64,000 nucleotides of DNA from Myxococcota bacterium. Lineage in GTDB: Bacteria > Myxococcota_A > Polyangia > Polyangiales > Houyiibacteriaceae. The notes beneath the pieces were generated by a model. It was not told the DNA's origin, did not search any database, and saw only the letters and a list, made by a program, of their open reading frames with translations. The stretch spans positions 160,001 through 224,000 of the forward strand of contig JBCCEA010000001.1 in NCBI GenBank assembly GCA_039030515.1, written 5' to 3'. A program made the position numbers and the translations under genes. This document shows positions 1 through 64,000 of this stretch, piece by piece. Each line of letters opens with the position of its first letter. Position 1 is the stretch's first letter.

Positions 1-24729: not shown

Positions 24730-26058
24730 GTCCGTCGTCACGCCGATCTCGCTGACCCCCAGCTCCCAGTGGTCGATGAACGCCGGCGGCGCGGGCTCGA
24801 TGAGGTTCACGAAGTGGGTGTGGGCCGGCTTGAGGTACTCCACGATGGCCCGGAGCTGGCTGCGCTGGGCGTCGGTGAGCGGGACGTCGACGATGACGTC
24901 GAACGCGTAGAGGGCGAAGCGGCTCGAGGGGCCGAGGATCCAGTCGACGCCGAGCTCGGACTCGCCGAGGACCAGCGCCTCGCCGGCGTAGGCAGTCACC
25001 GCCTGGATCTCAACGCCGAGGAAGAAGCGGACGGCGTTGATGATGCCGCGGGCGGTCCCCTTCTGCCGGTACATCTCGACGAGGACCGAAGCGAGGCGGC
25101 GCTTCCCCAGCTCGTCGAGGTCGAAGGGGAACGGGTTGCCGAGGTCGGCGAGGATGAGGTCCACGTAGATCTCGGGCGCGCGCTCGATGTCGAACACTTC
25201 GGGGAAGCGATCCACCTCGGCGAGCAGCAGATCGGTCACCTCCTGCAGGCAGGCGATGAAGCGCCACAGGTCGCCGGTCTGGTCCTCGCGGCGGTTGTGC
25301 TTGGCCAGCATCGACCAGAGGTCGAAGCGCCGCGCGTCGGGCCGAGCGGGCCGGAAGCCCTGCACGACGACCCGGTCGTAGGGCGCGAGCACCGGGTTGC
25401 CCGAGAGGTCTGCGACGCCCACAGCCACGACCTCGTAGCGCACGTCCGGGGTCATCTCCGGGTCGACCGTGAGGCGGACCATCGCCCCGTCGGCCTCGGC
25501 AGCGACGACGGTCACGGGGACCGCTGGGAAGTCGAGCGGGATCAGCGAGAAGCCGCTCGCGTCCGTGACCTGCACCGCCTCGTCGAACGCTACGTCCACC
25601 GCGTGCTGCCCGGTCGCCTGCCCGCCCACGAGCATCGGCGCGGTCCGGTCTTCGATGCGGAAGCTGTAGGTGGCCTCGAGGGCGTGTGCCCCGCCGACCG
25701 TCGCGGAGACGACGCGCACGGCGACCAGCGCCTCGCTGGCGAAGAACGTGGTCGGGTGGAGGACGACGCGGAGGGTGTCCGCCGTCTGGACGACGTCGGC
25801 GTCGGGGCCATCGAAGCCAGGCTGAAGCTCAGGTGCGCCGCCGCCGACGAAGGCCAGCGCGCCGTCGACCCACACCCGGGTCGCTGCGCGGTCGATCCCG
25901 TCGGGCCCCGGGTCCACCAGCTCGAGCGCGACGCTCGCGTCGATGGGCACGGCTAGCTCGTCGGGCCCCGGGTCGCGGTTGACCAGGACGGGGCGGTCGA
26001 GGGCGGCGACCGACGCGACGGCGTCGACGAAGAGCGCGGGCAGCTCGAAGGACGGCAT
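24721..26058 (-). CDS. Baseplate/tail protein I-like (P2 gpI) with N-terminal Ig-like domains
   Basis: [17 protein letters not shown] and YLKPAHTHF in the C-terminal part. Confidence 0.8.
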
Positions 26059-26061
26059 GGG

Positions 26062-26466
26062 TCAGACCTCCTCGAGGGCGAGGCGGATGGCGACGTCCTG
26101 CACGCCCGCGAGCTTGGAGACGTTCGCGGCGAGGTCGGTGAGCACCCGCTCTCTCCCCGGCGCGCAGGTGGCCTGCGCCAGCGGGCTGCCGTCGACGCGG
26201 ACCGACACGACCCACCGCCACCCGGTCGGCGTGCTCTCCGGGACGCGGAGGCGGAGCTGGGCCCGCACGAAGTCGGCGTCGGTCAGGTCCACCGCCTGGC
26301 GCACCTCGACGTGGTCGCCGTTCGTGAGCTCGTGGAAGCGGCCGGCCTCAGCGTCGCCCAGCACGAACACGTAGTCGCCCGACGGCGCCGGCGTCCCGTC
26401 TGCCGCCGCCGCCTCGAGGCGCCCCTGGCTCGCGCCGAGCCGCGCGTTGAAGGCCGTGCGCGCCAT
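26062..26466 (-). CDS. Hypothetical beta-rich baseplate-associated protein
   Basis: MARTAFNARL start just after the upstream stop. Confidence 0.65.
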   Translation of the reverse strand: MARTAFNARLGASQGRLEAAAADGTPAPSGDYVFVLGDAEAGRFHELTNGDHVEVRQAVDLTDADFVRAQLRLRVPESTPTGWRWVVSVRVDGSPLAQATCAPGRERVLTDLAANVSKLAGVQDVAIRLALEEV

Positions 26467-26468
26467 GG

Positions 26469-27164
26469 TCAGACCTGCCGGTAGAGCTCGAGGTGGTCGA
26501 AGAAGCCGCGGCGGGTGACGTCGCGCACCGAGAAGCCGAAGCCGCCGCGGCCCGACGTGAGCGGCTGGCTGCCGCTGTTGATGCCGAGGTGGTCGTCGAT
26601 GAACTCGGCCATCCCGGGCACCGGCTGCCAGTCGGGTGGCGTGCCGAGGGCGTGTGCGTCGAGGTCGTTGCGGAACACCTTGAGCACGACGTCGCCGTTG
26701 GCGTTGACGATGACGTCGAGGCGCAGGTGCAGCCACGTCTCCTGCGCGAAGCTCTCGCTCGACTTGAGCAGCACCCCGGGCCCGTCGGCGTCGGGCAGCC
26801 CGGTGGTCACGGTGCCCTTGCGCAGCACGACGCGGTGCGGGTCGTCGTCGGAGAGCCCGAGCAGGTACGCCTGGTCGTTGACCGAGTTGCCCTGGCAGCA
26901 CAGGTAGAGGAACGGCGAGAAGCCGGTCGGCCCGCCACCCGGCCCGCGCTGCACCACGCCGCGGATGGAGCCGCCCTTGGCCATCGGCGCGAAGTCCACG
27001 ACGTTCGCGAACAGCGCCACGCAGCCCTCGACCGCGGCGAGAGAGTTGAAAGCGTAGAGGAAGCTGCCGCCGCCCGGCGGGCGCGCGACGCCGGCCGTCA
27101 CGCCACGGTCCACCGCGGCGATGTCGAGCCCGTCGTTGAGGAAGGTCCAGTCTGTCGATGCCAT
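26469..27164 (-). CDS. Hypothetical virion protein, concanavalin/lectin-like beta sandwich
   Basis: WLHLRLDV, TSGRGGFG and FFDHLEL pattern typical of ConA-like domains. Confidence 0.6.
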   Translation of the reverse strand: MASTDWTFLNDGLDIAAVDRGVTAGVARPPGGGSFLYAFNSLAAVEGCVALFANVVDFAPMAKGGSIRGVVQRGPGGGPTGFSPFLYLCCQGNSVNDQAYLLGLSDDDPHRVVLRKGTVTTGLPDADGPGVLLKSSESFAQETWLHLRLDVIVNANGDVVLKVFRNDLDAHALGTPPDWQPVPGMAEFIDDHLGINSGSQPLTSGRGGFGFSVRDVTRRGFFDHLELYRQV

Positions 27165-27177
27165 CGCGTGTTCTCCT

Positions 27178-27729
27178 TCAGATCGTAGTGGCGGGGTCCC
27201 AGTCGTTCTCGAAGTCCTCGCGGGCCTGCGCCCCGGCGTCGAAGAGCGCCGCCGCGCTGGTCACCGCGCCCCAGGTCCAAGCGAAGGCCTGGTTCCCGCT
27301 CCACTGGTCCTCGAAGTCCTCCCGCGGCTCGCCGTCGAACACACCCACCGCACCCGCCACCTCGGCCCAGGAGGTCGCGTAGCTGTCGTTGGCCCAGCCG
27401 CCCTCGCAGTCCTCGACGTCGTCGGGCCCGAAGCTCGCCGGCAGCTGCTGCGCGGGCGGCAGCTCCCAGAGGTAGAGGTCGTTCTCCCAGGCCTCCTCGA
27501 AGTCCTCGAGGCCCTCGGGCGAGGTGTCGAAGAAGGCCCGGACCACGGGCACGTCCTCGAGCGCCAGCCACAGCTCGACCCAGCGCTCGAAGCCCTCCCA
27601 GGCGAGCTCTGGATCGGCCCCGAGCCCGGCGATCGACTCGAGGCCCGTCACGGACGCCAGCGTCCAGTGCTCGGCCTCGCCCGGCAGGAGCCCGGCGTCT
27701 TCGAAGCTGGGGTTGAGCACCGGCATCAA
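27178..27729 (-). CDS. Acidic repeat protein (E-D-F-E-x-x-W repeats)
   Basis: [27 protein letters not shown] and EDFENDW. Confidence 0.7.
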
Positions 27730-29237
27730 AGCGGCCCTCCCGTGTCGCCGTTGGTCAGCGTCACCGTGCCGAGCACCGGGAACTCCTGGACGCTCAGTCG
27801 CACGTCGGCGGGCAGCCCGTTGAGCGTCAGGTCGCCGGGCGCGTCGCCGATCTTGCGGACGCCCTCGGTGTCGCGGATGACGTTGAACACGTCGGACCAG
27901 GCGATCTCACCGACCGGGTTGCCCTCGGCGTCCTTGAGGTTGAAGCCGAAGTCGACGCGCCGGTTCGGCGTGCCGTCGGGCTCGGTGACGCGGACGTACG
28001 CCTGCAGGTTCTCGACGACGCGGGCGCGGACTGTGGTGCCCGACACGCCCGCGCGGAGGAACACGCGGGCAGCGACGTTCAGGCGTCGGTAGACCGGGTC
28101 GAGCACGCTCACCTGGAAGGTCAGCGTGCAGGGGTAGACCTCGGTGACCTGCTGGAGCACGAGGTTCTTGAGCGCCGGCGTGGGCACGCCTCCGCCTTGT
28201 GGGATGACGTAGAGGACGCCCGCGTTCTCGTCGATGCTCAGGTCCTCGTTCGAGGTGAGCATCAGGGCCCGCGCCACGCCGGGCAGCCGCCGCGCGTTGA
28301 TCTCGAAGTCCTCCCTCGCGACGCTCCGGGTCATCGCGCGCAGGCTCTCCGGTGCGAGCAGCCGAGCGGAGGCGACGCTCTGCCGGTCGGTCCCGCCGGT
28401 CGCGGGCAGCGGGTTCGTCACCGAGACCTGGACCGGCCGCCCGTGCACGTCCATGAACGCGCCCTCGATGACGACGAGCCGCCCGGCGTCGACGTTGCCG
28501 CCCGTGCCGCCGCCAGTCTTGTAGCGGACCGTGACCGTCCCGGTCGGCGGTAGCCCGTTGCGCCCGTCTCCGAAGCGGACGGACGCGCGGTCGTTCTGGT
28601 CGACGCGGACGAGGAAGTGGCGGTCGTTCGGGCCCGAGTCGAGGAAGCTGTCCACCTCGGTGTACGCGCCCGTCGGCGTCGACACCTCCGCCGAGCCATC
28701 GAGGTACGGCGCGCGGTCGAGCAGCAGCTCGAAGCCCTTGAGCCCCCGCGCCTCGGCCAGCTGCTGGTGTGGCCGCGAGTGCTCGGCGATCACGGTGGCG
28801 GTGGGCGGGTCCTGGCCGGCGTTGATCTGCGCGTCGCCGAGGAGCTGGAACCGCACTGGCTCGGTCACCTCCTGCGTCCTCACGACGGTGCTAGCGGGGA
28901 TGACGACGTTCGCGGTCGGCGGGCGCGTGAGGGTGACGGCCAGCTCGGCCGTCGCGGCACGGGCGCCCTGCAGGCGGTAGCCGAGCATCTGCGCCAGGGC
29001 CATGACGTTCTTGCGCTGGGTGGCGGTCACGAGCCGCGACTCGCGGGCGAGGTTGTCCTGGTAGAACGTCAGGACGTCGCCGACGAAGGCGTAGAGCTCG
29101 ATGAGCACGTTGCCGAAGCTGGCGACCTCGAAGTCAGTCCAGTCCGGGAACACGCTCTTCACCAGCTGGATCAGCCGGGTCCGCAGCGCGTCGAAGTCCT
29201 TGTCGGTGTAGTCCACCGCCTCGGGGAGAAGGTTCAT
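27726..29237 (-). CDS. Baseplate wedge protein (gpJ/gp47/T4 gp6-like)
   Basis: DYTDKDF, PDWTDF, FGDGRNG.PP, GG..GNV and RSVAREDFE motifs. Confidence 0.9.
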
Positions 29238-29626
29238 GGGCGCACCTCCGCCGCAGCCTCGGCGCCGGTGGCCTTGTCGCGCACCCGCAGGCGCAGGACG
29301 AGTGAGGCGTCCTCGCGCGTCACCTGGAGGGCCACGAGCCGCGCGCTCGGGACCCAGCGGGCCAGGGCGTCGCGGACGTAGACACGGGCCAGCTCGGCGA
29401 GGACCTCGTCGTTGCGCTGGTGGCGAAGCAGGTGCAGCCCCGCGCCGAAGCTCGTGCGCCATGGCAGCTCGCCCGACGAGCGCGGCGTGGCGCCCTCGGT
29501 CATCAGGGCTTGCAGGACCTTGCTGCGCAGCAGCTCGGCCCCGCTCCCCGACGCGAAGTCGCGCTTGCGGTCGCGGCGGAACGGCGTGAGCAGCCCGTGG
29601 AGCTCGTTCATCGCGTCCTCCATCAC
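29234..29626 (-). CDS. Baseplate protein gpW/gp25-like
   Basis: [13 protein letters not shown] and ALARWVP motifs. Confidence 0.8.
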
Positions 29627-30297
29627 GGCACCGGCACCGCGTCGCGGACGCCCTGGAGCGTCTCGATGATGGCGTCGATGGGCGCGATCGCATCGTCGAG
29701 CGGCCGGCCCGCGAGGTCGGAGAGATCGGGCACCTCGGGCCCGCCCACCATGCCGAGGAAGAGGTTAAGCAGCCCGATGAGCTTGCCGAGCGACGCGAGG
29801 CTCTTGCCAACATTGGCGGCCTCCTGGGCGACGTTGGCCTGAGCGCAGCTGGTGATCGCCATCAGGCCCGCGTCCTCGAGCTCGGTGGCGCGGTCGATGG
29901 CGCCGAGGATCTGGACCATCTGCTGCTGCAGGTGCAGGAGCTGGCTGCGCGCCTGCCGGAGCGTGTCGATGACCAGGTCGATGATCCCGATGATCGTGTA
30001 CGGAAGCGACAGCTGCGGGATGAGCCGCAGCAGCGCGTTCACCTTCTCGGCGAGCTCGGGGATACAGGCCGCGATGGCGGTCGGATCCGGCGGCGGCCCG
30101 AGTGTGTCCGGGATGGCCTTGATGCAGTTGAAGACCGCGACGACGGTGTCGATGATGTTGAACAGCGGCACCAACGGCGTGAGCGCCGGCTGGATCACCT
30201 CCATCAGGTTGATGTGCTCCATCGTCACGCCGCCGGGCAGCGTGATCTGGAAGGGGTCGGGGATCTCTGGGATCTCGATGCAGATGGGCAGCGGCAC
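29623..30297 (-). CDS. Hypothetical helical baseplate-region protein
   Basis: Coupled ORF between the gpV and gpW genes; Ile/Pro/Leu rich. Confidence 0.75.
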
Positions 30298-30306
30298 GTC
30301 GTCCTC

Positions 30307-30888
30307 CTAGATCGGGTCCGCGATGGGTCGGACGACGCGGCCCGCGATGGTGACCTGCAGCCCCTCGATGCTGATGGCGCCGACAGCTCGGAGGGTCAGC
30401 GCGCTCGTGGCCTCGAGGGTCACGCTGTTCTCCTCGGCGTCGAACACGAGGTGGTCGCCGGTCTTCTTGTTGGTCAGCTTCAGGCGGCGCGCGTCCTTCG
30501 ACTCGTCGAGCTCGACGCGGAAGGTGGGCGTTGCGAGCACGCGGTTGTCGGGCGGGTCCTTCTGCGCCTCCTCGGGGACCTCGCTCTCGCCGTCCGGCTT
30601 CCCCCAGTGGGCCGAGAGGTAGTACGGCGCGTCGACGTCGCCCTGGTTGAAGAACACCGCGACCTCCGCCCCCTCCTCGGGCACCGCGAAGAGCCCCCGG
30701 TCCTTGAAGCCGCCGCCGGCCGTGCCGAGCGGCCACGCCCAGCCGCTGTGCGGCTCGACCACGCCGGGGATGCACACCCGCACGCGCCCGAGCTGGTCGG
30801 GGTCGCGCCGGTGCGTGACGTAGCCGACGTACATCCCGAGCAGGCGGGTGTCGTGGCGGCGGATGTCGTCGTCGAAGGTCGAGAACAC
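30307..30888 (-). CDS. Baseplate spike gpV/gp5 OB-fold protein
   Basis: [32 protein letters not shown] and a C-terminal beta-helix. Confidence 0.9.
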
Positions 30889-30890
30889 GG

Positions 30891-32177
30891 TCAGCTCCCT
30901 CCCGCGTCGAGCGGCACGCTCATCTGGGCCTCGGGGTCCTCGGCGCCGATCGGCTGCCCGTCGCGGCGGTACTCGACGCGGGTGGCGCCCGTGTCGGGGT
31001 CCACCACCTCCACCTCGGTCATCGAGCCGCCGGCGCTGGGCTCGCTCCGGTTCCGCTCGCCGCGCTGCTCCTGGGCCACCTGGCGGGCGCGGCGGCCGCT
31101 CCCGTCGCGGGTGAGCTTGAGCTCGCAGACGTAGCCCGAGGACGAGACGACGTGCTTGACGTCGGTGACGTAGTACTTGCCGGAGAGCAGCCCGGAGATG
31201 CCACGCACCTCGACGATGTTCTTCGCGTGCAGGGTCGGGTCGCCCACCACGCGCATCGAGAGCTTCACCGTCCCCCGCTCGGAGCGGCGAAACCGAGCCT
31301 GCGCCTCCCGGCCGGCGCGCTCGCTCGTCGGGGCCGACGTGGGCGCGACGGTGGCCGTCGCGTTGCGGGTCTCCAGCGTGGTCGCCCCGGTCTCGGGGTC
31401 CACCACCTCGACGACCTCGGCGAGGGTCTCGCGCTCGGCGGTGTCGTTGTTGACCGTCTCCTCGATGGTGCTGCGCGTGAGCGGGTCCCGGCCGCGCACG
31501 GTGACCCGGCCCGCCCGGCGCCCGAGGTCGCTCTCGACGTTGACCGAGAGCACGTCGCCACGCCCCGGATCGGCGTACCAGGTGAAGACGTGGGTGGGCG
31601 CGGCGCTCTGCCGGCGCTCGTGGAAGTGGAAGCCGCCGTCGTCGACGTAGAACTCGAACTCTTCGCGGCTCGCAAGGCGCCGCAGGAAGCGGGCGTCGGT
31701 CTCGCCGGTCTGGTTGATGACCTCGAGCACCTCGCGGGTGTCCTCGACGTCGACCAGGGTGCCCTCGTACCCGTGTTCTTCCGCGACGGCCCTGGCGACG
31801 TCGGCGCGGCTCATGTTCTCGAAGACGCGGGTCTTCGACTCCCGGTCCATGAGCACGCTGGTGGCGCGGCCCTCCAGGGTGAGCGTCGTGAAGCCCTTGA
31901 GCTTGCGGACGACCACACGGCGCGGCGGCGCCATGTTGCCCGGATATCCCCAGCTCACCTCGAGCACGGCCCCGCCCGCGATGTCCTCGCGGTCGAAGAG
32001 CGAGAGGTCAAAGTTGTCGAGCTGGATGGAGACCTGGTCGGCCTTGCGCTCGGCGTCCTCGAAGGTGAACGCGATGATGCGGTCGCCCAGGTCGAGGGGC
32101 TCGCCGCCCTCGGCCTGCTCGTCGGGGAGCAGCGTGATGCGGACGCCGGGGGCGCTGCGGTCGAGGATGGGGTTCAT
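30891..32177 (-). CDS. Baseplate hub / late control protein D (gpD)
   Basis: [24 protein letters not shown] and [11 protein letters not shown] motifs. Confidence 0.88.
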
Positions 32178-32512
32178 GCCGCCCTCCGCCGCTGCTCGGA
32201 GAGGATGACGTCGGTGAGCACCCGGACCGACGGGACGAAGAGCACGCGCCCGGGCTCGAGCACCAGCGTCGGGTCGACGATGGGATCGGGCTGGAAGTCG
32301 GCGATGACCCACCAGAAGCCGCAGGCTCGGGGCAGCGGCGCGAAGTGGCGCCCGGCGAGCCCCCACAGGGAGTCGCCCTGCACGACGGTGTGCCGCCGGG
32401 TGTCGGCGAGCTCGCGGTAGCCGTAGGGCTCGCGCTCGCTGAGGAAGAGGCGGCCCGCCTCGTCGCGGGTGCCGAACGTGAAGCTGTGCCGGGAGCCGGA
32501 CTTCGGGGGCAT
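32174..32512 (-). CDS. LysM/gpX-like tail protein
   Basis: HTVVQGDSLWGLA..WWVIADF..PGRVLFVP. Confidence 0.8.
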   Translation of the reverse strand: MPPKSGSRHSFTFGTRDEAGRLFLSEREPYGYRELADTRRHTVVQGDSLWGLAGRHFAPLPRACGFWWVIADFQPDPIVDPTLVLEPGRVLFVPSVRVLTDVILSEQRRRAA

Positions 32513-32514
32513 GG

Positions 32515-33015
32515 TCAGACCTCCTCCCGCAGGGCCTCGGAGGTGACCCGCACGTCGAGGATCTCCTCGAAGTTGACGTTGGCGGCGTAGACCAGGGCCC
32601 GACCGTCGTTGCCGAACTGGCGGTACTGGAACTCGACGCCGGTGAGCACCGCCTCGACCGTGAGCACGCCCGGCCAGATGAAGAGCGTGCGCGGGGGCGC
32701 CGTCGCGGCGACCCCCTCGGTGGCCTCGGGCGGGACGGTCAGCGCCCGCAGGAAGGCGCGGAAGTCCATGATGTCGACGTCGCCCGGCTGCTCGGCGGCG
32801 AAGGTGCGGTCGAGGTAGAACTCCACCGCGCTGAGCTCCCGGTTGCCGGTGCTCTGGTACTGGAGCACCTGGTGCGAGAGCCCGGGCACGGCGAGGCGGT
32901 TCCAGTTGACCTGCACCTTCTCGACGAGCTGCGTCGGGTTGAACAGGCACTCGATGGACTCGCCGGTCACGACGTTGACCAGGGAGCAGCGCGGCGGGCG
33001 GGTGTCGAAGGTCAT
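32515..33015 (-). CDS. Tail tube initiator (gpU/gp48-like)
   Basis: FNPTQL, VPGLS..LQY and PP..LFIW motifs; follows the tape measure gene. Confidence 0.75.
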
Positions 33016-33028
33016 CCAGCGCTCCTCT

Positions 33029-35842
<2,814 letters not shown>

Positions 35843-35848
35843 GTCCGT

Positions 35849-36040
35849 CTACCTTCGTCTGCCTGCCTTCTCGATCTCGCGTGCCTCGCGTTCGCGTTGC
35901 TGCCCGATGCGCTCGAGCAGCCAGTCCCGGTCTGCGGTGGAGAGCTCGAGCGCCTCGGCGAGCGTGGCCCCGAGCCCGGAGCCGCCGTGCTGTCGCCAGC
36001 ACAGCTGGAAGAGCCCCTCGCGCCAGCCCTCCAGGCTCAC
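35849..36040 (-). CDS. Tail assembly chaperone T segment (gpGT extension or separate GTG-start gene)
   Basis: -1 frame relative to the upstream chaperone; ends just before the tape measure gene. Confidence 0.65.
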
Positions 36041-36810
36041 GCGAGGGAGGAGCTGGTGCGGTCCCGCCGCCTCGCCGTCCTCGCCTTCCCAGGCAGGAAG
36101 AAGCCCCGGTCGAAAGGGAGCTCGACCTCCTGGAGCGTGAAGCACTCGGGGCACTCGACCTCGATGGCCGTGTCCACGCCGCAGTCGACCCGGTCGAACT
36201 CGTCGACCAGGAAGTCGGCGTCCCGCATGCTGAGGTCCTCGAGGAAGCGGCGCTTGTCCTTGGGCGAGACGCACTCGACCTCGACGACGCGCCAGCCGAG
36301 CATGGCGGAGAGGATCCGCTCGCCGGCGTTGCGGCGGAGCTGCGGCAGCTTGCGCTCGTCGGCGCCGGTGAAGAGCCGGAACCACACGCGGACGCCGGCG
36401 TCGGGCAGCGTGGTCTCGAAGCGGTTCCCGTCGGTGAAGGCGGCGCGGCTCTCGTCGGTCAGGGGCCGGACCGGCAGCTCGGTCAGGTCGAGCTCCCACT
36501 CGAAGCGGGCGCGGCACCCCTCGTTCTGGCAGCCGAGGGAGAAGGCGTAGGTCGGCCCGTAGGTCAGCGCCCGCACCTGCAGGAGCGCGAAGAAGCGGTC
36601 GCCCTGGAGCACCGCGCCCCAGTCGATGTCCTTGTCACCGAAATCGTAGGGCCCCGGCTCGAGCGTTTCCTCCCAACACGCGCCGAGCAGCGCGTCGACC
36701 TGCCCGCCGCTCTTGGCGAGCTTCCGGTCGGCCAGGACCCTCTCCTCGCGGACCTTCATGCCGCGGATGCGGCCCGTGAGCCCCGATGGGCAGGTGATGA
36801 CGTGGGACAT
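36037..36810 (-). CDS. Tail assembly chaperone (T4 gp26/gp51-like, with Cys pairs)
   Basis: Between tube and tape measure genes; GDR..LL..R.LTYG, CQNEGC and CPEC. Confidence 0.75.
36112..36118 (-). other. Programmed -1 frameshift heptamer C CCT TTC
   Basis: X XXY YYZ pattern in the correct phase (L-P-F codons); the -1 frame is open to 35849. Confidence 0.7.
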
Positions 36811-36869
36811 GCGCTCTCCTCCGATGAGACGGGTCGTCGGAGGACGGCAGGTGCACGGCCTCCATCGGA

Positions 36870-36899
36870 GTAGAGCCGAGGATGTGGGGGCGTGGGACG
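36870..36899 (-). promoter_or_regulatory. Motif A copy (CGTCCCA-N14-CGGCTCTAC)
   Basis: Upstream of the chaperone, tape measure and baseplate genes. Confidence 0.8.
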
Positions 36900-36963
36900 G
36901 TTGACTCGCTGCGAGTCGTTGCGTGATCTCTGCAGGAACGCACCGAAGCGGATGGAGACTTCT

Positions 36964-37386
36964 ATGGATCGCAACGCGCTAACCGGAAGCTGGGTCGAAG
37001 CAGCTCAGAGCGGGTCGCTTCTGACCGCGAAGCACGACCCGAACAACCTGTCGATCACCTTTGCTCGATACCGAACCGTTCTCGACCACGCCGTCTCAGC
37101 CAGCCTGGAGTCGTTCATCTCATCGGGCGAATACGACATCACGAAGTATGAGGATGCGCGATACCCGAACGGTGCGGGGTACTTCGAGGTCACGCCCAAG
37201 CCGGCAAGCGGCTTCACAGTCGTGGGGTCAGCCGTCCCGTCCGGTTCTGTCACCCCTACGGGAAGCCTTGACCGACTCGTGTTCGTGTCTGGCAGCCAGC
37301 AAGGCTGGCATGTCTACGCCGAGAGCTCGGCGCAGATCTCCGGCAGCGTCACCAGCGGACGTCTCACCCGAAGCGGCAGCATCTAG
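36964..37386 (+). CDS. Orphan hypothetical protein (moron, opposite strand)
   Basis: RBS GGAG before ATG 36964; stop abuts the tail tube stop. Confidence 0.6.
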
Positions 37387-37848
<462 letters not shown>

Positions 37849-37860
37849 GGGTCGTCCTCC

Positions 37861-40064
<2,204 letters not shown>

Positions 40065-40068
<4 letters not shown>

Positions 40069-40394
40069 CGGCTTCCTCCTCGCTTGCGGCGGGCCCGCTT
40101 GTCGCGGGACCCGGACTTCGGCGAGCGCGCGGGCTCAGCCGGGGGCTTGGGTTCCTTCTTGTGCACCTCGAGGTCTCCGCGGCCGGCGGCGGCGAGGACC
40201 TCGGGCGCGGCGAGCACGGCCTCGGGTAGCGCTGTGGTGGCGTGTCCTGCCGGCAGCGTGATGGACCGGCACACGGCGCGGCCTCGCGGGTCTCGCGGAG
40301 GCACGCACATGCAGGTGTCTTCGGTGCACACGAATCGGTGCGGCAGGTTGAGCGCCAGGCAGCGGCCGCTCCGGTTGATGAGGGTCACGGTCAT
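40065..40394 (-). CDS. Small hypothetical protein upstream of sheath
   Basis: Coupled at both ends; LNLPH..C...C.C. Confidence 0.65.
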
Positions 40395-41296
40395 GGCGCG
40401 CCTCCGATGGGGGTGGCGTCGAGCTCGGGCGCGTCGGCGACCGCCTTGCCCAGGTCCATGGGCAGGCCCTCGTCGATGTCGAAGCCCCGGACGAGGAGCC
40501 CGCAGGTGAACACCCGGATCTCGTCGCGGCCGCGCAGGTTCGTGCGGAAGTCTCCGTCGGGATCCATCTCCCAGCGGACCGCGCCGAGCTCGGGGCGAGC
40601 GGGGTCACGCAGCAGCTCGAGCCAGCGGTTGCGGTTGAGGAACGACGCGACCGTCGCCATCAGGTTGAGCAGCTCGGCGGTACGGTCCGACGCGGCGGTC
40701 AGGGTGAAGGCGAGGTCGACGGTGTAGGCCGGGCGGCGGCGCTGGAGCTCGGGGCCGCTCACGCCAGCGACCACGTCCTCGTGGGGGACGTTGCTCGCGT
40801 AGAAGCGGCTGGCACGGACCGTCGGCCCGGAGAGCACCAGGGACGGCAGGGTCGCCATCGTTACGACGCGGAGCTGGTCCTCGGGGGTGGCGTCGTAGTC
40901 GAGCGCCACCGTCATGCTCGTGTTCTCGACGACCTGCGACTTGAGCATCCGCAGCAGCGTGCGGACGAGCCGGGTCACGGTGGCCTCGGCCACGATGGCC
41001 GTGCGCTCGAAACGGTACGCGTCGGCGACGGTCACCGCCTCGCCCGGCACCGGAACACCGGCGGCGTCGAGGTTCTCGAGGGTGACCGGGACCAGCGCCT
41101 CGGGGTGCGCCGGCGTGCGCACGTCGGCGATCCACAGGCCCGCCTCCTGACGGACCGAGAGGACCTGGCCGGGGACGGCGCCGAAGCGCACCGCGACCTG
41201 GGGCGCGTAGCTCTGTCCGATCAGGCGGACGAGGTCTCCGCCGCTCGTGGGGCCGGCGGCGGGCGTGATGGTGTCGAGGAGCGGGACCGCCATCAC
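40391..41296 (-). CDS. IPT/TIG domain fused to putative tail terminator
   Basis: [19 protein letters not shown] (IPT); C-terminal LPSLVL..P and VDL.F.L terminator-like domain. Confidence 0.65.
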
Positions 41297-41889
41297 GCCC
41301 CTCCCATACCGGTGAGCGCCGCGACGCGGGCCAGGAAGCGCCGCTGGGCACCCGGCTTGAACTTCTCGAAGGCGGGCCGCAGGAAGGGCCGCGCTGGAAC
41401 CTGGACGACGACCACGCCGCGCCCGCTGCCTCCACCGATCGGCTCGCCCGCCTCGCGCAGCACGGCGAAGACGAGGCGCCGCATGGCGTCGGTCATGGGG
41501 ATGACGATGGGGGCCGAGCCAAACTCCTGGACCTCGGCGATCTTGGTCAGGCTCTGCCCGTCCTTGCCGCGGGCCGTCCGGGGCACGCCGACGAACGCCT
41601 CGTCGCCGCGGACGATGGCCGCGACGCCGTTGCGGAGATCGGCCCGGACGATGAGTGACTTGCTCCCGCCGAAGCCCTTCAGGCGTCGCGCGGCGAGCGT
41701 CGTCTCCTTCGGCGGCGCGATGGCCGAGCCGCCCGGCGCCTGCCGGGTGAGCCCTTGCACGATCTCGCGCCGGAGCGCCTCGGCCTCCTGGCGCATCGCG
41801 ACGGCGATGGCGGCCTTGAGCTGCACGGGTCCCGCCGCGAGCAGCGCCCGGGCGCGCCTCCAGTCGCCGGTCTTAGTCACCGTGGTCAT
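41293..41889 (-). CDS. Neck/tail completion protein (virion morphogenesis family)
   Basis: IAEVQEFG and [10 protein letters not shown] motifs. Confidence 0.8.
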
Positions 41890-42497
41890 GCGACGCCCCG
41901 GTGCTCGAGCTGCGGCGCGTGCTGCCGGAGCCAGGCCACCGCGACCTTCGACGCGGGCGTGATGAGGCCGCCGGCCTTCACCGTTCGCGCGGCGGCGATC
42001 AGCGTCGTCTCGGCGACGTCGATGTCGGCCTCGCGCACGCCGTAGCTGCGCAGGCGCTCGGCGAGCTCACGGGGGCTCCGGATGGTGCCCGTGTGCCAGT
42101 GGTGAAGCTCGAGGTTGCAGCGGTAGGCGTCGGCCTCGTAGGCCGCCCGGGCCGCGCGGCTGGACAGGTAGCGGAGCGCGAAGGTGAAGGTGCCGTCGCG
42201 GTCCTGCTGCTCGACGTGCTGGTGCTCGTGGACGCAGATGACCATCTGGCTCCACAGGCCGTGGCGAGGCGTCGGCGTGCCAGGGGTGAACGGCACGTAG
42301 ATCCGCCGCCCGATGGTCGTGGTGAAGCGCTCGAGGAGGGTCGCCGCGTCGAGCACGCCGATCCGCTCGAGGAACCAGCCGACGAGGCGCATCTCGGCCG
42401 CGCTCGACTTGTCGATGATGCGGGTCCCGTAGCGGGCCTGCATCGCGTCCCAGAACGCGGTGACCTGCGCGGCGGTCGGGTCGCTGGCCATGCTCAC
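41886..42497 (-). CDS. Zincin-like (HExxH) hypothetical protein
   Basis: [18 protein letters not shown] and YEADAY motifs. Confidence 0.7.
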
Positions 42498-42766
42498 TCC
42501 TCCTCCGCCGGGCAGGCGACGTCAGGGGGCAGGCATGCATGACCAGCCGGGCCGAGCTCGTCGGCCGGGACCGCGCAGCACACCCACGCCGGCTCGTCCG
42601 CGCCCACCACGCCCGCGCAGTCCTCGGCGGGCGACCACCGCCCGTCGGCGTCGCAGACCTCGACGAAGCTGCCAGCGCAGCGGGTCTCGGTCGGCGTGCA
42701 GACGTGCATGGGCCCGCAGGCACAGAGCGTGGCGGTGAAGGCGGCGGTGGCGATCAGGTGCTTCAT
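42494..42766 (-). CDS. Small Cys-rich lipoprotein
   Basis: Signal peptide with lipobox LCAC, then eight further Cys residues. Confidence 0.7.
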   Translation of the reverse strand: MKHLIATAAFTATLCACGPMHVCTPTETRCAGSFVEVCDADGRWSPAEDCAGVVGADEPAWVCCAVPADELGPAGHACLPPDVACPAEEE

Positions 42767-43299
42767 TCGACCCTCGTGGGCGCGAGCTGCCGGGCCTCGA
42801 AGGTCACGAGCAGCAGGTTGCGACGGGGTCGGCTTCGGCCCAGCCCGAACCCGCGCGGCTGTGCCTGGTTCACGTAGAGCCCGGGCGGCGTGCGGATGGT
42901 CTGGACGAGCAGTCCTCCAAGGTCATAGAGCCCGGCGAGCCGATCGTTGGGACGGATGAGCGCGTCGCCGGTGGTCGCGTCGACCAGGCCGAGCCGCTCG
43001 AGGTCCTTGAAGTGGAAGACCAGGCTGATGTCGGAGCGCGGCGAGTCGCCGCTCGCCAACATCCGGAGGTCCTCGAAGACCCTCGGCTCGACCTGGCACG
43101 GCACCCGGATCGCGGGCAGCTCGGTACGCTCGCGCTCGGCGACGCCGTCGCCGTCGCGGTCGACGAGGACCGGCTCCTTGAAGTCCGGGTCGAAGCCGCC
43201 GGTCAGCGGGCCCGCCCCGTCGGGGTCGGCGCTCGCCATCGCCGCGGTGTCCAGCCGGCGCAGCTCGGCCAGGAACGGGAAGATGAGCCGGCCGCGCAT
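42763..43299 (-). CDS. Putative head closure / head-tail joining protein
   Basis: MRGRLIFPF start coupled to the upstream stop; position in the neck module. Confidence 0.6.
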
Positions 43300-43931
43300 C
43301 AGGCCGCCCCCATCGGCGCGGGGCGCCGGTAGCGCAGCAAGATGGCGTCGAGCTCCGGGTCGCCGGTCGGGCCACCGCCGCTGCCGGGGCGGTCGAGCTT
43401 GTAGCTCTGGTCGCGGGTGCGCTCCTCGATGATCCGCCAGCGGTTGCGGGCGTCGAAGCCACCGTCGTCGGCCAGCGGGTGCAGCCAGCGCAGCACGAGG
43501 AGGATGCACGCGCGGCGGATGGCGGCCGGGGTGCGCCCCTCCGCGGTCCCGTCGGGCTCGGTGTAGCCGAAGAGCCCAAGGGCCACGACGTTGCCGTGGC
43601 CGCGAGGGAAGCAACCGAGGCGGCGGGTCAGCCGGGGCGCGTCGAAGCCCGGTTCCACCGGCGCCCCGACGACGATCAGCTCGTCGGCGGAGAGCGAGAT
43701 GTCCGCGCCGTCGATGGCGACGCGGTCGAGGTGGATGGGCGGCGCCGGCAGCTCGAGCGAGGGCGCGCCACGGCCGTCGAGGGTCAGCGTCAGCGGGCGC
43801 GGCTCGAAGAACCACCCGGTGACGCGATCGATCTCGGCGGTGGCGGCGTCGATGAGCGCCTCGAGGCGGGCGTCATCGGCCTGTGCCACGGTGACGCCCT
43901 CGGCGCGCAGATCGGCGACGGTGGCGTACAC
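43299..43931 (-). CDS. Head-tail adaptor (gp6/gp15-like)
   Basis: [13 protein letters not shown]...ID..TG, P.AIRRAC and LL.YRRP motifs. Confidence 0.8.
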
Positions 43932-43940
43932 CGGGTCCTC

Positions 43941-44306
<366 letters not shown>

Positions 44307-44324
44307 CGGTCAGTTCTCCATGGC

Positions 44325-45263
<939 letters not shown>

Positions 45264-45276
45264 GGGCGGGGGCTCC

Positions 45277-46128
45277 TTACAGGTCGTGAAAGGAGACCGC
45301 CTTGTCGACGCTCTCCCGATCCATCGGGTTGTTGAGGTCCATCGGCCAGCCCACCTCCTCGGGCGCGGCCTTGCGCACCGATTCGGGGCTCTGGCTGCTG
45401 TTGGGCAGGCCGAACTGCTTCTCGACGCGAGTGAGCCGCTGCTGCTGCTCCTTGACCGTGTCGGCCAGCGCCCGGAACGAGTCCCCCATCGCGGCGAGCG
45501 TGGTGGTGAGCTCGTCGGGCAGCTTCGCCGGCGCCTCGGTCGGCGCGGCCGTGGCCTCGGTCTCAGGCTCCGATGCTGGCGCGCTCGTCAGCGCTGCGAG
45601 CTGGGTCAGCGCCGCGCGGGCGGCCTGGAGGTGGTCGGCGAAGGCGTCGCCGTCCTTGGCGTCCGAGGGCTCCTCGGTCGGCTCCGTGTCCGTGTCGCCT
45701 CCGCCGGTCGCCGCCGGCTCCACGCCCGCGCGGGCGAGCAGCGCCTCGGCGGTCGCCTTGAGCTCGGTCGCCAGCGGCGCGAGCCGGGCGTCGGCCGCCT
45801 GGGCTCCCATCGCGCCGAGCAGCTCGACCGTGCTGGTCAGCCCCTCGAGCGCCGCCACGGCGGTGGCGAGGAGCGGATCCGGCGCGGTCGACTCGGGCTG
45901 ATCGTCCGAGGTGGTGGCAGGCGCCCCCTCTTCGGGGGCGGGCGCATCGGCCGAGGGCTCGGCGCCTTGCTCCTGGGTGTCGGTGTCGGCGTGATCGGCC
46001 ATGGGCGTGTCCCTCTTCACGATGAGAAAGCGGTGCTCGTTCGCCGCGCGGTCCACGAGCGAGACCTCCTCGACGACGATGTCGAGCAGGCGGTTGACGG
46101 ATCGGTCGGCCTTGCGCGGGTCACTCAT
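45277..46128 (-). CDS. Scaffolding protein carrying the N-terminal [10 protein letters not shown] protease strand
   Basis: Acidic, Ala-rich and coiled-coil; directly upstream of the capsid gene. Confidence 0.7.
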
Positions 46129-47477
46129 GCGGCCTCCTCGGCGGGGGCGCCCGAGGGCTCCGCCTCTTCGGTGGCGGTGGGCTCCGGCACGCGGCGGGCC
46201 GAGCCTCCGATGGAGAAGCCCGTGAGCTCGCCGTCCTTCACGCGCCGCCAGAGGTCATCGGAGAGCACGCGCACGGCGAGCAGCCAGGTGCCCTTGGCGA
46301 TGGTCACGTCACCCACCTGGAAGGCGGTCGGCGCGACGTAGCTCTCGAGCACCCTCACGTGGTCGTTGACCCGCAGCTGGTGCATCAGGCCGAGGCCGCC
46401 GAACTCCTCCATGAAGCGGTGGGCTGCCTGGCGGACCTCCTCGTGGGAGTAGATGTCGCCCTGGGCGTCCACGCGCTCGGGCTCGAGGACCACGCCGAGC
46501 ACGTAGCGCTCGTCGTCGGGGTCCACCTCCTTGAGCAGCGTGCAGACCTTCTCGATGGGCGGGTCCGCAGCCGCCTCGGGCGCGGGCTCCCAGTCCTCGA
46601 GCCAGGCGTGGCCGTCCTCGTGCTTCTCGACGAACTTGTAGTTGGCGACGAGCAGCTGGGTGAGCACCGAGGGCCCGCCCACGCCGCGCATCGCCCCGAT
46701 GGTCCGCGGAGTGCGGATGCGCTTGATGTGGAACCCGGCGTCCTTGAGCAGCTTCGGCAGCTTGCCCCGGATGCCGTAGGTCATCAGCCACTTGCCCTTG
46801 AGCGACTTGAGCACCTCGAAGAAGCGCTCCTCGTCGAACTTGGACTCGCCGACGTCCACGTTGTAGCCGGGGTACGGCGGGTCGAGGAAGAAGGCGGTGT
46901 CGGCCCCGTCGTACTTGCGGACGACCGGCTCGTAGTCGCCGGAGTGGACCTTGACCTTCGCCAGGCGCGGCGCGTGCCGCTCCAGGCGGGCCATGGTCTT
47001 GGCCTCGATGCCCTGGACGTTCGGGCTGAACGTCCGGCCGCGCATCTTCCCGTAGGAGAAGTGGGTCAGGTACAGGAAGCGGTGCAGCTGCTCGAGCTCA
47101 CCACGAGGGCTGGCGTCGAGCAGGCGCTTGAACGTCGCCTCGTCGCCGGTCCAGGTCATCCCGCGCAGCTTCTCGAGCTTCTTCGGGTTGAGCTTCTGGA
47201 TGATGCGGAACGCCTTGCCGATCTCGGGGTCGGCGTCGTTGATCGCCTCGACCTCGGCGGGCTCCTTCTCGAAGAGCACCGCGGCCGAGCCGGCGAAGGG
47301 CTCCACGTACACGCGGTGCTTCGGCAGCAGCTTCACGAGCCGGGGCGCGAGGCGCTTCTTGCCGGCGGGCGAGCCCCAGATGGTCTTCTCCACCAGCTCA
47401 CCGTCCGCGCCAGCGGCGCCGAGCCCGTCGAGCACCGCGCGGGCGCGGTCCACGGCGTCCTGCACGTGGTCACCCAT
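46125..47477 (-). CDS. Fusion: Dam-like (D12 class) N6-adenine DNA methyltransferase + XkdF/S78-type prohead protease
   Basis: [16 protein letters not shown] and FLDPPY; C-terminal [29 protein letters not shown] and [10 protein letters not shown]. Confidence 0.88.
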
Positions 47478-47781
47478 GGCGTAGCGCCTCCGGGTCACGC
47501 CCCCAGGTCAGCTCGGCGGCGTCACTGGCCGCCATGTCGCGGGGCCACCCCTCGTCGGTGGGGGCTCCCTTCTCGGTCGCCGACGGCGGCGCGGGCTCCA
47601 CCGCCTGCCGCATCGCGGCGGCGAGATCCGAGAGCTCCTTCGCGGCGTCAGCCGGCACCGGCACGTCGCCGGCCCGGTTGAGCTTGTCGACCACGGCGAC
47701 GAGCCGGCCGCCCAGCGCCTTGAGGGACGCGGCGACCTGGCGGGCCGTGGGGGTCTTGGCTTTCTCTGTCGAGGCGCTCAT
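47470..47781 (-). CDS. Small head-module protein with scaffold-like GWPxD motif
   Basis: First gene after a motif A copy; C-terminus resembles the scaffold C-terminus. Confidence 0.7.
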   Translation of the reverse strand: MSASTEKAKTPTARQVAASLKALGGRLVAVVDKLNRAGDVPVPADAAKELSDLAAAMRQAVEPAPPSATEKGAPTDEGWPRDMAASDAAELTWGRDPEALRHG

Positions 47782-47828
47782 GCGCGGGCTCCCGTTCGCT
47801 CCGAGTCGGCGGAGAGGTCTTCACGGGA

Positions 47829-47858
47829 GTAGAGCCGGGCCCGATTTCGAGTGGGACA
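47829..47858 (-). promoter_or_regulatory. Motif A copy (TGTCCCA-N14-CGGCTCTAC)
   Basis: Upstream of the protease, capsid, neck and sheath genes. Confidence 0.8.
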
Positions 47859-47870
47859 CGACGCCGGCGC

Positions 47871-48956
47871 TCACACCTCGGGCACGGTCGTCGTGCGGCA
47901 GAGCCCGTGGTACGGCGGGAAGCCGACGCCGAGGTCCATCAGCTCGCGGTTGCTCACGGCCCGGCCGTGCTCGCCCTGGTCGTCGACCGTGCCGACGCCG
48001 GAGCGGGTGACCTCGACGAGCGGCGTCCGCAGCCCACCGCGCTCGACGAAGAGCACGGGGTTGCCGGTCTGTGGGTCGAGGGACTCCCGGACCCAGGGCT
48101 GGGCGTCCTTCACGTCCTCGGGCCGCTCCAGGCGGTCGAGGGCGTCGAAGCGGCGGAGCGCGTCGCCCACCTCGAAGACCTTGCCGTGCAGGTAGCGGCA
48201 GATATCGGTGGTCTGCTCGTCGAGCACCGCCTCGATGAGGTAGCGGGTGATGCCCGCCTCGGCGTAGCTGCTGATCTGGGCGTAGGTGCGGCCGTTCCCG
48301 ATGAACGCTCCGGCCACGACGTCCCAGTAGAAGGCGGAGCGCGCGACGAAGGTGTCCTGGGCTGCGGCCTGCAGCGCGGCCGAGATGTCGTCGCGGCCGA
48401 GGCCCGCCTCGAGCCCCTCGGCGACGACGCGGCGCGCGTCTGCGCCGAAGCCATCGATCCGCCGCCCGAGCTCGTCGGTGACGAAGTTGACCTGCGTCCG
48501 CACGACGTGGGCGGTGATCCGGCGGTCGACCGCGTTGAAGTCGGCCCCGATGGCGAGGTTGTGGACGCGGCGGCCGTGGCTGCGGGTGGCCGAGACGACC
48601 TCGTCCGCCGCGGGCCCGAGGGTGGTCTGGATGCGCGCCGGGATGAGGGCGGTCGCGCGGCCGGCGGCGTTCATCGCCTCCGAGACGAGCCGCCGCCTCT
48701 GGGCCGGCGTTGTCCGATGCCAGTCCACGTCGAGCACGTCCACCGCGGCGCGGACCGCGTCCCGCTCCGAGCGTCCCGCCTGCTGGCGAAGCTCGGCCGC
48801 GAGCGACGCGACGGCTCGGTCGAAGCCGCGGGCCGTGCCGAGATCCATCGCCTTGGCCACCGGCTCCCCGAGCAGCTCCGCCGCGAGCGAGCTGGCGACG
48901 CGGTGTGCCTCGGCGACGACGGCGAGGGCGTCAGCGGTACCGCACGTTCCGCACAT
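47871..48956 (-). CDS. MuF/SPP1 gp7-family head morphogenesis protein
   Basis: AVLDEQTTDICRYLHG and PPYHGLCRTT motifs. Confidence 0.85.
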   Translation of the reverse strand: MCGTCGTADALAVVAEAHRVASSLAAELLGEPVAKAMDLGTARGFDRAVASLAAELRQQAGRSERDAVRAAVDVLDVDWHRTTPAQRRRLVSEAMNAAGRATALIPARIQTTLGPAADEVVSATRSHGRRVHNLAIGADFNAVDRRITAHVVRTQVNFVTDELGRRIDGFGADARRVVAEGLEAGLGRDDISAALQAAAQDTFVARSAFYWDVVAGAFIGNGRTYAQISSYAEAGITRYLIEAVLDEQTTDICRYLHGKVFEVGDALRRFDALDRLERPEDVKDAQPWVRESLDPQTGNPVLFVERGGLRTPLVEVTRSGVGTVDDQGEHGRAVSNRELMDLGVGFPPYHGLCRTTTVPEV

Positions 48957-49236
48957 CGGGGCCCTCCTCGAGCTCGGCGACCGAGTCGGTCACGTGGAGC
49001 GTCACGTTGCAGAACACGCAGCGCACCGGCGCTGAGAAGCTGACCCGCTCGCCGTCCTCGCTCTCGGTGATGAGCTGGCCCTGGTGCTGGTGGAACACGG
49101 CGTTGACGAAGCCGCAGCGGGGGCAGCACAGGTGGTAGGCGATGAGCAGCTGCCGGCGGTCCTGAGACACGCGGCGCAGCTCACCGCGATCAAGCCGGCA
49201 TGGCCACTTGGCGACGACGCGGAGTGGGTGGCTCAT
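48931..49236 (-). CDS. Small Zn-ribbon protein
   Basis: CPRCG and CVFC motifs; coupled start at 49236. Confidence 0.65.
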   Translation of the reverse strand: MSHPLRVVAKWPCRLDRGELRRVSQDRRQLLIAYHLCCPRCGFVNAVFHQHQGQLITESEDGERVSFSAPVRCVFCNVTLHVTDSVAELEEGPDVRNVRYR

Positions 49237-49479
49237 CCGTGCCCTCCGACGATGAGCGGTGTCCTCGACCGCGCCCGGACCTCGATCCCATCGGGCGTCG
49301 GCCGCATCAGCAAGTCGTGGGCGCCAGCGCACCGATCGCAGAGCGCGAACACCAGCTGCCCGTTGCGCCACAGGGTGGTCGTCTCGTCGAGGCCCGCCTC
49401 CTGCCTGCACGTCCGACAGGCGATGACGCCGCGCTCGGCGTCGAGCTGGGCCTGCTTCGCCCAGGCCCGGGAGAGAGCG

Positions 49480-49490
<11 letters not shown>
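49233..49490 (-). CDS. Small Zn-finger protein
   Basis: CRTC and CDRC motifs; overlaps both neighbours. Confidence 0.65.
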
Positions 49491-51284
<1,794 letters not shown>

Positions 51285-51288
<4 letters not shown>

Positions 51289-51500
51289 CCCTCGTCCTCG
51301 ACGTAGGCCACGAGCCCCGTGGGCGTGAACGAGATGGCGCGCTCGCGGTGGAAGCCCGCCTCAGCCAGCGCCTGCTTCGCCGCAGGCAGGAGCCCGTCGA
51401 GGGTCCGCGCCTCGACGCTCAGCGTCGGTCCCGGGCGGGTGGGCCCCGCCGGGTGCTTGGGCGAGACGACGAAGACCTTGAGGTCGTGGCAATGCGGCAT
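51285..51500 (-). CDS. Small hypothetical protein
   Basis: Follows a motif A copy; coupled to the portal gene. Confidence 0.6.
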
Positions 51501-51544
51501 GCGGCGGCTCCGGTGGAGGGGCCAGGTCGGCCTCGTTCACCGGA

Positions 51545-51575
51545 GTAGAGCCGGGACAGGAGCAAGTCTGGGACA
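51545..51575 (-). promoter_or_regulatory. Motif A copy (TGTCCCA-N15-CGGCTCTAC)
   Basis: Upstream of the portal operon. Confidence 0.8.
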
Positions 51576-51653
51576 GCACCGCTTGTCTCCGACAAGTCCT
51601 TCGGCGATCTTGATGTGCAAAATCACGGTGGTGCGTTCAACGAGAGTCACGAG

Positions 51654-52910
51654 ATGAAGCTGCCCTTCGAAACCTGGCTGGAAAGCTCCGAGGTTCCCTC
51701 TGAGGCCGACGTCGCCTACCGCGAGTCGGTGATCAGCTACAAGGCGGGGGCGTACCGAGCGGGACTGCTCTTCGCCTATGTTGGTACCGGGCTCTGGCTC
51801 CGACGACGGCTCATCGCGGCCACATGCCCGGCAGGAATTCCAGCCGGCCAATGGGCAGCGATTCAGCGCGATCTGCAAGATGACAACAAGTGGGATGCGA
51901 CGGTGTTCGACTGCACTCAGATGCGCGCACCGAAGGACATCTTCAGCGTGGACGACCACGTGCGCGACGAGTTCAAGTACTGGAAGAATCGCAGGAACGA
52001 CTGCGCGCACTTCAAGAGCAACATCATCGCCGCTTCCCACGTCGAGTCATTCTGGCTATTCTTGCAGTCCAGCATTGGGCGTTGGGTGCCGAACGGAAGC
52101 GCCCAGGACCTGATCGAGCGACTCGCTCGCCACTTTGATCCGAACCTCACGCCCCCCGGCACCGATGTCGGACCACTCGTGGCGTTGGTGCCGCACGCGG
52201 TTCCGCACGCCGAACTACCGGGCTTCTTCGATTCGCTGGAGACGCGGTTCACCAGAACCCTCGGTACGTTCGCGATGGTCAACCGGGATGCACTCATCCA
52301 CATACACGAGGCGATCTTGCGCGGGGCCAACGCCGTCGTGGCCCCGGCATCGATTACGTGGCTCCTGGGACACCCGGACATCCTGGTAGGGGTTCTGAGA
52401 AAAAGCGCCAGCCACGTGCTCTGTCTGTCGGGTCGTGCGACCGAGGTCCGCAAGCTCTGGCGGACGCAGCTCTTCGATGGCGGCCACCAGGACCTCGGGG
52501 TCGTTGCCGCGCTGCTCAGGAACAACTTGATTCCCTCCGCAGAGATAGCTGAGGCCATCGAGACGACGGTTGGGAAGCTCAACGGCGACATTCCGTCTGC
52601 GATCGACGAGCCGGTCCTGGCTGCACACGGCTTTTGGAGCCGCTTCCACGATCACGCCGTCCTGAACCGCCAAATGGACAAGTTCGAATGGGGGAACCGC
52701 AACGCGGGACTCATTGCATGGCGGGTCCAGAATGCCCCAATCGACCGCGAGACCGCAGAGGCTATCTGCGGGGTGTTCTCCTGTGAGCCATACCCTTTCA
52801 CCGTGCGAGATGCTCTGAAGGAGATGCTCGCGGGGAGCCCTGCAAAGATGTCTGAGCTGCAAGCTGCAGCGACCCAGGCCGGAACGAGCGTTCCCTCCGT
52901 GTTGACGTAG
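51654..52910 (+). CDS. HEPN-like (RxxxxH) protein, candidate abortive-infection moron
   Basis: E...Y..GAYRA helix and YWKNRRNDCAH; visibly weaker GC3 bias than the flanks; opposite strand. Confidence 0.65.
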   Translation: MKLPFETWLESSEVPSEADVAYRESVISYKAGAYRAGLLFAYVGTGLWLRRRLIAATCPAGIPAGQWAAIQRDLQDDNKWDATVFDCTQMRAPKDIFSVDDHVRDEFKYWKNRRNDCAHFKSNIIAASHVESFWLFLQSSIGRWVPNGSAQDLIERLARHFDPNLTPPGTDVGPLVALVPHAVPHAELPGFFDSLETRFTRTLGTFAMVNRDALIHIHEAILRGANAVVAPASITWLLGHPDILVGVLRKSASHVLCLSGRATEVRKLWRTQLFDGGHQDLGVVAALLRNNLIPSAEIAEAIETTVGKLNGDIPSAIDEPVLAAHGFWSRFHDHAVLNRQMDKFEWGNRNAGLIAWRVQNAPIDRETAEAICGVFSCEPYPFTVRDALKEMLAGSPAKMSELQAAATQAGTSVPSVLT

Positions 52911-52922
52911 GGCGTTCCTGGC

Positions 52923-54353
<1,431 letters not shown>

Positions 54354-54397
54354 CGCGGGCCTCGACCGTGGCGATGGCCGCTTTGCCTCGGACTCTG

Positions 54398-54427
54398 CTT
54401 GATAGGTGCCGCGAAGGAAGCGTGTAT
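54398..54427 (+). promoter_or_regulatory. Motif B copy (CTTGAT-N13-GAAGCGTGTAT)
   Basis: Plus-strand copy oriented with, and 37 bp upstream of, the recombinase gene. Confidence 0.72.
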
Positions 54428-54463
54428 GGCCTCGACGGAACGAACCTGAACCCCGGAGACGCC

Positions 54464-55078
54464 ATGACCGCCTACGCCGACCGCATCGCCCGCGCCCCCC
54501 GAACCCTCTCCGAGCGCGAGCAGCGCGCGCTGCTCGCCGTGACCGGACAGCACAAGGACGGGTTCCGCGACCACGTCATCTACAGCCTCGCCCTGGGCAC
54601 CGGCCTGCGCGAGCACGAGCTCCTCGCCCTCGACGTGGGCGACGTGTTCAGCGACGGCCGCGCGCGGCGGCGGGTGCAGCTGCGGGTGTTCAAGCGCAGC
54701 AACGACGACGTCGCCAGCCAGGAGGTGATCCTCCCCGACAACGTCCGCGCCAAGCTCGACAAGCTCTACGCCTGGAAGCGCCGGGCCGGGCAGCCCCTCG
54801 ACGACGACGCGCCGCTCTTCATGAGCCGCAAGGGCAACCGCCTCTCGACCCGGCAGGCCCGCCACGCCTTCAAGCGCTGGCAGGAGCGCGCCGGCTTCGA
54901 CCGGACCTTCAACTTCCACGCCCTGCGCCACACGGCCTGCACGAACCTCTACCGCGCCTCGCGGGACATCCGGCTCACCCAGCGATTCGCTCGGCACAAG
55001 ACGATCACCTCGACGGCGATCTACACGCACCCCACCGACGAGGACCTGATCCGGTCGCTCCAGCAGCTCACCTGCTGA
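54464..55078 (+). CDS. Tyrosine recombinase, catalytic domain only (204 aa)
   Basis: [26 protein letters not shown] (R-K-H-R-H-Y intact); RBS GGAG. Confidence 0.9.
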
Positions 55079-55099
55079 GGCCCGGTGGCCACTCGCAGC

Positions 55100-55176
55100 G
55101 AGAAAATGAACGCCGCCTCGCCGAGCGCCCCCTCGCGGGGCGTTCACTTGTTCGGAGCTCGGGTGTTCATTTTCTC
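55100..55176. repeat. 12-bp inverted repeat GAGAAAATGAAC...GTTCATTTTCTC with an internal GTTCACTT copy
   Basis: Arms at 55100-55111 and 55165-55176; related AARTGAAC copies at 55504, 55524 and 55807. Confidence 0.75.
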
Positions 55177-55409
55177 CACCCGACCCCTGTCGAAATCGCG
55201 ACCAGGCACCCTCTCCGTATTCGCGCCCGCCGCGGAGTTTCGACCCTCCCCCCCGCCCCGCGGGCAGAGGGGCGCCTGATCTCGAGGCCGAGGCGAGGCC
55301 AGCCCCCGTGAACGAGGGAAAGCGGCCATTCGGCTCCGGGTCGAGGGGGCCTCCGAGCGCCCACAAACCCGCGAAACACCATGGCGGCGGCGAGGCGGAT
55401 GGCCGCTTT

Positions 55410-56474
55410 CTACAGGATCCGGCCATTCGGGCCCCCGTCGTCATCGGCCTCGTGGTCGCCGGTCCCGTGTTCTTCTTCGCCCTGGTGCTGCTGCTCGTCC
55501 TCCAAGTGAACGCGCTCGTCGCTGTTCATTTCGCCAGTGGGCGACGAGGAAGCACCAGGCTCAGTCCCGGGCACAGTCCCCTCACCAGCGCGTGGAAGAA
55601 CACGCGCCGCGGCACCACTTGGCCTCGCCAGATCGCCAGAAGCGCCCGTGTCGCGGGGCGTTGCGCCGGTTCGGGCGTGACTCGCGGGCTCGTCCTCCGA
55701 GCCCACAGGAGCTCGCACAGGCGCGTCAGAGGCGGCCACAGACTCGTGACCCCGGACCACCTCCTGGAGTTCGCCGGCCGAGCTCGAGGTCGGCGCCGGC
55801 TCCCCTAAATGAACGTTCAAATCTCCAGCGGCGTCGTCGGAGGGGGCGCGTGGGGGGTGAGCGGGCTCCTCGGTCTCGACGTCGATCACCTCGCCGTGGT
55901 CGGGCAGCTCTCCGCGGACCGCCGCGTCGGCGGCGCGGTTGACCCGCAGCATGCGCTGGTGTCGAGCCTGGATGTCCTCGAGCGAGAGCGAGGCGTGGAT
56001 CTCCTGACGGGAGTCGGCCCCGCCCATCACGAACTCCTTGAGCCGCACCATGGTGTTGAAGTCGCCGGGGTTGTCGAAGCGCACGCGCCCCTCGGCCAGC
56101 GCCTTCTCGAACCCGGCGAGGAAGCCGTCGATGATGCGCAGCTCGTCGTCCTTCGAGAGCGCGACCGCGGTGGCCCGCAGTTCCACGAGCTTCTGGTCGG
56201 CCTGAGCCTGGATGCGCGCCTTGGCCTGCTTCCGGCGGCGCAGGCAGTTGTATTCCTTCGAGTACTTCGCGATGAGCGTCGTCGAGACCTCGAAGCGCTC
56301 GGCCAGGTCGCGGTAGCTCGGGTACACGACGGTCTGCGACTCGCCGTCGTCGCAGGTCACCACCTCGCCGAACACGAGCAGGCGGTCGACCTCCTCGGCG
56401 GGCAGCGCAGGTGGAGCGCCCTTCGGCGGGCGGCCCTTCGGGCGGCTGGTGGGCTGCTTCTTCTTCCCGCTCAT
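55410..56474 (-). CDS. Probable terminase small subunit (HTH, long disordered C-tail)
   Basis: [21 protein letters not shown] plus coiled coil; upstream of terL on the same strand. Confidence 0.6.
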
Positions 56475-56809
56475 TGGCTGCGCAGCTCCCACCATTCGCC
56501 GACCAGATCGAGGAAGTCATCGAGCAGGAGGGTGACGGTGGGCGCCGCGCGGTCGTCGCGGACCACGGCGATGGGGAGGCGTCCGTCGGGCGACGCCTCG
56601 ATGGCCTGGCGGAGCGCGGCCCGCATGTTGGGCTTCTTGCCCCGCTTCGCCTCGACCCAGAACACCGGGCACTCGACGTCGGCCGCCTCCTCGCCGGAGC
56701 GGGTCTGGAACCCGCGCTTCACGTCGGCGCCGGGCATGGCGTCGCGGAACCGGTGCACGAGCTCACGCTCCCACGCGGCTCCCTTTCGTCTGGACCGGGC
56801 GCCGCTCAT
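56471..56809 (-). CDS. Holliday junction resolvase-like PD-(D/E)XK nuclease
   Basis: [15 protein letters not shown] and WVEAKR motifs. Confidence 0.8.
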
Positions 56810-57858
56810 GGGTCGCCTCCAGGCTGGGCGAAGCGAACGGGGATGCCGCGCGCCTCGGCGTGTTCGATCTCGAGCCGCATGCCCTCGCTGATCCGCTCGC
56901 CGTACACCCGGAGCTCATCACAGGCGTCGAGCAGCTCGAGGCAGAGGGTCAGCGCCTCGTCCCGCTGGGTGGCCTCGTCGAGGAACGCCGGCAGGTAGAG
57001 CTGCGGCGCGATCGGGGCGAAGCCGTCCTCGGTGAGCGTGCGGCACAGGGCGGTGACTCGGGCGACGTTGGCCTCGGGCGCGTCGCGGTAGGGGTGGCAG
57101 ACGTAGACGCGACGTCGGCGGATCCGGGGCACTCGCGGCCGGCCCAGGCGGACCAGCTCGGCCGCGCAGTAGTGCAGGCCGTCGATGACCTCGGCGAAGG
57201 CCTCGGCCCGGTAGTCGCGGCCGTCATCGACCTTCCACGGGCCGTACTCGTCGCGGCCACCCTCGATACGGTCGAGGAGCGCCTCGACGATGGGCTGCTC
57301 GTCGGCGACGAGGTTGGCGACCCGCCGGCCTACGAGGGCTCGGTCGCGCAGCTTGCGGGCGACCTCGAGGGAGGCCATCGCGTCGGCGAGCGCGCGGTGT
57401 GGTGTCGGGCGGCTCAGGCCGAGCGCCTTGCACACGGCGTCGAGGGAGAGCGAGTCGGTCTCCGCCGAGGCGAAGAGCGGCCAGGCGAGGCTGGCGGTGT
57501 CGAGGCGGTGGTAGTCGACCTCGGGGATGGGCATGCCGGCGACGAGGAAGCCGCGGGCGAGGAAGGCCCAGTCGAAGCTGACGTTGTGTCCCGCCACCAG
57601 CGCGCCCTCGAGGAGCGGGGCGACGCGGCGCAGGCCCGCCGCGAGGCTGACGGCGTCGCGCCAGGCGTCGTCGCTGTAGCCGTTGACCTCCTGCGCCTTG
57701 GGGTCGGCGTCAGCGAGCCGCTCCGGGCGCACCTTCACGCTGACGTGGTCCAGGGGCTCGAGGGAGTGCCGGTCGACGCGCATGGCCGCGAGCTCGATCA
57801 GCTCGTGGCGCACGGGGTCGAGCCCGGTCGTCTCGACGTCGACGAAGCAGAGGTCCAT
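56806..57858 (-). CDS. DEDDh 3'-5' exonuclease fused to an all-alpha NTP-pyrophosphatase-like segment and a DUF4406/NDT-like domain
   Basis: VDVETTG, GHNVSFD, HRALAD; EYG...[16 protein letters not shown]...[15 protein letters not shown]...GIPV. Confidence 0.75.
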
Positions 57859-59033
57859 CACGCGACCTCCTTCGCCCAGAAGCGCTGCGAGAAGCGCTTC
57901 TCCGCGATGGCGTCGAGCTCGGCCTTGAGCAGCGTGACCCGGTCCTTGCCGATCGACTTGGCGAGCCTCTTCACGAGGGCGTCGAGCGACTTCTTGTCGA
58001 TGGAGCCGATCTGGGTGAGGAGCGCCTCGGGGCTCTCGCCGGTGGCGGAGACCAGCGCCGAGAGCGTGCGTTCGAGCGGGTACTCCTTCGAGGCCGCGTT
58101 GAACATGCGGTAGCGGACGCCGCCGAGCACCAGCTCGTCCTGGTCCTCGAGGCGGCTCTTGAGCACACCCTCGAGCTCGCGCTTGCGGGCGTAGAGCACC
58201 TTGGCCAGCCGGGCGACCTCCTCTCGCTCCTGGGCAACCAGCTCCAGGTCCTCGAGGTCCTCGCACACGACGGTCCGCTCACCGCGGAGGGCGGCGGCGT
58301 AGGTCGGGCAGTCCTGTCGGTGGTCGCAGTAGACGCAATTGCTGTTCAGGCGCGCGGGGAACTGGCGGGCCTCCTCGGTCATCCGGCCCATCGTCTCGAC
58401 GTAGGCGCGGGCGGCGGCGAGCTGCTCCTCGTCGCGCTCGGTGGTCATCCGGATGTCGTGCCGGAGCATGTCGAAGGTGAGCCGTACCTTCTTCGCCCAC
58501 GGCCACAGCTGGCGCGCGGCCAGGTGGTAGAGCGACATCTGCAGGCTCGTGTCCACCTCCTCGCGGGTGAAGAGCATGCGGTTGGTCTTGTAGTCGATGA
58601 CCTCGACCGTCTCGTCGTCGACGCGATCGACCCGGTCGATGAAGCCGAGCACGGTGAAGGGGCCGACGGAGAGCTCGAAGCGCTTCTCGATGGCCAGCAC
58701 GTCCTGGTGGTCGAGGTGACCCTGACGGCGCACGTAGGAGCGCAGGAGGGTGAGCCCCTCCTCGAAGACCTCGATGCCGGAGAGCTCGCCGGCGGCCCAC
58801 GCCTCCTGCCACAGCGTCACCGCGCGGTCCTCGGAGAGCGGGCCCTCGCGCTCCTCCTCCATGTGCTCGCGCACGAGGTTCTCGAGCACCGCGTGTACGG
58901 CCTTGCCGAAGCGCAGCGGCACGCCGGGATCGGCCTGCTTCTTGTCGATGTAGTGCAGCTTGAAGCTGAGCGGGCACTGCTCGAAGCGGGACAGGCGCGA
59001 GTAGGACAGGTGCTGGTTCTTGAAGCGCGGCAT
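57858..59033 (-). CDS. PD-(D/E)XK (RecB/AddB-like) exonuclease
   Basis: LSYSRL..FEQCP, GKAVH, GFIDRVD, IDYKT, QMSLY and CVYCD...C. Confidence 0.88.
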
Positions 59034-59071
59034 GGCTCTCCCTCGGCGGAGGTGCGTGTTCTTCCACCGGG

Positions 59072-59102
59072 GTAGAGCCGGCCCTGGGCTCGCTCTGGGA
59101 CA
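59072..59102 (-). promoter_or_regulatory. Motif A copy (TGTCCCA-N15-CGGCTCTAC)
   Basis: Upstream of the nuclease-terS operon. Confidence 0.8.
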
Positions 59103-59105
59103 GGG

Positions 59106-59693
59106 CTACGAGGCGTCGTCGGCTGCCGGGCGCTCGTAGCTGGTGACGCGTGCGCCCGGGAAGGCCGAGCAGACGGCGGCCAGTGTCGCCGCGTCGCGCA
59201 CGCTGATCTCCTTGCGGTCGTCACGTCCCGTGTACTCGGGGACGAGCCAGACCTCGCCGCAGTCTTCGGTGGCCAGGCAGACCTCGACGCCGAGCGCCTT
59301 GAACGAGGCGACGTCCTCGTCAGTGAGGTTGCGGACGACCGGGACCTCCTGCTCGGGAGGGCAGCGCGGCTCGGGTGCGTCGTCGTACTGGGGCCGAGAC
59401 GTCGGTGCGCGCTCCACGGGCTGGCCGAAGAGGTCGCGGTCGACCTTCGGCGCGGAGCTCGGCGGCTGCGTCGGAGGCGGCGGCTCGACCTCGACGGGCG
59501 GGAGCGGCTCGGGGACCGCGTGGCCGTTGGCCTTGAGCCACTCGACGCACATGAACTCGTCAGGCAGCGCGCAGGCGCCTCCCTTGAGGTAGTGCTGGCA
59601 GCGCTTCGTGCCGGGCTTGGGCTCGTAGCGCGGGCAGGTGATCTCCGGCGGGGCGATCGGGCCTTGACCCGAGAAGCGATCAGAGAGGCCCAT
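59106..59693 (-). CDS. Hypothetical protein with N-terminal Cys4 motif and Pro-rich linker
   Basis: CPRY...CQHY...CALP...CVEW; RBS GGAGG. Confidence 0.7.
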   Translation of the reverse strand: MGLSDRFSGQGPIAPPEITCPRYEPKPGTKRCQHYLKGGACALPDEFMCVEWLKANGHAVPEPLPPVEVEPPPPTQPPSSAPKVDRDLFGQPVERAPTSRPQYDDAPEPRCPPEQEVPVVRNLTDEDVASFKALGVEVCLATEDCGEVWLVPEYTGRDDRKEISVRDAATLAAVCSAFPGARVTSYERPAADDAS

Positions 59694-59862
59694 CGCTCAC
59701 CTCCTCGAGCCGCGGTGGCTCCGTGGTGTTGGCGGGTCGCGGCTGGACCTCGACGTCGTCGATGAGACCCCGGACGGCGAGCTCGTTCAGGCGGCGGGCG
59801 AAGAGGTCCGCGACTCGGCGGCGGCGGTCCTCGGGCGACAGGCGATCAGGCTGGTGGCGCAT
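59680..59862 (-). CDS. Small hypothetical protein
   Basis: RBS GGAG; follows a motif A copy. Confidence 0.6.
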   Translation of the reverse strand: MRHQPDRLSPEDRRRRVADLFARRLNELAVRGLIDDVEVQPRPANTTEPPRLEEVSDGPL

Positions 59863-59893
59863 GGCGGCTCCGGTGCGAGTGGTCCTCGACCGG

Positions 59894-59924
59894 GTAGAGC
59901 CGGGTGAGAGCCCTGGACGGGACG
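59894..59924 (-). promoter_or_regulatory. Motif A copy (CGTCCCG-N15-CGGCTCTAC)
   Basis: Upstream of the first minus-strand phage gene. Confidence 0.72.
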
Positions 59925-59935
59925 CGCGGAGAGGC

Positions 59936-60293
59936 CGGGGGAACGCCTCGGGGCTGCGGGGCCACGCCGAAGGCGTTCCCCGGGATCGCCAGCAGCGGCG
60001 GGGGTTTGCGCTCGGTGGCCAGATCGGGGGAACGCCACCGCGTAGACCAGATTCGTGAGTCCGAATGCGGACTTAGGCCCGATCTCCCTTCGGGGGAACG
60101 TCTCTCTTTCTATAGCCACGTATGAGAGAGGCACTCCGAGGCGAGCGAGAGAAAGACAGCGTCCACGCGCTGTGCCCTCCCGCCACAGAGGCGTTCCCCC
60201 GCACCCGAACGCCCGCAAACGACCGTGGTTGCTGACCTTTTCGGTCGTGCGATCGCGTAGACCCAGGCGTTCCCCGGCCGCTCGGGGGAACGC
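59936..60293. repeat. Array of seven (C)GGGG(G)AACG repeats in both orientations around a TCTCTC..GAGAGA palindrome; candidate origin/operator array
   Basis: Forward copies at 59936, 60025, 60091 and 60283; reverse copies at 59972, 60190 and 60266. Confidence 0.75.
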
Positions 60294-60412
60294 GCCGAGA
60301 GGATCCCCGCGTACTTCTTCGGGATCCACAGAATGCTGTTCAGATGTTCACCCGAACGCTTGACCGGGTGTCGTGGATCGGTGTAGCTCTTGGACATGTG
60401 ACGAGGACCCGG

Positions 60413-61021
60413 ATGAGCGAGCAGCTGACCGACAAACAAGAGGCCGTCTTGGCCGTCATCGAGCGCCACTGGCGGGCCCACGGCGTGTCTCCGTCGGTCG
60501 CCGAGATCGCCGAGCGGCTCGGCCTGCGGAAGTCGACGACCCACGAGCACCTGATGGCGATCAAGCGCAAGGGCGCGCTGGTCCACGTCGAGGGGCAGAG
60601 CCGCTCGTGGCGGCCCACGTCGGTCGTCTCGGGCCAGGCCGAGCGGAGGATCCCCATCGTGGGTCAGGTCGCCGCCGGGGCCCCGCTGCTCGCCCAGGAG
60701 AACATCGACGGGTGGCTCACCGTCTCCAACGTGCGCGAGGGGCAGACCGTCTTCGCGCTCCACGTCCGCGGCGACTCCATGACGGGCGCCGGGATCCTCG
60801 ATGGCGACCTCGTCATCGTTCGCCAGCAGCCCGTCGCCGAAGATAGCGACATCGTCCTCGCGCTGATCGATGAGCAAGACGCGACGATCAAGCGCCTCCG
60901 TCGCCACGGCGACCGCGTCACTCTGCAGCCGGAGAACCCGGCCCATGAGCCTCTCACGCTGCCCGCAGATCGCGTGCAGCTGCAGGGCAAGGTGATCGGC
61001 CTCCGTCGCGACTACTCGTGA
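60413..61021 (+). CDS. lexA: LexA-family repressor (S24 autopeptidase)
   Basis: LTDKQ..VL, SPSVAEIA, VGQVAAG cleavage site, GDSM and ATIKR catalytic Ser/Lys; start at MSEQ. Confidence 0.9.
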   Translation: MSEQLTDKQEAVLAVIERHWRAHGVSPSVAEIAERLGLRKSTTHEHLMAIKRKGALVHVEGQSRSWRPTSVVSGQAERRIPIVGQVAAGAPLLAQENIDGWLTVSNVREGQTVFALHVRGDSMTGAGILDGDLVIVRQQPVAEDSDIVLALIDEQDATIKRLRRHGDRVTLQPENPAHEPLTLPADRVQLQGKVIGLRRDYS

Positions 61022-61031
61022 CGGGGGCGTC

Positions 61032-62222
61032 ATGGCTGCGAAGCTTCCGACCATCAAGAGCCTCGTGCGCCTTTCGCTGCTCGAGCGCGTGTCGCCCGAG
61101 CTGCTGGTGCGCTTCCTCCGGCCCTTCGAGGACTACCTGACCGCACGGCAGGTGGCCCTCGACGGGGTCAAGCACGACCACGCGTGGGTGGGCGCGCTGC
61201 ACGAGGTGCTGATCACCGTCGACCCGGAGATGCCGGGCGACCTTCAGCAGGCGCTCCTGGACGTCGCGGACCTGGCCAGCGACCAGGGCCACGAGCTCGC
61301 GCTCGAGCTCGCCGGGGAGCGCCAGATGACGCTCTTCGCGCCGGGCAGCGAGATGAGCGCCGAGGACCTCGCGTTCAAGCTCTACCTCGAGCACAGCGAT
61401 CTCTTCGCGGCCTCGCACGCCCGCGTGAAGTCGCAGGAGGCGCGGCGCTTCGTCGACTTCTTCCCTCGCGAGCACCGCCCGCTCGAGAACTACGGCAGCG
61501 AGTCGCGCCGGGTGCTCGTGGTCAGCCAGCTGCGCCGCTGGTTCGCCAAGCGCAACCGCAGCGAGTACGTCGACCTGCGCATCTCCGAGACCGACGCCGA
61601 GGTCACCTTCCTGATCATCCACGGCCGCACGCCGCGGAACATGTCGGTGATCACCTCGGCGTTCAGCCGCGACCGCCTCTCGTTCGTGCCCGACAAGCAG
61701 GACACGGTCGTGTTCGAGAAGGCCACCGGGCGCCTGTCCATCAACGCCCAGTACCCCGCCGAGAACGACTTCTACCGACAGGTGCTCGGCAAGGTGTTCT
61801 TCGGCAAGGACGACCACTTCGAGCCCCACGCCGTGCTGAGCTGCGACGTGCTCCTCGACGACGCCGAGGAGGCGCTCTCGGTGGACGGCGTCGCGGATCT
61901 CGACACGGTAGCGCTCCGAGAGATCGCGCTCGAGGCGTGCGACCACCCCTACGACCTGCTGGTGTGGAAGGCGAACGACCTCAAGCCGGTGCTGCCGAAG
62001 GATCTGCCCAACCTGCTGCGGCGCGCCCGCACCGTGCGCTACGCCAAGCTCGCCCTCTACTTCACCGGGAAGAAGCGGCCGAAGATCGTCTCCATCAACC
62101 CGCCGAACAAGCTCTCCTACGACCGCCGCACCGGCGACGATGTCGTGCGGGAGTTCCTCTTCGCTCGCGGGTTCCTGCGCCACCCCGAGCACGGCGTGAG
62201 CTACCAGCGGGCGCTGGTGTGA
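61032..62222 (+). CDS. Hypothetical protein co-transcribed with lexA
   Basis: 396-aa ORF with strong codon bias, 10 bp after lexA. Confidence 0.8.
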   Translation: MAAKLPTIKSLVRLSLLERVSPELLVRFLRPFEDYLTARQVALDGVKHDHAWVGALHEVLITVDPEMPGDLQQALLDVADLASDQGHELALELAGERQMTLFAPGSEMSAEDLAFKLYLEHSDLFAASHARVKSQEARRFVDFFPREHRPLENYGSESRRVLVVSQLRRWFAKRNRSEYVDLRISETDAEVTFLIIHGRTPRNMSVITSAFSRDRLSFVPDKQDTVVFEKATGRLSINAQYPAENDFYRQVLGKVFFGKDDHFEPHAVLSCDVLLDDAEEALSVDGVADLDTVALREIALEACDHPYDLLVWKANDLKPVLPKDLPNLLRRARTVRYAKLALYFTGKKRPKIVSINPPNKLSYDRRTGDDVVREFLFARGFLRHPEHGVSYQRALV

Positions 62223-62230
62223 GGGGGCCG

Positions 62231-63481
62231 ATGGATCGCTTCCTCCACGCGCTCCAGGGCGGCCAGCTCCCCGCCGGCATCCGATCGGCACTCGACCTGC
62301 GCTTCAGCGAGGAGGCGGTGGCCGGGCTCATCGGCGCCGGCGTCCTGACCCGCGGCGCGCAGGCGACCCGCTACCCGTGCCCCCGCGGCGGCTCGAGCTG
62401 CCCCCGAGAGATCGTCGAAAACCCAGGCGACGACGCGTTCCCCTTCGTCGCGATCCCACCGAGCGCCGAGGTGTGCTGCCCAACGGTGCGGCTGACGGCC
62501 GAGGACCTGGTCACCTGGCAGACCTCGCGCCGGGCCCTCGTCAAAAGGCTGTCCGAGCTCTATGCCGTGCGTGGGCCTTCGAACCTGCGCGACGAGGTCT
62601 TCCCCTGCGCCCACCGCCTCGGCCGGGCCGCCTGGCGCGGGCTCGACCGCGAGGTGCTCCTCTGCACCGACCTCAACGGCGCCGCGCCACTCGCCTTTCT
62701 GCTGGCCCGCCAGGCGAGCCAGCAGCCGACGCTCGTGCTCGCCCACGCCCGGACCCGCTACACACCGCCCGACGTCGACACCCACTTCGCCGCGGGTCCG
62801 GTGTCGGTCGTCTTCCTCGAGGACGAGCTGCGGCTCGACGGTGACCGCCTCGTCCGCGCGCAGCCGATGGGCGTGGCGGAGCCAGCGGGCGTGTATCGGG
62901 CGCGCGCCTCTGGGCAGCTGCCGCAAGTGACCGAGGCCAGCTTCCAGTTCCGGCCCCACGGCGAAGCCTGGGCGCTGCGGTACCAGGGTGGGCGCACGCT
63001 CCTGATGAACGAGACGAAGGGGCTCCGCTACATGCGGTTCCTGTTGATGCGCCCGGGCGAGCAGATCACGGCTCGTGACCTGGTCGACCTCGACGAGGGG
63101 CGGCCACCGGGGCACCACCCCTTCGCGACCTCTCTCACCGCCGACCAGGAGGCGATCGATGCTGTCCGGACGGCGATGCGCGAGCTTCGAAGCGAGCTCG
63201 CAGAGGCGGAGAGCCTGTCCCGACTCGACGAGGCGGAGCGGCTCCGCGGGGAGATCGAGAAGCTCGAAGCCTACGTGCTGCGGGAGGCGGGGCTGGGCGG
63301 CAAGCGCCGGAGTGAGTCGCCAGAGCAGAAGCGCCTGCGGAACGCTGTCTCGAACGCGATCCGTCGCTCTATCGGCGCCATCAAGAAGCAGGACGAGGGC
63401 TTCGGCGACTACCTGAAGCGCCAGATCCAGACCGGCTTCTTCCTCGAGTATCGGGACATCAAGACGCGTTGGTTGACGTAG
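62231..63481 (+). CDS. Hypothetical protein with Cys cluster and C-terminal putative DNA-binding/coiled-coil domain
   Basis: Start MDRF; CPRGGSSC...CC; KGLRY..FLL.RPG...R.AVS.AIRR...IQTG...Y resembles C-termini of large ATPase regulators. Confidence 0.7.
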   Translation: MDRFLHALQGGQLPAGIRSALDLRFSEEAVAGLIGAGVLTRGAQATRYPCPRGGSSCPREIVENPGDDAFPFVAIPPSAEVCCPTVRLTAEDLVTWQTSRRALVKRLSELYAVRGPSNLRDEVFPCAHRLGRAAWRGLDREVLLCTDLNGAAPLAFLLARQASQQPTLVLAHARTRYTPPDVDTHFAAGPVSVVFLEDELRLDGDRLVRAQPMGVAEPAGVYRARASGQLPQVTEASFQFRPHGEAWALRYQGGRTLLMNETKGLRYMRFLLMRPGEQITARDLVDLDEGRPPGHHPFATSLTADQEAIDAVRTAMRELRSELAEAESLSRLDEAERLRGEIEKLEAYVLREAGLGGKRRSESPEQKRLRNAVSNAIRRSIGAIKKQDEGFGDYLKRQIQTGFFLEYRDIKTRWLT

Positions 63482-63716
63482 GCGAGGCTCCGTCGGCGCC
63501 ACTCTCCGTCGCAGCCTCCAGATGGCCGTCCTGACGAGGCTTTCCTAGGCTTCTCGACCTTGACCCGGCGACTCCGTGACGGATACCTTGGCACGGGACG
63601 TGCTGTCTTGAGGCCCCGGAGGTCCTGTACGTTTGCCCCGACGTCACCACCACCATGCGCTTCCAGACAGCTGCTGCGTTCGCAACACATGCATCGGAAG
63701 TTCATGAGGGTGGCAG

Positions 63717-64000
63717 ATGGGCCACATTCGGCTTGGAAAACTACCGCGCGCGAAGCGCTGGGCAGAGGTCGTCGACCTCTTGGGCCTTGGTGCGGGTTCC
63801 GCTGCGGTAGCCGCCGCCACCCTCGATGCCGCCGAAGCCGACCTACGTAGCGCTCCCCAAGACCCGGCCGTCCTCCACGCCTTCTGGCTGCTGACCCAGC
63901 TCCCCGACGCGGCCCGCAGCGACGACTTCGCCAGCGCGCTTCGTGACCTGGGAGTCCAGGTTGAGAGCGCGCCTTCGGTCGCCGAGCTCGGCGCCGCGCT
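63717..64000 (+). CDS. Hypothetical protein, truncated by window end (absent from ORF track)
   Basis: ATG 63717 after GAGGGTGG; open frame MGHIRLGKLPRAKRWAEVVDLLG...AFWLLTQLP to the edge. Confidence 0.7.
   Translation, partial: MGHIRLGKLPRAKRWAEVVDLLGLGAGSAAVAAATLDAAEADLRSAPQDPAVLHAFWLLTQLPDAARSDDFASALRDLGVQVESAPSVAELGAA

Follow-up and report, generated by a model that had tools for sequence, protein, structure and literature searches.

A single open frame in the head operon of a myovirus-type prophage, found in a draft genome of a Myxococcota bacterium, encodes a single protein in which an intact D12/Dam-like methyltransferase is followed by a disordered linker and then by an XkdF-type prohead protease, probably of assemblin fold. 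We propose that the product is a cargo-loading head polyprotein, whose methyltransferase would be carried into the procapsid, freed there, retained and finally ejected to methylate phage DNA; we give this reading about an even chance. The window analysed is the whole stretch of 64,000 nucleotides (positions 160,001 to 224,000 of contig JBCCEA010000001.1, assembly GCA_039030515.1), and all coordinates refer to it. The gene order is TerL, portal, MuF, orf103, methyltransferase-protease, scaffold and capsid, with the following features.

52923..54353, minus strand: terminase large subunit, first of the head/packaging module (profile match)
49480..51288, minus strand: portal protein (profile match)
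47871..48956, minus strand: MuF-like minor head protein (profile match)
47470..47781, minus strand: orf103, a small head-operon protein whose stop overlaps the methyltransferase ATG
46125..47477, minus strand: methyltransferase-protease gene, 450 aa plus a TGA stop at 46125-46127 (ORF and Pfam)
47385..47477, minus strand: N-terminal leader, residues 1-31 (AF2: helix 2-23, then a low-confidence stretch)
46623..47384, minus strand: D12/Dam-like N6-adenine DNA methyltransferase, residues 32-285 (Pfam, Foldseek, invariant motifs)
47286-47303, minus strand: EPFAGS motif of the methyltransferase domain
46872-46883, minus strand: DPPY motif of the methyltransferase domain
46548..46622, minus strand: linker, residues 286-310, ending I-E-K before the protease (pLDDT <50 at residues 300-312)
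46185..46547, minus strand: XkdF-type prohead protease domain, residues 311-431 (Pfam, domain model, structural match)
46380-46382, minus strand: conserved His366 of the protease domain
46212-46214, minus strand: conserved Ser422 of the protease domain
46128..46184, minus strand: disordered C-terminal tail (AF2 model)
45277..46128, minus strand: scaffold-like protein, 283 aa (operon place, conserved motifs)
44325..45263, minus strand: HK97-fold major capsid protein (Pfam/PHROG-type profile matches)

The frame is open from 46125 to 47498 on the minus strand and gives 457 aa when begun at the GTG at 47498, as in the ORF listing. The ATG at 47477 is the likely start codon of a 450 aa product because a Met occupies this position in 93 of the 121 aligned sequences. 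On the 457-aa frame Pfam places PF02086 (MethyltransfD12) with 58.9 bits, against a cut-off of 22 bits, and PF14550 (Peptidase_S78_2/XkdF) with 106.5 bits, against 24 bits. The earlier note on this DNA had described a methyltransferase and an XkdF/S78 protease in a single ORF; this holds, and the motifs EPFAGS, NDAD, DPPY, GLMH and GFSIGG that it had read are all found in the translation. It had also proposed a check of the domain boundaries, and in the AF2 model (mean pLDDT 73.7) leader, methyltransferase, linker, protease and disordered tail are separated. The end of the leader and the linker are probably flexible, because both are modelled with low confidence.

The source genome is a metagenome-assembled draft (75 contigs, 85% complete), and an assembly error or a frameshift could have joined two adjacent genes. 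We regard such an artefact as vanishingly improbable. The two domain families occur together in 120 of the 120 homologs listed, which come from several sources, and in 23 viral loci one open frame spans both. Contigs from three other studies traverse the domain junction without indels, the linker is bridged by contigs of runs X2, X4 and X7 and of the RNA library X15, and the seven indels listed in the contig comparison all lie outside 46125-47477. The suspicion of a sequencing artefact is thus refuted on the available data. Contigs of the X15 metatranscriptome match the gene at 95-99% likeness, although such libraries can contain DNA. A separate protease translated from an internal start was considered and rejected: the linker region has a single Shine-Dalgarno-like run, and this adjoins the candidate GTG without a spacer, at a position that is a Gly in 106 of 121 homologs.

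The PF02086 match covers residues 46-264 of the 457-aa frame, and pLDDT in the methyltransferase domain is mostly 80-97. For this domain Foldseek matches 7m6b_A (E = 3e-13, target-normalised TM-score 0.76) together with EcoDam, DpnM and T4 Dam; the target-normalised TM-scores to active Dam enzymes are 0.65-0.76. None of the 121 aligned sequences departs from DPPY or from the motif I residues E, P, F and G. Judged by sequence, the methyltransferase is a relative of the dam subfamily rather than a curated member, and a GATC target is not to be assumed because it scores 59.7 bits with NCBIfam TIGR00571, below the curated cut-off of 114.85. The PADLOC models oMTase and MTase_II also match it.

The C-terminal domain matches PHROG 3017, 'head maturation protease', with E = 1e-35. 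Its conserved His and Ser, which we take to be the catalytic residues, are present in every one of 121 close homologs, and in an alignment of 50 diverse XkdF domains the His is invariant and the Ser present in at least 90%. Because these two residues are as strictly kept as EPFxG and DPPY, the alignment indicates that selection maintains enzyme function in each half. The best structural match of the protease model is T4 gp21 (Foldseek E = 0.02, probability 0.99, TM 0.43), in a Foldseek search that gave nothing at E 0.001 or better. In the VIA comparison gp21 aligns over 108 residues with Z 7.0 and rmsd 3.6, a score in the range common for best matches, and the VZV protease follows with Z 4.8 and rmsd 2.9 over 89 residues, also in the common range; the ranking is in line with a head-protease fold of the phage and herpesvirus kind. 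A sequence search for a solved XkdF protease structure returned two Dam-type chains alone below E 0.001. Literature searches found no paper on XkdF protease specificity, and a Pfam scan of 11 head-region ORFs revealed no other protease. The PF14550 domain ends 21 aa from the C-terminus; the scaffold gene's ribosome-binding site, GAGGAGG, falls within the last codons of the tail, and the protease-gene stop overlaps the scaffold ATG (ATGA).

The gene lies inside the head operon, as had been claimed, flanked by the portal and MuF genes on one side and the scaffold and capsid genes on the other. The succession portal, MuF, [cargo]protease, scaffold, capsid is shared by 29 of 32 viral loci, and orf103 and the scaffold C-terminus have a G-W-P-x-D motif in common. 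A late-type promoter previously placed at 47829 was not recovered: a scan of 43800-54600, confined to sigma-70-type promoters, gave 0 sites. The same interval contains one terminator-like site compared with 3.9 expected.

Residues 10-39 of the scaffold protein (46012-46101) form an invariant motif that is predicted to be the dock for the protease. Complex prediction for the protease with scaffold residues 1-60 gives an ipSAE of 0.69, while the best of three controls reaches 0.00. This mark is attained by 116 of 157 solved complexes and by 2 of 215 mismatched pairs, a calibration that is rough, custom alignments having been used. At least 89% of contacts are shared between the docking runs, the pLDDT of the scaffold partner is at least 58, and in three relatives protease and scaffold are joined in frame. 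Docking of the scaffold N-terminus onto the protease is thereby supported at the level of models.

A hydrophobic-x-Lys motif is found at the domain junctions and in the N-terminal regions of the capsid, portal, MuF and scaffold proteins. Of the sites given in the earlier note, LVEK/T, FVEK/H and PIEK/V around the methyltransferase and LQK/A in the capsid protein, VAK/A in MuF, ILK/A in the portal and VEK/Q in the scaffold are present, the majority of them conserved among relatives. The leader ends V-E-K before T32, with the Lys kept in 120 of 121 sequences. The capsid protein has L-[EQA]-K before A-D at residues 10-14 (Lys in 28 of 28), the portal I-L-K before A at residues 17-20 (kept in 11 of 11) and MuF P-V-A-K before A about 35 residues from its N-terminus (Lys in 13 of 13); MuF and the cargo chain may share a leader ending P-V-[A/E]-K. 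In the scaffold [VL]-E-K is seen in 20 of 22 sequences, and a conserved V-E-K precedes Q-F-G near its C-terminus. In relatives with two methyltransferases, the position before the second has Lys in 48 of 48, with L, V or I at P3 in 47 and Glu at P2 in 42. From this pattern we infer that the Lys motifs are cut sites of the protease. Further copies of the motif lie within the folded methyltransferase, and the conservation of K31 and K285 may serve the methyltransferase rather than the protease, because K31 adjoins the conserved start of this domain and K285 lies five residues past its last strand; P2 and P3 vary at the latter.

The survey of relatives that had been suggested finds the fusion throughout the homologs listed, close ones of which are named in records of Corallococcus, Myxococcus and Archangium, and other cargo in the same slot is indeed encountered. 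Among the long homologs, 55 of 61 contain two DPPY and two EPFxG motifs, and P0126 and P0151 have three D12 stretches each. At the syntenic locus L027 the slot is filled by a 1233-aa ligase-containing protein, and at L028 and L029 by N-terminal parts of no recognised family. Among the best 150 of 6304 representatives, the protease domain ends at most 25 aa from the C-terminus in 130 and is preceded by more than 150 aa in 122; its partners in this set are D12 methyltransferase (26), InPase (23), ATP DNA ligase (9), Tad3 (3) and 2H (1). Chains of relatives hold up to five Pfam families, and their cargos reach 1200-2190 aa.

For isolated phages, tblastn of the whole protein against INPHARED matched 534 records, of which 0 cover 80% of the query, so that none of these phages carries the fusion. 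Bare XkdF proteases of several isolated phages carry the label 'DNA methyltransferase' in GenBank, most likely through name transfer from fusions of the present type. Proteins so labelled under protease matches were rejected as fusions, being too short: PAK_P2 gp003 has 156 aa, the RHph_Y1_11 protein 212 aa and the Lactococcus 98201 protein 349 aa with the protease first. A passage of PMC6521218 reports a 17-kDa 'putative methyltransferase' in SCUT-S2 virions. Because such labelled proteins are too short for fusions, this one is probably a bare protease and uninformative on methyltransferase packaging.

Starting from the observed domains, conservation, synteny, variable cargo, motifs and docking prediction, we infer a course in which the chain would enter the head and be cut there, and the enzyme would stay inside, be ejected and methylate the phage genome. 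Late in infection the prophage would make leader, Dam-like methyltransferase, linker and XkdF prohead protease as one chain, and docking of its protease end on the scaffold's N-terminal motif would build it into the procapsid. Once enclosed, the protease would cleave after the hydrophobic-x-Lys motifs, trimming the N-termini of capsid, portal and MuF proteins, fragmenting the scaffold and cutting its own leader and linker. A folded methyltransferase of about 29 kDa would be released inside the head and, being too large for the capsid pores, would remain with the DNA, to be ejected into the next cell and methylate the incoming genome ahead of restriction enzymes. The earlier idea that the protease acts as a packaging tag is in this way partly supported, its anatomy being matched by the conserved fusion, the invariant motifs, the varying cargo, the Lys motifs and the docking prediction, while methylation during packaging, also suggested there, has no support of its own.

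A wider reading, to which we give somewhat less than an even chance, is that XkdF-type proteases are a general modular loading device, in which any N-terminal enzyme bracketed by hydrophobic-x-Lys motifs is pulled into the procapsid through the clamping of the protease onto the invariant scaffold motif, cut free and injected with the DNA. The lineage would then tune its anti-restriction load through one, two or three methyltransferase modules, and related phages would load ligase, pyrophosphatase-like or Thoeris-inhibitor domains likewise. Copy number is a difficulty for the proposed loading: tens of protease copies per head, with cargos as long as those of 1200-2190 aa in relatives, would be expected to crowd out DNA, so that either few copies enter the head or the cargo is degraded.

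This crowding also speaks for the main rival explanation, a methyltransferase that modifies replicated phage DNA in the cytoplasm late in infection, before or during packaging. The fusion would merely couple its synthesis to that of the abundant late head proteins; the enzyme would act uncut or after self-cleavage, and whatever part enters the head would be degraded with the scaffold and do nothing in the next cell. P1 Dmt and Mu Mom are examples of late phage methyltransferases, and the location in a late head operon with overlapping stop and start codons on both sides and the invariant methyltransferase motifs suit this explanation, while the additional hydrophobic-x-Lys motifs within the domain could permit degradation. 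It leaves unexplained, however, why the fusion is kept in every homolog listed when a separate gene would suffice, why the cargo has a near-constant place N-terminal to the protease, and why other cargos (ligase, InPase, the Thoeris inhibitor family Tad3) would be useful at DNA entry. We consider it a serious rival, but an unlikely one.

Two further explanations appear very improbable to us, and to a similar degree. The methyltransferase fold could have turned into a structural or DNA-binding part of the head core that transfers no methyl groups, such as an internal protein or a helper of the scaffold; the gene occupies the position that scaffold or internal-core proteins have in other phages, and the sub-threshold TIGR00571 score is in line with this, but the SAM-binding and DPPY motifs are invariant and the fold matches active Dam enzymes. 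The enzyme could instead target the host chromosome of the lysogen, as an orphan methylase or in epigenetic control, with the protease fusion incidental. Orphan Dam-like prophage enzymes are common and the PADLOC matches agree with such a role, whereas the translationally coupled placement in the head operon, the lack of sigma-70-like promoters in the interval scanned and the strict linkage to the protease argue against it.

The loading route proposed here resembles that of T4, where internal proteins and Alt carry a capsid-targeting sequence, are cut by the prohead protease gp21, are retained in the head and are ejected with the DNA. In both, as proposed, cargo is loaded, freed by the protease and ejected, and the protease fold may be related, gp21 being the top structural match. 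The T4 tag is short and N-terminal on separate proteins and is removed by an S77 protease at Leu/Ile-x-Glu, after the Glu, whereas here the 'tag' would be the C-terminal protease domain. With junctions ending in Lys, not Glu, and this domain as the link to the head, the fusion falls outside the T4 capsid-targeting cargo; it may work like the T4 system without being a member of it. In HK97 (gp4, MEROPS S78), lambda (C/Nu3) and Mu (I/Z) the protease is enclosed via its C-terminal side and tied to the scaffold, and cleavage in HK97 is after Lys. To our knowledge, the HK97 gp4, lambda C and Mu I proteases have no N-terminal enzyme cargo. Unlike HK97 gp4 of the S78 family, XkdF forms a separate Pfam family, PF14550.

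The fusion belongs to a class already predicted by Iyer, Burroughs, Anand, de Souza and Aravind (2017, J Bacteriol, PMC5512222), the phage-type polyvalent proteins. Their section 'Peptidases' describes an assemblin-like peptidase that is always C-terminal and probably serves virion-assembly processing; it is given three sentences there and termed 'rather limited in distribution', while N6-adenine methylases are hub domains of these proteins. Two distinct enzyme domains joined in one chain, a C-terminal assemblin-like peptidase and a head-operon context are all found here. Polyvalent proteins are predicted in PMC5512222, which also mentions the packaging of T4 Alt, to be packed into the virion and to enter the cell along with the DNA, and we propose the same. 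Unlike the polyvalent proteins of its main text, the present chain ends in the prohead protease of the phage itself and is minimal, with one cargo; cargo number and kind differ among syntenic loci, and we propose Lys-ending motifs at the junctions and a dock on the scaffold. The same paper discusses P1 DarB, a DNA methyltransferase carried in the head, which shields incoming phage DNA in cis. This large methylase-helicase (SF2/SNF2) is loaded through the DarA/Hdf pathway (PMC5512222), whereas Pfam gives PF02086 and PF14550 only for the present chain, which therefore has no helicase and is not of DarB type; it also differs in methylase class and in its covalent link to the protease. Our literature searches found no experimental study of a methyltransferase-protease fusion. 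A phi24B preprint reports a metallopeptidase-type polyvalent protein in virions, which is of a different kind and has no bearing on the fusion, nor has a paper on a P. gingivalis phage, and a review of myxophages mentions Mox of Mx8 alone.

If the proposed course is correct, a simple covalent link would protect the phage genome when it is most exposed, ahead of the expression of any phage gene. It would also account for the long 'protease' genes of uncultured phages, a large class that is for the most part unannotated. Cultured Myxococcota with close homologs would make the design testable, and it could be borrowed for loading chosen proteins into phage capsids.

The stretch 46125–47498 (−) is a single open frame of 457 codons that begins with GTG. 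When the frame is aligned with 120 homologs, at least 105 of the 121 rows have gaps at its first seven codons and 93 rows have a Met at the eighth; the ATG at 47477 is therefore most likely the start of the gene as judged from this alignment, giving a product of 450 amino acids, and it coincides with the coordinate chosen in an earlier note on this DNA. Pfam identifies a D12-class N6-adenine DNA methyltransferase (58.9 bits, cut-off 22) and, separated from it by a gap, an XkdF-type 'Peptidase_S78_2' domain (106.5 bits, cut-off 24), while PHROG 13242 (function unknown) aligns with the whole protein end to end (E = 4e-216). All of the motifs named in the earlier note are found in the translation. 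The DPPY motif, the E, P, F and G of the SAM-binding motif and the protease His and Ser are retained in all 121 sequences, and both halves of the fusion look functional in terms of conservation. The methyltransferase scores 59.7 bits against the NCBI dam subfamily, which is under the cut-off of 114.85, and a GATC target is therefore not to be assumed.

The fusion is real. Of 744 database homologs, the best 120 all contain both Pfam families; those of them with a named source are from Myxococcota (Corallococcus, Myxococcus, Archangium, Polyangiaceae, Sandaracinaceae and a Haliangium locus tag). Among 32 related viral contigs, 23 have one frame covering both halves. The linker is bridged by contigs from sequencing runs X4 and X7 and RNA library X15, which represent three other studies, and from X2, which comes from the same study as the possible source sample and does not count as independent. 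The seven listed indels all lie outside the gene. Strong matches are sporadic among 41 related genomes (G003, G015, G017, G023 and G029), as is expected for a prophage gene. No record with the fusion is found among the isolated phages of INPHARED. Near-identical copies of 45200–47900 (about 60% of sampled words) are seen in marine, aquaculture, aquatic and biofilm metagenomes from many studies, and marine metatranscriptome contigs, from libraries that can contain DNA, match it at 95–99% likeness.

On the same strand, the gene is preceded by genes for the terminase large subunit, the portal, a MuF-like protein and a 103-amino-acid ORF (orf103), and followed by those for a 283-amino-acid scaffold-like protein and an HK97-fold capsid protein. 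Beyond the capsid lie tail tube, sheath, tape-measure and baseplate genes, and the element is a myovirus-type prophage. The gene is present in one copy in the host genome, which is metagenome-assembled (4.08 Mb, 85% complete). The late-type promoter placed at 47829 by the earlier note was not recovered by a sigma-70-type scan of 43800–54600, which gave no sites. Other features in the window are:

51615–52910 (+), an opposite-strand ORF of 431 amino acids that lies between the genes for the terminase and the portal, in bins with a reduced G+C content (0.67–0.69 versus about 0.71–0.73 nearby)
17516–19089 (−), overlapping genes that encode GGACT/AIG2-like and Amidoligase_2 domains, close to where the phage-like region ends on the left
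56806–59033 (−), an RNase_T-type exonuclease fused to DUF7768 and adjoining a PD-(D/E)XK nuclease, upstream of the terminase

Pfam, PADLOC and NCBIfam gave no match for the 431-amino-acid ORF, which may be a moron or a defence gene lodged within the head operon. The nucleases probably belong to the replication/recombination module of the prophage.

The AF2 model of the chain (mean pLDDT 73.7) is divided as follows:

residues 2–23, N-terminal helix
residues 20–37, low-confidence stretch
residues 40–278, confident methyltransferase core
residues 300–312, low-confidence linker
residues 314–422, protease
C-terminal to the protease, disordered tail

The methyltransferase core resembles Mcbe1 (PDB entry 7m6b), Escherichia coli Dam, DpnM and T4 Dam, with target-normalised TM-scores of 0.65–0.76. 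The protease domain was modelled separately with 49 diverse relatives (pLDDT 82.7). Its top structural match is the T4 prohead protease gp21, with modest scores (Foldseek E = 0.02, probability 0.99; VIA Z = 7.0, r.m.s.d. 3.6, 108 aligned), and varicella-zoster protease comes next, also with a modest score (Z = 4.8). The ranking of these modest matches is consistent with an assemblin-like fold.

Maturation-like Lys sites, the absence of which from homologs would by the earlier note have counted against packaging, are in fact kept. With P3 and P2 denoting residues before the motif Lys, the sites are:

before the methyltransferase, Lys in 120 of 121
five residues past the last methyltransferase strand, Lys in 116 of 121
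before the protease, Lys in 87 of 121, with Phe or Ile at P3 in 104
before the second methyltransferase of tandem forms, Lys in 48 of 48, with Leu, Val or Ile at P3 in 47 and Glu at P2 in 42
capsid residue 12, Lys in 28 of 28, preceded by Glu in 23, Gln in 3 and Ala in 2
scaffold, [VL]-E-K before Gln or Gly in 20 of 22
portal, [ILV]-[LV]-K-A in 11 of 11
MuF, Lys in 13 of 13

In the scaffold, Lys38-Arg39 is invariant and directly follows the N-terminal motif. These patterns fit a head protease that would cut after hydrophobic-x-Lys. The HK97 S78 protease cuts after Lys; for XkdF proteases, our literature search found no paper reporting the specificity. The Lys sites before and after the methyltransferase abut conserved parts of the enzyme and may be kept for its sake. 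At the latter site P2 and P3 are variable, and hydrophobic-x-Lys also occurs within the folded methyltransferase domain. Two further likenesses are seen between head proteins:

47470–47781 (−), orf103, and 45277–45400 (−), scaffold C-terminus: common G-W-P-x-D-[ML], 10–27 residues past an E-K
47385–47477 (−), leader of the chain, and 48850–48956 (−), MuF N-terminus: helix with A-R and L positions, then P-V-[A/E]-K

The former may be a shared capsid-binding peptide freed by cleavage, and the latter could reflect a common head-targeting or propeptide leader.

The protease stop and the scaffold start overlap (ATGA). The last protease codons serve as the scaffold ribosome-binding site, which accounts for the conserved Glu-Ala-Ala end, and this end is therefore set aside as a targeting signal. 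Residues 1–40 are the most conserved part of the scaffold, with 14 positions that are invariant across 20 sequences, some of them from distant loci; the invariant motif spans residues 10–39:

46012–46101 (−), invariant scaffold motif

Complex prediction for the protease domain with scaffold residues 1–60 gave a score of 0.69 (best of three controls 0.00), a mark that was attained by 116 of the 157 solved complexes and by 2 of the 215 mismatched pairs, although these counts are only rough since own alignments were used. Contact agreement between runs is at least 89% and the partner pLDDT at least 58. The predicted contacts run along protease-domain residues 112–128 and 56–62, the segments with the conserved Ser and His. 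As a measure of the confidence of the model, and not of binding itself, the prediction supports docking of the scaffold N-terminus on the protease domain, and besides recruiting the protease the motif may complete or regulate it. We know of no comparable complex that has been solved.

The region N-terminal to the protease varies. Among the best 120 homologs 61 are at least 590 amino acids long; 55 of these 61 contain two DPPY and two EPFxG motifs, corresponding to tandem methyltransferases N-terminal to the protease, and only three have the scaffold fused in frame C-terminal to it. Representatives P0126 and P0151 have three D12 stretches. In viral loci with the same portal–MuF–x–scaffold–capsid order, the protease forms the C-terminal end of a 1233-amino-acid protein that includes an ATP-dependent ligase domain (L027) and of two proteins, of 877 and 409 amino acids, whose preceding parts match no Pfam family (L028 and L029). 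When 1.84 billion cluster representatives were searched with the 146-amino-acid protease domain, 6304 matched at E = 0.001 or better. In the best 150, which are the nearest relatives of the prophage protease and not a fair sample of the family, the domain ends at most 25 amino acids from the C-terminus in 130 and is preceded by more than 150 amino acids in 122. Their Pfam partners are D12 methyltransferase (26), InPase (23, one under the Pfam cut-off), ATP DNA ligase (nine), Tad3, a Thoeris-inhibitor family (three), 2H phosphoesterase (one) and an intein (one); the remainder have no match in front of the protease.

XkdF matches labelled 'DNA methyltransferase' in GenBank from isolated phages are bare proteases of 156, 212 and 349 amino acids:

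L033 2983–3453, Pseudomonas phage PAK_P2
L034 3950–4588, Rhizobium phage RHph_Y1_11
L035 3908–4957, Lactococcus phage 98201

Bare or scaffold-linked, they are too short to contain a methyltransferase and are mis-annotated; the labels are probably names transferred from fusion proteins.

In the model that we favour, the chain would assemble together with the scaffold, the protease would cleave at the Lys motifs, and the freed methyltransferase would stay in the head and pass into the next cell with the DNA; we put the chances of this course of events at about even. A weak point of it is that the cargos of 1200–2190 amino acids in relatives would not be retainable at the usual tens of copies of head proteases. 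In the main alternative, the enzyme would simply act in the cytoplasm during late infection, methylating progeny DNA there, with the fusion as an expression device. The position in the operon agrees with this, but the strict linkage of methyltransferase and protease and the nature of the other cargos do not, and we consider it rather unlikely. No conserved internal start for a separate protease was found. Our literature search found no experiment on the methyltransferase–protease fusion; a preprint on phi24B describes a different polyvalent protein that was detected in virions by proteomics. In Iyer et al. (2017; PMC5512222), phage polyvalent proteins are defined and N6-adenine methylase is placed among their hub domains; where such proteins have an assemblin-like peptidase, it is described as invariably C-terminal and as probably serving in processing during virion assembly. 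Apart from the promoter, the observation in the earlier note is confirmed. Its interpretation, by which the methyltransferase would be packaged, is plausible and partly supported, and the chain belongs to a kind already predicted in print.

Follow-up and report, generated by a model that had tools for sequence, protein, structure and literature searches.

To our knowledge, it is understood in few phages how the activity of the prohead protease is controlled before the shell is complete, and how the protease enters the head. In HK97 gp4 and the peptidase S78 family, the third catalytic residue lies on a strand that follows the catalytic serine. Nested genes for protease and scaffold occur in phage lambda (C/Nu3) and in herpesviruses (UL26/UL26.5), and an internal in-frame start yields a shorter, scaffold-only product. 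For SPN3US a third catalytic residue after the serine was also reported, and a protease cut just past the serine was expected to be inactive for want of this residue, according to the accessible part of that paper (PMC7411985). XkdF peptidase has been called unrelated to the SH-superfamily prohead peptidases (PMC7824862, in the portion of the text available). Assemblin-like peptidases located at the C-terminus of virion polyvalent proteins were described, and packaging of these proteins in the virion was proposed, in the available sections of Iyer et al. 2017 (PMC5512222). A published description of a split protease/scaffold was not found in the literature searched, and older work (Cheng 2004; Fokine and Rossmann 2016; Liu and Mushegian 2004) might mention it.

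The window, the whole stretch of 64,000 nucleotides analysed here, carries a contractile-tailed prophage on its minus strand, and the head module of this prophage hosts a predicted head-maturation protease that is split over two genes. The late genes follow the order terminase, portal, MuF-like gene, methyltransferase-core fusion, a 283-aa gene and capsid, and then sheath, tube and baseplate. Named close relatives are found mainly in myxobacteria. The genes concerned are the following.

49480..51288, minus strand: portal gene, context (PF04860)
47871..48956, minus strand: MuF-like head morphogenesis gene, context (PF04233)
46125..47477, minus strand: methyltransferase-protease-core fusion gene, 450 aa (phrog_13242 match over the full length; PF02086 and PF14550)
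45277..46128, minus strand: predicted scaffold gene, 283 aa, its role suggested by its place between the protease and capsid genes
44325..45263, minus strand: HK97-type major capsid protein (PF05065, phrog_1623)

The Pfam scan of the head genes showed no second protease gene, tblastn found no second copy of the protease core or of the strand module described below in the genome, and no sigma-70 promoter was found in 45200-48000. Just upstream of the fusion gene lies a 103-aa gene (47470-47781, minus strand) ending in GWPRD, by eye similar to the C-terminal GWPMD of the scaffold; its product is possibly a second capsid-binding protein. Two ORFs on the opposite strand, 51615-52910 (plus, 431 aa) and 36892-37386 (plus, 164 aa), are inserted in the late operon, have no Pfam match and are possible morons. 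Immediately upstream of the large terminase gene, on the other strand, is a tyrosine recombinase gene (PF00589; 54368-55078, plus). The region to the left of the phage genes (694-15938, minus) harbours two RND efflux clusters, a heavy-metal-domain cation-efflux gene and a BlaR1-type M56 peptidase gene.

The fusion protein and the start of the scaffold contain the following elements.

46707..47363, minus strand: Dam-like D12-class adenine methyltransferase domain, the cargo (PF02086, residues 39-257)
46191..46532, minus strand: XkdF-type protease core (PF14550, residues 316-429)
46467..46469, 46455..46457, 46380..46382 and 46212..46214, minus strand: core residues Asp337, Asp341, His366 and Ser422, respectively
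46125..46139, minus strand: GAGGAGG ribosome-binding site and ATGA stop/start overlap, read from the sequence
46015..46092, minus strand: strand module of 26 residues, scaffold residues 13-38 (phrog_3017 positions 4-33), with Glu21 at 46066-46068

The fusion protein scores 59 bits against PF02086 (cut-off 22) and displays the methyltransferase motifs EPFAGS (59-64) and DPPY (199-202), both present in 120/120 homologs; the domain scores below the TIGR00571 dam cut-off. Its PF14550 score is 106.6 bits against a curated cut-off of 24. The serine motif GFSIGG (residues 420-425) is followed by a low-complexity tail of 25 residues and the stop codon, in line with the initial annotation, which held that the protease domain stops soon after this motif. 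The scaffold gene starts within the ATGA overlap, with GGAGG upstream. The profile phrog_3017 (head maturation protease) matches protease residues 305-433 with its positions 33-158 (E 1.2e-35) and scaffold residues 13-42 with its positions 4-33 (E 0.0017). Since this one profile matches both halves, module and core are pieces of one family. Judged from the profile positions, the cut between them falls where XkdF proteins are permuted. The initial annotation had claimed a prohead protease split over two genes, with the cut at the point of circular permutation of XkdF proteins; the first claim is confirmed by a profile that spans both genes and by the conservation of the split, the second by the positions matched. 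It had placed the module at the scaffold N-terminus, and the module does open the scaffold gene, but the motif starts at residue 13 and not at residue 1. The module is an invariant block in 31 scaffold homologs and the most conserved block of the scaffold N-terminus. The remainder of the scaffold consists of low-complexity linkers, conserved helical-looking blocks and a conserved C-terminal GWPxDLN..SFHD motif.

Contigs from 4/4 sequencing runs bridge the junction of the two genes with no indel listed there, one of these runs possibly being the source of the DNA itself. The junction is also spanned by contig X15 from an RNA library, a type of evidence that cannot speak to transcription or its levels. 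An assembly error as the cause of the split was ruled out by these bridging contigs together with the conservation of the layout.

Among the 120 best full-length homologs of the fusion protein, 117 end 13-49 residues past the serine motif without a module and 3 carry the module in the same chain. Loci were fetched for the best 80 of 483 (IMG/VR), 155 (genome) and 302 (metagenome) candidates, sets that overlap and are redundant, and the module was located on the downstream gene in 228/240 of them (78/80, 78/80 and 72/80, respectively). The other 12 comprise one in-frame fusion (L207), 7 loci cut by the contig end and 4 without a module in the fetched stretch (two with an inserted gene, one ending after 300 nt and one with a broken core). 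The comparison of fused and split homologs suggested in the initial annotation thus returned both states, with the split one dominant. The 229 paired core-module loci have an effective number of only 36, for which reason covariation analysis was dropped.

The two genes overlap by 4 nt (-4) in 138/150 near split loci. In distant loci 19-1319 nt separate the protease gene from the module gene, in all three frames. Tails after the serine motif vary in length and sequence among homologs, and a ribosome-binding site precedes the ATG of the module gene. Insertions of 0.7-3 kb are present at the junction in L166, L080, L094, L101 and L108, amounting to whole genes in L166 and L080. A TTGAC promoter-like box between the protease stop and the module gene was seen in 15/27 picked loci (control mean 2, maximum 6), a fraction biased upward because the 27 loci were picked for their gap or after the box had been seen. 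Loci with the box include L074, L078, L082, L090, L095-L097, L103 and L108-L112; the window itself has none. Its position upstream of the module gene suggests separate transcription of scaffold and capsid genes in these loci.

The same layout is found in cultured phages. Sixteen of these were picked by hand from 439-598 tblastn matches, and among them the module is N-terminal, the permuted order, in 4 (PBP180, Lactococcus 28201, HHTV-2 and Clostridium A2), C-terminal, the collinear order, in 1 (psiM100) and on the next gene in 11, including PAK_P1, PAK_P3, phi92 and ICP1. An independent module profile, built without scaffolds of cultured phages, ranked the N-terminus of the next gene top in the locus for 5/10, tied in DC31 and weakly in Sonali; it gave no detection in phi92, ICP1 and Colwellia 9A. 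A profile built from PAK_P1, PAK_P3 and DC31 scored 23.3 bits in phi92 and 25.1 bits in ICP1, against under 3 elsewhere, and placed the module of the window first in its own locus; it missed Colwellia 9A as well, where the module is recognised by eye alone. Rhizobium phage L338C (L035:2756-2900) has the split layout; an apparent one-base frame shift in its record interrupts the module, which is located ahead of the annotated start.

Several of these phages carry a gene annotated as 'DNA methyltransferase', namely PAK_P3 (L020:2441-2857), PAK_P1 (L029:2099-2569) and phi92 (L028:2030-2509). These genes encode protease cores of 138-159 aa, too short to include a methylase as well. Their annotation (PHROG 1530) has probably spread from methylase-core fusions like that of the window.

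Single-chain forms also occur among the relatives. The module is in the chain in 3/120 near homologs, in 6/150 core representatives and, with DNA context, in L207; P0098 and P0243 are possibly gene-call or frameshift artefacts and were not counted on as fusions. P0292 combines two XkdF cores in a single protein, and a module (identified by eye) comes after the first core in the chain. In a 54-row tree of the core, fusions are interspersed with split rows, well-supported (starred) branches require at least 5 changes, and one fusion is sister to a split locus with a support of 100/95. The tree has many long branches, and the order of split, collinear and permuted forms cannot be rooted from it. 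Joining and splitting of core and module recur, as read from this tree.

The core is found behind many kinds of cargo. A core search gave 6153 representatives at E up to 0.001. Of the best 150, which are protein rows without DNA context, 127 end at most 60 residues past the serine motif without a module, 6 have the module in the chain and the remaining 17 show either a longer tail or no match to the motif; P0292, whose module was recognised by eye, is one of these 17. When 62 longer representatives were scanned, 32 showed a further Pfam family and 30 did not; D12 methylases (18), InPase (13), ATP-dependent ligase (6) and Tad3 (2) were among the cargo. The Tad3 (Thoeris inhibitor) matches are in the cargo of P0258 and P0286, the former also having intein, LAGLIDADG and ligase matches. 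In many relatives the core is preceded by two or three methyltransferase domains in tandem (P0004, P0017, P0013, P0247 and P0270).

A second start is predicted within the scaffold gene.

46000..46017, minus strand: internal AAGAGGGA site and Met43, from which a second start is predicted to yield a scaffold of 241 aa that lacks the module

An ATG lies 3-7 codons past the module in 38/45 loci. The Arg codon before this internal ATG is AGG in 26/40 loci, compared to 131/2090 (6%) in the background, and AGG accounts for 5/349 Arg codons in eight phage genes of the window. By being AGG, this codon forms a ribosome-binding site. The gene is therefore predicted to give two scaffold forms, a long one with the module and a short one without it. 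ICP1 gp124 has been identified as a scaffold by experiment and is the only split-layout scaffold discussed here to be so confirmed, as far as the available part of the source goes (PMC10002752). The ICP1 scaffold was cleaved in E. coli constructs for which the same part of that text does not mention gp125, so that cleavage alone would be no readout of a split protease (PMC10002752). The cleavage of the ICP1 scaffold in E. coli counts neither for nor against strand complementation.

The structural relation of the two halves was addressed with the natural fusion P0263 (residues 96-256), which has a short linker between them. AlphaFold2 modelling with a 77-row alignment, 8 rows of which hold both halves, resulted in a model with pLDDT 88 and pTM 0.83, in which module strands 132-145 and 156-160 (pLDDT 84-89) come after the serine strand (113-123). 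A single-sequence prediction of P0263 (pLDDT 39) was set aside. The model fits a module that forms part of the protease domain. A link to the HK97-type proteases is seen at lower scores. Residues 196-254 of P0263, which span the join, give a weak match to positions 80-139 of TIGR01543 (15.4 bits, E 0.015; cut-off 59 bits), and neither window protein has a match to PF04586 or TIGR01543. With hhalign, neither half, taken as a profile, aligned significantly to the single sequence of HK97 gp4 (probabilities of 0.7% and 0.3%). HK97 gp4 has a motif REISVCTFPAN, similar to that of the module, inside its PF04586 domain. No protease relative came up when the PDB was searched by sequence, and an ESM Atlas search returned only XkdF clusters.

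His366 and Ser422 are invariant in 46 rows. In a separate 47-row alignment Asp337, Asp341 and the His are invariant and the Ser is conserved in at least 90%. The position of Glu21 in the module is Glu in 44/45 non-redundant near loci and H, F, I, Y, R or T in the cultured phages. The proposal of the initial annotation that the module provides the catalytic acid is thus possible for the near clade but does not hold in general, as the residue varies in the cultured phages and the core has conserved Asp337 and Asp341 of its own.

In the reading that we prefer, with a probability of about 0.7, the long scaffold donates strands to the core; this would dock the core and probably also complete the active site, with the cargo brought in alongside. 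The long scaffold form would bind the core by strand complementation. The internal start would provide bulk scaffold free of the module, so that only a minority of the scaffolds would carry protease. Binding of the module would complete the region after the catalytic serine, and proteolysis would thereby be confined to procapsids. The domain N-terminal to the core, here the Dam-like methyltransferase, would enter the head, and an injected methyltransferase could possibly protect the phage DNA. The evidence is strongest for docking, weaker for activation and weakest for injection of the cargo.

The main rival, which we give a small but real chance, holds that the module is a tether only, which recruits core and cargo, and that the His/Ser core is already active alone, perhaps by means of Asp337 or Asp341. 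The lack of family-wide conservation at the Glu position, the two invariant Asp residues within the core and the family model of Pfam, which covers the core alone, all agree with such a tether. Against it, the module adjoins the core in every single-chain form examined, forms a 14-residue strand straight after the serine strand in the model of P0263, and has Glu in 44/45 near loci. A further explanation is that the core is no longer a protease at all and just serves as a capsid-targeting tag for cargo enzymes. Its nearly constant C-terminal position on highly variable cargo, with 127/150 representatives ending within 60 residues of the serine motif, is what such a tag would look like, but the His and Ser are invariant in 46 rows, cores free of cargo occur in the lytic phages PAK_P1, PAK_P3, phi92 and Sonali, and the scanned head genes include no other recognised protease gene; we regard this explanation as improbable.

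Two other explanations are given still lower odds. A programmed -1 frameshift or readthrough could join both genes into a single protease-scaffold chain, and the -4 overlap that sets the scaffold in the -1 frame (138/150 near split loci) as well as the occurrence of in-frame fusions would allow this. A frameshift does not, however, fit spacings that run from -4 to +1319 nt and cover every frame; in the distant loci they measure 19 to 1319 nt in all three frames, and in some loci whole genes are inserted. The varied gaps and the TTGAC boxes upstream of the module gene (15/27 picked loci, control mean 2) make a joining frameshift unlikely, and tails variable in length and sequence and the ribosome-binding site before the ATG argue in the same direction, which leaves it very little probability. 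Slightest of all is the chance that the module is vestigial or serves the scaffold independently, for instance in self-association or capsid binding, with a core that folds alone or as an oligomer. The weakness of the profile-level link to HK97-type proteases speaks for this possibility. Against it, no other block of the scaffold N-terminus is as conserved as the module, the module accompanies the core in each of three gene orders, and the predicted short scaffold form omits it.

If strand donation by the long scaffold is true, the location of the last strands on the scaffold would explain both the off-state of the protease and its entry into the head. Beyond the initial annotation, the analysis adds the internal scaffold start, the variety of cargo and the fact that familiar cultured phages have this split too. 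The 'DNA methyltransferase' of PAK_P1, PAK_P3 and phi92 is re-annotated as half a protease, a route is suggested for loading anti-defence enzymes into heads, and circular permutation gains a natural intermediate in the form of a split gene. A short peptide and a 120-aa domain may also be of use as a split-protease or capsid-loading tool. A more far-reaching interpretation, whose odds we put somewhat short of even, is that of a widespread natural split enzyme, in which a 26-residue peptide on a minority scaffold form would complete and switch on the head protease, and the same contact would act as a loading dock for anti-defence cargo (methylases, ligases, InPase, Tad3-like proteins) fused to the protease half. 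Its users would include therapy and model phages such as PAK_P1, phi92 and ICP1, and collinear and permuted XkdF proteases would be connected through the split state as an intermediate.

Compared to known systems, the split protease of the window resembles the single-chain XkdF-type protease-scaffolds (PF14550, PHROG 3017), to which PBSX-like PBP180 ORF10, Lactococcus 28201 gp33, HHTV-2 gp38, Clostridium A2 and psiM100 ORF12 belong. It shares with them the His/Ser core, the module and adjoining scaffold and HK97-type capsid genes, but its module is located on a separate scaffold gene and its core is fused behind cargo. With the HK97 gp4 family (PF04586, TIGR01543, peptidase S78) it has in common, by eye and reading both genes in order, the motif order DxxGD, His, GxSxG, ExSxxxxPAN. 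The protease of the window is made of two genes, whereas HK97 gp4 is one chain and the HK97 scaffold lies within the capsid protein, as described in the available part of the source (PMC12749128). The fusion gene resembles the polyvalent proteins in the sections available of Iyer et al. 2017, in which a peptidase follows cargo, adenine methylase and InPase among others, at the C-terminus (PMC5512222). An incomplete peptidase with its remainder on the scaffold is not remarked upon in those sections, and the peptidase is called 'assemblin-like' there, which does not imply identity with PF14550 (PMC5512222). At the sequence level, the scaffold gene of the window is like lambda C/Nu3 and herpesvirus UL26/UL26.5 in having an internal in-frame start for a scaffold-only form. 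It differs from both in its long product, which carries no whole enzyme but just the final 26 residues of the protease domain.
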